Assembly: GCA_016933575.1 (NCBI GenBank)
Contig: JAFGAR010000025.1
Coordinates: forward strand, 1 to 64,000
Length of the DNA: 64,000 nucleotides
Origin: Candidatus Thorarchaeota archaeon
GTDB taxonomy: Archaea; Asgardarchaeota; Thorarchaeia; Thorarchaeales; Thorarchaeaceae
Reading direction: 5' to 3'
The notes under the pieces are model-generated. The model ran no database searches. It was not told the origin of the DNA and saw nothing but the letters and a program-made list of their open reading frames with translations. Below, piece after piece: positions 1-64,000 of this stretch. Position 1 is the stretch's first letter. Every line of letters starts with the position of its first letter. A program made the translations under genes and the position numbers.

Positions 1-62
1 GCTCTGACCTCACAGAGTCCACCCAGTGCCGTTCCCTGGGGGTACAACACTCTGGTGTCCAA
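1..62 (-). CDS. 5' end of a gene running off the window (MDTRVLYPQGTALGGLCEVR...)
   Basis: Open frame from TTG at 62 to the window edge, preceded by SD-like AGGTG; same strand as 118..942. Confidence 0.45.
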   Translation of the reverse strand, partial: MDTRVLYPQGTALGGLCEVR

Positions 63-117
63 GATCGTACACCTTACAATGAACGGTTCAATGACTCAGA
101 AAACCTGCTCCAATCTT

Positions 118-942
118 TCAACCATGATAGATGCGCATAGCTCGTTTCATGGTTTCTTCATCAGCTGGAAATACAATAGGGATAGCAGCATAAGATGCTT
201 GACAAGGATTCCCTTTGGCAAAATGACAGATGACTTTCGGTCTGCCAGTCTCTTGACCATGGTCTATCTCAATGACGTAACTCATGACAGTCGTATTCAT
301 ATCATTTCCTTGAGGATGCCTGCATAGACTAGAACTTCCCTTTCCATCTCCATGATCTTTCAATAAGGCAAATACATCATTTACTGATTCAACCTTTCTA
401 ATCAGTTCATAGCCTCTCTCAACGCGTTTTACAGATTCACCATAGCCTGCATTCTCTTGTTGAAGTGTTGTTTCGGTATCTAACATGATATGATGACTTG
501 TTCGTAGAACTCGTCTCTCAGAGCGTTCTATTGAATGGTCATTGCCTGCAATCTCAATAGCTAACAAACTGTCATTATCTGCAAGGACAATATTGCCCCA
601 TTGATACATTCTTCCCATTTTGAGTTGATCTACTGTCATGCTCAAGCTATCTTCTGCATCCTTAGCGAACATGAGCAGCTGTTCAGTAAGCATATGATAT
701 GATGGATGAGAGGTAGTTCTCACATGAGTGTTTGCGATTGCTAGACCGTGTCTATTGACGCCAATAGAAAGTCCTTCAACTGCACCTGTAATTTTGTCAA
801 CGCCTCTGATACCAAAGCAGTCAACATCGTAGAATAGCTCATCCCGATGGTCACTGGTTGTCATATCTCTATTCTTGAATAGAAGAGTCTTGTTCAACTT
901 GGGTAGGATTACTGCACCTGCAAAGTTTGGCATGAGGTTCAC
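118..942 (-). CDS. Ntn-hydrolase fold protein, peptidase C45/C69-like (probable start ATG 933)
   Basis: LLFKNRD, GVNRHGLAIAN, LCRH and C-terminal GNPC motifs; N-terminal Cys absent. Confidence 0.65.
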   Translation of the reverse strand: MNLMPNFAGAVILPKLNKTLLFKNRDMTTSDHRDELFYDVDCFGIRGVDKITGAVEGLSIGVNRHGLAIANTHVRTTSHPSYHMLTEQLLMFAKDAEDSLSMTVDQLKMGRMYQWGNIVLADNDSLLAIEIAGNDHSIERSERRVLRTSHHIMLDTETTLQQENAGYGESVKRVERGYELIRKVESVNDVFALLKDHGDGKGSSSLCRHPQGNDMNTTVMSYVIEIDHGQETGRPKVICHFAKGNPCQASYAAIPIVFPADEETMKRAMRIYHG

Positions 943-1028
943 ACAGCGAAAACTTGCTCCCCTGCGTACAATTTAAGTTCTTGTTGTAGATTCTCCAGTA
1001 ATCCTAATCGCGTAAAAGTCTGAATAGT

Positions 1029-1832
1029 GTGATGTTCATTTTGATTGATCAAGAATTCATCAGCAGAGGTCTTTCCACTACAAATCTCGTTCCAAAAATT
1101 GTAGCCTACGAAACTCTAGACTCTACAAATGAGGAGGCTAAGCGTTGTATCTCATCTGGAGAATGTGAGAATCTTCTGATAATCGCAGAAAGTCAGACAA
1201 AAGGTCGGGGTAGATACGATAGACAGTGGATTTCACCTGAGGGTGGTCTATATTTTTCACTTGTTCTTAGACCTCATTTCGGGCTAGAATCGGCACCTCT
1301 GTATAACATGCTATGTGCCTGTGCAGTAACCACAGCCATCCAGTCTTTCGGTATTAACGCACATGTAAAATGGCCAAATGATATCTTAATCTTCGAGGAT
1401 AAGGTTGCGGGGATTTTGAGTGAACTTCTCACTGAAGATCCTGAAGATATTCTACTTGTTCTTGGTGTTGGTGTTAACCTGAATACTACACGCACCGATT
1501 TTCCAGAGAATCTTCGTGATCATCTCACAACCCTCGCAGATCACCTAAACAAACAAATTCCTCGAGAAGAATTACTTGTGAAAATCATCAAGTCCATAGA
1601 CCAATGGCTTACTGCAATCGATGTAGAGAAATCATTCTCATCAGTCCTTAAGGATTGGAAAAAAAAGAGTGCAACCCTTGGCAATAAGGTTCGAATCATT
1701 GATGGAGCAAAATCAGTCATTGGTATTGCTAGAGATATTTTAGATGATGGTTCATTGGTCCTCTCAGTGGAGGGGGAGGCGGATGATATCATATTCCGAG
1801 CAGGTGATGTAACTCACCTTCGCCAAGACTGA
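1029..1832 (+). CDS. birA: Biotin--protein ligase (class I, no HTH)
   Basis: LDSTN, AESQTKGRGRYDRQW, KWPND, KVAGIL, GVGVN motifs. Confidence 0.95.
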   Translation: MMFILIDQEFISRGLSTTNLVPKIVAYETLDSTNEEAKRCISSGECENLLIIAESQTKGRGRYDRQWISPEGGLYFSLVLRPHFGLESAPLYNMLCACAVTTAIQSFGINAHVKWPNDILIFEDKVAGILSELLTEDPEDILLVLGVGVNLNTTRTDFPENLRDHLTTLADHLNKQIPREELLVKIIKSIDQWLTAIDVEKSFSSVLKDWKKKSATLGNKVRIIDGAKSVIGIARDILDDGSLVLSVEGEADDIIFRAGDVTHLRQD

Positions 1833-1847
1833 AACTAATTTATTGTC

Positions 1848-2699
1848 TTGTATCTTCTGATATCTATGGACTTCTTAGTTCTGACTGATATTCATGATGA
1901 ATGGACACATTTCGAGGAGATGTTTCGATTAACTTCTCGTATGGATGGAGCCATCTTTCTAGGGGATCTAATGCAATTTGGCGAAGTCTCATCAGAGAGT
2001 CTTCATAATTTCAAAAAGATTAGAGAAACTGCACGATGGATGATTGCAGTTCCCGGAAATGGTCCTCTGCCAGAAGTTATTCAATATCTTACAAATCTAG
2101 GAATCAATATTCATGGTTCTTCAGAGCAGTATGAAGATATTGGTTTCTTCGGTGTTGGTGGAGTATCTGATCCTGTTACTCTTATACTTGAATTACGGGA
2201 TTATTTCAAAAATGAGCAGCCCAAGGTCATCGACCTTCACCCCAAGTCCATAGAAACATTGAAGGTCTTTGGAGTCCTTATTGAAGACGAGTCATTTGTG
2301 GTGGAAGATTGGAGTGAAAATGAGGTAAGAGGTCTTGATAGATATCACAGTCCCTTCGAACACACAGAAGACGAAATCTACCAATTCCTGTCAATGGCGT
2401 ATGAACCAATTCGTGAATTCCCATATCGTGTACTGATATCTCATGTGCCTCCATACGAATTTGGTATGAACTCAGAGCTGCCAGAAGGTATCTCTACAGG
2501 AAGTAAAGCCATTACCAGGTTCATTGAAGAAAAGAAACCATCCATCGTTCTCTCTGGTCATTATCACAGATATCATGAGTTTACCATTAATGATGTCCTC
2601 TGTATAGTAGTGCCTGCTGTAAAGGATGGATACTATTCAATTCTGCATTTTGATTCGGACTCGGGTAGATTTTCTATTTCTACTCAGAAATTTGCATGA
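1848..2699 (+). CDS. Calcineurin-like metallophosphoesterase (probable start ATG 1866)
   Basis: TDIH, LGDL, PGN, SHVPP, SGHYH motifs. Confidence 0.85.
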   Translation: MYLLISMDFLVLTDIHDEWTHFEEMFRLTSRMDGAIFLGDLMQFGEVSSESLHNFKKIRETARWMIAVPGNGPLPEVIQYLTNLGINIHGSSEQYEDIGFFGVGGVSDPVTLILELRDYFKNEQPKVIDLHPKSIETLKVFGVLIEDESFVVEDWSENEVRGLDRYHSPFEHTEDEIYQFLSMAYEPIREFPYRVLISHVPPYEFGMNSELPEGISTGSKAITRFIEEKKPSIVLSGHYHRYHEFTINDVLCIVVPAVKDGYYSILHFDSDSGRFSISTQKFA

Positions 2700-2702
2700 C
2701 CT

Positions 2703-3626
2703 GTGCAACTTAAGAGCGAAGTCAGGTTAGGAATTTTGTGGATAGTGAAATCTTCTATGAAACCTGCTGTAGTCCAAGTCGCACCTGATGAATTGAAACA
2801 GATTGAAAAACTGATTCTTCGAAATCGCGATACCATCTCTGAGGAAGTAAAAGGTAAGTATGAATCCTTCAGAATCAGAATTACTGGAGAAACAGTTGTT
2901 GCTTATACGAGTGGGAAGATAGTCAGTAGTGGTCCACAATCAGATGCAGTTGTTCAACAGGTCGTTCGCAATCTATTAGGTTCAATAGAAGAACAGGATG
3001 TAGACATTACCATTGGTTCGGATGAAGCTGGAAAAGGTGAATGGCTTGGTCCTCTTGTTGTTGCAGCGGTCGCCCTAACACCCAAGCAATCTCGCATACT
3101 TCAAAGTCTTGGAGTCATGGATAGTAAGGAAATTCCCATAACAAGAATGGCTGAAATAGCTCTTAGCATACGACAGAATTGTCAAAGTGAGAAAAAAATC
3201 CTGATTGCACCAGAGACCTTCAACAAACGATTCGACGAACTTCAATCTGAAGGAAAGAATCTGAATGATCTGTTAGCATGGGCTCATGCAAAAGTGATCT
3301 CAGAGATTTATGGTGGAATTCCTTCTTCTAAAAAACTGAAAGTTGTAATCGATGAGTTTGCTCGGGAGAAAACAAGGCAGAGACTAGAGCGGTCAATTCC
3401 CCTTGAAGATATCGAATTGATACAACGACCTCGAGCGGAGGATGATATCTCAGTTGCCGCCGCAAGTATATTGGCTCGTGAGTCCAGAGAAGACTGGATT
3501 GATCGTTATTCAGATAGACTTGGAATCGACCTCAGGGAGTTGAGTCCATACGAGGCAATCAATCGTTCTGACCACCATTCATTCTCTAAGATACAATACC
3601 TGAAAACGTTGACAAAACAGAAGTAG
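2703..3626 (+). CDS. rnhC: Ribonuclease HIII (TBP-like N-domain plus RNase H2/H3 catalytic domain)
   Basis: N-terminal VVAYTSGKIV TBP-like segment; IGSDEAGKGEWLGP, DSK, IDEF, VAAASILARE. Confidence 0.85.
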   Translation: MQLKSEVRLGILWIVKSSMKPAVVQVAPDELKQIEKLILRNRDTISEEVKGKYESFRIRITGETVVAYTSGKIVSSGPQSDAVVQQVVRNLLGSIEEQDVDITIGSDEAGKGEWLGPLVVAAVALTPKQSRILQSLGVMDSKEIPITRMAEIALSIRQNCQSEKKILIAPETFNKRFDELQSEGKNLNDLLAWAHAKVISEIYGGIPSSKKLKVVIDEFAREKTRQRLERSIPLEDIELIQRPRAEDDISVAAASILARESREDWIDRYSDRLGIDLRELSPYEAINRSDHHSFSKIQYLKTLTKQK

Positions 3627-3680
3627 GTATCACTTGTATCATCCACAAACAATATAAATGTATTAACTATAGTTATTTCA

Positions 3681-3929
3681 ATGATTCTAGTGTATGCACT
3701 TATTGGCGCCGCAGTTCTATCAGTCCTTTTAATGGGCTATGGTCGTCTAGTTGGTTCTAGAAACTCTGATTCACGAGTATCCAAAAGAAGAACATACCCT
3801 GATATGTGGCTTGAGTCCTTGTTGGATTGTGAATATTCTCCAACAAAACAATCGTATGGTCCAGCTCGAATTCTTCCTGTGACGAAGGTGAAGTTAATGC
3901 CCACGTCAAGAGGCTGTGAGAATTGCTGA
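3681..3929 (+). CDS. Small membrane-anchored hypothetical protein
   Basis: N-terminal hydrophobic helix; AT-rich TATA-like region upstream. Confidence 0.55.
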   Translation: MILVYALIGAAVLSVLLMGYGRLVGSRNSDSRVSKRRTYPDMWLESLLDCEYSPTKQSYGPARILPVTKVKLMPTSRGCENC

Positions 3930-3943
3930 TTTAGTAGAAACCT

Positions 3944-4204
3944 CTACCTTCCTTTTAACGTCCTCTTTCTTCTTGTTCTCTCCCATCTCTCTTTGATATG
4001 GTGGGCTTGATGTTCCTTTTTTGATTTGAAAACTCTCAAATTACCAAATCTATTATCCGTTCGAACTCTATTATTGTGATGAACAATTTCTCCTGGATTG
4101 AGAGATCTTCCTAGCTTTTTCTGCGCAGCCCACCTATGCACTAGTTTTCCTGAATCAATAAAACGTAGATATCCATGTGCATCTCTATAGGTCTTGCTTC
4201 CCAT
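3944..4204 (-). CDS. Small stand-alone HNH endonuclease (HNH_3-like)
   Basis: GYLR...VHRWAAQKKLGRSL...VHHNN...DNRFGNL pattern. Confidence 0.8.
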   Translation of the reverse strand: MGSKTYRDAHGYLRFIDSGKLVHRWAAQKKLGRSLNPGEIVHHNNRVRTDNRFGNLRVFKSKKEHQAHHIKERWERTRRKRTLKGR

Positions 4205-4408
4205 ATGTCATTCTTCGACCTAGCCACCTATAATTCCTTCCCAGTAAGAATTCTTGATTCACTCTCTGTCTACGTATTTTCATCTGATTAGATTGAATAT
4301 TCAATTAGTGGAAAACTATATACATTGATGGGAAATAATCAATATCGTAACGTGTCTAGGAGTATAGTGTAATAGTTCGTCACTATTCTCTATATTCAAT
4401 CCCTATCA

Positions 4409-5983
4409 TTGAAACTGAGTTTCTTGAGGTCAAATAAAATGAAAGTGATTCCACAGCTTATCTTGGCGGCTCTGATTTTTTCATCGCTGACTGCAATTGG
4501 GTTCCTGCCAATTGAAAGTCCTGTCATGAATGTAACCATTGAAGAACAAACTCAAAGAGCAGTGTATTCTCTTACACCTCACGGTGCAATATCTATCAAT
4601 AGTAACTATAATTTCAATCAGACTGCAATAAATGAGGGTTGGGATGGAAATGGATCCGAATCTGATCCATTCATCATTGAGGGATATTTGTTCACAAATG
4701 ATGGCAGTTGCATCTCAATACATAGCACAACAGTATATTTCATAATCAGAGACTGCGAGTTCACCACTGCTGGTGGCACTGACAACCAATATGCATTGAA
4801 TATCGTAAATGTTCTCCATGGAACATTGAATTCGAGTTTTATTCATGATAAGGTTGGCGGAATCTTTCTTGATTATAGCTATGGATTTAGGTTAATCAAC
4901 ACAAACATATCAAACATTGCATTGAATGGAGTTGATCTTCATTGTTCAGATGGTGCTCTTCTGGAGAACAATACCTTCACAAAAACTGGTGTGATGATTA
5001 CAGGCTATGTAGCTTCTGGCTGGCACCACACTTTTACAAATAATCTAGTAAATGGAAAGCCATTGGGATATTTCAGATCTAGTAACAACATCTACATAGA
5101 TGGAAGTCTATACGGCCAAATTATACTGGCGGAATGCACCAATTGTCACGTTTCTGATGCTCTAATTGCTAATGCATCTGTAGGAATTGCATTGGGTCAT
5201 AGTACTTCCTGCAGTGTTGAATTGAGTAATGTGTCTTGGAACAAATTTGGAATTTTGATAAGTAAATGTGATGATATTGATGTAGTCAACAATACCTCCG
5301 GACCATTCAATGAATACGGTATTCATTTGAATGATTCAAGTAATTGTTTCATAGGTGGAAATGAGATATTCAACAATTCTCAGAATGGTTTTGATGCAGT
5401 AGCTGGGACGAATAATGTAGTTGAATACAATACTGTTTACGGAAATGCATTCTGTGGTATTGTCAATTGGGAAGGCTCCGCTATGACGATCGACCATAAT
5501 ACCGTATATGATAATGGCGATGGTATCGCTGTTTATTCATCACCTGATTCTGTAATAACACACAACACTGTTCAAAATAACACTGGTGTGGGTATCACTG
5601 TTGGTTGGGGATCCACGGATTGTAGTGTCCACTATAACTGGATTGGATGGAATGCCGGTGGAAACGCTCTAGATGATGGCTCATCCAATCTGTGGGATGA
5701 TGATTTGAATGTAGGGAATTATTGGGAAGATTATCTAGGAACCGGGACCTATCTGATACCTGGCGGAGCTGGTAGCATTGACCGTTATCCCTTCTCAATT
5801 TATGGTGACCCAACAACACCAATAACCACTACCCCTACTACCACTACCACAACGACAACTAATACTACCACAACCTCTGTCAGCACTGGAATTGTCATTG
5901 ATCCCCTACTCTTAGCAATTGGAGGTAGTGCAACTCTCATTGTAGTCTTAGTTCTTGGATTCGTGTTGGGGCGAAAGCATTAG
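4409..5983 (+). CDS. NosD/CASH parallel beta-helix surface protein with Thr-rich stalk and C-terminal TM anchor
   Basis: Signal peptide, GWDGNGSESDPF, repeated N..N..GI turns, NLWDD..GNYWEDY, poly-Thr, terminal TM. Confidence 0.85.
   Translation: MKLSFLRSNKMKVIPQLILAALIFSSLTAIGFLPIESPVMNVTIEEQTQRAVYSLTPHGAISINSNYNFNQTAINEGWDGNGSESDPFIIEGYLFTNDGSCISIHSTTVYFIIRDCEFTTAGGTDNQYALNIVNVLHGTLNSSFIHDKVGGIFLDYSYGFRLINTNISNIALNGVDLHCSDGALLENNTFTKTGVMITGYVASGWHHTFTNNLVNGKPLGYFRSSNNIYIDGSLYGQIILAECTNCHVSDALIANASVGIALGHSTSCSVELSNVSWNKFGILISKCDDIDVVNNTSGPFNEYGIHLNDSSNCFIGGNEIFNNSQNGFDAVAGTNNVVEYNTVYGNAFCGIVNWEGSAMTIDHNTVYDNGDGIAVYSSPDSVITHNTVQNNTGVGITVGWGSTDCSVHYNWIGWNAGGNALDDGSSNLWDDDLNVGNYWEDYLGTGTYLIPGGAGSIDRYPFSIYGDPTTPITTTPTTTTTTTTNTTTTSVSTGIVIDPLLLAIGGSATLIVVLVLGFVLGRKH
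5812..5877 (+). repeat. Low-complexity ACN-codon tract encoding the Thr-rich linker
   Basis: acaacaccaataaccactacccctactaccactaccacaacgacaact... Confidence 0.8.
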
Positions 5984-6133
5984 TACTGAATGATTTACTT
6001 ATCTCACAGATGCCCGTTTGGGTCGAGAGGGCAACTTCCCGCTCTTTCGCAATTGATATAGGGAGTAGTTTATACATCTACATGTATACAAATCATTACA
6101 CCAGTTTCCAAGCTCACTGGGTGTGAACGATTC

Positions 6134-6274
6134 ATGGTCGAAGTGTGTCCACACTGCGGGGGGAAACTTATCGAGAAGCATGAGGAAGTACAGGAAGTCA
6201 GGCGTGAGGAAATCGTCTTTATCTTCTACCGCTGTGTAAGTTGTGGAAAGTGGACAAAGAAGGAAAAGACTTAG
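6134..6274 (+). CDS. 46-aa zinc-ribbon microprotein (CPHC...CVSC), not in ORF track
   Basis: MVEVCPHCGGKLIEKHEEVQEVRREEIVFIFYRCVSCGKWTKKEKT*; SD GGTGTGA upstream of ATG 6134. Confidence 0.75.
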   Translation: MVEVCPHCGGKLIEKHEEVQEVRREEIVFIFYRCVSCGKWTKKEKT

Positions 6275-6290
6275 CCATCATCGATTAAGA

Positions 6291-6578
6291 TTAAACACCA
6301 GTGTTCATACTACGTATTTTTTGAATAATCTTCTTCACATCAGGATTTGCAATTCTATACAATTTACGTGTTCCATCTTTTCTCACTTTCAATACACCTG
6401 CTCTTACCATCTGTGTAAGATATGCTGAAACTGTTGATTGTGCTAAGCCAAATTTTGGAAAGATATCACATTGACATTGTTCTCCATCAAATAGAAAGTC
6501 TGCTATCTGTAAGCGTACTGGATTAGCCAATGCCCTATGGAACTCTGCCCGTCTTTCAATTTGTTTATCATCACTCAC
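6291..6578 (-). CDS. arsR: ArsR/SmtB metalloregulator (start trimmed to GTG 6578; the track start at 6674 overlaps acr3)
   Basis: ALANPVRLQI, GEQCQCDI metal site, AQSTVSAYL HTH, RKDG..LY; directly downstream of acr3. Confidence 0.9.
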   Translation of the reverse strand: MSDDKQIERRAEFHRALANPVRLQIADFLFDGEQCQCDIFPKFGLAQSTVSAYLTQMVRAGVLKVRKDGTRKLYRIANPDVKKIIQKIRSMNTGV

Positions 6579-6592
6579 GATTATCACTTCTA

Positions 6593-7675
6593 TTAGGGCT
6601 CCCCTATCCAGAAGTCTTTCTTTCGCAAATACTTTGCGAGGTAGACAAGTCCTAGCATTATTGGAACCTCCCAAAAGAGACCCATGGTTGTTCCAAGAGC
6701 TGCGACTGATCCGACTCCATATATTGATACAGCCGTTGCGATGGCTATTTCGAAGTGGCTCGATGATCCTATGATGATAGTAATGGAAGCTTCTGGATAA
6801 GCTAGTTTTGCTAGACGTGTGATGAGAATGTTGTAACCCACGACTATCATGAAACCAAGAAGAAGGGGAATGGATACCAGTACGAGTAAATCTGGGTGCT
6901 CAAGCATGACCATTCCGTTAAGCGAGAAAAGAACAATCAGAGTGGTCAATAATGCTATCAGTGCAAGATTACCCACAGCAGGTCGATACTTGTTCTGGAA
7001 CCAATCGAGTCCTTTCTTATTCACCAATACTCTTCTTGATACCAATCCCAGTAGTAGCGGTACGCCAATGAAGATCAACACTGAAACAACTAGTAACACC
7101 CGATCAATTGGTATGTTCGAAATCCCTGTGAATAGTGCAACAAGAGGGGCATAGAGTACAAGGATGGTTGCTGTGTTCAAAGTTGTGTTAATCACATTTT
7201 GTTCTTGATTTCCTCCTGCAAGATATCCCCAAACAAGGACCATTGCCGTGCAAGGGCTCGATGACAAGAGAATCACTGCAACTATAAGTTGTTCATTACC
7301 AGGAAGGAAAGTCTGTGCAAGCATGAATCCTATGATAGGTGATATGATCCAATTCGATATTAATGTAAGAATGATTGGCTTTGGATTTCTACCCAGTTTC
7401 TTAAGCTCCGTAGCCTGAATATTCAGCATGGCTGGATACATCATTAGAAAAAGGCAAATACCAATTGGAATAGAAATACCTGAAATCTGCCAGGAGTTTA
7501 TTGTTTCTCCAATCCCTGGGACCAATTGAGATAGCAGGATGCCGACGAGCATGCAGATACCAATCCACAGTGGCAAGTATCTCTCGAAGTTATTCAATCT
7601 CTTGACTTTATTTTCACTATTTGTTGAAAACTGATTATTTGCAGCGGTTTCTGAGTCTACACTCTTCTTTGTCAT
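6593..7675 (-). CDS. acr3: Acr3 arsenite efflux permease
   Basis: ERYLPLW, MMYP, PCTAMVLVW, HFEIAIATA, EVP motifs; about 10 TM. Confidence 0.95.
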   Translation of the reverse strand: MTKKSVDSETAANNQFSTNSENKVKRLNNFERYLPLWIGICMLVGILLSQLVPGIGETINSWQISGISIPIGICLFLMMYPAMLNIQATELKKLGRNPKPIILTLISNWIISPIIGFMLAQTFLPGNEQLIVAVILLSSSPCTAMVLVWGYLAGGNQEQNVINTTLNTATILVLYAPLVALFTGISNIPIDRVLLVVSVLIFIGVPLLLGLVSRRVLVNKKGLDWFQNKYRPAVGNLALIALLTTLIVLFSLNGMVMLEHPDLLVLVSIPLLLGFMIVVGYNILITRLAKLAYPEASITIIIGSSSHFEIAIATAVSIYGVGSVAALGTTMGLFWEVPIMLGLVYLAKYLRKKDFWIGEP

Positions 7676-7718
7676 TTACCTATCACTTGGTCTTTGCATT
7701 CTTTGAAAACCATCAATC

Positions 7719-7745
7719 ATCGAATAATTACGATATTTAAATAAT
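7719..7745 (-). promoter_or_regulatory. acr3-arsR promoter: TATA-like TTTAAATA next to an ATCG-N8-CGAT inverted repeat (putative ArsR operator)
   Basis: atcgaataattacgat at 7719-7734, adjacent to tatttaaa. Confidence 0.5.
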
Positions 7746-7935
7746 CCGTTTGATGATATGAGTACGCATTTTGAATACATTAGTATGCACTTCTGCTACA
7801 AGAGTACTGGTTGAACACGGTAATGATATATATCGGTTTCAAACGGGCTTGATTTGCCCTGAACCCTAAAAGATCATTCGAACCGATTCGTAGATTTCGT
7901 TACCAAATCTATGAATCTACAATCTCAACACAGTT

Positions 7936-9396
7936 GTGGAGAATACCCGGACGATGGTGACAACAGACTACAATGATAATGAGCTTCTCAAATCAACAAA
8001 GACATTTGAACAAGTCATCGATAATTCTCATGAAGGAATTGCGATTATCGGAAACAACTGCCATGTTGAATATGTAAATGATAGAATCTGTGATATACTT
8101 GGTAGAACTCATAAGGAAATAGTCAGCCACGACATTCGAGATTTTATCCACCAAGACCACTTCCCTGCACAAATAGATCGTTCTAGTAGTGAATTATGCA
8201 TTGATTCGCAACCTATGTCATTTGAGACCATTGTTATCCGCGAACCTGATGAGCAACGAGACGTGCGAATCAGCACCTGTCGTCCTAATAATGGCGAACG
8301 TAAGACGAAAATACTGGCACAGGTTCTGGATATAACCGAGGAGAAACGGGCTAAACATGCACTCTGTGAGTGCAAGATGTTGTATCAGACTTTAATTCAT
8401 ACAATGAATGAAGGGCTCGGAATCATAGATGACAAGGGTACAATTACCTTTACTAATGCCGCACTTTGCAGAATGCTTGGTTATTATGACGGAGAGCTTT
8501 CGGGTGCACAATCAACTGATATCTTCCATGGACTCTCCTTTGATTCCGTTTCTGATAAGATCAAAGAACGAGTAGCCGGGAAAAATGGGCGATATGAGAG
8601 CACAATGATCCACAAATCTGGAAGGCTAATTCCAACGATGATCTCAGCTTCTCCTCTGTTAGACCAAAATGGTGAGTATGAGGGAAGTTTTGCTGTCTTT
8701 ACAGACATCTCACATCAGAAGAAAGCTGAGAAGAGTGTACAAGCAACACGAGATAGAGCTGTTCTCTATCTTGATATCATGAGACATGACATTCGCAATC
8801 AACTTCAGAAGATTCAAGTGGAAGCTGAGCTTCTGTTAGATGCACAGGTAGACATTTCTGTTAAACATAGATTGGAGAGCATTCTACAGGCAGTTTCGGA
8901 ATCATCTGCGATTATTTCAGAGACCCGCGGCATAGAGAAACTTGCGTCACTCCCACTTCGAGAAAGAATGCTTGATGAGGTTCTTCACGAGTGTGTAATG
9001 CAAGCTATCATCCTTCTCGATGATGTTGACTTTCAATTATCAATTCATTTGGATGAAGCAAAAATACTAGCTGATGATTATCTCGAACAGCTAATCTCTG
9101 ACTTATTACACGAGACATGCCAACATAATCCCCACGAAAACAAACGACTCCACATGAACCTTGCAGAAACAGATACCAGCTACCTACTCAGTATCACTAG
9201 TAATGGACCATGCATGCCTGATAGTGTTAAGAAAAGCCTAATGGGTATTGGTCCAAGATCTGGCGGACTCTGTTTCCATCTTGTGCAACAAATAGTCTGC
9301 AAATATGGTTCAAAAATCGAAGTCAATGATGTTACATATGATGATGATACAGTTGGGAGTATCATTGTAGTAATTTTTCCAAAAGTACATCTTTGA
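7936..9396 (+). CDS. Two-PAS sensor histidine kinase-like protein with degenerate ATPase domain
   Basis: Two PAS/PAC domains, H-box MRHDIRNQL; N/G1/G2 boxes degenerate. Confidence 0.8.
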   Translation: MENTRTMVTTDYNDNELLKSTKTFEQVIDNSHEGIAIIGNNCHVEYVNDRICDILGRTHKEIVSHDIRDFIHQDHFPAQIDRSSSELCIDSQPMSFETIVIREPDEQRDVRISTCRPNNGERKTKILAQVLDITEEKRAKHALCECKMLYQTLIHTMNEGLGIIDDKGTITFTNAALCRMLGYYDGELSGAQSTDIFHGLSFDSVSDKIKERVAGKNGRYESTMIHKSGRLIPTMISASPLLDQNGEYEGSFAVFTDISHQKKAEKSVQATRDRAVLYLDIMRHDIRNQLQKIQVEAELLLDAQVDISVKHRLESILQAVSESSAIISETRGIEKLASLPLRERMLDEVLHECVMQAIILLDDVDFQLSIHLDEAKILADDYLEQLISDLLHETCQHNPHENKRLHMNLAETDTSYLLSITSNGPCMPDSVKKSLMGIGPRSGGLCFHLVQQIVCKYGSKIEVNDVTYDDDTVGSIIVVIFPKVHL

Positions 9397-9515
9397 CGCA
9401 CTATGAACAATGTGAATCATGTATATTCTAATACCTTGAAAATATATGAATAAACAGAACATTCAAAACTGAGAGAACTGATGCAAGCAGCAGAACCATA
9501 GGAGCATCCCCGGAC

Positions 9516-11069
9516 ATGACCGATCGAAAGTACAAATTTGATGAACTTACCAGACTCAGAGAAGAGTCAAAGCTCGGAGGCGGAGAAGACCGAATCAAAA
9601 AAGAACATGAAAGAGGTCGGTTGACTGCCAGAGAACGTCTGGACAGAGTTTTGGATCCTGGTTCTTTTGTTGAGATTGATGAGTTTGTAGTTCATCGAGA
9701 GACTGGTTTTGGTATGGAGAATCAAAAGATACTTGGTGATGGTGTCGTAACTGGATTTGGTACAATTAGTGGTCGAAAGGTCTTCATCTTCAGTCAAGAC
9801 TTCACAGTCTGGGGCGGTTCGTTAGCTGAGATGTATGGCGAGAAGATGGTCAAGATCATGAATATGGCTATGGATGCAGGTGCTCCAATGATTGGTATCA
9901 ATTCTGGAGCTGGTGCTAGGGTGCAAGAAGGAATACGTTCGCTCAAAGTGTATTGTGATGTGTTCAAACTCAACACCCTTGCTAGTGGAGTGATCCCTCA
10001 AATCTCCGCAATCATGGGTCCTTGTGCTGGTGGCGCGGTCTATTCTCCTGCGGTCACAGACTTCACAATCATGGTGAAAGAGATAGCTCATATGTTTATC
10101 ACTGGCCCTGATGTCATAAAGACGGTCACAGGCGAAGAAGTCACCTTCGAAGAACTTGGTGGAGCTATGACTCACAACTCAGTGAGCGGCGTAGCACAGT
10201 TTGCAAGCGAAGATGAGGAGCACTGCTTTGAACAGATACGTACTCTACTAAGTTACATCCCTCAGAATAACTTGGAAGAACCGCCACGTGTTGATACTGG
10301 ACATGCTCCACATGATATTGATGAGAGCATAGATGATCTTGTCCCTGATGATCCAAACAAACCCTACGACATGAAAGATGTTGTAAGAAAATTAGTAGAC
10401 AATGGCGAGTTCTTTGAGGTCCATGAACACTGGGCGAAGAATATGCTAGTTGGGTTTGCACGATTTGATGGTCGCTCGGTAGGAATTGTTGGTAACAATC
10501 CTGCACATCTTGCTGGTACCCTGGATATCAATGCCTCTGACAAGTGTGCGAGATTCGTTCGATTTTGTGATGCCTTCAATATTCCAATCATTACCTTCAT
10601 GGATGTACCCGGGTACCTTCCAGGAATATCACAAGAGTGGGGTGGCATTATTCGACATGGTGCAAAGATACTCTATGCCTTCGCTGAGGCTACTGTCCCG
10701 ATGATCACGATCATTACCCGAAAGGGCTATGGTGGAGCTTTTGATGTTATGTCATCAAAGGCTATTGGTGCTGACCTTGTCTACGCATGGCCAACGGCAG
10801 AGATCGCAGTGATGGGCCCAGATGGTGCAATCAATATCATCTTCAGGAAGGAGATAGAAGCAGCGAAGGACAAAGAGAAAAAACGTGCCGAGCTTGTGAA
10901 AGAATACAGGGAGAAGTTTGCTAATCCCTATATCGCAGCAGGTCTTGGCTACATCGATAAAGTCATCTTTCCAAGAGAGACAAGACCTTTGATCTGCAGC
11001 GGACTTGATATGCTTGCGAGTAAGAGAAAATCACGTCCTCCAAAGAAACATGGAAACATTCCACTCTAA
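9516..11069 (+). CDS. pccB: Acyl-CoA carboxyltransferase (PccB/MmdA/transcarboxylase 12S family)
   Basis: LTARER, GDGVVTG, GGSL, GARVQEG, GPCAGGAVY, DVPGYLPG, KKHGNIPL. Confidence 0.95.
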   Translation: MTDRKYKFDELTRLREESKLGGGEDRIKKEHERGRLTARERLDRVLDPGSFVEIDEFVVHRETGFGMENQKILGDGVVTGFGTISGRKVFIFSQDFTVWGGSLAEMYGEKMVKIMNMAMDAGAPMIGINSGAGARVQEGIRSLKVYCDVFKLNTLASGVIPQISAIMGPCAGGAVYSPAVTDFTIMVKEIAHMFITGPDVIKTVTGEEVTFEELGGAMTHNSVSGVAQFASEDEEHCFEQIRTLLSYIPQNNLEEPPRVDTGHAPHDIDESIDDLVPDDPNKPYDMKDVVRKLVDNGEFFEVHEHWAKNMLVGFARFDGRSVGIVGNNPAHLAGTLDINASDKCARFVRFCDAFNIPIITFMDVPGYLPGISQEWGGIIRHGAKILYAFAEATVPMITIITRKGYGGAFDVMSSKAIGADLVYAWPTAEIAVMGPDGAINIIFRKEIEAAKDKEKKRAELVKEYREKFANPYIAAGLGYIDKVIFPRETRPLICSGLDMLASKRKSRPPKKHGNIPL

Positions 11070-11221
11070 ATTTGTGGAATAGTATGGGAGTGCGTATGAT
11101 TGAGTCCATTTGTGTTGGTTACAATCGAAGAACTATTTTTTTCATTATATAAAGTCGGAATTAGATTAAATATCAATTCATTCTCCTTTCAAACCCACTC
11201 TTCAAGGAGTATGAACAACCC

Positions 11222-14200
11222 ATGGCAATCGATGATGAAATTTCCCTGATCTCTGCAATTCTTGAGAACGTTCCTACTCCAATCTTCATGTCAACGCCTG
11301 ATGGGAAGATATTCTATACAAATAGGGAATTATTTGGATTTACCATTTACGATTTGAAAGGAAAGAGTGTCTATGATTTAGTGAGAGATGAGCTTCGAGA
11401 TGAATATCGAAGAATAATTACAGAGGTTGTCCAATCACTTGAAATCAGGGAATTCATTTTCAAAGAAGGCGCCGATAAACGGATTCAACTTCGTGTTAGT
11501 CCCGTAGTTGTTGATAATGAAGTCACATCCCTAATGTTCTTTTACAATACTATTGCTATAGAGGGAGTTCACGCAGAAGGCATATTGAAGGAGGAACAAA
11601 ATAGAGTTGAAATGTATCTTCAAATGGCAAGCGTCATATTCTTGGTCCTCAATGCACATGGCGAGATAGTTCTCATAAATCGAAAGGGAACAGAAGTCCT
11701 AGGATACTCAAAAGATGAACTTCTAGGAACATCATGGTTTGATTACATTCCTATATCAACACGTGATCAGGTCGTAACTAATTTCCGCAAGTTAATAGAT
11801 GGTAGAATTGATGCTATCGAATACATTGAGAGAGAATTACTTACAAAAACTGGAGATGAAAGACTAATAGCATGGCAAAGCGCAGTATTACAAGATGCTG
11901 AAGGAAATTCGCTCGGAGTTATCAGTTCTGGTGAGGATATTACTGAGAAGAGAGTAACGCAACAAGAACTAAAGCAATCACAAGAAATGTTCAAACTGGT
12001 TATGAACAATATCCCACAATATGTCTTCTGGAAAGACACAGAATCAAGATATTTAGGGTGTAATCCGGTCTTTGCAATCAATGCAGGTTTTGGCAGTCCA
12101 GATGAGCTAATTGGAAAACATGACCTTGAGATGCCTTGGAGAGTTTCAGAATCAGAGGTCTTTCTGGAGGCCGATAGACTTATTCTAAGTGGATCAATAA
12201 AAAGGTATGATAACATCGAACATATGAGAAAGGCAGATGGAACTGATGCGCTATTTAGAACCATCAAGGTTCCTCTCACAGACCTCGACAATAACATTAT
12301 TGGAGTCTTAGGAACTGCAGAAGATGTCACGGAAAAGAGGAAAGCAGAACTTGAGTTAGCAAGAAGCGAACAGAAGTTTAGAACCTTATTGCAGTCTCTT
12401 GATGATCTTGTTTTTGTCTTTGACGAAGAAGGAAGATATGTGGATTATTTCGCCAAGAGCGAGGATTTTCTTTATGTGCGACCTTCTGAATTCCTCAGAA
12501 AGCCCATCACAGAGGTTTTGCCTTTGGATGTTTCTATTCCATTCTTAGAAAGTATGAAACGAGTACGAACAACAGGTGTTAGTGAAACATTCGATTATTG
12601 CCTACCCGATGAGAGTGGAGAAAGATGGTTCTCCAGTAACATTTCTCCTCATGAAGATGGTAAAAACGTTGTAACAGTTATCCGAGAGATAACAAGTCGT
12701 GTAAAAGCAGCTCGGGATCTAGAACTAGCATTCAATATTATCAATCTTAGTACAACAGTGGCATTCCTATGGAGAAATGAACCAAATCGACCGGTCGAGT
12801 TTGTAACTGGAAATGTTCATGATCTATTTGGATATTCACTGGAGGAGCTAAAGTCTGGGCATATAAGTTACAAGAACCTTATTCACCCTGATGATTGGGA
12901 ACGCGTTCGAAATGAGGTTCGTGGATTCAGTGCTGATCGATTGTGTGATAGTTACACACATGAACCCTATAGAATAGTAGCAAAGTCAGGAGAGGTTCGA
13001 TGGATATCTGATTTCACTGTGCTAAGGAGGGATGAGCAAGGCAACATCACCCATAGACAATCTGTGCTTTCGGATGTCACAAGTAGAATCCTGATTGAAC
13101 AAGCCTTGAGAGAATCTGAATCTCGGTATCGCTCAGTAATTGAACAATCACTCATGGGAATCGCAGTAATCTCCGAACAAAAAACTATCATTTTTGCAAA
13201 TAGTATGCTATCGCATCTACTCAATAGAAGCGTAGACGAGTTAACATCAATGGATCTTAGTGGAGTAATAAAGCTCATTCATCCTGAAGATTTAGAATCA
13301 ACTGACAGATTTATCGCCCAATGTTTTGAAGGTCATGAGGAAGCCCCTATTGTGATACGGATTATATATGATGAATCCACTACATCCTGGTTCGAGATTT
13401 TTGGAAGTAGAATTCTATACGAGAATAAGGATGCAGTCCAATTGAGTGTAATTGATATAAGTGAGAGATATTTAGCTGTAGAGGCACTTAGGCGAGAACG
13501 TGCATCATTTAGAAGCATAGCTGAATCAGCTATCCTAGCTAATGAAACTGAAGAGATGGCTCGACAAATTCTACACGGATTTATGCAAGCTATGAATCTT
13601 GAAATTGGGAGTATTGATCTCGTCGATTTCAAGAAGTGCACCCTAAGACCTACTGCATGGTTTGGTGTCCCTGCAAGTGTGGCTATGAGTGATATTCCAC
13701 TTGATAGTGAAATAACTGACTCATATATAGTCGGCAGAGTCTGTAAAACTAAAGAACGAATTATATCACCGGATATCACATTAGATTTAGATTTGGAACA
13801 ATATCCTTACGTCCATCAGTTGGGATTTCGATCCTTGCTCGTTATGCCATTGATTGGTACGGATGGGAATATAATCGGAACATTCTCGAGTGGGTCTAGA
13901 AAGCCGGGTATGGTTAATGCTCGAGATAGTGTCTTCTATGAAACTATCTCTGGATTGTTGGTCACAGTCCTAGAAAGGAAACAAACCGAGCAAGCATATA
14001 GGATGAGTATTAGAAGATATCGTGATTTGTTAACAGATCTCCCTGAAGGCATTGCCATTGTTGATTTGGATGAGAATTTTGTCTTTGTAAATGAGGCTTT
14101 CTGTAGGATACTAGGTTATGAAACAGAAGAGCTACTAGGAACTGACTCAAGAATTATGATTCATCCCGATGATATTGATTTCATAATAAAGGAAACAGCT

Positions 14201-15103
14201 TCCAGGATTCATGGAAGGTCTTCAGCATACCAAGTCAGGATGATACGAAAAGATGGAGAAGAACGAATTGTCAGGATTTCAGCAATCCCCTCTCGAGATA
14301 ATGCAGGAGAAGTTGAAGGTACTATCGCAGTCATAACTGATATCACTGAACGGGTTCGTGCAGAGAATGAGGTGCGGAAACTTAACGAAGAATTGGCAAA
14401 GAGAGTGAAAGAGAGGACTGCCGAACTAGAAGCAGCAAACAAAGAGTTGGAATCTTTTGCATATACTGTTTCACACGATCTACGAGCACCTCTACGAATC
14501 ATTGATGGCTTTAGTCAAGCAATCTTGGAGGATTACGGCAACTCTCTCGACGATGCTGGTAATGACTATCTGAATAGGATTCGAAAAGGGGTTGCCAACA
14601 TGGCAGGTCTAATTGAAGACACATTGGGTCTATCTCGTGTTACTAGAGCTGAAATGGAAAGAGTTGAGGTGAACCTATCCAAACTAGCAGAAGAAGTTGT
14701 AGCAGAACTAAAAGAAGGGAACTCTGAACGATCTCTGCAAATATCAATAGAATCAGATGTGGTAACACAATGCGATAAACGGTTCATGAGAGTCGTATTA
14801 CAGAATCTTATTGAGAACTCGTGGAAATTCACATCCAAAGTTTCTGATCCTCAAATTCATTTTGGAAGATATCGTGTTGACAATGAGGAGGTCTATTATG
14901 TGCGGGATAATGGGGTGGGTTTCAACATGGCATATGCTGAGAAACTGTTCAAACCATTTCAGAGACTACATGGGCTTGATGAATTCGAAGGATCAGGAAT
15001 TGGTCTTGCCACAGTGATGCGAATAGTAACCAGACATGGAGGTAGAATTTGGGCTGAGGCAGAACCTGGAAAAGGCGCAACATTCTGTTTCACATTGAAA
15101 TAA
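11222..15103 (+). CDS. Soluble multi-PAS/GAF sensor histidine kinase
   Basis: About 7 PAS/PAC plus GAF; VSHDLRAPL H-box, NLIENSWKF, DNGVGF, GSGIGLA. Confidence 0.92.
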   Translation: MAIDDEISLISAILENVPTPIFMSTPDGKIFYTNRELFGFTIYDLKGKSVYDLVRDELRDEYRRIITEVVQSLEIREFIFKEGADKRIQLRVSPVVVDNEVTSLMFFYNTIAIEGVHAEGILKEEQNRVEMYLQMASVIFLVLNAHGEIVLINRKGTEVLGYSKDELLGTSWFDYIPISTRDQVVTNFRKLIDGRIDAIEYIERELLTKTGDERLIAWQSAVLQDAEGNSLGVISSGEDITEKRVTQQELKQSQEMFKLVMNNIPQYVFWKDTESRYLGCNPVFAINAGFGSPDELIGKHDLEMPWRVSESEVFLEADRLILSGSIKRYDNIEHMRKADGTDALFRTIKVPLTDLDNNIIGVLGTAEDVTEKRKAELELARSEQKFRTLLQSLDDLVFVFDEEGRYVDYFAKSEDFLYVRPSEFLRKPITEVLPLDVSIPFLESMKRVRTTGVSETFDYCLPDESGERWFSSNISPHEDGKNVVTVIREITSRVKAARDLELAFNIINLSTTVAFLWRNEPNRPVEFVTGNVHDLFGYSLEELKSGHISYKNLIHPDDWERVRNEVRGFSADRLCDSYTHEPYRIVAKSGEVRWISDFTVLRRDEQGNITHRQSVLSDVTSRILIEQALRESESRYRSVIEQSLMGIAVISEQKTIIFANSMLSHLLNRSVDELTSMDLSGVIKLIHPEDLESTDRFIAQCFEGHEEAPIVIRIIYDESTTSWFEIFGSRILYENKDAVQLSVIDISERYLAVEALRRERASFRSIAESAILANETEEMARQILHGFMQAMNLEIGSIDLVDFKKCTLRPTAWFGVPASVAMSDIPLDSEITDSYIVGRVCKTKERIISPDITLDLDLEQYPYVHQLGFRSLLVMPLIGTDGNIIGTFSSGSRKPGMVNARDSVFYETISGLLVTVLERKQTEQAYRMSIRRYRDLLTDLPEGIAIVDLDENFVFVNEAFCRILGYETEELLGTDSRIMIHPDDIDFIIKETASRIHGRSSAYQVRMIRKDGEERIVRISAIPSRDNAGEVEGTIAVITDITERVRAENEVRKLNEELAKRVKERTAELEAANKELESFAYTVSHDLRAPLRIIDGFSQAILEDYGNSLDDAGNDYLNRIRKGVANMAGLIEDTLGLSRVTRAEMERVEVNLSKLAEEVVAELKEGNSERSLQISIESDVVTQCDKRFMRVVLQNLIENSWKFTSKVSDPQIHFGRYRVDNEEVYYVRDNGVGFNMAYAEKLFKPFQRLHGLDEFEGSGIGLATVMRIVTRHGGRIWAEAEPGKGATFCFTLK

Positions 15104-15223
15104 TTCTGAGAATGTGCCCTCAACATCGATTGAACACCATTTCTAATCTTAATTGTTCTAATGATCGAAAATATGTTCCATATCGAATGAGTTCTGTTGG
15201 GGTAAGAGATGAATCCTTTCTGA

Positions 15224-16621
15224 TCATGAAATTATTCCCTTTAGGACCTCTTCTGTCTGAATACACAATAGTTTCATTCTATCTTCATCGAAGTAGCCAT
15301 TATGATAGTTCAGAGTGAGAGTCAATCTTCCTGCTGCTGTAGCCACGCCTGCGGCAATCTCCAATTTCAGTCCTGAGGATGGTGTAAAGAATACGCGTTC
15401 TATTTTGATTCCATTTACTTCTGATGGAATGCTTAGTCTTCCAAGATTTGTTGTCATCACGTTTGGTGCGCTATTCTCCATCTTACTCACGTATTTAGAT
15501 ACCAATCCAGTTTCTTGCTTGGCATACGTGGAGAGTTTCTCATATCGACTCTGATGAGGTTCCACTAGCGGTGATACAACCTTAAACCACAAAGCCTCGA
15601 ACAGAGTTGGGTCTATGAGGTATTGATCAAGGATTGAGCTAAAGATCTTGTTATTTTCCATCTGCTTTCGAACTTGCTTGTGATAGCTCTTGACATTCTC
15701 CCAAAATGATTGCTTCGCATCATAATCAAACGTAAAAAGAGATCCACCTGCATAGAGTCCTACAGCATCTCCAACACGGGCTTTCAATCGCTCTCGTGTA
15801 TCTACTGCGGTTCCAACCTTTACCTTTCCATTATATGGGCCGAGAGCTTCAATGCGTGCCTTAAGCAAGGCCACCACCAAAGCAGAATTTACGGTGACCT
15901 CGTTCTCTCGACAAACGTTGATTAGTTGCGTGGTTTCCTCCTCTGAAAGCATCACCGACTCAACACAATATCTAGAATTTTTCCAGAATACTTCCTCGAT
16001 ATTTGTGACATCTTCCTCGTCAAAGAGTATTTTCTCTTTGTCCCATTTTTTATTCACTATACCAATGAGCCACCGTTTGATGCGGCTCTGAGATATTCCA
16101 TCAGGAAAGATCTCTGGAAGGTGAACAGGTACTTCTGACATCTGTGGTGGTTCACGATTGGGGTCTCCAAGGTGTAAGAGGACTTCACGTAAGGCAAGTT
16201 CTAGTGATCTCCCATCTGATATGCTATGATGACAGAATATAATGAGTTCAGAAGTTTCAAGACCCTGTACAAGAATAAATCTCGTCAAGGGTCCTTTGGT
16301 TGGCCTAATTGGTATGGCATGTTCCAGATTGAGAACGTCTAACCAGTATTCATCTGATGAGCGTTCATATACTTTGACGGGCACTTCAGCAGCACCTTTT
16401 GTGATTGCCCATTTCGGATCTGAGTATGAGTCTATCCTGGTAGCAAAGAGTGGGTACGTTTCCAATGTCTTATCGACTGCTCTTCGTAATTCTTGTTCTG
16501 ATATCTGTCCATTGAATCTAGCTACCAGTGAAATATGTGAAACAGCTCCCATAAGGAACCGTCGTTCTTGCAATGTAATTGGTCTTCTGAAATGCTCAAT
16601 TTGTCCTGTTTCAAGTTGCAT
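15224..16621 (-). CDS. Stand-alone condensation-domain / PapA5-like CoA-dependent acyltransferase
   Basis: HHSISDG (HHxxxDG), VTVNSAL, VDTRERL, TNLG motifs. Confidence 0.8.
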   Translation of the reverse strand: MQLETGQIEHFRRPITLQERRFLMGAVSHISLVARFNGQISEQELRRAVDKTLETYPLFATRIDSYSDPKWAITKGAAEVPVKVYERSSDEYWLDVLNLEHAIPIRPTKGPLTRFILVQGLETSELIIFCHHSISDGRSLELALREVLLHLGDPNREPPQMSEVPVHLPEIFPDGISQSRIKRWLIGIVNKKWDKEKILFDEEDVTNIEEVFWKNSRYCVESVMLSEEETTQLINVCRENEVTVNSALVVALLKARIEALGPYNGKVKVGTAVDTRERLKARVGDAVGLYAGGSLFTFDYDAKQSFWENVKSYHKQVRKQMENNKIFSSILDQYLIDPTLFEALWFKVVSPLVEPHQSRYEKLSTYAKQETGLVSKYVSKMENSAPNVMTTNLGRLSIPSEVNGIKIERVFFTPSSGLKLEIAAGVATAAGRLTLTLNYHNGYFDEDRMKLLCIQTEEVLKGIIS

Positions 16622-16732
16622 TTTAATCAGAATTATTATATTTCATAACTTTTAAATATTTACGAAATAAGCAAGAACTGCAATCTATATTACCATTTAT
16701 TCATTATCGACAAAAGCGAGTTGTATCAATAG

Positions 16733-17833
16733 ATGACCCCAGAGGAAGTAAAGCGAGATTTCATCGCCTTTATGGAACGGCTTCATAGCAGAGACGCATA
16801 TCCTCGTAACTTCTTTGGTGTTCTAACCTGTCTACTTATAGAGCATGATTCTGTATCCCAGGATAGAATAGTTGAATTGACTAATTACTCGCAAGCGGCA
16901 GTTTCAATTGCCCTTCAGAAAATTCAGCTTGTTATGCCAGTGACTACTATCAAGAAAACAGGAGATCGAAAGAAGTATTACACCTTCAACGGATCTCCAG
17001 AAGACTTCGTCTTAATGCTAATGAAAAAGCGAACAGATGTTTCAGATATCGATAAGCAGATGGTAAAGGAACTCTTGAACAGAACCGAGTCTCTTCCAAG
17101 AAAACATAAGTCCGTGACTCGTTTTAGTAATCATTTGAAGGGACTATTATCATTACTCAATTTCATGGAAGATGTGAGAAAAAGGAGCATTGAACTTTTA
17201 AGAAAGTCACTTGAGACAGGTAAATTCAGTGAATCTTATCTCTCAGATCTCTCAAAGATAAAAATCAATGAAATTACCAGAATACTATCTCATATAAGCC
17301 CTACAAACCTCTCGTCGCAGGAATCAACACAAGCTCAGCATGTTTTTCCTTCTGAGTTTCTAGCTTTGAAACGAGAATTCTCTAAGGGAATCCAACGAAG
17401 CATCAATCCTCTCTTTTCCCAGAGTGCTGCTCATTTGGTCATGGTAATCCATAGTGTGATGATAGATGGTTCTTCCACGCAGGAAGCAATTCAAGAATCT
17501 ACAGAATTGTCTAGAAGTACTATCTCAGAAATTTTGAGTCATGGGCTTGAACGACAACTACTTCGTGTAGAGCGAGTTTCGGGATCTAGAGTAAAGATCT
17601 ACTTACCAAATATCTCACTAGGCGGATTGCTGACTAGTCATTACAGTCGCTCTGTTTCATACTCAAAATCAGTGCGCAGTAAGGTGATAGAACTCATCTC
17701 AAAAATAGACACTAATAATCAAGACTCTCGTGATCTGTTAAAGGCATTACATGAAATAAAGTGCGTATATTCAATACTAGAAGATTTCACGGCAAATCTC
17801 GAGTCCTTCTTGATGAAGACAATCGATTTGTAA
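16733..17833 (+). CDS. Tandem GbsR/MarR-like winged-helix regulator
   Basis: Two wHTH units (SQAAVSIAL...GDRKKYY; SRSTISEIL...GSRVKIY). Confidence 0.7.
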   Translation: MTPEEVKRDFIAFMERLHSRDAYPRNFFGVLTCLLIEHDSVSQDRIVELTNYSQAAVSIALQKIQLVMPVTTIKKTGDRKKYYTFNGSPEDFVLMLMKKRTDVSDIDKQMVKELLNRTESLPRKHKSVTRFSNHLKGLLSLLNFMEDVRKRSIELLRKSLETGKFSESYLSDLSKIKINEITRILSHISPTNLSSQESTQAQHVFPSEFLALKREFSKGIQRSINPLFSQSAAHLVMVIHSVMIDGSSTQEAIQESTELSRSTISEILSHGLERQLLRVERVSGSRVKIYLPNISLGGLLTSHYSRSVSYSKSVRSKVIELISKIDTNNQDSRDLLKALHEIKCVYSILEDFTANLESFLMKTIDL

Positions 17834-19908
17834 TTTGTGAGAGTATTTTATATAGGTCTATACCAACACTCTACTATAGGATGGGGTCTGGGATGTATAT
17901 ACGCAGTGATTATGCCAGAATCCTAAATAGTGATTCTAGACCATGGCTGATTATTCACGCATTGAGAACTTTTCCAGATAGTTTCAAGAGTGAAGATTTC
18001 CAAAGAGCCCTTAAAAGGGCAGTCCCTCGAATTGTGAAAGCAATCCGGGACAGAGAGAATGTTTTTGATATTCTCCGGTATTTGGTCTATGACGAATTCG
18101 ATATTGGATACACAAATCAAGTTCATCCTATTTCGTCGAATATACGAAGTTCTTCGCCTTGGATTATTGAAATTGATGAAATCAAACAAGCTCTTTTAGA
18201 ACGTATCAATGAGAAAGGATTGTTTCATACACTAGGTAAATACCATCCTGAAAAGATACCTACGATTGTCCAAGCACTTCGAGACTGTGGTGTACACAAA
18301 GAGCCTCTTGAAGTTCCTTTACGATTATCTGATGATAAGGTTCTATTAGATTGGATTATTGCTTTGAAGGATACTGATTATGTCTATACGATTTTGAGAA
18401 ATCGATTGGCACAGGATCCATCTTACTACAGAGAGATTCTGGAACTATTTCCTCTTGATTCAAGCATCTTCTTCTATGAGAAACTCAGATTATCTGAATT
18501 AATGGCACTGAAATTGCTACCTGACATCCTCTCAGTTCCAAACATGGAGAAATTAGAAAATCTACTCACTCTAATCAATGGATTTTCATTGTATAAATAC
18601 ACTCATATTTATCAAAAACAGATAATTAATCTACTACGTGAAATTACATCTGACTTTGAACTAGTTGATATTTTACTATCAAATATTGATGAATTCAATG
18701 AGAATCAACAATGGAGAGAAACTGTTTCTGGAATCCTCGATTCTATGTGTTGCGATATATTAGCAGTGCTGGCAAAGAAGAAACGAACTTGTACTGACTT
18801 TCATCTAGAGATCATCAACACGTATGTTGAGAAATCGAAGGACACAATTCAGAAATCAATCCAGTCAAGCAAGAGATTCGAATTCTGGTTCTTGCACGTC
18901 ATGGAATTCCAAGAGCTTTGGAGCAGTTCAGGAATTCGTAAGGCTCTTGCTGAGCAGCTCTCAAATATTGCTGCAATGGTTGCAACAAAGGAAATAGCTG
19001 ATCAATCAGAGAGCGGTCAATATACTGAAGTCATCTTATCCTATTGGAAGGAAAAGGAAGAACATCAACGGACTCGCGAGATTATGAGTGCCTTTGTTGA
19101 AGAAGCTGATTCTCCACTACCAATTTTCATTCTTCTCAAGAAGCCTGAGCTTCTTGATGTTATCGAGATTCTGGCAGTAAGATACATCACTGAGAGCGAA
19201 AACCCCTGGCAGGTCTGTACTTCAGTATCAGTACTCCCATTTCTTGCAAGTAGTAGGGCAATCAATGATGCTATCAATAAGAGAGCTGATGAGATGATTC
19301 TATCTCTAAAGAAATCAGCTTGGCCTCTCGTTATGTTTGAAACCTGTGAATCTCTATCATTGAATGAATCTTCAAAATTACGAAAAGGGTGTTCTGAGAT
19401 ACTCACAGACCCATCTATCGACTCAAGGTGGATTGAACGGAAAATCAACGAGTGCGCTAATATTGAAAAGAGATATCCCAATATTGCCTTTGCAGATATT
19501 ATTGAATCACTCATTCATGATGCAAGCTACAAAGCTAAAACACTTGAAGAGCGAATCGAATACCTGAATACTCTTCGCGCATGCGTTATTCATTTCGAAA
19601 AGACTACTGATGAAACTTGGGTAAGTCAATGCAAGACAATTGCTGTAAATGACTCAACATTAAATAATGATTCAAGATTTACTTCTACATCTTCACCTGT
19701 ACAATTGAGTGATGTTATCGAAAGAGTCCATTATTGTCCTCTGAATTTCAAGATTGCAGGTAATTCATACGACTCTGGTCTATTACTATATGCATTCGCA
19801 ATATTTGCAACAGACCAGTTACAGCCTGCGACCTATGATCGTGGTCCTGTCAAGTTCAAGGATAATAGGCATTGTATCTACATTGCACCTAGGATTGACC
19901 GGAGATGA
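17761..19908 (+). CDS. Large helical hypothetical protein (true start probably ATG 17881 or 17893)
   Basis: Long ORF with no recognised motif; track start overlaps the upstream gene. Confidence 0.6.
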   Translation: MRIFNTRRFHGKSRVLLDEDNRFVICESILYRSIPTLYYRMGSGMYIRSDYARILNSDSRPWLIIHALRTFPDSFKSEDFQRALKRAVPRIVKAIRDRENVFDILRYLVYDEFDIGYTNQVHPISSNIRSSSPWIIEIDEIKQALLERINEKGLFHTLGKYHPEKIPTIVQALRDCGVHKEPLEVPLRLSDDKVLLDWIIALKDTDYVYTILRNRLAQDPSYYREILELFPLDSSIFFYEKLRLSELMALKLLPDILSVPNMEKLENLLTLINGFSLYKYTHIYQKQIINLLREITSDFELVDILLSNIDEFNENQQWRETVSGILDSMCCDILAVLAKKKRTCTDFHLEIINTYVEKSKDTIQKSIQSSKRFEFWFLHVMEFQELWSSSGIRKALAEQLSNIAAMVATKEIADQSESGQYTEVILSYWKEKEEHQRTREIMSAFVEEADSPLPIFILLKKPELLDVIEILAVRYITESENPWQVCTSVSVLPFLASSRAINDAINKRADEMILSLKKSAWPLVMFETCESLSLNESSKLRKGCSEILTDPSIDSRWIERKINECANIEKRYPNIAFADIIESLIHDASYKAKTLEERIEYLNTLRACVIHFEKTTDETWVSQCKTIAVNDSTLNNDSRFTSTSSPVQLSDVIERVHYCPLNFKIAGNSYDSGLLLYAFAIFATDQLQPATYDRGPVKFKDNRHCIYIAPRIDRR

Positions 19909-19923
19909 ACTGGATTGATGTAT

Positions 19924-21681
19924 TCAGACCAATTGGAAGATACTCACTATTACGATAGCAAAAATCATTGCATTTAGTAGAGCTGGGGTGAGTGTGCTTC
20001 TTGTTATTCCTCCAACCCACACTGAAATTAGTGTAGCTAAGCCAAACAATACTGCGAAAGGCAACATGAGTAGTGCGATGAACATGACAAAACCAAGCTG
20101 AGCTCCAGCTAGGAATGGGACATACAGAAAAATAACCAGGAGCATATATCCCAATAAACGACTAACTATAGCTTTTATTCCTCTTGTAGCTATATCTTGT
20201 AAGGAAGACCATTCAGTAGTAATTCCAACAGTCGCATTCAACCAAATTGTATCACTATAGAAGAGCGGCAACAGAAGGAAGGTCAATGGGATCATATAGA
20301 TGAATCTAAAGATGGCTGCGCCACTATCAGCTGCAAATGTGATTATGAGGGGGTTATCCAGCAGGTTTCTGGTCACAATTGAGAATCCAAATATCCATAT
20401 TAAAACTGGAAGAATAAGAATGAATGACCTATATAGATTCCTGAGGTAATGCTGTCGTCCAGATGTGAATTCTATTGTTAGCTTTCCTACTAGTTCTCTT
20501 CCTAGTATTCTTCTAGATAGTCGGACAACAGTCACCCCTGTTACGATGGAAATAAGCGAAAGTGCAGTCCCAAAAGACACGGGAATGAGCGAGAGACCTG
20601 AGAATTCGAATATGAAACCCATAAGCATTAAGACTAGTAGCAAGATAGAGGTCGCTGTACCGATGATCAGACTATAACGCAAAGATGGTCTTGATTCAAG
20701 AGCTGCAGGTACTTCATACATCTTCTGTGGTGTGAGATGACTTGGAAGATGTGAATTTGTGATGAGGATAATTGGGAAGATTGACAAAACAAAGGAGATT
20801 GATGCAATAACATCCAAAAGTGAAACAAATTGATAGATATGTTGAGTGGGGTCCAACATTGATTGCTCAGTTTGAGCCTCTCCCTGAAGAGCCCTCCCTA
20901 GCCAGTCTATTGATTCGGATATGATGACTGCATCCGACATCTCAAACAAATGGTTCGTGTTACTGAAGACGAGTTTTCTTGCAGTACCTTCTGTAAAGTT
21001 ACCATAGATTACTCCGGGACTGGGAGTACTCATACCAGTTGCAGTCTGAAGTGTTTCTAATGCTAATGCTGGTGTGACAAGCTCATCGAACGTGCCTGAA
21101 GCAATCATGAGATTCCGTGGTGTCGATTGATTGATTGGCAAAACAAGCCCACCAAATTGGTCTCCCATTCCTCCTCCAATGATGATGGTGCTTTCAGGAG
21201 TTACTGATACGTTACTGAAGAGCAGTGTAATCCCAGCCCCCAAGGAGTGACCTAATACACCATAGACTGTATCATCGGTGTTTGGATCATTAAGCTGTAC
21301 GTATCTGACAGCTTCATATGCATCCATAACTGCTTCGAAAAAAGTGTCGAAACCAAAACGTTCTGAAGACCTCCCATGGCCAGCAATGTCCACTGAAACC
21401 ACTGTAAAGTTCCTACGTGCAAGCTCAATATTGAACGAATCCATCATTGCCCCAGAACTTGATATTCCATGGATTGTGAGGACTGCGGGAAGTGGCTGAC
21501 CATACGTGTCCCCTGTAGGTCTGTATGTTCTAAAACTAACCACTCGCCCATTACTTCTCACTATCTCATGTTTCTCAATAACGATATCTCCAAATGCTCT
21601 ACGAGTGTACCAACTCGCAGAGAGTGACAGAACTAGGATAATTAGAAGAACGAGTAATATTTGGTACCTTTTACGTATCAG
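19924..21681 (-). CDS. Membrane-anchored alpha/beta hydrolase with C-terminal multi-TM domain (extended to a CTG start)
   Basis: IHGISS oxyanion, GHSLG nucleophile, GTFDELV, NHLFE; frame open 40 codons upstream of track start, encoding a signal anchor. Confidence 0.8.
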   Translation of the reverse strand: MIRKRYQILLVLLIILVLSLSASWYTRRAFGDIVIEKHEIVRSNGRVVSFRTYRPTGDTYGQPLPAVLTIHGISSSGAMMDSFNIELARRNFTVVSVDIAGHGRSSERFGFDTFFEAVMDAYEAVRYVQLNDPNTDDTVYGVLGHSLGAGITLLFSNVSVTPESTIIIGGGMGDQFGGLVLPINQSTPRNLMIASGTFDELVTPALALETLQTATGMSTPSPGVIYGNFTEGTARKLVFSNTNHLFEMSDAVIISESIDWLGRALQGEAQTEQSMLDPTQHIYQFVSLLDVIASISFVLSIFPIILITNSHLPSHLTPQKMYEVPAALESRPSLRYSLIIGTATSILLLVLMLMGFIFEFSGLSLIPVSFGTALSLISIVTGVTVVRLSRRILGRELVGKLTIEFTSGRQHYLRNLYRSFILILPVLIWIFGFSIVTRNLLDNPLIITFAADSGAAIFRFIYMIPLTFLLLPLFYSDTIWLNATVGITTEWSSLQDIATRGIKAIVSRLLGYMLLVIFLYVPFLAGAQLGFVMFIALLMLPFAVLFGLATLISVWVGGITRSTLTPALLNAMIFAIVIVSIFQLV

Positions 21682-21726
21682 TCAGATCACACCCATTTTT
21701 GCTAGTTCTGGCCCTTCTTGAAGGTT

Positions 21727-22395
21727 TCAAAACGGTCTATGGGTAAAGAGATGGACCTTTGTCACTTGCCTAGTAACTTCTTTTGAGTCTCTGGCTTTCA
21801 TCTCTTTTTTAGACTTTACAGCGTCTTCCATCGTTGTGTCAAGATCATCTTTCGACACATTCAGATGGATTTCATCTTTGATAGAATCTATCGTATTTCC
21901 GGGAACAATTATATCCACATCTGTTTTCAAACCTAGGGCTTCAAGTTTCTCTTCAATGAATCCTCCACCGACAATCATCGAAACAGAACCATCCATGTCA
22001 AAATCAATATCTATGACATGCCCGATATTGTGTCCATCCTTGTCAACGATTTTTGTCTTTTCAAGAGTTGAGTAGCGAATTTCATCCTCTGAAATTGCGC
22101 CCTTGTCCAGAGTCGTCTTAAGGCTATTTACAGACGTATCTAAGTGAACGTTAGTATCGATTCTCTTAATCAACGTACTATCAAAAACTGGGTCTCTATC
22201 CTCCCTAATTTTGAGGGACTCAAGTAGTTCCTCCCATCTAGGACCTGCAAGTATGAATTTTGAGATTTTCAAGTTACCATCGAAAGTAAAAGTCAAATCT
22301 CCGATATTGCCGATCTTCAGACCCTTTGAGTCCAAAACATCAGCTTTCATAATCTCTTTGCAACAAATGGATCTTTCCATCTTCATTTGTATCAA
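21727..22395 (-). CDS. Tandem PRC-barrel protein
   Basis: Two repeats: VLDSKGLKIGNIGDL and IVDKDGHNIGHVIDI. Confidence 0.8.
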   Translation of the reverse strand: MIQMKMERSICCKEIMKADVLDSKGLKIGNIGDLTFTFDGNLKISKFILAGPRWEELLESLKIREDRDPVFDSTLIKRIDTNVHLDTSVNSLKTTLDKGAISEDEIRYSTLEKTKIVDKDGHNIGHVIDIDFDMDGSVSMIVGGGFIEEKLEALGLKTDVDIIVPGNTIDSIKDEIHLNVSKDDLDTTMEDAVKSKKEMKARDSKEVTRQVTKVHLFTHRPF

Positions 22396-22551
22396 CCTTA
22401 CAAAGCGTATATCGTCACCGAGAATTAAGCTCTTCGATATTTCAAAAACTATTTGAGACTAAATCATACACTGTCACCTATTAAAATAAAGATGATATTG
22501 CTTAAAGCATGCTCTTTATTTTTTCCTCTAGCCCTCCCACCGTGATTTCTG

Positions 22552-23103
22552 ATGAAGACGTATGTTTTTCTCTATGACAAGTTCGCAAATTTTGAGATAG
22601 CACCACTTCTTCTATTTCTACGAGAGAAGAGTGAGGTTATCACCTTTTCATTCGAACGCGGTTTTCAAAGCTGTGAGGAACAACTGAAGGTTGTGGTTGA
22701 TCGTTCTATCGACGAGGTCGATGCAAATGATGTTGATTTACTCGTTATTCCTGGCGGGAACCCAGAACCGTATAAAGACCGCACCGATTTTCATGATTTC
22801 TTGAGGAGTGTAAACGCAAATGGACGATTAATTGCAGCAATCTGTGGTGGTCCCGGGTTTCTAGCCCATGCAGGACTCCTTAATGGCAAAAGAATTGCCC
22901 ATGGTTATGCTCCTGAAGACGCACCGCGTGTATTTGATGGTAGTATTATTACTGACGAGGATGTCATCGTGGAAGGAAACATTATCACTGCTCGTGGACA
23001 AGCTTACGCAGAATTCGCAGTAGAAGTATATAGAAAGCTTGGTTTCTTTAAAGATGAGCATGAAGCAAGGGAAACATTGGACTGGTTAAAGAATAGTCGA
23101 TAG
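22552..23103 (+). CDS. DJ-1/PfpI family protein
   Basis: FANFE, LVIPGG, IAAICGGP, GNIITARG. Confidence 0.9.
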   Translation: MKTYVFLYDKFANFEIAPLLLFLREKSEVITFSFERGFQSCEEQLKVVVDRSIDEVDANDVDLLVIPGGNPEPYKDRTDFHDFLRSVNANGRLIAAICGGPGFLAHAGLLNGKRIAHGYAPEDAPRVFDGSIITDEDVIVEGNIITARGQAYAEFAVEVYRKLGFFKDEHEARETLDWLKNSR

Positions 23104-23210
23104 ATGTCTACTCTTCTGTTTACTATTGTTATTGTTACTGTAGCATCACAGTCACACATGCTTAAATCCTTCTTTACATAGATGTTTTTTGAAATTATGG
23201 GGAGATACTC

Positions 23211-23456
23211 ATGATAAGTACTACTGAGCTTCAGCATGAAACGAAGGCCCACAAGCTCACTAAAAGCCAAGCTATTGTTCTTTCGATATTAAGAACTAGT
23301 GGACAAAATGGTGTGACACCAAAGCAGTTGCTTGATGAGGTGTCCTTTGCTCCAAGAACGGTCAGGTATGCCTTACGAAAACTACTCAAGAAGAAGTTAA
23401 TCAAACGATATCCGTGTCTACAAGATATGCGTCAATGGATCTACATTCCGATGTGA
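23211..23456 (+). CDS. Small archaeal winged-helix (MarR-like) protein
   Basis: APRTVRYALRKL...DMRQWIY. Confidence 0.8.
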   Translation: MISTTELQHETKAHKLTKSQAIVLSILRTSGQNGVTPKQLLDEVSFAPRTVRYALRKLLKKKLIKRYPCLQDMRQWIYIPM

Positions 23457-23464
23457 ATTGAGAA

Positions 23465-24889
23465 CTAACCTGCTCTAATCTCAATCTTTCCTATACTCTT
23501 GTCTTTTCCAGCAAAGAGAACCTTTCCATGAGCTTTGACCAGTTCAGAATAGACATCTATTGGGTTGTCCACCTTGGTCAGTGTATCTGCATTGTATGCA
23601 CAAATAGCTGTCATGGGAATGTCAAGAACAGCATGTAGTTTGTGTTCATATTCTATCAGTTCTTCAACAAGATTGTGGTCTATAAAACAACTCATTTCTC
23701 CAGTGACCCGCATTCCACTGAATCCCTTTGACATAGCTTGGTCATACGCCTCGCTCCAACTATTCATTACATTATCAATATTGAAATTACCATCCTTGAT
23801 ATACATCTCATCATATGACATGATATTCAGAGCACCATTGTTTTCATACCTAATAACATCGATTCCAAAATCTTTCATTGCTGCTTTTATATCCCCAGTT
23901 GACTCCTCGGAACAGACATATATTGCAGCCTCTCCTCTCTTAAGTCCCCTATCTATGTAAGAGAACAATGTGTTATGTTTTGCTTCCCTTGACTCGTATA
24001 TGAGAATCACATGGTCTCTCGGCTTCAATCGCTTCAGAATTCTCATCAATTTTTCATCTGATGTTGCCTTATGTTCCCTCCAATCAATGGATTCGTGATG
24101 AAGCTCGTTAAAGTCTCGTTGCACGATACCTACTAAGCTTGAATCATCAGTCCAAAGACATCTACCGTCTGGAATCGTACTTCCAGAAGAAGTTGTTATC
24201 AATGCCTGATGTGAATCGAAGATAACATAGTTTCCAGTTAATGATTCAAAATATCGTATTTCAAACGAGTCTTCTGGCAGGTGCTTCCTTAAGGTATCAG
24301 GAATGAGATTCGCATTATCTGGATATTCAGTAATTATTCTGATCTTCACATCTCGTTTCTTTGCCATTATGAGATCATCTGCGAATGTTAACACAAATCT
24401 AAATGCATTCTCAAAAGTATCAACAAAGTCGACTGAGTACTCTGCACGGTTGATCAGGAATGTTATCCTCTTTTCCAGAGCATCTTTCTCTGATATCAAC
24501 GTGAAATGTGGTTTTTCTTCTGTAATTTTTGTATCTTCTGGTTCTTGCTGGAATTTCTTCAATAGCTCGTTCTTCTTTGCTAATAACCTACGAATCTCAT
24601 TGTTGGCATCTTCTTCCTTACGTTCAATTAGAATAGATAATACGTCTTCAATTGGCAAAGCTCTAACTTTAGAAGGTCTACCCAAAACGCGTTCGATAAA
24701 TCCTGCTCTCTCAAGCTTCGGGATTGTTCTATAGACCTCCTCACGACGAATTCCTGTGGCTTTCGCGATGTTACTGGCAGTAGTGAGACCAAGTCTGTGT
24801 ACAGAGAGATAGACTCTTGCCTCATATGGAGAGAGTCCAAATTCTGATAGCGTCTTTGTGCTATCGTTCAGATTTGGCAAAACGTTCAC
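23465..24889 (-). CDS. TrmB-family regulator fused to a C-terminal MEDS sensory domain
   Basis: FGLSPYEARVY TrmB HTH, PLD-like effector domain, HVILIYE...RVTGEM...YE...AICAY MEDS. Confidence 0.85.
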   Translation of the reverse strand: MNVLPNLNDSTKTLSEFGLSPYEARVYLSVHRLGLTTASNIAKATGIRREEVYRTIPKLERAGFIERVLGRPSKVRALPIEDVLSILIERKEEDANNEIRRLLAKKNELLKKFQQEPEDTKITEEKPHFTLISEKDALEKRITFLINRAEYSVDFVDTFENAFRFVLTFADDLIMAKKRDVKIRIITEYPDNANLIPDTLRKHLPEDSFEIRYFESLTGNYVIFDSHQALITTSSGSTIPDGRCLWTDDSSLVGIVQRDFNELHHESIDWREHKATSDEKLMRILKRLKPRDHVILIYESREAKHNTLFSYIDRGLKRGEAAIYVCSEESTGDIKAAMKDFGIDVIRYENNGALNIMSYDEMYIKDGNFNIDNVMNSWSEAYDQAMSKGFSGMRVTGEMSCFIDHNLVEELIEYEHKLHAVLDIPMTAICAYNADTLTKVDNPIDVYSELVKAHGKVLFAGKDKSIGKIEIRAG

Positions 24890-25122
24890 CTGATGCCATT
24901 AAATGATGCTTATCCAATACACCCCATCGTATTTTAGAATATTGATTCAAAAAGCTCACCTCCTGATAAAAAAAAACAACTATCATTCTGGTATATACTT
25001 CCAAAGATTGTTCAATTTTCCGATTTTTCCCATACAAGTCTGTATCACTGAGAGAATATAACATCTCAAGTTCTTCATGTTCCATCTGATTTCACGTTTT
25101 AGAGTGACATTGAGGTGTCAAA

Positions 25123-25590
25123 ATGGTCAAGCAATGTGGTTCATGCGGATCAACTGATAATCTCCAGTATGTCTACGACTCATTCTGTGAGAGTGGTGAA
25201 TGGCGATGCAATACCTGTCTTGGCACACGTTTTCCAGAAGGATCTCGTATTGTAAGATTTACGGACACATCGCTACCACATCGACCAACCTACTACATGG
25301 TTGTCGAGTCACAGGAAGATTTGGATCTCATTATGACCGTGGGCGAAAGGGCGCAAAGGCTTGGAGCTAAGGGAATCGAGGCTTGTTTCTATACTACTCT
25401 TAAACAGGGGCGTCCTGTTGGACCAAATGCCTTCAGTCTGGGTCATTCAGATAGTGAAACAAAATTGCGTGCATATGTTGACAGTCTTAGAATGCATCTA
25501 GAAACCTCTGAAAAATTCCACATTCTTCATGAAGAGCCGCTTCCCCCTATCGTATGGTCGAAATCAATGCATACGAGTATAGTTAAGTAA
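25123..25590 (+). CDS. Hypothetical protein with N-terminal zinc finger
   Basis: CGSC...CNTC; SD GAGGTG. Confidence 0.65.
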   Translation: MVKQCGSCGSTDNLQYVYDSFCESGEWRCNTCLGTRFPEGSRIVRFTDTSLPHRPTYYMVVESQEDLDLIMTVGERAQRLGAKGIEACFYTTLKQGRPVGPNAFSLGHSDSETKLRAYVDSLRMHLETSEKFHILHEEPLPPIVWSKSMHTSIVK

Positions 25591-25611
25591 AGGATTATTC
25601 ATTATGTTTTC

Positions 25612-26205
25612 ATGCAGCTTGAACCGATTAATTACGTCTTCATGATTGGCGACTTCGCTGTCGCAGGCCTCCTCATTGCTTATTTCTCTTGGGCTTATTC
25701 AAAAGGGAAGATACCTAAATCATACTTCTGCATGTTCTGGATTGGTTGTTTGATTGGTGCAACGTGGGAGTTTACATTCTATTTCCTTGGTGATAGTTTT
25801 GCACACGCTACTGTAGAATGGCCTTGGGGTCTATCTGGATGGCCAAAGAAGCTCAGTCATTCCATCTGGGATGGTGGGATTTTCATGGTTGGCGTGTGGT
25901 TCTGCCTCAAACTACTTGGTCCAGAGTCTCGTTTCATAAAGTGGAATTGGAGAGAATTCTCGATAATGTGGAGCTGGGGGATAGGTTCCGAATTATTGGT
26001 TGAGTACTTATTTAACGGTCGTGTTTGGATCTATGAACCACTACCATGGAATCCTGTCATCATTCCACCATTACCCGGTTCTGCAACAACAGTTGGTTAT
26101 ACCTTGATTCCTCAGGCTGTCTGGGTAATCGCTCCAATTGTGTTCTATCTCATATTTTTGAGACTTGACAGACGATTGAGAATGAAGCAAATCGAAGGGG
26201 AATAA
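25612..26205 (+). CDS. Trp-rich integral membrane hypothetical protein
   Basis: About 5 TM with intramembrane Glu/His/Asp (TWEF, HSIWDG, SELLVE). Confidence 0.7.
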   Translation: MQLEPINYVFMIGDFAVAGLLIAYFSWAYSKGKIPKSYFCMFWIGCLIGATWEFTFYFLGDSFAHATVEWPWGLSGWPKKLSHSIWDGGIFMVGVWFCLKLLGPESRFIKWNWREFSIMWSWGIGSELLVEYLFNGRVWIYEPLPWNPVIIPPLPGSATTVGYTLIPQAVWVIAPIVFYLIFLRLDRRLRMKQIEGE

Positions 26206-26208
26206 TGT

Positions 26209-26370
26209 TCAACTAGGTCTGAATCTTCTGCCGCACTTAGGACAAGTAACCAAGACACTTCTGTTATCCTGTTCTTCTAGATCAAAGCTTGCCTGACAGA
26301 ATGGACAAGTTGTCCCTGACAAGACTCTGTCTGCATGCCAGATGCGTAAGAAACCACGAAATCTACTCAT
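26209..26370 (-). CDS. 53-aa zinc-ribbon microprotein (CPFC...CPKCG), not in ORF track
   Basis: MSRFRGFLRIWHADRVLSGTTCPFCQASFDLEEQDNRSVLVTCPKCGRRFRPS*; purine-rich GAAGGA upstream. Confidence 0.7.
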   Translation of the reverse strand: MSRFRGFLRIWHADRVLSGTTCPFCQASFDLEEQDNRSVLVTCPKCGRRFRPS

Positions 26371-26474
26371 CTATCGTTCCTTCACAATGGAATATGCTTG
26401 AAATCTGATAAAGCTTAACGCATAAGTACAGATTCTTATGAGGATACGATGAACAACGCAGAGAGGCGCAATAA

Positions 26475-27620
26475 GTGAACTCCTACTACGGATATGAGGT
26501 CGGGCCAATCAGACCCCCCAGTGAGGCATATAGTCTGTTAGTTAGAGTCACTCGAAACTGCCAATGGAATCGATGTAGTTTTTGTCCTGTATACAAGACC
26601 TCCGAGTTCTCTCTTCGTAATGTCGATGACATCATCCATGACATAGATCTCGTGAGTAAACATCTATTGAAGATCAGAGATACCTTCGATTCTCCAATGA
26701 ATGCAACCCCTCAACAGCTGTGGGATCTCACAAAACAAGTTGACCCCCTGGAACTTCCAGCATTTGATTATGCACTGAAATGGTTCAGAGATGGGATGAC
26801 CTCTGTATTCCTTCAAGATGCTGATGCTCTTCTCATGGGCACTTATGATATTGTCAAAATTCTAGAGCATCTTCGTGAGAATTTCCCATGGATTGACCGT
26901 GTGACCACGTACTCTCGCTCCAGTACACTGAACAAAATGAGCGATGAGGAACTTATGCACATTAAAAATGCAGGTCTCACAAGAGTGCATGTTGGCTTAG
27001 AGTCTGGCTCCGATTCAGTTCTCAAACTGGTAAAGAAAGGGGCATCAAAGGACATTCATATCAAGGCAGGACAAAGAGTACGACGTGTAGGCCTTGAATT
27101 ATCCGAATACGTGATGCCTGGTCTGGGCGGACGTGAATTATCTCATGAACATGCAATTGAAACTGCGGATGCGTTGAACCAGATAGATCCTCATTTCATA
27201 CGACTGCGACCCCTTGCACTGACTCCCCGTGCACCGCTTTATCAGGTATATGAACATGGAGATTTCCACCGAATTAATGACATCGATTTGACTCGAGAAC
27301 TTATCACACTCATTGAGAACCTAGATGCCATTACTAGTAGAATTGTAAGCGATCATATACTGAACCTTTTCACAGATATTGAAGGACAAATGCCTAATGA
27401 CAGAGGCCGCTTAATTGAGAAGCTCCAGCGATTCTTAGATTTAGACTCAGAGAACCAACTTCTCTATCGCTTAGGTCGAAGATTGAATATCTTTGAGAAG
27501 ATCGATGATATGCAGAATACTGGACGACTCGAACGCGTAAGAATGATTGTTCGAGACCAAGGAGTAAATGCTGGGAATATAGATCAAATTATTGATAGTC
27601 TCATGGCACGATTCATCTGA
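26475..27620 (+). CDS. Radical SAM protein
   Basis: IRPPSEAYSLL, CQWNRCSFC (CxxxCxxC), GLESG, KKG. Confidence 0.9.
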   Translation: MNSYYGYEVGPIRPPSEAYSLLVRVTRNCQWNRCSFCPVYKTSEFSLRNVDDIIHDIDLVSKHLLKIRDTFDSPMNATPQQLWDLTKQVDPLELPAFDYALKWFRDGMTSVFLQDADALLMGTYDIVKILEHLRENFPWIDRVTTYSRSSTLNKMSDEELMHIKNAGLTRVHVGLESGSDSVLKLVKKGASKDIHIKAGQRVRRVGLELSEYVMPGLGGRELSHEHAIETADALNQIDPHFIRLRPLALTPRAPLYQVYEHGDFHRINDIDLTRELITLIENLDAITSRIVSDHILNLFTDIEGQMPNDRGRLIEKLQRFLDLDSENQLLYRLGRRLNIFEKIDDMQNTGRLERVRMIVRDQGVNAGNIDQIIDSLMARFI

Positions 27621-27638
27621 TGCATATCCCTTTGTCTA

Positions 27639-27878
27639 TCACTTGCGCGATCTCTCATTGCCTCGCTTGAAATTGCCTGTGGTCTTTGCCATAATGAGTT
27701 GAGCTTCTATTCCACCCACCTCTGCAATCTGTTCTATGAACTTTAGAGCACGTGCCTTTCTCAGAATAGTCACACAAGATCCGTTCCAAAAGATATGGAC
27801 CTCTCCATTTGCTTTCTTCCAAGAATATGGTTCGTCCTCAAGTGCACCTCGAGGATTTCTCTTCTGCAATTTAGACAC
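27639..27878 (-). CDS. Small hypothetical protein
   Basis: Compact ORF with SD GGAG; C-terminal [18 protein letters not shown] resembles a conserved small prokaryotic family. Confidence 0.65.
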
Positions 27879-27959
27879 TCCATTCCAATCAATATTTCTC
27901 GGTATATATTTAACCCGGAGTTATGGTCCAGTCTGTAGATTCTCTGGAGGAGAGACTGA

Positions 27960-28334
27960 ATGCAACCTTGGCTATTTGGACTTGGACTTGATGCAATCCT
28001 GTTGATGATTGCACTGATCTTCATTCTGAACCTACTCATTCAAGGACTATTCCTTGGAGTTGGTCTGGGTGTTGTAAATGGTAAGAATCGAGATATAGGT
28101 GACACCTTTGTCACAGCTCTTCTCATGTCACTCGTGATTTGGATTCCCTGCCTAGGCTGTATACTGGCTTGGTATTTTATCAAGAGTAGACATGGTGTTG
28201 GTTGGGGCGGGGCATTGATTGCTTGGATTGTTGGTGGAATTATCCAGATTGTAGTGATGATTCTGATCTTAATGCTATTCTTTGGTACAATCATTGCAGC
28301 CATCTTTGGTGCTCTAATTCCATTCATGCCATAG
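27960..28334 (+). CDS. Small 3-4 TM membrane protein
   Basis: Hydrophobic ORF, SD GGAGG. Confidence 0.7.
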   Translation: MQPWLFGLGLDAILLMIALIFILNLLIQGLFLGVGLGVVNGKNRDIGDTFVTALLMSLVIWIPCLGCILAWYFIKSRHGVGWGGALIAWIVGGIIQIVVMILILMLFFGTIIAAIFGALIPFMP

Positions 28335-28348
28335 AGTGCTAGGTCGTA

Positions 28349-29011
28349 ATGAACGTGGACGAGAATAGCAAGAACTCAAGGTCTTGCGAAGACGTCCTTG
28401 ATGATGTGACTCGTGGCGAACTCCTACTCGATATGCGTCGAGTGGTTCGCCACCCTATTCATTTTGTGAAGATCACAGACCCATTCATTACAGCGCACCA
28501 TCCCTTTTGCTCTCACTTTGATGGGCATATTGTGACAATTAGGGGGAGAAAATGGTGTATCGGATGTACATTCAACTCGATTTCATTTTTTGGAACCATG
28601 CTCTTTCTCTTTGCAATCTGGACTTTTAATCCCACTCTCTTGAATCGATTCTATCTATTCTGGGGTGGAGTTGGTCTGTCTATTGTCTATTTTCTTGTAA
28701 GTTCTACTGGTATCACTGAGAATCGTAAAAGAGCAAAGATACTCTCAAAGTTTCTACTTGGGTCAGGTTTTGCAAGTATATGTTGGTCGATTCTTCTCAT
28801 CGAGCTAGTTTCTTTTACTCTAGCCCTCAAACTTCTGTTCATCCTTATTCTCTATCTTGGATTCATAACCCTGCTGAACATCAAGAGGAGCCTGGAGATA
28901 TTTAGAGAGTGTAGAAACTGTGAGTACAAGATGCGTTGGAGTAAATGTCCGGGATTCAGAGATGTTGCCTGTAAATTGATTGATGGGGGATATATCCACG
29001 CGAAAAATTAG
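28349..29011 (+). CDS. Cys/His-rich 4-TM membrane protein (DUF2085-like)
   Basis: HHPFC...WCIGC before TM1; CRNC...CPG after TM4. Confidence 0.6.
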   Translation: MNVDENSKNSRSCEDVLDDVTRGELLLDMRRVVRHPIHFVKITDPFITAHHPFCSHFDGHIVTIRGRKWCIGCTFNSISFFGTMLFLFAIWTFNPTLLNRFYLFWGGVGLSIVYFLVSSTGITENRKRAKILSKFLLGSGFASICWSILLIELVSFTLALKLLFILILYLGFITLLNIKRSLEIFRECRNCEYKMRWSKCPGFRDVACKLIDGGYIHAKN

Positions 29012-29025
29012 ACTCAGGTCACCAA

Positions 29026-30399
29026 CTACTCTGAACCATTTATTCGTTGAACATATGCAGCAATATCGAACTTTCTCTTGAGCCCTTTATTATTCATATA
29101 ACGAACTTTGCCGAAGATTGGTCGCTCGCTCCATGCACGATCATGTTTACCAAAACACCAAGCAATGCCTGCATATCCGTTTGGATCTCTTCCATCAAGT
29201 TCGTAAGTATCATTCAACTTGACAGCAGTTACATATGCTTCAAATGGAGACTCACTCCACTCAAGTATCTTCTTTCCCCAGTACATTCTCATGTACCCAT
29301 GCATCTTACCAAATTTCACCATCTCTCTTTGAGCCGCATTCCAATATGGATCATGTGTCTTAGCCTGTTCCAGTTCCTTGTAAGAGTATACATATTCTCT
29401 GTGATCAAAGGAATGAAGCTCTAGAGTTTCTTTTGCCCAATTTGGTAGACACTCGAAGTTGTCATAATTTCTATTGAAGAAGACAAAGTTCATACTCAAC
29501 TCTCTTCTTACGATGAGTTCTTCAAGAAAGGAGCCGGTCTCTAAGTCACTGATTCCTTGTAACTCGAGAGCAATGTATACTGGAGATATTTGACCAAAAT
29601 GCAAGTATGGGCTCATTTTTGAGAGGTGGTCCTCAGCTGGATCATTCCTTTTGTCTGCAAAGAACTGAAGGTCTTGTTTAATGAAGTATTTGAGTTGTTT
29701 CTTTGCTTGACTTGTTCCTCCCTTTAGATGAACAATCTGTTCAAATTGCCCATCGACCTTTAGTTCTCTGAGTACTTTATCACAATCATTGAGATCTATT
29801 CCAGATATCCCAAAATCATCAATAGGCTTTCTTATTCGCTGAATCTTCAGGGGTGCAAGAAATTCGTCCAGCAGTCTGTGTAACTTTGGACGCAATGTAC
29901 CTGCTGTGTACTCTTCTTTTTGAGAAACGGTTTCAATTGGTACTACCACATTTGTTTCAATCTGATGTAATGGACAATCTAATCTCTCAGCAATATCCTC
30001 TCTCCACCCACGTTGCATTCTCTGATAATCTCTATCGACAACGACAATTGAAGCATCTTCTCCAAGTTCTGGTATAATTTTCATGGGTGTTTCTTGGATA
30101 ACGGAGAAGGCTATTCCGCGCCTTTGTAATGCTGTTTCTATTTCCTGAAGTCCTTCTATCATGAAACGATAATGCGATAGATTTGACATGGGATACCTAT
30201 TAACAAGACAAAACACAGTAATAAGCGGCTGTTTCTTGGAATTAGCCAGTTGAACTGCATGTTCCAGTGCATGATTAAGCTCTACCCTTTGTGCTGCTTG
30301 CATCCAATACAAAACATACTTGCCACTGAGCTTATCATTATCATTTAGAGTCTTCTTTCGTCTCGAGTCGATCAAATCAATCTTCCAATATACACTCAC
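29026..30399 (-). CDS. phrB: Class II CPD photolyase
   Basis: VLYWMQ..QR..NHAL, SKMSPYLHFGQIS, EELIVRREL, THDPYWNAAQ, MHGYMRMYWGKKILEW, DGRDPNG. Confidence 0.95.
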   Translation of the reverse strand: MSVYWKIDLIDSRRKKTLNDNDKLSGKYVLYWMQAAQRVELNHALEHAVQLANSKKQPLITVFCLVNRYPMSNLSHYRFMIEGLQEIETALQRRGIAFSVIQETPMKIIPELGEDASIVVVDRDYQRMQRGWREDIAERLDCPLHQIETNVVVPIETVSQKEEYTAGTLRPKLHRLLDEFLAPLKIQRIRKPIDDFGISGIDLNDCDKVLRELKVDGQFEQIVHLKGGTSQAKKQLKYFIKQDLQFFADKRNDPAEDHLSKMSPYLHFGQISPVYIALELQGISDLETGSFLEELIVRRELSMNFVFFNRNYDNFECLPNWAKETLELHSFDHREYVYSYKELEQAKTHDPYWNAAQREMVKFGKMHGYMRMYWGKKILEWSESPFEAYVTAVKLNDTYELDGRDPNGYAGIAWCFGKHDRAWSERPIFGKVRYMNNKGLKRKFDIAAYVQRINGSE

Positions 30400-30551
30400 C
30401 CTAATGAAGAGTTAGTTTGATAATTGCTCTACAATTCCGACACTCTGATTGCAATGCATGAAAATTAATTGAAATATGTAGATTTGATTTGTCCCTTGTG
30501 CTTATATTGAGATCTGCCTGATAATAATCTTCCACCAGATTTTCAGGGTGA

Positions 30552-31832
30552 TTGAAAATCATGTCTAAGAGTAAGAAAGGCAAGTTGAGTTCAAAGAGAC
30601 CGATCGCACTCATTGCTTTGATTGTAATTCTTATCGGAACTAATGTGGCAACTATATACTATTTCACACTTTACCGACCATCGATTCCAGCGGAAGACGT
30701 TCCAATGGATATAGGGGATGTCATGACTAATCCTGTTGCGTACATTGGATTGACATTCACAATTTCTGGTTATTATGTCATTTCGGCAGGATACCCAATG
30801 CTAGTTGACAATCTAATGTCATTTTTGAACAACTCATTAAATCCGGACAGCTATGTTCTAGTTACAGGTACACCGCCTACTTCCATGGAAGAATATCTAG
30901 GAATACGATGTGACGTTAAAGGGGTTGGAGAATGGGCTGATGAGAGCGATGGAGTACTTGGAATACGATATAGTAAATATGCTGCGCGGGTCAGTGATGA
31001 TGTTGTTCAGGGTTTCTTCAAAGATACTGTATTAACCACAGATTACCTTGACGAATACAAACCATTCCAATACGATGCTAGTGCTGAGAAATATGCACTC
31101 CTATACAGTGGAGGAATAAAACCGGAGAAGGCGCATTTTAGATATTGGAATGATATCATCTACATGTACTTCATTCTTCAAATGCATGGCTATCAATCGG
31201 AGAATATCTATGTGGTCTACAAAGATGGAGTTGGAGAAGATCCATATACGCCAGTAAATTCTGCTGCGACGCACACATCTTTGGATACAGTCTTTAGTGA
31301 ATTGAGCACGGAGATGGGAATCCGAGATACATTGTTCTTCTATACGACCAATCATGGGGGTAGTGGTGGTATCAGCGTCTGGGGACCAATGGATTCGAGT
31401 GGTGCGTTGACACATGCCCAGGTCTCCAATTGGTTAGATTCGATTACATGTCATCACATGATCATCGTTATGGAGCAATGCGTGTCTGGGAAATTCATCC
31501 AATACATTAGCGCTCAAAACAGGGTCATTCTAACAGCCTGTTCTGATGGAGAGAGTTCCTATGCATGTGATACGGAAGGCCAATGGGATGAGTTTGTATA
31601 TCACTTCATGTCTGCGCTTATTGGATTGAAACTTCCAGGTGGTCTAGGATCTGCTGATGCAGACTATTATACTGATGGCAAGATATCAATGCGTGAAGCC
31701 TTCATCTATGCTGCCGCACATGACAGTAGAGGAGAAACGCCATTATATGATGATGACGGAGATAGTGTTGGTCTTTCTTTGGGTCCAGTAGTCTTTGGAA
31801 CTGGTTTCTATGGAGATAATATATTCCTCTAG
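30552..31832 (+). CDS. Membrane-anchored clan CD cysteine peptidase, C13 (legumain/GPI8)-like
   Basis: N-terminal TM; YALLYSGG, TTNHGG (His), MEQCVSG (Cys), TAC...ESSY. Confidence 0.8.
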   Translation: MKIMSKSKKGKLSSKRPIALIALIVILIGTNVATIYYFTLYRPSIPAEDVPMDIGDVMTNPVAYIGLTFTISGYYVISAGYPMLVDNLMSFLNNSLNPDSYVLVTGTPPTSMEEYLGIRCDVKGVGEWADESDGVLGIRYSKYAARVSDDVVQGFFKDTVLTTDYLDEYKPFQYDASAEKYALLYSGGIKPEKAHFRYWNDIIYMYFILQMHGYQSENIYVVYKDGVGEDPYTPVNSAATHTSLDTVFSELSTEMGIRDTLFFYTTNHGGSGGISVWGPMDSSGALTHAQVSNWLDSITCHHMIIVMEQCVSGKFIQYISAQNRVILTACSDGESSYACDTEGQWDEFVYHFMSALIGLKLPGGLGSADADYYTDGKISMREAFIYAAAHDSRGETPLYDDDGDSVGLSLGPVVFGTGFYGDNIFL

Positions 31833-32086
31833 TATTATTGAGTGTGGGAGGTAAGAATTCAGTTATATCCATCTCCCCACACTCCTCCTGCTCCGTCTAG
31901 CTAAAAGCTCTCAGATTTTCTAGTTCCTTTCTCTCGGTTACGAATAACAAACAACCTATCTGCTGTTCATGTTGTAATCGGAACGCACACTCAAATCGTG
32001 AGTAACCTCAAGTTATCACCAGATCTGAGAGTTCTCTCAAGGTCGTCGTAGCAGTAACTCATATTCATTAGAATCTAATATTCTCA

Positions 32087-32824
32087 TTATGCCAATACTA
32101 GTAGATAAGGAATTATTGAATAACCACTGAATAGGACTCCTGTCACATTCAGGAATAGATGAATAAATCCAACTGGCCACATGCTCCCAGTTCTTCTGTA
32201 AAGGAATACATATCCAATTGGCATTATGAATTGAATAATGAAGAATAGTTCAGTAAATAGGAAGACATAGTTACTCCCTAGTAGGAATTTCCCCCAAAAT
32301 AGTGCATGAATCATTCCAATAAGAGTAATGTATAATGCACCACCAACGAATACCATTATTGACCTTTTTCGACCCTCTTTGTAAAATTCAGCATATGAGT
32401 CAAAAGTATAGAGCCAGATCAATTGTTCTGAGAACGCATTTATAGGTGCCCAGATTGCTAAAGTCAGAATCCATCCAAGAGGATCAAGGATTCCTATATG
32501 TATGATAGTAAACCATGAGGTAATTACCAACACACCTTGAAGTGCGAAGAGAGAGATGAATAGTGGAGTGAGATAGCTTCTGAATTGTTGTCGTATGTTG
32601 CCTCTTTGTATTTTGTAGTCAAGACTTCCTTTACGCCACTTCACAATAAGTATTGCAAAGAGACCGTAATATATCGCCATAGGAATCAATGCACCTGTGA
32701 TGTCGAAGAGATACCCTGCGATAATGGGCATCAGAATTGCTGCAATTGTAGCTATGATGAGATCTAATTGTTTTGGATGGTAGTTGTCATGAACAAAATC
32801 AGAAAGCAATCGCTTCATCTCCAA
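32087..32824 (-). CDS. Integral membrane protein, CPBP/CAAX-protease-like
   Basis: AFSEQLIW, GMIH, LYRRTGSMWPVGFIHLFLN. Confidence 0.6.
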   Translation of the reverse strand: MEMKRLLSDFVHDNYHPKQLDLIIATIAAILMPIIAGYLFDITGALIPMAIYYGLFAILIVKWRKGSLDYKIQRGNIRQQFRSYLTPLFISLFALQGVLVITSWFTIIHIGILDPLGWILTLAIWAPINAFSEQLIWLYTFDSYAEFYKEGRKRSIMVFVGGALYITLIGMIHALFWGKFLLGSNYVFLFTELFFIIQFIMPIGYVFLYRRTGSMWPVGFIHLFLNVTGVLFSGYSIIPYLLVLA

Positions 32825-32999
32825 AGGATAATTAACTATAGTGAATATATAATCCTTGCTATCTGACCAAGTTGGCTAGGCTATTGGTTTTGTTGTTTTA
32901 CAATAATAACATACGATTTGTCACTAGTCCGAAGATGTGGCAAACGTACACAAAATACTTCATTAGATATGATAGTATATTCTCTCCAGGGCTGATTGC

Positions 33000-34298
33000 T
33001 TGAAACTACAAAGAATTGCTATCTTTTTTTATATAATGATTCTATGTGTAGGGCAATTCAATACTCTCCAATTTAGTTATCAAACGTCTTTGGAACAATC
33101 TACAATGTGGCTTGTCACTACTTATTCTGACAGGAATGAGTTTGACTGTTCAGATACTATAATCATTGAATTTGATGAGGATTTTAAAAATCAGGGTTGG
33201 TCTGGAAATGGGACGTCTAGTAATCCCTACGTATTAGCTAATGAAATAATAGAAGGAGATCGATGTATCTGGATTAGAGATACTACCAGTTACTTTAGGG
33301 TTGATAACTGCACACTAATTGCAGAGTATCAAGGAATCATTCTCTCAAATGTCACTAATGCAGTCCTGATTGATTGCGTAATAAACTCAAAGCATACTGG
33401 AATTGTAATAGATGACTCATATCTGTGTGAAGTAGTCAATAATAGTATTGAAGTGTATAATTGCGGATTTGCACTCACTCATTCAAATCAGAGTTATCTG
33501 GAAAACAACACGATATCGTGTAAGGTCGGTACAAATTCGTTTCTTCATCGTTGTATTAATACGACCCTTCTTAATAATACAATTCTCGGAGGAACTAATG
33601 GCGTAACATTTCTATCGTGTAGTAGTTCCAATATCCTGAACAATACAATTGCCAGTACTGAATTCGCACTTCAGCTTATCGAATCAACATATAATTCAAC
33701 TATTATTGGTAACCAATTAGGAAGTGTAGAGACTCCCACTGCAATTGATGATGGAATTGGCAATTTGTGGGATGATGGAATCTCCCTAGGTAATGCTTGG
33801 TTTGACTATCAAGGAATTGGAGATTATCAAATACTTGGTACAGCAAATAACGCAGACCACTTTCCGACTAAATTCGACCCATCATTTCCAATGGATTTCG
33901 AGGGTCCCCTGATTCTTGCTTCTTTGGGCTCTCTCTATATTGATTATTGTAATGAGCTCCCATCTTCATACAGATTTACTGCAATTGTGAATGACACATC
34001 GGGAGTAGATACGGTCATAATGACTGTTAATGGTATTCCTCACAAAATGACACATCAACCTAGTGAAAGTAAACCAGACCTATATGTCTATGATCATCCA
34101 ATGGAGTCCTGGATGGTGTATTCCTACTGGGCAAATGATACAATTGGTCTATCATCAGAGACCCCGGTAGGCCACATTTCTGCTGGTGTTATGTATTGTC
34201 CGGAGCAATTTAGTGGATTCGATATAGCATTGCAATTACTTGTTGTTGCAATTGTTAGTGTGATTGCTCTTGTGCTATTTTGGAAAATCAAAAAATAG
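33000..34298 (+). CDS. NosD/beta-helix surface protein with Ig-like domain and C-terminal TM
   Basis: GWSGNGTSSNPY, beta-helix repeats, NLWDDG..GNAWFDY; paralogue of 4409..5983. Confidence 0.8.
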   Translation: MKLQRIAIFFYIMILCVGQFNTLQFSYQTSLEQSTMWLVTTYSDRNEFDCSDTIIIEFDEDFKNQGWSGNGTSSNPYVLANEIIEGDRCIWIRDTTSYFRVDNCTLIAEYQGIILSNVTNAVLIDCVINSKHTGIVIDDSYLCEVVNNSIEVYNCGFALTHSNQSYLENNTISCKVGTNSFLHRCINTTLLNNTILGGTNGVTFLSCSSSNILNNTIASTEFALQLIESTYNSTIIGNQLGSVETPTAIDDGIGNLWDDGISLGNAWFDYQGIGDYQILGTANNADHFPTKFDPSFPMDFEGPLILASLGSLYIDYCNELPSSYRFTAIVNDTSGVDTVIMTVNGIPHKMTHQPSESKPDLYVYDHPMESWMVYSYWANDTIGLSSETPVGHISAGVMYCPEQFSGFDIALQLLVVAIVSVIALVLFWKIKK

Positions 34299-34412
34299 AA
34301 ACAAGTATGAGAATTCTCTTTGAACCCACTCCCCTCTTAATAGACTTCTAGTAGGAATTATCTGTAACAGAACGACTAAATACCAATCATCTCTCTATCT
34401 CAGTGTTCAGCG

Positions 34413-35993
34413 ATGACGAAACTTCTGATAACCGATACCACATTAAGAGACGCACATCAGTCCCTCATTGCTACAAGAATGCGTACAGAGGATATGCTTC
34501 CAATCTGTGAGAAGATAGACAAGGTTGGGTACCATTCTCTTGAGATGTGGGGTGGTGCAACCTTTGATTCAATGATGCGTTTCTTGGATGAAGATCCCTG
34601 GGAACGAGTTGAGATACTCAAGGAAGCTATGCCTAAAACAAAATTTCAGATGCTCTTACGAGGATCTAACATTGTTGCCTATAGACAATATGCTGATGAT
34701 GTTCTTGAGGCTTTTGTAACAGAAGCAACAAAAGTTGGTATCGATATATTTCGAATCTTCGATGCGCTCAACGATATACGAAATATGGAAGCTGCTATGA
34801 ATTTCGTCAAACGTGAAGGTGGACATGTTCAAGCTAGTATTTGTTACACACTCAGTCCATTCCATACAAATGAAAAATTCGTTGAAATGGCAAGGGAACT
34901 CTATGAAAAGGATGCTGATTCAATCTGCATCAAGGACATGGCGGGTCTGATCTCACCTGAAGCTGCCTATGACCTTGTTAAAAGATTGAAAGAAGAGATC
35001 GACATACCCATTCAGTTGCACTCGCATTATACAAGTGGTATGGCTGCGATGGCTTATCTGAAGGCATCAGAGGTAGGTGTCGATGTTGTAGATTGTGCAA
35101 TATCAGCATTCTCTATGGCGACATCACAACCAGCAACAGAGTCAATTGTTGAGGCATTGAAGGGTACACCTCGTGATACGAAGTTGAGTATCAATCAACT
35201 ATCCGAGATTGCAAATTACTTCAGAAAGATCCGTCGAAAATATGGCCAGTTTGAGGGGAACCTTCAAGGTGTGGATCCTCAAGTGCTTGTCTTTCAGATT
35301 CCTGGTGGTATGCTTTCCAATCTTGATAATCAGCTACGAGAGCAAGGCGCACAAGATCGTTACGATGAAGTTCTCGAAGAGGTACCTCGAGTCCGTGCGG
35401 AGTTAGGATATCCTCCCCTCGTTACACCATCGAGTCAAATCGTTGGCACGCAGGCAACACTCAACGTAGTAACTGGAAAGAGGTATAGTATGATTCCAAC
35501 TGAGGTAAAGCAATACATTAGAGGCTATTATGGAAGACCTCCAGCAGAGATTGACCCAGAAGTCAAGAAGATGGCAATTGGTGATGAGGAACCACTTAAT
35601 CGTCGACCTGCAGACTTACTTGAGTCTGAATTACCAGTCGCTCGTGAAGCTCTGAATGGCATACAACACCTACCAAGGGATGAGGTATCGTATGCTCTAT
35701 TTCCACAATATGCCTTGGAGTTCCTTAAGAGAAAGGCTCAGCAAAAAATAGCTGGACAAATGACCCCTGAATTTGAGGTCGCATTAGCTGCAGCGGTACT
35801 ACACATGAATGGAGCTGGCGTCGGAGCTATCTCACATACAACAACAAGAGCTCAAACATGGTCCGATGCCGGTGTTTCTGACCTTATTGAAGGCCGTGTA
35901 GTTCAACATACTCCTGGTCAATGGGAACAATCCAGATCATCATGGTCTTCTGCTGGTCGAAAAGATATCATGCGAAGTAGAAGTCGGGGGTAA
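34413..35993 (+). CDS. Pyruvate/oxaloacetate carboxyltransferase (PycB/OadA/transcarboxylase 5S) with C-terminal docking tail and no biotin domain
   Basis: LRDAHQSL, WGGATFD, IKDMAG, LHSH, QIPGGMLSNL, GYPPLVTPSSQIVG. Confidence 0.9.
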   Translation: MTKLLITDTTLRDAHQSLIATRMRTEDMLPICEKIDKVGYHSLEMWGGATFDSMMRFLDEDPWERVEILKEAMPKTKFQMLLRGSNIVAYRQYADDVLEAFVTEATKVGIDIFRIFDALNDIRNMEAAMNFVKREGGHVQASICYTLSPFHTNEKFVEMARELYEKDADSICIKDMAGLISPEAAYDLVKRLKEEIDIPIQLHSHYTSGMAAMAYLKASEVGVDVVDCAISAFSMATSQPATESIVEALKGTPRDTKLSINQLSEIANYFRKIRRKYGQFEGNLQGVDPQVLVFQIPGGMLSNLDNQLREQGAQDRYDEVLEEVPRVRAELGYPPLVTPSSQIVGTQATLNVVTGKRYSMIPTEVKQYIRGYYGRPPAEIDPEVKKMAIGDEEPLNRRPADLLESELPVAREALNGIQHLPRDEVSYALFPQYALEFLKRKAQQKIAGQMTPEFEVALAAAVLHMNGAGVGAISHTTTRAQTWSDAGVSDLIEGRVVQHTPGQWEQSRSSWSSAGRKDIMRSRSRG

Positions 35994-35997
35994 TTAG

Positions 35998-36522
35998 ATG
36001 AGTCCGGAGTATAAGGTCATAATCGATGAACGACCCTATAATGTTGAGGTAAATAAACTGGATGAGGGTGGTGTCTTGGTTGTAAAGGTCGGTGATCAGA
36101 GCTTCACGATGAAGGCGATTGTAAACGAAGACGGAACTTGGATCGTCAATGACCTTACTACAGATTATCCCGTGAAGGTGATAAAACGGGCTGGTCAAAA
36201 TATCACACTTGAGATTAACGGTCAAGAACGTGAATTGGTCTGGGAACGTCTGAGAAAGGTCGAGACCACAAAGAAGGTTTCAACGACAAATCAAAGTGGT
36301 CCAAAAGTGGCTGGCGGTATCTATGCACCAATGCCCGGAAAAATCACTGAGATTCGTGTAACTGCTGGTGATAAGATTAAACCCGGTCAGACAGTATGTA
36401 TACTTGAAGCAATGAAGATGTTCAATGAGCTAAAAGCTGAAACTGCAGGTACTGTGAAGGAAGTCAATGTTGAAGTGGGTTCCATGGTGACTCCCTCTGA
36501 CCTACTGGTTCTCATTGGATGA
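35998..36522 (+). CDS. Biotin carboxyl carrier protein
   Basis: APMPGKI, LEAMKM biotinylation motif. Confidence 0.93.
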   Translation: MSPEYKVIIDERPYNVEVNKLDEGGVLVVKVGDQSFTMKAIVNEDGTWIVNDLTTDYPVKVIKRAGQNITLEINGQERELVWERLRKVETTKKVSTTNQSGPKVAGGIYAPMPGKITEIRVTAGDKIKPGQTVCILEAMKMFNELKAETAGTVKEVNVEVGSMVTPSDLLVLIG

Positions 36523-36534
36523 GGAGGTAGTACT

Positions 36535-37701
36535 GTGGACCCGGTTAATATTATCGGAGTCGGGATGACAAAATTTGGTGTTCTAGATGATTCAATACTT
36601 GATTTAGCTCAACAAGCTGCTTTTCAAGCAATTGATGACTCATCGACTACCGAGGTTCCCTTTGAATATCTCGCTGTTGGTGTACAGAATCCCGATGAGT
36701 TTGTGGGTCGTGGTCATTTCTCTACACTTCTAGCTGACACCCTCGGCATTGTACCTGCAGGAGCAATCCGTGTTGAGACAGGGCCATCATCAGGTTCAAG
36801 CGCATTCGAATCTGCCTTTGCTCTTATTGCTTCTGGGATGGCTGACTTGGTGCTTGTTGTGGGTGTCGAGAAGATGTCTGAAGTGGACCGGGGCGTCGCT
36901 TCAAAGATATTAGCGAAGATGATGTCCTACGAGAATGAGACCCGCTATGGTGCTACACCTGCTGCTTTAGCTGCAATGATAACCCGCAGATACATGCACG
37001 ATTATGGACTGACGCGCAATGAACTCTCACTTCTCCCGGTGAAAGCCCATCGAAATGGAGCAAAGAATCCCCTTGCACATTTCCGGAAGGAAATTACAGT
37101 GGAAACAGTCAACAATTCTCGTATTGTTGCTGATCCTCTGACTCTGTTTGATTGTTGCCCGACGAGTGATGGAGCCGCTTCCATAGTTGTTGCATCAGAT
37201 AGAATCGTGAAGAAGTATGGGCTCTTAGACAGGACCATCCGCGTAGCTGGCATTGGTCATGGTACCGATTATCTTGCTGTACAACACAGACTTGCACTGA
37301 CCTCTATGAATGCAACAGTTACTGCTGCTCAAAGAGCTTTCAAGATGGCAGATGTACAACCCAGAGATGTTGGTGTCTGTGAACTCCATGATGCATTTTC
37401 TATTCTTGAACTAATCGATATGGAAGATGTAGGCCTTGTCGAACGTGGGACAGCAATTGATGCAGTTAAGGCTGGCAATACTGAGGTTTCTGGAGATATG
37501 CCTGTCAACCCGAGTGGCGGTCTTAAAGCTAGAGGTCATCCCACAGGTGCGACTGGAGTTGCACAAATTAGAGACATTGTTTTGCAATTACGAGGAGAAG
37601 CTCCTAAAGGACTTCAAGTCGATAATCCTCGTTATGGTCTTACCCAGAACATTGGTGGTTTTGGGAACAATATGGTAGTGGCAATTTTTTCCAGTCTCTA
37701 G
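36535..37701 (+). CDS. Archaeal/SCP-x-type thiolase-fold protein lacking the catalytic Cys
   Basis: GMTKFG, VGVEKM, NPLAHF, SDGAA, ELHDAF, NPSGGLKARGHPTGATG; ETGPSSG in place of ExACASG. Confidence 0.85.
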   Translation: MDPVNIIGVGMTKFGVLDDSILDLAQQAAFQAIDDSSTTEVPFEYLAVGVQNPDEFVGRGHFSTLLADTLGIVPAGAIRVETGPSSGSSAFESAFALIASGMADLVLVVGVEKMSEVDRGVASKILAKMMSYENETRYGATPAALAAMITRRYMHDYGLTRNELSLLPVKAHRNGAKNPLAHFRKEITVETVNNSRIVADPLTLFDCCPTSDGAASIVVASDRIVKKYGLLDRTIRVAGIGHGTDYLAVQHRLALTSMNATVTAAQRAFKMADVQPRDVGVCELHDAFSILELIDMEDVGLVERGTAIDAVKAGNTEVSGDMPVNPSGGLKARGHPTGATGVAQIRDIVLQLRGEAPKGLQVDNPRYGLTQNIGGFGNNMVVAIFSSL

Positions 37702-37759
37702 CAGAATTATTCATCCAAGATTGTCTTATTAGAAGAGCTCAGTCATTTGATGGCTGACA

Positions 37760-37895
37760 AGTATAATCTAGAGTATTTTCCTAATAGACGACCTACTGAC
37801 TCTAATGGGACTAGAGTAAGGATGCAAGTATTTGCATCAAGCTATGAAGTAGGGCAAATAACTCTAGATAGTACTATTCCAGAGTCACTGGAATA
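37760..37895 (+). ncRNA. Candidate multi-branch structured RNA in the leader of the longin/GTPase cluster
   Basis: Nested stems ATCTAGAGT/ACTCTAGAT, ACTCTA/TAGAGT, GATGCAA/TTGCATC, then TATTCCAG/CTGGAATA. Confidence 0.4.
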
Positions 37896-37918
37896 CCATT
37901 GTTTGGAGAATTGTTGAA

Positions 37919-39085
37919 ATGCCTGAAGGCCTTGCTGTAATGAAATGGGATGATGAGCTGGGACCTGTAGTTGCTTCTAAAACTCCTAAAGGCCTAAAAT
38001 TGGGTCTTGATCCTACAACATCAATGCGAGTATACGGAATCGCTACTCTTGGAGAAACTGAGGACTCTCAAAAGCCTGGATTTAACACGCTCGCCTTTAA
38101 TGACTTCAAGCTAGCTGTTTATTATGGCGGTCTAAATATGCATTTGAAAGGACTGCCCTCTATGGTCTTTCTCGTTCTAAATTTGGACGAGGATCCTGAC
38201 CTGTATAAGGACGCCTTGCCTGAAATAGCAACTCAGATTTTTCTTAATGCTGATGATAATAAATTCAAAGAGATGGTTCCAAAATTATACAAGCAGATTG
38301 CAAGATACACGCAAATGAGTGCAGAACAGCGCCAAGCTTCAGTTCTTAATGATCCTGTTCGTCGAACAATTCTGCAGACATTAATGAAACGTGGAACACT
38401 TCAGTCAGCAGACCTTGAACAAATCATCCTTGATGAGGTCGGTAAGAAAATCGATGTCGATCTAATTCTACGACCTCTTGTTAACATGGGCATCATCGCG
38501 ACTGGTTGGGTGGAGGGTCTTTCCTCGGAAGTAGTGTATCTTACACGAGCTCTGTTCATTCTACGGAAGGTTTCTCTCGACACTGTTCATGCATTTAGAG
38601 ATAGTAAATTCCCTCCTGAGGTATCTGAGCAGTTTATGGAATCTTCTCGTAAGTATCACCATGAGTATGTGACTAATTTTCATACTAGTCTATTTGAAAC
38701 AATCTGGACAGAAGTTGATTCTCTAGTCAAATACATTCTAGATTTCAACACATATGATATCCTCCAAGTACTTCGCAAAGGCCCCTTGGGCATCAAGGAA
38801 CTGAAGGCTGAGGTCAAATTGACAGAGTCTAAGCTCAGAGCTCATTTAGAAATCCTTCAGGATGCTGATATTGTGATGCAAATAAGTGATGAGGAGGGTC
38901 ATGAGTATGCCATACTCAAGTGCGATCCGGAAGTTGTTACGGTGTATCCTGAGTGGCTGATACAAAAAACAGTTGAACTGTATAATGATGAAGAGATTGC
39001 TAGTCGTCAAGCCATCCATTATTTAGAGGTTCTTAAAAAATCACATCCTAGTCTAGCTACTTCAATAGCACTAGAGGTTGAGTAG
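37919..39085 (+). CDS. Longin/uDENN-like domain plus tandem winged-helix protein (NPRL2/3-like architecture)
   Basis: N-terminal GLAVMKWDDELGPVV; two wHTH-like segments (DPVRRTILQTL..., YDILQVLRKGPL...). Confidence 0.6.
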   Translation: MPEGLAVMKWDDELGPVVASKTPKGLKLGLDPTTSMRVYGIATLGETEDSQKPGFNTLAFNDFKLAVYYGGLNMHLKGLPSMVFLVLNLDEDPDLYKDALPEIATQIFLNADDNKFKEMVPKLYKQIARYTQMSAEQRQASVLNDPVRRTILQTLMKRGTLQSADLEQIILDEVGKKIDVDLILRPLVNMGIIATGWVEGLSSEVVYLTRALFILRKVSLDTVHAFRDSKFPPEVSEQFMESSRKYHHEYVTNFHTSLFETIWTEVDSLVKYILDFNTYDILQVLRKGPLGIKELKAEVKLTESKLRAHLEILQDADIVMQISDEEGHEYAILKCDPEVVTVYPEWLIQKTVELYNDEEIASRQAIHYLEVLKKSHPSLATSIALEVE

Positions 39086-39150
39086 GTTCAGAAACATGAC
39101 ACCATTTAATGTGAGGCACCATATGAATGATTGAAATTTGGTGAGAAACA

Positions 39151-40035
39151 ATGATTCGAGAGATACACATTTTCAAGGATGGACTGACACTCTTCGAAGA
39201 TGTCATTGTTCCGAATAAGGATTTGGACACATCTGCTGTTATGGATCTCGTTTCTGCTTCTGCTAGAAAGTTACAGGAGTGGAAGATAGACAGTATGGAG
39301 ATTGAACGCTATCGTTTTGTCTACATGAACTCGCATGATACACAATTTATCATCACCATGGACAGACAAGCCTCACTCCAGAAGGTTAGCGAAGCTCTGA
39401 TGAGTCTGGTGTCAAAGTTTATGACAGCTTTTGAAAAAATCCTTGAATCAGAAGAATGGAAGGAGACCGATTTCTCTCCCTTCAGAATTGGATTTCGAAC
39501 TATTGTTGGTAGGATTCCGTGCAAAGTCTGTCTTGCTGGTCATGGGGGAACTGGAAAAACGACACTTCTTGAACTTGCTACATTGCCTTCAAAAGGACCC
39601 CCTCAAGAATACATACCTACATTCTTTGGAGATAAAGCGCTACTAAAAGCTGATTTTGATCCTTACATCTTCAGTATGTTTGACCTTGGCGGTCAAGATC
39701 GATTTGTACAGGAATGGGGAAAGATCATCCGCGCAGGAAGTATGGTTGTTATAGTCACTGATTCTACTGAAGAAAACATCGAATGGACAAAACGTGTTGC
39801 ATATCCTGTTTTAAAGTCTGAATTGCCATATGCACGAGTCATAGCAATCGCGAATAAACAGGATTTGAAAGGAGCCCTCTCTCCTGAACAAGTCAGTAAG
39901 CTTCTAGATGTTCCAGCCTATGGCATGCAAGCGAATAAAGCAGAGTTCAGAGAGCAGTGGTTGAGGTTACTGAAAGCCCTCGCATTTGAAGAGATTGATT
40001 TCAACATTGTAAGTGAGATTATGGATAGTGTATGA
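39151..40035 (+). CDS. Longin-domain / Arf-Rab-like small GTPase fusion
   Basis: N-terminal MIREIHIFKDGLTLF longin-like; G1 GHGGTGKTT, G2 YIPT, G3 DLGGQ, G4 NKQD. Confidence 0.85.
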   Translation: MIREIHIFKDGLTLFEDVIVPNKDLDTSAVMDLVSASARKLQEWKIDSMEIERYRFVYMNSHDTQFIITMDRQASLQKVSEALMSLVSKFMTAFEKILESEEWKETDFSPFRIGFRTIVGRIPCKVCLAGHGGTGKTTLLELATLPSKGPPQEYIPTFFGDKALLKADFDPYIFSMFDLGGQDRFVQEWGKIIRAGSMVVIVTDSTEENIEWTKRVAYPVLKSELPYARVIAIANKQDLKGALSPEQVSKLLDVPAYGMQANKAEFREQWLRLLKALAFEEIDFNIVSEIMDSV

Positions 40036-40107
40036 GGGCGAATATAATGAGTAGAACGATCAAAAAGACAGACCTTGATGATGAAAGGGTCATCAAATAT
40101 TTCATGA

Positions 40108-40500
40108 ATGATTTTGATATACGTAGCTATAATCGGGGGTATCAAAATGGGTTTATTTGATAGATGGCGACGAAAGAAAGATCGAGAAGTAACTATACGG
40201 TTGCAAGAACCTGAAAAGGTTCTGATATCCAATAGCGAAATTGATACAGAGAATACCCATGTACAGTCCGAGAATGTAGATTCCTTAGTCCGAGAGTATG
40301 AAAGCCTCATAGCCAGAAGAGAAGAGCTTCAAATCGAAAGAAATGAACTTACAGAGCGTCTAGATCGCGGAGAAATCGACAATGACGAATTTCGAGAACA
40401 ACTAATGCTTAGAATTCAAGAAGCCGCAATGGTTTCAGAGAATCTACGAATCACTAGTTCCAAACTTACTTCACTTGGATACCGTGGTGTGCTACATTAG
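40108..40500 (+). CDS. Coiled-coil protein with basic amphipathic N-terminus (probable start ATG 40147, MGLFDRWRRKK)
   Basis: Heptad coiled coil followed by LDRGEIDNDEF helix-turn. Confidence 0.65.
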   Translation: MILIYVAIIGGIKMGLFDRWRRKKDREVTIRLQEPEKVLISNSEIDTENTHVQSENVDSLVREYESLIARREELQIERNELTERLDRGEIDNDEFREQLMLRIQEAAMVSENLRITSSKLTSLGYRGVLH

Positions 40501-40517
40501 GTGAACCACAATGATGA

Positions 40518-40940
40518 ATGAAATTCCATCAAGTCACAAATGTATGGAACCCGAGAATGCAGAATACGACTAAAATCATGAATTACGGAGATATCCCTTT
40601 GGTAAAAACACTAGATGAAGTGATGTGTTTCCTTGAGAACTATACTTTAGCTTGGCATCATTGGCTGATGGTACTCTCATTAGTGAAACTGGGTGGCAGT
40701 GGCAAGAAGAGTCAGATTTTACCAGTATACAAACAAGAAGGGTTCTCGCCGCATGTGATTGATAAGGTCTTTCAGACAGACTTAGAAGATTTAGGTGACG
40801 CTATCCAGATTCAAGATGGTATCCTCTCTCTTACAGACAATTCAATAATTACTTTAACAGATGACATACGATTTCAGAAGTTCTTGAAAAAGCACATCAA
40901 ATCTGTCATATCAACCTTCAAACAACGAAGGATCAAGTAA
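40518..40940 (+). CDS. Hypothetical protein, possibly winged-helix (probable start ATG 40578)
   Basis: Same-strand ORF in the cluster. Confidence 0.6.
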   Translation: MKFHQVTNVWNPRMQNTTKIMNYGDIPLVKTLDEVMCFLENYTLAWHHWLMVLSLVKLGGSGKKSQILPVYKQEGFSPHVIDKVFQTDLEDLGDAIQIQDGILSLTDNSIITLTDDIRFQKFLKKHIKSVISTFKQRRIK

Positions 40941-40998
40941 TATCCAACTTGCACAACTCTTTTCACAGTCAAAATTCCTCCCATGAATTGATGTAGAC

Positions 40999-41322
40999 AT
41001 GTTACTCAAAGCTTCCAAGTGTCCTGATTGTGAGAGAATTAGTATCCCTTCAAGGACGATATGTCCTTACTGTGGAAAGAAAGCGGGAGTTTCAACCAAT
41101 ATTGAAGTGGAGGGCTTGGGGCATATTATTACTTTTACCGAGCTGCACATGCCTCCTGAGGGATTTGAACCACCTCTGAAAATGGCGCTTGTGAAATTGA
41201 CTACAGATACGATGATTCTGTGCCTTGAGGACGAAGCGAATCATGAAGAAATCTACATTGGAGCTCCGGTAGAAATATCTTCAGATAGTAGTGATAGATT
41301 TACATTTTGTATAAAAGATTGA
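40999..41322 (+). CDS. DUF35 Zn-ribbon/OB-fold protein (thiolase partner)
   Basis: CPDC...PSRTICPYCG, G.IITFT, PPEGF, ALVKL. Confidence 0.85.
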   Translation: MLLKASKCPDCERISIPSRTICPYCGKKAGVSTNIEVEGLGHIITFTELHMPPEGFEPPLKMALVKLTTDTMILCLEDEANHEEIYIGAPVEISSDSSDRFTFCIKD

Positions 41323-41394
41323 GATTTTATCTGAGATGAACCTTGAAGGTTACTGATTTAAGCAGGTAATTTTAGGGACAGGCAGGTTTCGAAG

Positions 41395-42564
41395 ATGGTT
41401 GATTTCCTATCGAATGCATTATGGACTAAAGAAGAGATTGAATTCAGAAGAGAGGTACGTGCTTTCTGTGAGAAAGAAATCCTACCTATCGCTGACGAGA
41501 TTGACAAAGGTCCTTATCCACGGGAGTTGCTTCGTAAGATTGGCAAAGCTGGTTACATGGGAGTACACCATGATGAGTCAGTTGGTGGTACGAATCGTGG
41601 ACTGTCATATGAGATCATAGTTGCTGAAGAAATCTCAGCTGTCAATGGTGGTTTAGATATGGCACGCATGGCTTCCACGACACTGTATGGAATGCCCGTA
41701 GCACGTTTTGGAACTCCTGAACAAAAGAAGAATTATCTCGAACCAGTTGTCGTAGGTGACAAGATTGGTTGCATCGGAATAACTGAACCTGATGTAGGTT
41801 CTGACACGGCAGGAATGAAGACACGTGCTGAGAGAGATGGTGATGATTGGATTCTGAATGGTGAGAAACGATACATCACAAATGGTAGTCAGGCTGACTA
41901 TATGTGTGCTTTCGCCATAACTGATCCCCATGTTAAGTCAAAGGATGGAATGAGTGCTTTCATTGTTGATACAAAGTCTGATGGATTTAGTGTTGTCCAA
42001 GACCATGATCTATTAGGAATGAAATCCGCTCGTGTGTCATGGTTGAAACTAGACAATCTTAGAGTTCCTTCCGACATGGTGCTCGGAGAACCTGGACAGG
42101 GTTTCCACATTCTTATGGATGAACTAGACTCTGAGAGAACTGCAATTGCTGGTGAAGCAATCGGTTATGGAAGGACCCCTTACGAAATAGCTGTCAAGTA
42201 CTCGACTGAGCGACATCAGTTTGGGCGACCAATTAGCGCATTCGAGGGTGTGAGCTTCAAAATTGCTGACATGGCTATGAAACTGGAAGCTGGTCGTGCA
42301 CTGACTCTTACTGCCGCGAGAATGTATGACCGTGGTGAAAAGATAACCAAACAGGCATCTATAGCTAAGCTATACACAACGGAGGCTGCAATCCAGATAA
42401 CAAATGACGCTCTCCAAATTCTTGGTGGGGCTGGGTATACAACAGACTATCCTGTTGAACGTTTCTTAAGGGATGCTCGATTGATGACCATCGGTGGTGG
42501 GACTGCGGAAATCTTGAGATTTCTTATTCAGAGAGAGGTCTATAAAGAGTTCTTTCCTAAATAG
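41395..42564 (+). CDS. Acyl-CoA dehydrogenase
   Basis: ITEPDVGSD, LNGEKRYITNG, RHQFGRPI, QILGGAGY, IGGGTAEI. Confidence 0.95.
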   Translation: MVDFLSNALWTKEEIEFRREVRAFCEKEILPIADEIDKGPYPRELLRKIGKAGYMGVHHDESVGGTNRGLSYEIIVAEEISAVNGGLDMARMASTTLYGMPVARFGTPEQKKNYLEPVVVGDKIGCIGITEPDVGSDTAGMKTRAERDGDDWILNGEKRYITNGSQADYMCAFAITDPHVKSKDGMSAFIVDTKSDGFSVVQDHDLLGMKSARVSWLKLDNLRVPSDMVLGEPGQGFHILMDELDSERTAIAGEAIGYGRTPYEIAVKYSTERHQFGRPISAFEGVSFKIADMAMKLEAGRALTLTAARMYDRGEKITKQASIAKLYTTEAAIQITNDALQILGGAGYTTDYPVERFLRDARLMTIGGGTAEILRFLIQREVYKEFFPK

Positions 42565-42566
42565 TA

Positions 42567-42595
42567 GAGGGGCACCCCCCCTCCTTTCCATTTTT
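42567..42595 (+). terminator. GC hairpin plus pyrimidine/T tract after acyl-CoA dehydrogenase
   Basis: gagggg-caccc-cccctc then ctttccattttt. Confidence 0.5.
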
Positions 42596-42665
42596 ACAGT
42601 CAAAAACTATTTCTTGTTACAATCAGATTTGGAACTCATGATCATAATTTGGATGCGGTCTTGAA

Positions 42666-43226
42666 ATGGCTGTATTAGAATATCTGATGGTGTATACAGA
42701 GGCTGGTTTACCAATCTATAGTAAGTGCTTTGGAACATTTTGCATGACAGCATTTCAAAATCCTGAACTACTCTCAGGATTCTTGTCAGCACTTCAGACC
42801 TTACCAATGACCATCTCATCGGATCTAAGTCTTGATTCTGTAAAAATGGGTCCCACAGAGATGCGTTTCTCACGGACAATCCCCAGTGGTCATTCAATAG
42901 TAGTCGGACTTCCCGAGGATAATAAGGAGATTGCAGACAAGGTCTTTACTTCAGTATCAGAAATCTTAACCTCAAATCATTTCAAGGATATTGATTGGAA
43001 CTTCATCTCATCTGATGTAATGCATCAATTCGAGACCGAGTTGCTTCAGACCGCTCTCTTTCAGGCATTACAAGAACATGGCGGATTTGAGGATAAGTGT
43101 CCACTCGGGGACCAATGTCCTATTCATACAAATGCTCTTCAGTACAAAACAAAACGTGTGAAAGTCTGGAACATGATCAAGGACAAGTATGCAGCGATGA
43201 AAGCTCGTATGAGTAGTTCAAAATAA
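42666..43226 (+). CDS. Longin-like domain protein with C-terminal Cys/His cluster
   Basis: LMVYTEAGLPIYSK, LLSGFLSALQT longin pattern; CPLGDQCPIH. Confidence 0.65.
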   Translation: MAVLEYLMVYTEAGLPIYSKCFGTFCMTAFQNPELLSGFLSALQTLPMTISSDLSLDSVKMGPTEMRFSRTIPSGHSIVVGLPEDNKEIADKVFTSVSEILTSNHFKDIDWNFISSDVMHQFETELLQTALFQALQEHGGFEDKCPLGDQCPIHTNALQYKTKRVKVWNMIKDKYAAMKARMSSSK

Positions 43227-43231
43227 TGACA

Positions 43232-43262
43232 GAAAAAGAAAGAGAGGAGGGAATTCCCTCCT
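43232..43262 (-). terminator. Perfect 18-bp palindrome plus T-rich tract between convergent genes
   Basis: aggagggaattccctcct at 43245-43262; minus strand continues ctctttctttttc. Confidence 0.6.
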
Positions 43263-43266
43263 TCTG

Positions 43267-45057
43267 TTAGTTCTTTACAATTGCGATTATTCTATAGACA
43301 CCATTCACTTCTTGAATTGTGGCTGTGAAATTATCCGTCGAATTTAGGAACAGAAGTGTGTACCAATCTGACGTATTCATCCATGCCTGAGCCCCTTCAA
43401 GAAATTCGTAGGTTGCATTATCTGTCCTCAGAAGAACATGTTCTTGGTTATTCTGTACAAAGGATGTTTTGTCAACCACTGTTGCTGTCATATTGAAGGT
43501 ATCTGTAGGTTCTGGTTCAAGCATGCCACCAAATAGAGCAACATATTGTTCTCTCGCCTCATGGACAAGATTCTCACCAGATAGAGTACCTCCCAAGGGC
43601 ACCCAAACAAATCTGTCTATATTTGAGGCATCAACAAGACCTAGTGCATGAAGGCGCATGTTTGAAGCAACATATTCTCCTAGATCCTCGTCGTAGTAAG
43701 CATCCGCCCAGTAGATTGGTGTGTACCAAGTCCACTTGGTCAAAGTTGAATTTACAACGACTGGATAGAGAAGAGGCATTGCACCATAATAGAATCCACT
43801 AGCAGGAGCTCCTATATCCGCAACGACATTAGCTGCTGCTGCATCACCACTTACAAAACCCAATCCACTCAGGTCGTGATAGTAAACTTCAGTCTGCGTT
43901 GCTCTGAATACTCCTGCGAGGGTTCGCGAGGCAGTAACTGGGTGCACCGCGATGAATGCTTCAATATGTCCTGTATCTGGATTCAGGATGTATCTAGTAT
44001 CTTCAGTGATTTCAAGTCTGTCGTTGGAAGGTGCAATGAACCATAGTAGACCGCCAGCAAACAGATCAAATGTAGATCCTCGTCGATAGCCACCCCATCG
44101 TCCAATCTGTCTCTCAAGCCATTCCTCTGCATATGCTTGAGTGACCCACTTTGGTGTGTCTTCAATCGAATCATAGGTATATATGGAACCATTCTCTGCA
44201 TAGACAACAGGTCCAATTGCCCGTTCTACATAATCGAATCCAAGCGGAGTTCTTGTCTGAACATAGACCAAGTTACCTGAATTATCCCAGGTCGGGTATG
44301 CATATTCGTATGCGGATGTCATATCAGCTAGATAATTTCCAAACTGAATATTTCGATCCCAGAACAGGCCTTCTCCTACGGGAATTGTCGTGTTAGTTAT
44401 GAGACCCGGTTCTATTGATTGAGGATCGTTGGCATCGACAATAATGAATCCTTTCACAAAGTTTTCAGCCAGCACATTCGTGGACACTATCGTACACACC
44501 CAGACTAGCGTCCCATTCGGGTTCTTAGTAATATGCGCAGAAGCTACTGCTGTATTTGAACCAAAAGGCGAAAGATGTTGATTTGCAACATAGATTGCAT
44601 ATTCTTCTGTAACAAGCCTGACCATTCTATCCGGGATTGGATTCAAGAATAGTGGGTCATCAGTCTCAGCAATCATGGAATCAAAGTATTCCGCATTCGC
44701 AACTCCAGATGTCCAACCAATTACTCCTCCGAACATTGGTACAATCATGAGCACTATGAGTCCAAAACATGTGAATGGCACTTTGATCCCACTCAACATA
44801 TCCTCGATTTGACCTCCGGGACGGAACCCGCTAGTGAACATCATTATTGCACCAAGACTCATTATCAGCCCCAATATAGCCCAAGGCAATGTTGTAGCAA
44901 AGAGCAAACAGATGATTGCCCAAGCTACAGTTCCCCAAGCTAATCGAAGTGGTAACCATTTAATAAGTCTAGACGGAACTGTGTATTGTCGTGAGAAAGG
45001 AATTGGTATTGCATGTGCAATTAGTGAAATTAGAAGAAATACAAGTACGTTCATCAA
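43267..45057 (-). CDS. Hypothetical protein with N-terminal TM bundle and large extracytoplasmic beta-rich region
   Basis: About 4 TM, then soluble aromatic-rich domain with several NxS/T sequons. Confidence 0.7.
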   Translation of the reverse strand: MMNVLVFLLISLIAHAIPIPFSRQYTVPSRLIKWLPLRLAWGTVAWAIICLLFATTLPWAILGLIMSLGAIMMFTSGFRPGGQIEDMLSGIKVPFTCFGLIVLMIVPMFGGVIGWTSGVANAEYFDSMIAETDDPLFLNPIPDRMVRLVTEEYAIYVANQHLSPFGSNTAVASAHITKNPNGTLVWVCTIVSTNVLAENFVKGFIIVDANDPQSIEPGLITNTTIPVGEGLFWDRNIQFGNYLADMTSAYEYAYPTWDNSGNLVYVQTRTPLGFDYVERAIGPVVYAENGSIYTYDSIEDTPKWVTQAYAEEWLERQIGRWGGYRRGSTFDLFAGGLLWFIAPSNDRLEITEDTRYILNPDTGHIEAFIAVHPVTASRTLAGVFRATQTEVYYHDLSGLGFVSGDAAAANVVADIGAPASGFYYGAMPLLYPVVVNSTLTKWTWYTPIYWADAYYDEDLGEYVASNMRLHALGLVDASNIDRFVWVPLGGTLSGENLVHEAREQYVALFGGMLEPEPTDTFNMTATVVDKTSFVQNNQEHVLLRTDNATYEFLEGAQAWMNTSDWYTLLFLNSTDNFTATIQEVNGVYRIIAIVKN

Positions 45058-45105
45058 ATAACCTCTCTGGTTATGACCTCAACTTACGTGAAAGATTAGA
45101 GGCTT

Positions 45106-45618
45106 TTAGCGTTTTCCAACACTCTGTTTATACCAATTTATGGCTCCACCAGCCGAGAGGAGATTTAACATTCTCTCAATTAAGGGCTTTCCATGAAACC
45201 TATCCCCACTTCTTTTTGCAGTCAGAGTTCCATCGTTTAGATCAACCGTGACCACATCTCCATCTTGGACTAACTTTGCAATGTTTGGGATAATCAAGAG
45301 CGGTAGTCCGACATTGAATCCATTCCTATAGAATATTCTTGCAAAAGATTCAGCGACAACGCAGCCAATCCCTGATTCGAGAAGAACCTTTGGAGCCTCT
45401 TCACGAGATGATCCGCCACCAAAATTCCGACCCGCAATTACTACATCATTCTTCTTTACTTTTGACACAAAGACCGGTCTTGGAATTTCGAAGGTATGTT
45501 TTGCCATCTCGGGATATGACAAGAGAGTGAGATATTGACCCTGAATGATTTGGTCAGTATCAATATTGTTGCCAAAGACCCATGCTCTGCCCGTTATATT
45601 GCCAAGATTGCGATTCAA
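45106..45618 (-). CDS. leuD: 3-isopropylmalate dehydratase / homoaconitase small subunit
   Basis: NIDTDQII, NFGGGSSREEA, SFARIFYRN. Confidence 0.9.
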   Translation of the reverse strand: MNRNLGNITGRAWVFGNNIDTDQIIQGQYLTLLSYPEMAKHTFEIPRPVFVSKVKKNDVVIAGRNFGGGSSREEAPKVLLESGIGCVVAESFARIFYRNGFNVGLPLLIIPNIAKLVQDGDVVTVDLNDGTLTAKRSGDRFHGKPLIERMLNLLSAGGAINWYKQSVGKR

Positions 45619-45621
45619 CTA

Positions 45622-46914
45622 TTACACACTCCTTGGATCAGTTATCGCACCCATCAATGCACTGGCTGCAACTGTGGCAGGTGACGCAAGGTAGATTGCT
45701 GCGTCTTTATGTCCCATTCTTCCTTTGAAATTGCGGTTTGTACTTGAGATACACACTTCACCAGCGCCTAAGACCCCAAGATGTCCACCTACGCAGGCTC
45801 CACATGTTGAATTTGTGACGATGCCCCCAGCTTCCATGAAGATTCCAATCAATCCATCATTCAACGCTTGGATGTATGTTTCCTTACTTGCAGGAGTGAT
45901 AATTAGGCGTACTCCTCTCCTGATTCTCTTTCCTTTCAAGATCTTCGCAGCTATTTCCAAGTCTTGTATGCGTCCATTAGTACAGGACCCAATGAATGCT
46001 TGGTCAATTGGCACTCCCACAACCTCGCCTACTGGTTTTCCATTTGTTGGACTATCTGGCGTGGCAACAATGGGATCAAGTGGTTCTTTGTTGAGATCGT
46101 ACGCAAATCTCTCAATATATACCGCATCCGGGTCTGGTTCTACTGGGTCCCATCTTCGAGAAGGAGCATATTCACTCATCCATGTTGAAACATCCTGATT
46201 CAATCTCATGGGGGAGCATTTTGCTCCAGCTTCAACGGTCATGTTGCACATAGTCATCCTCTCACCGACAGGCATTCTATCTATAGTAGAACCATCAAAT
46301 TCTATAGACTTGTAATTAGCTCCATCAGTTCCAAGTTCACTGATTATTTTCAATATCAGGTCTTTACTCATCACCATCTTTGGGAGTTTACCATTCACCT
46401 CGATGTGTATCGTTTCAGGAACTCTGAACCAGCACATTCCAGTAGCTAGGATGAGCGCAGAGTCAGTTGCTGCAAGACCTGTTGAGAAAGCATTGAAGGC
46501 TCCATAGGTTGTGGAATGGGAATCGCTTCCAACAATGAGATCTCCTGGTGCAACCAAGCCCATCTCAGGCAGTATCTGATGTGATATACCACAATCAACA
46601 TCGCAGAAATTAGTTATCTTTTGTTCACGAGCAAAATTGCGATTTCTCCTGTGAATCTCTGCACTATTTATGTCTGAAGCTGGAGCCCAGTGGTCATTCA
46701 CAATCAAGACACGCTTTGGATTCCATACTCGTTTAAAGTCCATCTCTTTTAGAATAGGGATAATACGCGAACCTAGAACCTCGTGGACCATTAACAGGTC
46801 AATATGAGCTTCTATAATATCTCCTCCTGAGGCTTTCCCATCATTGGTATGGCTTGCGAGTAGTTTTTCAACTAATGTCTTGCCCATTGCTTCACCCCTT
46901 CTATTCCTGTTCAT
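45622..46914 (-). CDS. leuC: 3-isopropylmalate dehydratase / homoaconitase large subunit (probable start ATG 46887)
   Basis: NDH, GSDSHSTTYG, GSCTNGR, CGACVG, STNRNFKGRMG. Confidence 0.92.
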   Translation of the reverse strand: MNRNRRGEAMGKTLVEKLLASHTNDGKASGGDIIEAHIDLLMVHEVLGSRIIPILKEMDFKRVWNPKRVLIVNDHWAPASDINSAEIHRRNRNFAREQKITNFCDVDCGISHQILPEMGLVAPGDLIVGSDSHSTTYGAFNAFSTGLAATDSALILATGMCWFRVPETIHIEVNGKLPKMVMSKDLILKIISELGTDGANYKSIEFDGSTIDRMPVGERMTMCNMTVEAGAKCSPMRLNQDVSTWMSEYAPSRRWDPVEPDPDAVYIERFAYDLNKEPLDPIVATPDSPTNGKPVGEVVGVPIDQAFIGSCTNGRIQDLEIAAKILKGKRIRRGVRLIITPASKETYIQALNDGLIGIFMEAGGIVTNSTCGACVGGHLGVLGAGEVCISSTNRNFKGRMGHKDAAIYLASPATVAASALMGAITDPRSV

Positions 46915-48052
46915 TTATCGTTTGAATAATTGCCTCAGTCACAGCATCTGTCGAACTAGGTTCTATTGAATTCCATGGACCAACACAAAGGTCCGAAGTC
47001 CGTACTTTGCCTTCTCTTAGTACCTGAGCAACAGACTCCTTGACTAACTCTCCGCCACGTCTTGCATTCTTATCCTTGTGAACTTGACCTAACCAATCAA
47101 GCATCATTCCCATTGCTAGGATTGTAGCTATTGGGTTCGCAGTCTTTAATCCATAATATTTCGGAGCAGATCCATGGACTGGTTCAAAGACAGCATGTTC
47201 CTGACCGATGTTACCTGCTGGCGCAACACCCAATCCTCCTTGGATAGCTGCTCCAAGATCTGTAATGATGTCTCCAAACTCATTAGGAGCCACTACAACA
47301 TCATATTGTTCCGGTTTTCGAATGCACCACTGTGTCCATGCGTCAACGTATGCATAATCTCTCTCGACATCCGAATACTCTTGACCTATCTCATTGAATA
47401 TTTGTCTGAATAGCTGGCAACCAGCAAGAAGGTTACTCTTGTCCACACAGGTGACTCGCTTTTTACCATCAGCGGGAGCTCCTCTGCCAACCTTTGCCAA
47501 ATTGTATGCATAGCGAATAACACGCTCTGCGCCTTTCCTAGTTATTATTCGAGTATCAATTGCTACATCAGAGATATTGCCCCGTTTGAGTATTCCCCGT
47601 GTTGGAGCATAGAGTCCCTCAGTGTTTTCCCGAATAATTGTCATATCAATATCATTCGGTCCCTTATCCTTAATCGGAGTCCAGACTCCTTCGAAGAGTC
47701 TGACAGGTCTCACATTTGCATAGAGATCCAATTCCATCCTGAGACCAATGACAATGTTATATCCTGCTAGATTACCATCTGGAAGTCTTACACTATTTCC
47801 GGTGGCATCTAAAGCTCCTATTGCGCCAAGGAGTATTGCATCAGCCTCATTTTTTGTAAACTCCTCAGCTTCGATTGACCACTCTCGATTTTGCAGTTGA
47901 TAGTATTCTCCTCCACAGTCAAACTGATGAATCTCAGTGTGAATTCCATGTAGTTTCTCCTTCACTGCATCGAGTACCCGAACAGCGTCTGGTACCACTT
48001 CACGACCAATGCCATCGCCTGGAAGAACCGAGATTTTGTAGGTCCGTGACAA
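46901..48052 (-). CDS. leuB: Isocitrate/isopropylmalate dehydrogenase family protein
   Basis: [43 protein letters not shown]. Confidence 0.85.
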
Positions 48053-48062
48053 TATATTTCAC

Positions 48063-48419
48063 CTAGTAGCTGCCTAACCAGCCCAAGTTTGTACCTTTAT
48101 CATCGAGGATATCTACTCTTGTATCAGCCCGTTCACCATCTGCATATCGAATGTAACAACGAATGGTAAAGGTTCTACTACACGTTTTACACTTAACGAT
48201 CCAGTCTTCAATTACCTCTTCCACTCCACTCCCTTTGAGAGTTTCCTTATCCTTCCTAAAATGAAGAAGCTCTAGTTCTTTGCCATCACACTGATATGTA
48301 CACTCCTTCAAAGGAATGCCCTCCATACCTCTTCTCCCTAGAGCTACAAACACCTCATCAGGCAAATTATCTAATGATAGTTCGTCTGTCATCTTTAACA
48401 CTAGAGAGTTTGTTACCAC
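48063..48419 (-). CDS. Small Zn-binding hypothetical protein
   Basis: CTYQC...CKTC. Confidence 0.65.
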   Translation of the reverse strand: MVTNSLVLKMTDELSLDNLPDEVFVALGRRGMEGIPLKECTYQCDGKELELLHFRKDKETLKGSGVEEVIEDWIVKCKTCSRTFTIRCYIRYADGERADTRVDILDDKGTNLGWLGSY

Positions 48420-48438
48420 TAGTGATAAATGAATTTGT

Positions 48439-49356
48439 TTGCCCTATCATCTCATGCGATTGGTAACGTATTCACGGATGGGTGTTCCCTCGATAGGTGT
48501 AGAACTAGATTCAGGGATTCTCGATATACCTGATGCTGCATCTTATTTTGGCCGTAAGTATCATGTTAGAGGACAGAGCTTTCCATCAACAATGTTGGAC
48601 CTACTGAGTTGGGAGTCTGGAATTGATGTTGTTCGACAGATTGTAGAGCGATATAATCAAACGCCTTCTGGAGAACGTCTTCTCACTCTGTCACTGGACT
48701 CTATCACACTTGAGGCACCAATCCAACGACCAGGTAAGATTGTCGCTCTGGGTCGCAACTATCCTGAGCATGCTAAGGAAACTGGCTCAGAAGTTCCCAA
48801 ATTTCCCATAATCTTCGCCAAATTTCCCTCTTGTGTGATTGGTCCAAATGATACGATTCACATTCCCAAGGTATCAACAAAAATTGATTGGGAAGTTGAA
48901 CTTGCCATAGTAATTGGGAAAGTCTGCAAAGATGTTAGCGAGGAGAAGGCACTCCAGTATATCGCTGGATATACAATTATCAATGATGTCAGTGCTAGGG
49001 ACCTACAACGCCAAGATGTTCAATATGTACGTGCCAAGTCTCTTGATGATTTCTGTCCCATGGGACCCTGCATTGTTACAACAGATGAAATAGGCGACGG
49101 TAGCGGGTTAAAAATGTCCACAGCAATTAGTGGCATATTAAAACAGAACTCTACTACTTCCAATATGATGTTCAAAGTTCCTCATATCATATCGTATCTG
49201 TCTAAATCATTCACCCTTGAACCTGGAGATATCATTGCGACAGGAACACCTGAGGGAGTTGGTTTTGCAAGAGACCCTCCTGAATATCTAAAATCTGGTG
49301 ACATTGTTGATCAATATATAGAGAAGATTGGCTTTCTACGAAATCCTGTGAAATAG
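48439..49356 (+). CDS. Fumarylacetoacetate hydrolase family protein
   Basis: GRNYPEH, DWEVELA, NDVSARD, KSLD, TGTPEGVG. Confidence 0.92.
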   Translation: MPYHLMRLVTYSRMGVPSIGVELDSGILDIPDAASYFGRKYHVRGQSFPSTMLDLLSWESGIDVVRQIVERYNQTPSGERLLTLSLDSITLEAPIQRPGKIVALGRNYPEHAKETGSEVPKFPIIFAKFPSCVIGPNDTIHIPKVSTKIDWEVELAIVIGKVCKDVSEEKALQYIAGYTIINDVSARDLQRQDVQYVRAKSLDDFCPMGPCIVTTDEIGDGSGLKMSTAISGILKQNSTTSNMMFKVPHIISYLSKSFTLEPGDIIATGTPEGVGFARDPPEYLKSGDIVDQYIEKIGFLRNPVK

Positions 49357-49375
49357 TATTTTGTAAAAAGTCAAA

Positions 49376-51670
49376 TCATCGACTCGCAAATTTCACATGT
49401 AGAATCTGTCCTGCTTGAAATTGGTAGTAAACCTCTATCACTTCAGGAGCGGTCTGATCAAACTCAATCCTCTTTTCATTAACAGATGCGGCTATTGGTT
49501 TCCAATCACTGCCACAGGTGATGAATATCTTCTCTGGGTAACGAGTACTTTTCGTTATCTTGACCTGTAACTCTCTTGTCGCGTCTGTCCAACTTACATT
49601 TGATAGTTCAACTGCACCTTGAGTGAAGTGAATACTTGTAGCGAGTATATTGGGCGTATTTGTCTCTGGGCGAATGCACAAGAGTTGACAGGCATGCGCT
49701 TTCAATTTTGAAACGGTCACTGACTTCTCAGAGAGTCCATCGTAAGTCTGATCCCAGAAATTGAAGACATGGTGTGGTATCGCCTCGTGTAATCCTACAT
49801 CTTCTAGATTGAATGTCACATCAATGGGCGTTTCAGAGAGGTTAATCACACCCACAACAGCCCATCTCCCAAGAGGTGTTTCGAGAGGCATTGCAAATAC
49901 TCTAGGTTCGGAACTCTCGAGAAAATCTACAGAGAATGCACCTCTCTTACCAGGTGGTAATAGTCTGTCAATTATTCTCAATCGGTCCTCAGACACCTCT
50001 GGCATTCGGTCACCAAGGAATAGAAGCCCACCACTCAGACCGACTAATGTCGCCCAGAGCCTAACCTCGTCCAACGTGAGGTTATTATCATCTTGTCTCA
50101 CCAAGACACAGTCAGGGTCATTCAGCCAGAATCTGTTATGAAGGAAAGCTCGAGTCATAGTATTTATTGAGCATTCATAGACCCCTCCGCCCCAATCATA
50201 CTTCCAAGCAGTTCCAATATCATTTCCAATACGTAATCCATTTACTATGCCAATACACGGACCAAGTGGAGCTCCCGAGCCTACAATAAAGGCATCATCG
50301 ACTGCTTCTCTTATGGCTAATAGACCACTACGGATTGCAGAGGCTCGGGTCATTGACATATCATGACGTTTTCCTGATATCGATGCATAATGAAGAAAAT
50401 CGATCTTGAAGTAGTCAAAGCCTTCATTCCGTAGCTCTTTGAAGGTCTTTTTAATGAATTGCAGAACCTTCGGGTGAGTAAGATCAAGAGGATAGAACTT
50501 GCCCAACCAGAGAGGATTCTCTCCTGCAATGACCGGGTTGTCATCATCATCCCTGATAAACCAATCAGGCTTATCCTTGAACAATCTCGAGTGCTCTGAT
50601 GCAATAAAGGGAGCTATCCAGATGCCACTCTTATATCCCAGTGATTTGATTCTTGTTGATAGAGGCTTGAGACCGCCACTGAACCTTGTGTTGACCTCCC
50701 AGTCCCCTATGCTCTTCTGATATCCATCATCGATTCGAATCCAATCGATCTCTTTTCCAAATCGGTCCTTCAAGAATTGTGCGTTTGCCATAATCTCATT
50801 CTCATCAGGCATTGTATAATAGAAGTACCAGCTTGTCCAACCGGTCTTTGCCCGATTCCATTTTGAAGACTGCATTCTCTGTGCAGTGATGTCTGCGTAC
50901 AATTCCAGTCCATGATTTGGATTTCTGGAATAGAGACATAGTAGTTCCTCCGAAACAAGAGAGCCTCTCTCTTTTACTATGATGTCATCAGTCAAAGATG
51001 AAGCAAGAATCTGAACTAATCGCTTGTGTGTATCATCATTACCTAATGCTGAAATGGTTGTGAATTGATTTATCGAGGATACAAAGCCGATTACCAAGGC
51101 ATGCTCTGTTTCACTGTTACTAAGTGAAGTAAATGAGTGGCTTACATTCTCACCTGTATTGATTTGTTGACTCTGAGCTAAATCCCAGGAATGGAAACCG
51201 TTTCTGAAGAATCTAAGATTTCCACAATCCCATCCTGTCACAATGCGATTCTCAGTGTCAACATCAATGACCAGCGAATCAATTGATCTGATACTCACCT
51301 CTTTTCCGCGATTCTTGAACTGAACCACAATCGAATATCCTGGTTGTTTGATGACCATACTAAGTCTGATATTGATTTCAAAGGCCTTGTCTGAATTTTC
51401 AAGGCGAATGACAACAATCTTGCCTTGCCCTCGGTCATCAGCGAAGTCAAGAGAACTAATGCCTTTGTATACCAAATGACGTGTATCCCACACTTCATGG
51501 TTGGTTTGAACTTGAGCGTACCCTCTTGTGAAATACGTGACCTTGTTGTCACTTGAGGAGTAGGTAAATGTACCTAACCGAAAACTGTACGAAATTGCAT
51601 CAATATCATTACTCAGCCGAACAGTCTCCTCACCGACTTCAATGGTGCAATGACTATTGTTCGTGCTCAA
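49376..51670 (-). CDS. GH36-type alpha-galactosidase
   Basis: GWTSWY, IDDGYQ, GIWIAPF, FKIDF nucleophile, RIGND acid/base, NDPD. Confidence 0.88.
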   Translation of the reverse strand: MSTNNSHCTIEVGEETVRLSNDIDAISYSFRLGTFTYSSSDNKVTYFTRGYAQVQTNHEVWDTRHLVYKGISSLDFADDRGQGKIVVIRLENSDKAFEINIRLSMVIKQPGYSIVVQFKNRGKEVSIRSIDSLVIDVDTENRIVTGWDCGNLRFFRNGFHSWDLAQSQQINTGENVSHSFTSLSNSETEHALVIGFVSSINQFTTISALGNDDTHKRLVQILASSLTDDIIVKERGSLVSEELLCLYSRNPNHGLELYADITAQRMQSSKWNRAKTGWTSWYFYYTMPDENEIMANAQFLKDRFGKEIDWIRIDDGYQKSIGDWEVNTRFSGGLKPLSTRIKSLGYKSGIWIAPFIASEHSRLFKDKPDWFIRDDDDNPVIAGENPLWLGKFYPLDLTHPKVLQFIKKTFKELRNEGFDYFKIDFLHYASISGKRHDMSMTRASAIRSGLLAIREAVDDAFIVGSGAPLGPCIGIVNGLRIGNDIGTAWKYDWGGGVYECSINTMTRAFLHNRFWLNDPDCVLVRQDDNNLTLDEVRLWATLVGLSGGLLFLGDRMPEVSEDRLRIIDRLLPPGKRGAFSVDFLESSEPRVFAMPLETPLGRWAVVGVINLSETPIDVTFNLEDVGLHEAIPHHVFNFWDQTYDGLSEKSVTVSKLKAHACQLLCIRPETNTPNILATSIHFTQGAVELSNVSWTDATRELQVKITKSTRYPEKIFITCGSDWKPIAASVNEKRIEFDQTAPEVIEVYYQFQAGQILHVKFASR

Positions 51671-51750
51671 GTATGGAACCTCCTCAGTAGTATTATCGAA
51701 TTCGACTAATACTCTTATTGCTATAATGGATTTGAGGCCACTAAAGATTT

Positions 51751-52317
51751 CTAATTTCCTCTAATTCTTGCTGCTCTGTCTAGAGCTTCTTCTGATGCCT
51801 CGTACTCGAACATGCTTCTCTCTGCTCTGGCTAAAATCTCCCAGGCTTCTGCATCATCCTTTTTCAAGGTGAGATATGCTTTGATGTATTTCTTCACGTT
51901 CTCCCAATCATTTAGCTTTTCATAGCAAACAGCCGCATAGAATGTTCCCCTTTTATGGTCCATTTTTGGTCCTGCCAGTTCTGTAAATATCAGAAGCGCA
52001 TTCTCCCATTCCTCATTCTCGAAATGTTCCATTGCTTCATCATATCTAATCTCCATATCTCCGTAGTCTGCAATCCTTGAAGCAAATGTTCCCTGAAGGA
52101 TAGCTGCAGCGCAGCATACAAGTATTGTAGCCAACAGGATACTCATTCCCAGAGCTACTCCGGGATTAATGGGTAAGATGCCTTGACCTCCCAGCCAAGC
52201 TATTATTATGCCACCTATTGCAATAAGCACTGCTAGGATACCAACATATCTATACGGTATGTTGGCTCTTCCCGCTTCATCTTCTGGTATCATTCCTGGC
52301 ATCATACTAGTGAGCAA
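51751..52317 (-). CDS. 2-TM protein with C-terminal TPR repeats
   Basis: Two hydrophobic helices; TPR-like YAAVCY...AWEILA. Confidence 0.7.
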   Translation of the reverse strand: MLTSMMPGMIPEDEAGRANIPYRYVGILAVLIAIGGIIIAWLGGQGILPINPGVALGMSILLATILVCCAAAILQGTFASRIADYGDMEIRYDEAMEHFENEEWENALLIFTELAGPKMDHKRGTFYAAVCYEKLNDWENVKKYIKAYLTLKKDDAEAWEILARAERSMFEYEASEEALDRAARIRGN

Positions 52318-52348
52318 GCTCCTGTTCCTTTTAGGTCTGATGAATCAA

Positions 52349-53059
52349 TCAATCCTTACTCTTTGTCTTCTCCTTGACTCTTCTCTCATGTTCTTCCTGA
52401 TCTTGTCTTGATATGAGTCTGTTTCGCGACACATTGATCCATTGATTGATTCTCTCAGTTAATGCTGGATTTAGTTCCATTGCAAGTTCAGCGTATGCAA
52501 TAGCTTTCTCATCTTCTTCCTCAATAAAATGCGCATTTGCTTTATTATAGAATGCTTCGGCGTAATCTGGTTTCAATACAACAGCTCTTGTGTATGCCTC
52601 AATCGCTTTTTGACCATCTGCTAATCTGGAGAAGCAATTACCGAGGTTATTCCATGCCTCTGCATCTTCGGGATTGATATCGAGAGCCTTCTCATAGCAT
52701 TCCTTTGCTTTTTCAAAGTCACTCTGTTCATAGAGTGCGGTTGCTTTATTGAACCAGAGTTCGAATATACCATTATCAATTGCGAGAGCTTCATCGTACG
52801 CTCTAATAGCTTCATCATATTCTCCGTTATCTACAAAGGCATATCCAAGGTTGTACCACCCCTCGATAGAATTGGGATTATCTTCCACAAGATTACGAAG
52901 TATATCTATTGCCTCATCAATGAGTCCCTCTTCTATCAAATCTATTGCTCTCTGAATGGTACTCTCATCTTTCATTTTAACCATGATTCGAATATCAACT
53001 ACTTCGAATAATCCTTTCCCAATGTACTCACTCTGGTTTCTTAGCAGTCTGCCTTGCAA
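52349..53059 (-). CDS. TPR repeat protein (true start probably near 52985)
   Basis: Repeated WYNLG/WFNKA/WNNLG/FYNKA. Confidence 0.9.
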   Translation of the reverse strand: MQGRLLRNQSEYIGKGLFEVVDIRIMVKMKDESTIQRAIDLIEEGLIDEAIDILRNLVEDNPNSIEGWYNLGYAFVDNGEYDEAIRAYDEALAIDNGIFELWFNKATALYEQSDFEKAKECYEKALDINPEDAEAWNNLGNCFSRLADGQKAIEAYTRAVVLKPDYAEAFYNKANAHFIEEEDEKAIAYAELAMELNPALTERINQWINVSRNRLISRQDQEEHERRVKEKTKSKD

Positions 53060-53453
53060 TGATTGTAAGAATAATTCCAGCTGTGGAAGCCGAGCTAATT
53101 GCTAGATTGAGAAAATCAAATAGAGCGGCAACTCCTGCAGCCATGTATAGAGTTCCCAGGTTTATTATGAGACCAATAAGTCCTACACCCACAGCAATAC
53201 CGATGATGAATTTGCCAGTGCCAACGCGATTTGTCGTCAATAGAAACCCACCAGCAATCGCAGCAACTCCCCCAAGATCTGCAATGTTCTGTAAAATTAA
53301 GAGAAGAATCGTCATTATCTCTACAGTAGTAGGGAAATATAATGTGACATAGGCAATAATGGTTCCATAGAAACCGATACTACCTGCAATACCTGCAATT
53401 ATGAGTAAAATTCCACCAAGAAGGCAGAGTAGGAATGATGTCCTATTTTGCAA
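53028..53453 (-). CDS. Gly/Ala-rich 4-TM membrane protein
   Basis: Four hydrophobic helices; SD GGTGA. Confidence 0.7.
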   Translation of the reverse strand: MQNRTSFLLCLLGGILLIIAGIAGSIGFYGTIIAYVTLYFPTTVEIMTILLLILQNIADLGGVAAIAGGFLLTTNRVGTGKFIIGIAVGVGLIGLIINLGTLYMAAGVAALFDFLNLAISSASTAGIILTIIARQTAKKPE

Positions 53454-53516
53454 TAAATCACCCTTTACTGTTGATGCATTTGTACTATAACTCTATTTCG
53501 GAGTATAGCAACATGT

Positions 53517-54362
53517 TCACCAAATTGGTCTCTTGATGGCCTTTCTTGCTTCAAAATGAAATATGTGAGTATACCCTACTCTTTTCAGTAGAGCTGATGC
53601 TTGGTGGATACCTGCTCCGACATCAGCCGGAGAGTGAGCATCTGACCCTATCGTCACGACAGTGATTCCAAACTCTTTGAGCGCTCTTACAATATTCTCT
53701 TCTGGCATTGGCTGAGTCTGTTTCCGTCTCAGTGGCGAAGTATTGATTTCAAAACCAACATTATGTTTCTTCATTGCCTGAACGATTGTCTTCAGATGGG
53801 GTTTCCATATTTCATGGATTTCTTCTCCATAAAAAATCTGACCAAATCGCCTGTATAGATCAAGATGTGCCAATATATCAAAGAGCTCTGTCTCTATTGC
53901 TTCTAGAAGCAGTGTGTAGTATTTCTCGCCGAGTTCGGGGGCAGTATATCTTGAAAAGGCATGCTCCGCCCTATCACTAGCTGAAATTGCTATGTGATCT
54001 ATAAGATGTGTTGAGCCTAGAATCAAATCAAAGTCTGTTGCATAGAATCGTTCTGGGAGTGCTCCATCCATCTCTGGAATATAATCGACTTCTACTCCCA
54101 GACGGACTCTCAATCCTTGATCTTTATAGGTGTCATCTGCAGTTCGTACTTCAGATTCATATTCTTCAAGCCACAGATTAGAACGTGTGCTGACTCTTCT
54201 CCCCTTCACATTGACAAAACAATCATCTGTAGAAGAATCAGTATCCAAGTGTGTAGTGAACGCAATCTCCTGCAATCCTCCTTGTATAGCCATCTTACAA
54301 AATGACTCAATGCTTCCTTCAGCGTCAATTGAATAATTAGGATGAAGATGATAGTCCATCAT
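53517..54362 (-). CDS. hisK: PHP-family phosphatase (HisK histidinol-phosphatase-like)
   Basis: DYHLH, TTH, GVEVD, GSTH, AHLD, EINTS, GSDAH. Confidence 0.8.
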   Translation of the reverse strand: MMDYHLHPNYSIDAEGSIESFCKMAIQGGLQEIAFTTHLDTDSSTDDCFVNVKGRRVSTRSNLWLEEYESEVRTADDTYKDQGLRVRLGVEVDYIPEMDGALPERFYATDFDLILGSTHLIDHIAISASDRAEHAFSRYTAPELGEKYYTLLLEAIETELFDILAHLDLYRRFGQIFYGEEIHEIWKPHLKTIVQAMKKHNVGFEINTSPLRRKQTQPMPEENIVRALKEFGITVVTIGSDAHSPADVGAGIHQASALLKRVGYTHIFHFEARKAIKRPIW

Positions 54363-54415
54363 TGATGGCCCTCTTGGAGGCGTATATTTCAGTATACCTA
54401 TAGTTGAAGAAGTGA

Positions 54416-55657
54416 CTATTCCATCTGAATACTATCTTCCACTATAGAGATCCCAGCATGCGATACTACTTGTGTTTCAGCCTCTTTTAGAAATAATGCT
54501 ACTACTGTTGCTAGCACTGTTGTGACTACGAGAAATAGAATCGAAGATTGAAGCCCATAATAGTCTCCAATGATTCCAAATATTATGGGTGAGATTGCTC
54601 CTGGAATTGAACCAATCGAGAATATGAGACCGAACGCCAATCCCCTGGATTTGCGTGGACAGATCTCTGTTTGATACGCTGTGTTTGCTGGTACTCCAAG
54701 ATAAAAGAAGAAGCCAATCACGATAAGGACGAAGAGGAGTGCCATCTCTGACAAGGAATAGTTGAGGAGTAATAGAGCTGGTGTTGCTAGTCCTGTTGAT
54801 ATGACTAGGAACGGTACTCTTCTATTCATTTTATCCGAAAGATATGATGAAACAATTTCACCTACAAGGCCTGCGGAGAGCATTATAGCTGTCAAATATC
54901 CTGCTGTCACAATACTTTCTCCATATGTGACGACAAGATAGAGCGGCATTAGTAATGATGTACATCTGAACGACATTCCACGTAATCCCATCAACACTAA
55001 TCCGAGCCAGAAATTACGAGTCCATCCATCTGGACCTTCACACCCGAGGTCTTCATCTGATTCTGCATTGAAATGTGCATATTTTCCGTTCGAGGCTCTC
55101 ATCAATAGGAATGTGGGAACGAATAGAACGAATCCTATGATACCAAGAATCCTAAGCGACGCTTGCCATGTATTCAGCATGAGAAGTAATGTCACACCTA
55201 AGAATGGAGTGATTGCCATTCCTATGAGACCTCCCATCGCCTGAATGCCTGTTGCCTTAGATCGTTCTGAATGCGGGAATTTCTCAGTTAGAGCGGGAAA
55301 CGAGCTGGGGTGATATCCAGAGGCACCTAAGCCAAGCAATATCTGAAAAATAACAATCCAGACGAATTCCTGAGCCATACTTGTCAAAATGATGGCAACG
55401 GACGCTCCCAAGATGCTTACTGAAATGAAGGCGTCTCTCCAGCCCCTGTCTCCCATATATCCCACCAGTAGGTGAGCAGTAGTCATTGAGAGAACTGCTG
55501 CACTCGTGATGATTCCCAAGTCTGTATAGCTTATTCCGAGATCTGTTTGAATCTCGGTGAGAAAGGGTGAGAGAGCTCCTGTAAAGACGTGATTCATAAA
55601 ATGAGAAATGGTGCATGCTGCTAGAACCGCATATGATGCTCTCGTAGCTCGTGACAA
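54416..55657 (-). CDS. MFS transporter (Fsr-like)
   Basis: 12 TM, GYMGDR, GASGYHP, LSDKMNRR. Confidence 0.88.
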   Translation of the reverse strand: MSRATRASYAVLAACTISHFMNHVFTGALSPFLTEIQTDLGISYTDLGIITSAAVLSMTTAHLLVGYMGDRGWRDAFISVSILGASVAIILTSMAQEFVWIVIFQILLGLGASGYHPSSFPALTEKFPHSERSKATGIQAMGGLIGMAITPFLGVTLLLMLNTWQASLRILGIIGFVLFVPTFLLMRASNGKYAHFNAESDEDLGCEGPDGWTRNFWLGLVLMGLRGMSFRCTSLLMPLYLVVTYGESIVTAGYLTAIMLSAGLVGEIVSSYLSDKMNRRVPFLVISTGLATPALLLLNYSLSEMALLFVLIVIGFFFYLGVPANTAYQTEICPRKSRGLAFGLIFSIGSIPGAISPIIFGIIGDYYGLQSSILFLVVTTVLATVVALFLKEAETQVVSHAGISIVEDSIQME

Positions 55658-55750
55658 TAGAATGAATCACATCCAGGTATTCAGCCATTGCCAGTCTGAC
55701 GTTGAATTAAACATACTGATACTGACATCTGGAGTAATTATTCAATCTTG

Positions 55751-55825
55751 AAAAATAGTGTCGGTGAGCTGGCGAACAGAGGTAAACCTCTGGTCACCAG
55801 CATATCCGACTTCGACTCGGAAAGG
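55751..55825 (-). ncRNA. Candidate small structured RNA or attenuator upstream of the MFS gene
   Basis: Long hairpin with G.U pair on minus strand, oligo-T at 55751-55755, TATA-like tttaaatatta at 55853-55863. Confidence 0.45.
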
Positions 55826-55909
55826 TTGTTTGTATTGAAATCAAACTCCCTTTAATATTTAAAGGACAGGTTTCAAGGCAATCAAAGTGTTTGAAGATAC
55901 ACCTTGAAA

Positions 55910-57907
55910 CTAAACCAACAATCCTGAGCACCAGAGCACGATGCGTAAGACCAGCTGCCCATTATCAGCTTCGCCATACTCGCCTAGTAATGCCCAGTTG
56001 TCAAGCATGTAGTTGCTTCCTGTAACAACCAATCGCCCAGTTCCTTCTTTATATCCCATTACAGGCATAATTCCATAACGTGCAAGTCCATGTCCATCGC
56101 CAAGAATCTGGATTGTCGCTCCTAAGTAATGAAATGAATTCACTCCTGATGTGATTATATGAGAATCAATATCATCAATCAAAGCAGGTGTATCTCCGCT
56201 TGGAACTTCGGAGGAAGTCATTGTGAAACCAGTCCAATCAAGAAATTCGTTCAAAGCAGTCAGATTAGCTACTGATTCTGATAGGCCTACTACGAAGAGT
56301 CCTCCCCCAGCATTGTAATAATCCTCGTAAGCGTGAATCTCAGTTTCTGAAAAGGGAAGTGAATAGTCCGTCACACTTGTAGGAATAGTCTCATTCCTTG
56401 AATAGACGCAGGGATCAAGAAGAACTACTGCATCGAATTGTTGAAGGAAGCTTAGTGTGGTCAATGAACTATTACGTATCTCTGTCACTGAGATATCATT
56501 ATCGACAAGTACTTTGTAGAATTCTCTGAACTGCCCATAGATCGTGTCCAAATCCCATGGTGTATGCGATATATCAAAGGCTACTCTACCTACTGATGTT
56601 CCAACATCAATCGAGATGGTGAGTTCTGTCACTCCAAAATCCGGCGATGTGAATGTGATGTTACCTTGGATGACTGTTGCACCAGAGTCTGGTATCTCTA
56701 CTGTGATTGGGACTCTTGCTGTCTGATTGACCTCGATGGTGTTCTCAATGATGAAGACTGAAGGTGTATCACTGTCTATCTCAACATCAAAAGTCGTGTA
56801 TCCAGAGGTCAGGAGTCTGATATCAAAGGAATATGTATCTCCCTCGAATAATCGCTCAAAATCGATGGGTAGAGTGCCTGGGAATGCATAGCTTATGATT
56901 GGTAACTCACCGTCTAATGATGTCTGTTCTATGATGTAGAGCGACTGTTGAAGGTTGAGTTTTCCTGCTCCAACCTCGTAGTCTGGATATGCTGCCATCG
57001 AATCAGCTCCCTTCAGGAGAGCTGTCATGATGGTTCCAGGTGTATATGTAATATTGTTAGTTAGGCAGTAACCAATGAGTGCTGCTGCAGCTCCAGCTAC
57101 TCTAGGTGCTGAAAAGCTTGTTCCGTAATATCGTGTACCACTACTATCAGTAATATATCCTGGTGCACAGATATCTGGTTTCATTGTTTTCTCACGGGTA
57201 GGTCCTGTGGATGAGTAATCAGCTAGTTCACCATTTTCCGAGAGCGCACCAACAGCAATACATACATCAAATACTGCCGGGGATTCAACTGTTGTACCAG
57301 GAATTCCACTATCTCCCGAGTTACCAGCAGAAGTTGTTATTACTACTCCTTGGGAAAAAGCCCAATTCAAAGCATCCTCAATAGGATCTCCAAGGGTTGG
57401 AGTCCCTCCAAGACTCAGATTGATGACACTCGCGTTTTGTTCAACCACCCAATGAATTGCTTCGACGAGTGCCATTGTTGTGGCTGAACCATCATCTCCC
57501 ATGACCTTCGCATTAATAATCAGAGTATTTCCTATTGTAGCAATCTGTTTGGCTATCAATGTCCCATGAGGAACATTATCTGGCCTCGAATCCGACACTG
57601 TTAGGTCTGTACTTGGATATCCATTTGCAACTGTAACAAAACTCTGTTCTGCCACCACTCTTCCCTGTAGTGAGAAATCTATGTCAACTCCTGAGTCGAT
57701 GACAGCAACTCTGACTGGTTCATATGAAGAAGTGTTTGTCGGATTATAATTCCCGATGAAGACAAGCCCTGTAGATACAACGACCATGATGATAATGATA
57801 AGCGCGATGATTCTCGTTCCATTAGATCGTGGTTTTCGTTGTGGTTGTGCAGTTTCCCAGTAAAAGCTCACTATTGACACCTGATTGAAATAGACCGCGC
57901 GCGGCAT
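55910..57907 (-). CDS. Membrane-anchored S8 subtilase, site-1 protease (MBTPS1)-like (probable start GTG 57871)
   Basis: VIDSG, PHGT, SAGN, GTSFSAP triad; C-terminal FDISH...WDLDTIYGQFREFY GATase-like domain. Confidence 0.85.
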   Translation of the reverse strand: MPRAVYFNQVSIVSFYWETAQPQRKPRSNGTRIIALIIIIMVVVSTGLVFIGNYNPTNTSSYEPVRVAVIDSGVDIDFSLQGRVVAEQSFVTVANGYPSTDLTVSDSRPDNVPHGTLIAKQIATIGNTLIINAKVMGDDGSATTMALVEAIHWVVEQNASVINLSLGGTPTLGDPIEDALNWAFSQGVVITTSAGNSGDSGIPGTTVESPAVFDVCIAVGALSENGELADYSSTGPTREKTMKPDICAPGYITDSSGTRYYGTSFSAPRVAGAAAALIGYCLTNNITYTPGTIMTALLKGADSMAAYPDYEVGAGKLNLQQSLYIIEQTSLDGELPIISYAFPGTLPIDFERLFEGDTYSFDIRLLTSGYTTFDVEIDSDTPSVFIIENTIEVNQTARVPITVEIPDSGATVIQGNITFTSPDFGVTELTISIDVGTSVGRVAFDISHTPWDLDTIYGQFREFYKVLVDNDISVTEIRNSSLTTLSFLQQFDAVVLLDPCVYSRNETIPTSVTDYSLPFSETEIHAYEDYYNAGGGLFVVGLSESVANLTALNEFLDWTGFTMTSSEVPSGDTPALIDDIDSHIITSGVNSFHYLGATIQILGDGHGLARYGIMPVMGYKEGTGRLVVTGSNYMLDNWALLGEYGEADNGQLVLRIVLWCSGLLV

Positions 57908-58081
57908 TCAAAAGTTACGCTGAATCCTCAAGAACCTATCGACATGGGTATAATTGAACCAAGCTGAAAAGCTTCAAAAGGTTCTTTCTCTAGCCGTCTA
58001 GTGTCGTAGGAATAATGGGACCATTCCAGTTTCATTTATCTGCGATAATATCATCATCTACTCCTTCAAGAGGTATAGACT

Positions 58082-61024
58082 TTGTCCATAGAAGACGCCA
58101 TCACAGAAGCATCACCACTATCGTATCATTCAGTACCTCTTGAAGAAGTGCTAAGCACACTCCAAGTAGATACTTCTCATGGTCTTTCTATCGAGGAAGC
58201 AAAAAAGAGACTGATTGAATCCGGACCAAATTCCATACCAAGATACAGAGGTGCATTTTGGCAGGTCTATATTGCCCCGATCCTAAATTGGTTGATAACC
58301 ATCTATATTATCAGTTCCTTCGCTTTGGTCTTCATTGCTTTTACTTTTCCTTCAGAAGCCAACGCAATTAGTCAAGCTTCAATCTGGCTTGGTGTTGTTG
58401 CTGTGAATGCCATAGTAGCCATGATACAACAATATCGTGCTCAGAAAAAACTAGAGGCGTTGGAGAAACTCTCTGCAGGGGAAGCCCGGGTCATCAGAAA
58501 TGGAAAAGAAGCTTACATCTCACCAATTGACATTGTACAAGGTGATATTGTAAAACTGGAACAGGGTGATCGTATCCCAGCTGATGCACGTCTGGTGAAT
58601 TCCTCGAACTTGATGACTAATGAAGCATCTTTGACAGGCGAGTCTGTGCCAATTATTAAGAACGAAGATGCACACGTGGCTGACAATGCTCCCCTAACTG
58701 ATAGACTCAATATGGTCTATTTTGGTACTTATGTTGCCTCTGGAATGGCCACCGTGGTCACAACAGCTACTGGTGGACGAACTGAGATTGGTAAGATTCA
58801 GGGAACACTTGAGGCGTTGAACACTGGAGATATTCCACTACGGAGAAAGGTCAATCGTTTGGCAAAGTACCTCGGAATTGCAGCGATAATCCTGATGGCA
58901 GTATCAGTCATCTGGCAGGTGTTTCTATATCCATTCCTTCATGGAGATGTCTTTGACTTTAGTATCCAATATCTATCAGAACGGATTGGTGCAGGCATAA
59001 CTCGGGCAATGACCATTATGCCAATTAACATCCCATTACTTACGACAATTGTACTTCTTACTGGAGTTCTTGCAATGGCAAAGAGAGGCGTTATCATTAG
59101 AGACCTCTCAGCCGTTGAAAGTCTTGGTCGCGTGAGCGTTATTTGCAGTGACAAGACTGGAACAATGACAAAGAACCAGATGACCGTGAAATACTGCTGG
59201 GACTCACAGAACCTCTTCTCTGTAAAGGGCGATGGTTATAACCCTGAAGGAGGTATCTATCTTCTAAAAGGTGCTACTAATTCCAATCTCTTAGACGTCG
59301 AAGAGGAACTAGTTGATGATGTGTTCAGATGGAAAGGTCTCTTCCGCTTGATAAACTGCGGCGGTCTAGCAAACGATGCAGAGATCATAACAGAAAATCT
59401 TCCAGATCAAGGAACAATATGGGTTCCCCTCGGTGACCCAACAGATGCAGCATTACTCACCCTATTTCGAAAGAGTGGTATTGATGAGGTAGGAATCAAG
59501 GAACGTTACAAGATTGTAGAAGAATTCCCCTTTGAATCTGAGTTAAAGAGAATGTCCAAGATCTGTCAGGATGAGAAGAAGTTCATCGCTTTTGTCAAAG
59601 GCGCCACAGAAGTACTCATGCCTCTGTGCGACTATGTCAATGGGAAAGACACTCCCTCAAAAATTACTCCTGGACTTCTTGAAAGAGTGAATATCCTTAC
59701 GAATGATTTTGCCGCAAAGGGATATCGAGTGATCTCACTTGCATACAAACAAATGGACTCAGTCCCTACAGGCAATACAGCTCGTGAAATCGCAGAGAGT
59801 CACTTGATCTATCTCGGCTTTGCTTGCATTGTTGATCCACCCCGTGAAGGAGTAAAGGAAGCAGTCCAGGCATGCCACAGTGCAGGAATTAATGTAATTA
59901 TGATTACAGGTGATGCTGTGGCAACAGCAAAGACAATTGCAAAAGGTCTTGGTATTTTCGAAGAGAATTCTCTAGTTGCAGAGGGCTCTCAAATATATGA
60001 CCTAAATGATGAGGACTTTGCAAGAACAAATGTTTTCGCTCGTGTGAACCCAGAACACAAGCAGATCATCGTAGAGCGCTATCAGGACCAGAATAAGGTC
60101 GTAGCGATGACAGGGGATGGGGTGAATGATTCACTAGCTCTAGCGATGAGTGATGCTGGAATAGCTATGGGAATCACTGGTACCGATGTTGCGAAGGAAG
60201 CCGCTGATATTGTCATTACAGATGATAGCTTTGCTTCTATTGTTACAGGAGTCCATCAGGGTAGAGGTCTCTTCAATAAGATACGAATGATGATCTACTT
60301 CTATGTAGCAATCAATCTCTTTGAGAGTATCATCTTCTTCGGAGCATTGTTCATCTTACCGCACTATATTGAGCTACTAAGCACATGGCAGAGTCTCTAT
60401 CTTGTTGTCACTACGCACTCGTTTCCTGGCCTAGCTCTAGTATTCGATAGAACCTCGCCTCGAGCAATGGAAGATAAACCCCGTGACAGTCAGGAGATTA
60501 TAACCCGGAATCTTGCCAAAATTATGGGTGTCAATGTAGTTCTCATGACCATAAGTGCAGCCTTAGTTTACTTCTTGACTTTTGCAGGGTACGTGGCTGT
60601 CGCTCCGGAAAATATGACTGGTTTTTGGGAGATCTTCAGACCAGCTGAACCTAATTTATTCTATGATATCGAAGGTCCCATCTGGTCCTTGCTGAAATCT
60701 ACTAGCATGCTCCTATCAGTCATTCTTATCGTGGAGAGTACACTGGTTCTCCTCATTCGTAGAATCAATCTTCCATTGCACAAGAGCCTTCGTGAACCTG
60801 GAACCTGGATCTTTGTGATATTACTTGGCCTAATCTATCTAGCACATTTGCTATTGATGTATGTGCCAATGGTGAATGAGATACTTGCAACCTATGGTCT
60901 TCTCTTCTACATCATTCCTTTGACTGCCTTTGACTGGTTGATATGCATCCTATTAGCCCTCCCAACGATACTTGGTGTAGAGCTCTACAAGCGACGATTC
61001 AGAGAACGAGATGTGGATCTTTGA
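58082..61024 (+). CDS. P-type ATPase, P2A-like scaffold with non-canonical transport site
   Basis: LTGES, CSDKTGT, KGATE, DPPR, TGD, GDGVND; 10 TM; M4 reads MPINIP. Confidence 0.93.
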   Translation: MSIEDAITEASPLSYHSVPLEEVLSTLQVDTSHGLSIEEAKKRLIESGPNSIPRYRGAFWQVYIAPILNWLITIYIISSFALVFIAFTFPSEANAISQASIWLGVVAVNAIVAMIQQYRAQKKLEALEKLSAGEARVIRNGKEAYISPIDIVQGDIVKLEQGDRIPADARLVNSSNLMTNEASLTGESVPIIKNEDAHVADNAPLTDRLNMVYFGTYVASGMATVVTTATGGRTEIGKIQGTLEALNTGDIPLRRKVNRLAKYLGIAAIILMAVSVIWQVFLYPFLHGDVFDFSIQYLSERIGAGITRAMTIMPINIPLLTTIVLLTGVLAMAKRGVIIRDLSAVESLGRVSVICSDKTGTMTKNQMTVKYCWDSQNLFSVKGDGYNPEGGIYLLKGATNSNLLDVEEELVDDVFRWKGLFRLINCGGLANDAEIITENLPDQGTIWVPLGDPTDAALLTLFRKSGIDEVGIKERYKIVEEFPFESELKRMSKICQDEKKFIAFVKGATEVLMPLCDYVNGKDTPSKITPGLLERVNILTNDFAAKGYRVISLAYKQMDSVPTGNTAREIAESHLIYLGFACIVDPPREGVKEAVQACHSAGINVIMITGDAVATAKTIAKGLGIFEENSLVAEGSQIYDLNDEDFARTNVFARVNPEHKQIIVERYQDQNKVVAMTGDGVNDSLALAMSDAGIAMGITGTDVAKEAADIVITDDSFASIVTGVHQGRGLFNKIRMMIYFYVAINLFESIIFFGALFILPHYIELLSTWQSLYLVVTTHSFPGLALVFDRTSPRAMEDKPRDSQEIITRNLAKIMGVNVVLMTISAALVYFLTFAGYVAVAPENMTGFWEIFRPAEPNLFYDIEGPIWSLLKSTSMLLSVILIVESTLVLLIRRINLPLHKSLREPGTWIFVILLGLIYLAHLLLMYVPMVNEILATYGLLFYIIPLTAFDWLICILLALPTILGVELYKRRFRERDVDL

Positions 61025-61113
61025 AATGCATATACAATGTATATACTCATACATATCTGCTATAGGGATTCTATATATACCACATTAGAACAAAAAAGAT
61101 TGAGGACTTACTC

Positions 61114-61965
61114 TTGACACGAATGACGACTCATAAGATTGGTCAGATGAAGACCAAGAGCAAGAAGATAGTCATGCTCACAGCCTATGATGCACCTACA
61201 GCCTCGATTTTGAGTGAATGTGGTGTGGACATGATCCTTGTTGGAGACTCAGTGGGCAATGCTCTTCTTGGATATGAGAGTACAATTCCTGTCACCCTTG
61301 ATGATGTCATTCATCACTGCGCAGCTGTCTCAAGGGCACGACCGGATTCACTGATTATCGGCGATATGCCCTTTATGTCCTATAAGGTCAGTGAGGAACA
61401 GGCTCTCGAAAATTGTGCACTTATGCTTCAAGAGGGCGGAGCTGAGGCAGTAAAGATCGAAGGTGCTGGCCGAGTTGTTGATATTGTACAAGCTGTCGTA
61501 GATGCTGGTATCCCGGTCATGGGGCATATTGGCCTTACTCCACAATCTATCTTTCAGATGGGTGGTTACCGAGTCCAGGGAAGAACAGCAGAAAAGACTG
61601 AGCTGCTCGTTGAACAAGCCAAGCAACTTGAGGCGGCTGGAGCCTTTTCTATGGTCATTGAGCTAGTACCATCAGAGACCGCGAAGATGATAACAGAAGC
61701 AGTTAGTATCCCAACTATTGGAATTGGAGCTGGTCCGTATTGTGATGGACAGGTTCTTGTCCTCTGGGATATGTTAGGTCTCTTTGAGGACTTTAAACCT
61801 AAATTTGTCAAAAAATATGCATGTATTCGTGATGTCATCAAGAATGCAGTTTCCGAATATGCAGAAGATGTACGGAAGGGTACCTTCCCTGAAAAAGAAC
61901 ATAGTTTTGAGATGTCAGAAGAAGAAACTGGACGTCTGTATGGTAGAAGTAAGCCCTCCCGATGA
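61114..61965 (+). CDS. panB: 3-methyl-2-oxobutanoate hydroxymethyltransferase
   Basis: MLTAYD, LVGDS, DMPFMSY, VKIEG, GHIGLTPQ, GIGAG..CDGQVLV. Confidence 0.96.
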   Translation: MTRMTTHKIGQMKTKSKKIVMLTAYDAPTASILSECGVDMILVGDSVGNALLGYESTIPVTLDDVIHHCAAVSRARPDSLIIGDMPFMSYKVSEEQALENCALMLQEGGAEAVKIEGAGRVVDIVQAVVDAGIPVMGHIGLTPQSIFQMGGYRVQGRTAEKTELLVEQAKQLEAAGAFSMVIELVPSETAKMITEAVSIPTIGIGAGPYCDGQVLVLWDMLGLFEDFKPKFVKKYACIRDVIKNAVSEYAEDVRKGTFPEKEHSFEMSEEETGRLYGRSKPSR

Positions 61966-61984
61966 GGGCATGTCATAAGATATC

Positions 61985-62206
61985 TTACTCTTCGTCTTCT
62001 ACTACTTCATTGAGAACTTCAATGAGCTTGTCAGGATCGATGCCATGGGCAAGCGCACCCTGCTCAATGGTTTCATATCGTGCTGCTGCGCAGCCATAAC
62101 AGTGTAGCCCTGCTTCCATGAAGGCTCCGGCAGTCTCCGGCCATTTCATAACAACTTCAGCAATGCTCATATTCTTATTTACAGTCTGTGCCATTATAAT
62201 CACCAT
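61985..62206 (-). CDS. DUF1858 (hybrid-cluster-associated CxxC) protein
   Basis: MSIAEVV, GLHCYGC, ETIEQGA..HGID. Confidence 0.85.
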   Translation of the reverse strand: MVIIMAQTVNKNMSIAEVVMKWPETAGAFMEAGLHCYGCAAARYETIEQGALAHGIDPDKLIEVLNEVVEDEE

Positions 62207-62301
62207 TAACTATGGTTAATACTGTAAACTCGGAAATTGGATTAATATACTTTGCTTTCTGACCTATTTCTCAACCTTGATTACGGGACTCTGATGCAGG
62301 T

Positions 62302-62745
62302 CTACAGTATCATATTGTCTAAGCCCATCTCTCGTAGGACTTCAGGATAGATTTTATAGAGTGGCTTGATTTTCGAAAGTAGTCCAAGTGCCTTGGAAAC
62401 AGATCCCTCAAGCTTGACCTGTCCCCTAGCCATTGCCACCGTTGTGGAAAGTTTATCCTGCCAGAATTTGTTTGTTGTTTCTGATTTTGACCAGACCTTA
62501 ATCTCTGGTTCTACTGTACTATCAAATGTTAGAGTACCAATCTCGCCATCTGGTCCCGGGTCTCTAAAATTAATGGTCAGGTGTGCTTCAGGGTCTTCAA
62601 TATCAAAGCGTACTACAACTTGTGATGTAGCAAGTTTCTGCATTACTTCAGACTCTTTCTTTGCTTCTATCCAGAACTTGTTAAAAACTTCCATTAATTG
62701 ATCTTTACTCTCAAAGGCTACCAAAATAATGACCTCCGATAGCAC
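62302..62745 (-). CDS. SCP2 sterol/lipid-binding domain protein
   Basis: FWQDKLSTTVAMARGQVKLEGSVSKAL SCP2 signature. Confidence 0.8.
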   Translation of the reverse strand: MLSEVIILVAFESKDQLMEVFNKFWIEAKKESEVMQKLATSQVVVRFDIEDPEAHLTINFRDPGPDGEIGTLTFDSTVEPEIKVWSKSETTNKFWQDKLSTTVAMARGQVKLEGSVSKALGLLSKIKPLYKIYPEVLREMGLDNMIL

Positions 62746-62799
62746 TTCCTATGTAAATTGTAGGATAGAAGTCTTTTGGGTGATACTAAAGATTGCCCG

Positions 62800-64000
62800 T
62801 TAGTTAGTAAGAAGGTATCTCTCAATCTCCCAAGGAGTAATCTCTGAACTTGGTAGGTCTCCAGTAGCTTCAATGAATTCAGACCATTCCTGACCTCTGA
62901 TTCTCACCAAAGTATCCACAACGTTCTCTCCCAAGGCACTCCTTACGATTGTACTCCTTTCTAATCTCAATAGTGCATGAACTAAAGATTGTGGGAGTGA
63001 TTCAAGAGAACCAAGTGACTTGTACACATCTCGATCTGTAGGCACCGGTGCATCAAGTTTCCGTTCTATTCCAGCCAATCCACTAGCAAGAAGCACTGCT
63101 ATAGCCAAGTGTGGTGAAGATGAAGGATCGGGACATCTTATTTCTATTCTTGCTGACTTCTTTGAACCATTGAAATGAGGTATCCGTATCATAGTACTGC
63201 GATTTCGGTAGCCCCACGCTATGCTTGTAGGAGCTTCAAAACCGGGTACCAACCTCTTGTAGGAGTTTACAGTAGGTGCAAGAATTGCTGCTAGTTCGTG
63301 TGCATCCTCTAAGAGACCTCCAATAAAGTGCATTGCAAGCGGAGAGATTCCACTAGGTCTTTCTGTTGCAAATAGATTGTTTTCTCCTTGAAGATCCCAG
63401 ACACTCTGGTGTAGGTGCATCCCTGATCCGTTCTGATTAGAGAAGGGTTTTGGCATAAATGTGGCAATCAATCCTCGTCTGTAAGCAATCTCTGAGATTA
63501 TGAGCCTAGCAAGAAGTATGTTGTCTGCTGCCACTTCTGCTGAACAGTATTGAAGGCCAATCTCTTCTTGCCCCTGTGCGACCTCATGATGATGAGACGT
63601 AGTTGGAATGCCAACTGCCTGCAGAGTCCTGATAATATCGCGTCTAAAATCCAGACCACAGTCACTGGGCTGCGAGGAGAAATACCCTCCACGATCAAGA
63701 GGAACAAGAGTATCATCATGCAGTCGCCTGACAGTGAAGAACTCGAGTTCACTTCCAACCATTAACTGATATCCCATTTTGTGAGCTTTATCTACAATCC
63801 TTCTAAGGATATATCTTGGATCACTCAGATGAGGTTGTCCTGATATTTCGTGGACCGTGCATATGATATAGGCAGCGGCAGGATCCCACGGTTGGAGAGT
63901 TGGGGTGGCGCTAGAAGGGAGAAGGAGAAGATCGCTCTCGTTAACCGACGCATATCCAGGGACTGATGAACCATCGATAACAATGCCATTCTCAAGGACC
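62800..64000 (-). CDS. glnA: Glutamine synthetase type I family, 5' truncated by the window edge
   Basis: Frame open upstream of track start (IDGSSVPG...SDLLL...DPR); ELEF, HHEVA.GQ.E, TFMPKP, GSGMHLHQS, NSYKRL, NRS..IRIP, EIRCPD. Confidence 0.92.
   Translation of the reverse strand, partial: VLENGIVIDGSSVPGYASVNESDLLLLPSSATPTLQPWDPAAAYIICTVHEISGQPHLSDPRYILRRIVDKAHKMGYQLMVGSELEFFTVRRLHDDTLVPLDRGGYFSSQPSDCGLDFRRDIIRTLQAVGIPTTSHHHEVAQGQEEIGLQYCSAEVAADNILLARLIISEIAYRRGLIATFMPKPFSNQNGSGMHLHQSVWDLQGENNLFATERPSGISPLAMHFIGGLLEDAHELAAILAPTVNSYKRLVPGFEAPTSIAWGYRNRSTMIRIPHFNGSKKSARIEIRCPDPSSSPHLAIAVLLASGLAGIERKLDAPVPTDRDVYKSLGSLESLPQSLVHALLRLERSTIVRSALGENVVDTLVRIRGQEWSEFIEATGDLPSSEITPWEIERYLLTN

Follow-up and report, generated by a model that had tools for sequence, protein, structure and literature searches.

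An uncharacterised and almost purely Asgard branch of the calcium-pump family with an altered transport site

Background

P-type ATPases fall into a small number of families, and for each of these the class of substrate is known. The window analysed here, a stretch of 64,000 nucleotides from a Candidatus Thorarchaeota contig (JAFGAR010000025.1), contains a P-type ATPase gene in which a preliminary description, made from the DNA letters, had seen a flippase-like isoleucine gate on a Ca2+-pump scaffold. The locus raises the question of what such a pump carries and whether it belongs to a family already described. According to a recent review, further P-type families are expected from prokaryotes only (PMC10654040), and the P2-like pumps of Asgard archaea have been used as support for Ca2+ signalling in at least one transportome study (PMC7997004).

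Results and discussion

Gene and predicted structure

The gene consists of a single ORF with a TTG start, encoding a P-type ATPase of 980 amino acids with the full set of P-type catalytic motifs (Table 1). The P-type superfamily model TIGR01494 scored 265.4 bits (cut-off, 62.3), and the DKTGT, TGES, TGD, and GDGxND motifs were all retrieved. Pfam domains comprised Cation_ATPase_N, E1-E2, the N-domain, HAD, and Cation_ATPase_C, the termini thus being of the P2 type. An AF2 model of the pump (pLDDT, 85.9; pTM, 0.76) displayed ten transmembrane helices, with the M4 helix broken at residues 313-315 (at P-I) and the M6 helix at residues 779-780 (at the His). The best 50 Foldseek matches (TM score of about 0.7 for the top ones) were all P2 pumps, with no P4 pump among them, the nearest solved folds being those of SERCA2b, SPCA1, the Na,K- and H,K-ATPases, and LMCA1. 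Hence, the protein has a P2-type ten-helix scaffold with Pfam Cation_ATPase_N and Cation_ATPase_C domains. An Rfam scan upstream of the pump gene returned chance-level matches only.

Table 1. Coordinates in the window of the P-type ATPase gene and of its catalytic and transport-site features.
Feature	Coordinates	Strand	Basis
P-type ATPase gene, PxNxP / M6-His clade	58082..61024	+	ORF call, Pfam/NCBIfam, AF2 model
A-domain TGES dephosphorylation motif, residues 185-188, P2/P3 type, not DGET	58634..58645	+	motif scan
M4 PINIP, P314-P318; Ile315 = E309 position, Asn316 = G310 position	59021..59035	+	LMCA1 alignment, AF2 model
DKTGT phosphorylation site, Asp357	59150..59164	+	motif; invariant in alignment A1
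N-domain KGAxE, nucleotide-binding motif	59597..59611	+	motif
P-domain DPPR	59834..59845	+	motif
P-domain MITGD	59900..59914	+	motif
P-domain hinge motif GDGVND	60113..60130	+	motif
M5 NLFE; Asn745 / Glu748 = SERCA N768 / E771	60314..60325	+	SERCA2 alignment
Val775 = N796 position, M6	60404-60406	+	SERCA2 alignment
M6 TTHSFP; His779 (60416-60418) = D800 position	60410..60427	+	SERCA2 alignment, clade statistics, AF2 model
M8 IVES; Glu885 (60734-60736) = SERCA E908	60728..60739	+	SERCA2 alignment
M10 start FDWL; clade-conserved Asp951-Trp952, outer helix end	60929..60940	+	Asp 91% in clade

Transport-site residues

Residues were mapped by phmmer alignments to the solved structures of LMCA1 and SERCA2. 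The mapping of M5 to M10 required the P-domain as an alignment anchor; the M5-M10 segment alone gave no match to PDB sequences at 1e-5. Relative to SERCA and LMCA1, E309 is replaced by Ile (I315), G310 by Asn (N316), N796 by Val (V775), and D800 by His (H779), and the equivalents of N768, E771, T799, and E908 are retained (N745, E748, T778, and E885, respectively). In SERCA, D800 bridges both Ca2+ sites, and neither Ca2+ nor Mg2+ is bound well by His. As judged from these alignments, the canonical ligands of Ca2+ site II are lost in the pump of the window, and SERCA site I is essentially kept, with Asp changed into His. By homology to the latter site, N316, N745, E748, H779, and E885 together may form the putative transport site. 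What the preliminary description had observed at the locus thus proved correct, as its intact P2-type catalytic motifs, its PINIP motif in M4, its His in M6, its polar residues kept in M5 and M8, and its loss of the site II ligands were all recovered in the motif coordinates, the Pfam domains, and the mapping. It had overlooked the retention of site I with an Asp-to-His change, the new Asn in M4, and the M8 Glu as a feature of the clade, and the Val at the N796 position refines its text.

Conservation among orthologues

All 120 orthologues (67-87% identity) contained MPINIPLL, and the M6 His motif was present in every one of them whose sequence extends to M6. This answers the check on Asgard orthologues proposed in the preliminary description, as the motifs were kept with no reversion to PEGL or to the M6 Asp. 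Fifteen Asgard homologues with identities of about 50% also had the variant motifs of M4 and M6. Among about 40 clusters formed at 50% identity and reaching down to 36% identity, the majority combined P-h-N-h-P with the M6 His, the exceptions being three clusters without the M4 Asn, one of which also lacked the M6 His. Among 45 clade representatives sharing less than 60% identity, P314 was conserved in 100%, N316 in 93%, H779 in 98%, and E885 in 96%. Glu was never seen at position 315 in these representatives, which have Ile, Val, or Phe instead, whereas it occurs in 100% of the canonical relatives. Similarly, the N796 position is hydrophobic in the clade and Asn in 97% of the canonical relatives, the latter having Asp in 89% at the D800 position. 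The M8 position equivalent to E908 is Glu in 96% of the clade versus Gln in 67% of the canonical relatives. In addition, E748 was invariant across all 50 rows of alignment A1; the T799 position was variable across the clade. The clade signature, namely P-h-N-h-P, the M5 Glu, the M6 His, and the M8 Glu, was present with all four elements in the protein of the window. This indicates that the M4/M6 change is fixed by selection throughout a deep clade. The retention of these motifs in the 120 orthologues rules out sequence error or chance.

Phylogenetic position and relation to known families

In two trees, the variant group formed a branch of its own that did not fall within the sampled canonical P2A-like pumps, in line with the suggestion of a candidate new subclass, which is plausible. 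In both free searches, the clade lay outside the canonical P2A-like, P3A, and P3B pumps (SH-aLRT of 98 and 97). A tree constrained to keep variant and canonical pumps together was 14.7 lnL units better (p-AU of 0.744); as this tree was likelier and not rejected, the placement outside the canonical and P3 pumps was dropped as a finding. The P3A pumps formed a separate clade with 100% support, and a P1B paralogue of the source genome was a distant outgroup. The variant group represents an old, uncharacterised, and almost purely Asgard branch of the calcium-pump family, and its standing as a new family-level branch is plausible. The literature on Asgard P-type ATPases, FUPA, and M4 motifs yielded no description of this variant family.

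The P2A pumps (LMCA1, SERCA1/2, SPCA1/PMR1, and prokaryotic P2A-like pumps) gave the best sequence matches (LMCA1, 1.4e-112; SERCA2, 1.1e-107) and the top NCBIfam scores, namely 464 against a cut-off of 798 for the PMR1-type model TIGR01522 and 416 against 703 for the SERCA-type model TIGR01116. Sub-cut-off scores with these equivalog models were discarded as evidence for novelty, since the canonical paralogues of the genome also fell short (668 and 591 versus 798). P2A pumps and the variant have in common their Pfam architecture, N..E in M5, and the unwinding of M4 and M6, but the variant, at 28-40% identity, lacks the Glu of PEGL, the M6 Asn, and the M6 Asp, has His at the D800 position and Asn at the G310 position, and carries Glu at the E908 position, where most prokaryotic P2A-like relatives have Gln. 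The P3A H+-ATPases share with the variant a hydrophobic residue at the E309 position within a PxxxP motif of M4 (P-V-A-L-P, with Val, in the Asgard P3A pumps) and a single, largely uncharged transport centre. However, they possess the M6 Asp and are devoid of the set of M5 Asn/Glu, M6 His, and M8 Glu, and the P3A model TIGR01647 scored 324 bits on the variant, below its cut-off of 615.5.

With P4 flippases, the variant shares the Ile that immediately follows the conserved proline of M4 (PISL). The P4 affinity proposed in the preliminary description, which had considered a P2-to-P4 intermediate, did not hold: P4 pumps have DGET and a PISL without a second proline instead of TGES and PINIP, whose second proline is shared with P2 and P3 pumps, the P4 model TIGR01652 gave the lowest score among the P2 to P5 models (112.6 bits versus a cut-off of 431.25), followed by P5 at 221 bits, and the termini and all best folds are of the P2 type, with no Pfam match to the terminal PhoLip_ATPase domains. 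Nor is a hydrophobic residue at the E309 position a specific flippase mark, as the Asgard P3A H+-ATPases have Val. The P6 pumps (CtpE) offer a precedent, being a prokaryotic family that branched off from Ca2+-type pumps when the M6 Asp was lost (Palmgren 2023, PMC10654040). They keep PEGL and have Ile at the Asp position, whereas the variant has lost PEGL and has His there. The P1B-4 metal pumps have an M6 histidine at the transport site that acts as an internal counter-ion (Palmgren 2023, PMC10654040). These pumps (sCoaT type) and the variant are alike in a functionally important M6-equivalent His, which provides a precedent for such a residue at a P-type transport site and counts for the reading preferred below, although the P1B-4 scaffold, with eight transmembrane helices and an SPC motif in M4, is wholly unlike that of the variant.

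Substrate and mechanism

The residues described above suggest, with a probability of roughly 0.62, that the protein pumps a small cation, but not Ca2+, by way of a single site. Such a P2-scaffold ATPase would have its Ca2+ site II erased and its site-I pocket kept with altered chemistry, Asn745 and Glu748 (M5) and Glu885 (M8) being retained, His779 taking the place of the M6 Asp, and Asn316 being new in the unwound M4. An ordinary Post-Albers cycle is most likely, in which one small non-Ca2+ cation would bind from the cytoplasm in this His/Glu/Glu/Asn/Asn pocket, leading to phosphorylation of Asp357, and would then be released outside, with protons on Glu or His as probable counter-ions. We infer both this direction of transport and the nature of the substrate. 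As to the cation, a first-row transition-metal divalent (Mn2+, Fe2+, Zn2+, Co2+, or Ni2+) is a possible substrate, H+ itself a less probable one, and Na+, K+, or Mg2+ would be weaker candidates again. A His with carboxylates agrees with a metal, and no less with a proton relay or with a counter-charge that is built in.

It is unlikely that the protein has remained a pump for Ca2+ (or Mg2+), with one ion bound non-canonically in the retained site-I pocket. The equivalents of N768, E771, T799, and E908, the public annotation of relatives as 'Ca2+-transporting ATPase', and a study in which the P2-like pumps of Asgard archaea were listed among putative Ca2+-ATPases (PMC7997004) agree with such a pump, but the T799 position is not conserved, the near-constant His at the D800 position would be a poor ligand, an acidic residue never occurs at the E309 position, and two canonical Ca2+-type pumps are already present in the genome. 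The database label is probably wrong for the variant branch. Even less probable is the transport of a lipid or of some other organic or bulky substrate, in a flippase-like or P5-like (polyamine or peptide) way with the M4 Ile as a hydrophobic gate. Besides this Ile, genes for a GNAT acetyltransferase (co-directional and 4-72 nt downstream, in one sub-clade) and for an SCP2 lipid-transfer domain (1.3 kb from the pump gene, in Thorarchaeota) would fit it. Yet these neighbours are lineage-specific and not universal, the conserved polar quintet resembles a small-ion site, P4 pumps are described as confined to eukaryotes (PMC10654040), and the motif, model, and fold comparisons given above point to P2 cation pumps; no feature marks the pump as a lipid flippase. 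Although the loss of classic ligands has the look of decay in one sequence, a non-transporting or regulatory ATPase, a decaying paralogue, or a sequence error is highly improbable, and decay is ruled out, as the replacement residues are near-invariant down to 36% identity, the catalytic motifs are intact, no stops or frameshifts occurred among about 150 matches listed from 400 genomes, and both cultured Lokiarchaeia have kept three paralogue lineages side by side.

Distribution and gene neighbourhood

Of 400 Asgard genomes, about three quarters contained a copy of the variant pump, among them those of both cultured Lokiarchaeia, Lokiarchaeum ossiferum and Promethearchaeum syntrophicum MK-D1, and the named clade members are Asgard, save four contigs with other labels. 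The thorarchaeote source genome also encodes two canonical pumps (PEGL, N..E, and NLVTDG), indicating that the variant, rather than being the cell's sole Ca2+ pump, is a specialised paralogue. P3A H+-ATPases were found in 22 of 121 Asgard genomes and co-occur with the variant in several of these; this co-occurrence makes it less likely that the variant merely duplicates H+ pumping. The source genome carries P1B pumps and a CDF exporter as well; these already cover transition-metal export, a point against the reading preferred above, and the CDF exporter permits no inference on metal export by the variant. Across 94 compared loci, synteny was lineage-specific only, with neither a universal partner gene nor a conserved neighbour pointing to the substrate. 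The Cdc50-type beta subunit of P4A pumps (PF03381) had no match in the 85.5%-complete source genome, the control being likewise silent in all genomes.

The branch is deep, strongly conserved, and present in most sampled Asgard genomes, often in multiple copies, and its putative transport site differs from that of every characterised pump. As a tentative proposal, it may constitute an undescribed, essentially Asgard-only family, of a rank like that of P6, in which three or more paralogue lineages already existed when the two cultured Lokiarchaeia split and whose single His/Glu/Glu/Asn/Asn site may carry a substrate for which no P2/P3-type pump is known, for instance a first-row transition metal. 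If true, metal pumping would have been invented independently of the P1B family. Since both cultured Lokiarchaeia contain three variant paralogues each, the substrate question is accessible at the bench.

Putative binding site and predicted structure

The variant ATPase is encoded by a single ORF (TTG start, 980 aa) with the full P-type catalytic set (TGES, DKTGT, KGAxE, DPPR, MITGD, and GDGVND) and a P2-type cation-pump architecture (Pfam Cation_ATPase_N, E1-E2, Cation_ATPase, HAD, and Cation_ATPase_C). The PINIP of M4 and the histidine-containing TTHSFP of M6 were found in this ORF exactly as read in the preliminary description. In SERCA, site II comprises E309, N796, and D800, and site I comprises N768, E771, T799, D800, and E908, D800 being the bridging aspartate of the Ca2+ sites. 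Alignment of the window protein by phmmer to the solved structures of LMCA1 and SERCA2 placed Ile315 at E309, Asn316 at G310, Val775 at N796, and His779 at D800, and matched Asn745, Glu748, Thr778, and Glu885 to N768, E771, T799, and E908, respectively. Given this map and the established SERCA structure, site II is erased, bearing out the earlier claim that its canonical Ca2+ ligands are lost, and site I is kept with its bridging aspartate changed into histidine.

An AlphaFold2 model of the window protein, built on a 50-row alignment, was confident (pLDDT 85.9, pTM 0.76) and displayed helix breaks in M4 at 313-315 (Pro-Ile of PINIP) and in M6 at 779-780 (His-Ser). Unwound M4 and M6 segments make the canonical binding pocket of P2 pumps, and the modelled breaks correspond to these segments. 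All of the 50 best Foldseek matches were P2 pumps (SERCA2b, with E 2.8e-59 and TM 0.71, SPCA1, Na,K- and H,K-ATPases, and LMCA1).

The flippase-like lipid role proposed at first failed every test run, namely motif (A-domain TGES and not DGET; second M4 proline of PxxxP retained, as in P2 and P3 pumps), termini (P2-type according to Pfam), HMM (lowest score for the P4 model), and fold (no P4 or P5 pump among the best 50 Foldseek matches). The isoleucine at the E309 position is not diagnostic of a flippase, since Asgard P3A proton pumps carry valine there.

Coordinates of the ATPase gene, its motifs and neighbours, and related loci (G000, genome of the window; C, contig; L, locus)
Feature	Location	Strand	Remark
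Variant P-type ATPase	58082-61024	+	window
M4 PINIP	59021-59035	+	window protein sequence
M6 TTHSFP	60416-60418 (His779)	+	window protein sequence
Subtilase	55910-57907	-	window neighbour
panB (ketopantoate hydroxymethyltransferase)	61114-61965	+	window neighbour
SCP2 lipid-transfer-domain protein	62302-62745	-	window neighbour
Glutamine synthetase	62800-63999	-	window neighbour
Canonical P2A-like pumps	G000:C56:29476-32358 (L169); G000:C196:14095-16953 (L170)		PEGL, NLVTDG
CPC-type P1B pumps	G000:C78:65800-68466; G000:C114:4447-6072		copper-type
TFB-like zinc-ribbon ORF	L033:1750-2712; L085:3056-4033; L093:1250-2224	+; -; +	L033 and 15 more loci
GNAT sub-clade	L018:3930-4490; L028:3604-4971	+; -	~11-13 loci in all
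Pumps of cultured Lokiarchaeia	L159-L168		Lokiarchaeum ossiferum and Promethearchaeum syntrophicum MK-D1 chromosomes
Tandem duplicates in MAGs	L016, L033, L042, L053, L075, L087, L088, L093, L094		
P-S-G-L-P pump	G401:C1:1386880-1388439 (L168)		L. ossiferum

Conservation and distribution

A word-indexed search yielded 120 orthologues (67-87% identity, mostly labelled Thorarchaeota), every one with MPINIPLL and, where the sequence reached M6, with the histidine motif. Similarly, 15 of 15 homologues of other Asgard families at ~50% identity kept MPINI[PV]LL in M4, N..E in M5, and the M6 histidine, with drift at the T799 position. Exhaustive phmmer searching of 1.84 billion representatives returned ~40 clusters, formed at 50% identity and as little as 36% identical to the query, most of them with P-[ILFVW]-N-[ILF]-[PVI] in M4 and histidine in M6, beyond which the matches changed abruptly to canonical PEGLP plus NLxTD. 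Sequence error and decay are ruled out by the conservation of the motifs across these sets. Among 45 clade representatives, each <60% identity, P314 was conserved in 100%, N316 in 93%, H779 in 98%, and E885 in 96%, and position 315 was never acidic; the E885 position is glutamine in 67% of the canonical relatives, and E748 shows no variation in either the variant or the canonical sequences. The replacement residues are thus under purifying selection. The M5 asparagine is serine in the PINLP lineage and leucine in the PFNFP copy of MK-D1.

When 400 genomes of the phylum were scanned, the best E-values fell into three bands; by our own count, about three quarters of the genomes (roughly 295/399) had a match at 1e-120 or better, and all such matches that were inspected were of the variant type. 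A degenerate DNA search for P-h-N-h and DKTGTxT separated by 39 codons, run on one genome per prokaryotic species, matched at least 80 loci; among the matches listed, nearly all were Asgard (Thor, Loki, Hermod, Hod, Heimdall, Odin, and Sigyn), together with four otherwise-labelled contigs (two Nitrososphaeria, one Methanomethylicus, and one 'Aerophobetes bacterium'). The named members of 20 divergent clusters were all Asgard. One Nitrososphaeria-labelled sequence and the Aerophobetes-labelled one, the two of these four contigs placed in the tree, nested within Asgard sub-clades, which fits horizontal transfer or misbinning. The contig labelled 'Candidatus Aerophobetes bacterium' (NJBP01000013.1, locus L052) carries a Loki-type variant pump grouping tightly with L. 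ossiferum and is probably a misbinned Asgard contig.

Each of the two cultured Lokiarchaeia possesses three paralogues of the variant (PINIP, PINLP, and PFNFP/PINFP types) plus canonical PEGLP pumps, and tandem pairs of the variant occur in several MAGs. A further P2A-like pump of L. ossiferum (M4 P-S-G-L-P, Glu to Ser; canonical M6 WVNLVTDG) is a different kind of site variant. In the genome of the window (85.5% complete), the variant gene is accompanied by a pair of canonical P2A-like pumps (PEGL, N..E, NLVTDG) and a pair of P1B pumps of the CPC type; hence, it is a specialised paralogue. Distant P-type ATPase-like matches of 1400-1700 aa (proteins P0164, P0174, P0188, P0212, P0213, P0247, and P0266) have the pump domain in their C-terminal half, several lacking a recognisable M4 proline motif.

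Phylogenetic placement

NCBIfam scores of the window protein decreased from PMR1-type over P2D, SERCA, PMCA, P2C, P3A, P3B, and P5 to P4. Every P2-P5 model scored below its cut-off, which alone is not diagnostic, as the canonical paralogues of the genome fall below too. Two trees were built with bona fide P3A pumps (present in 22/121 Asgard genomes and in 0/17 of the window's own family) and P3B pumps (present in 17/121) as references, and without eukaryotic P2B-D, P4, P5, and P6 references. In both, the variant group formed one side of a branch and did not nest in the canonical P2A-like set, with stem support of 83 in one and 0 in the other. Free searches joined canonical, P3A, and P3B pumps (support 98 and 97). 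Because a tree constrained to variant plus canonical pumps had a log-likelihood 14.7 units higher and was not rejected (p-AU 0.744), the claim is limited to a distinct deep branch allied to P2A-like pumps.

Searches of the available literature found no description of the variant clade; one Asgard transportome paper lists Asgard P2-like pumps as putative Ca2+-ATPases (PMC7997004). The sole P-type family added since 1998 is P6 (CtpE), which keeps PEGL and has the M6 aspartate changed into isoleucine, and further families are expected from prokaryotes (Palmgren 2023, PMC10654040), an expectation that the variant clade fits. Of the candidate new P-type subclass proposed earlier, the distinct deep branch stands within trees of the above scope, but the clade modifies the known cation-pump design and does not amount to a novel type of machine.

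Proposed transport mechanism and gene context

The evidence best fits an ordinary Post-Albers pump with a single binding site, predicted to be built by Asn316, Asn745, Glu748, His779, and Glu885, which would handle a small cation other than Ca2+; we infer its substrate, transport direction, and site geometry. The combination of imidazole with carboxylates suits either a first-row transition metal or a proton, and such His/Asn/Glu sets resemble ZIP-type metal sites. A precedent for the M6 histidine is found in P1B-4 pumps, in which a histidine at the M6-equivalent position acts as internal counter-ion (PMC10654040).

Gene context gives no help with the substrate. In Thorarchaeota, the variant gene lies between subtilase and panB, and the order subtilase-ATPase-panB-SCP2, found in 7-10 loci (the taxon-labelled ones being Thorarchaeota or Promethearchaeota), looks like lineage synteny and not an operon. 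In one sub-clade, an ORF of ~320 aa lies 18-160 nt upstream on the same strand, with a 195-aa membrane ORF divergent from it; the N-terminal zinc ribbon of the ~320-aa ORF gave weak, sub-threshold TFIIB zinc-ribbon matches, and this ORF may encode a dedicated TFB-like regulator. In most loci of another sub-clade, a GNAT acetyltransferase gene (PF13302) lies 4-72 nt downstream on the same strand, usually followed by a DUF362 gene, and these genes are probably co-transcribed.
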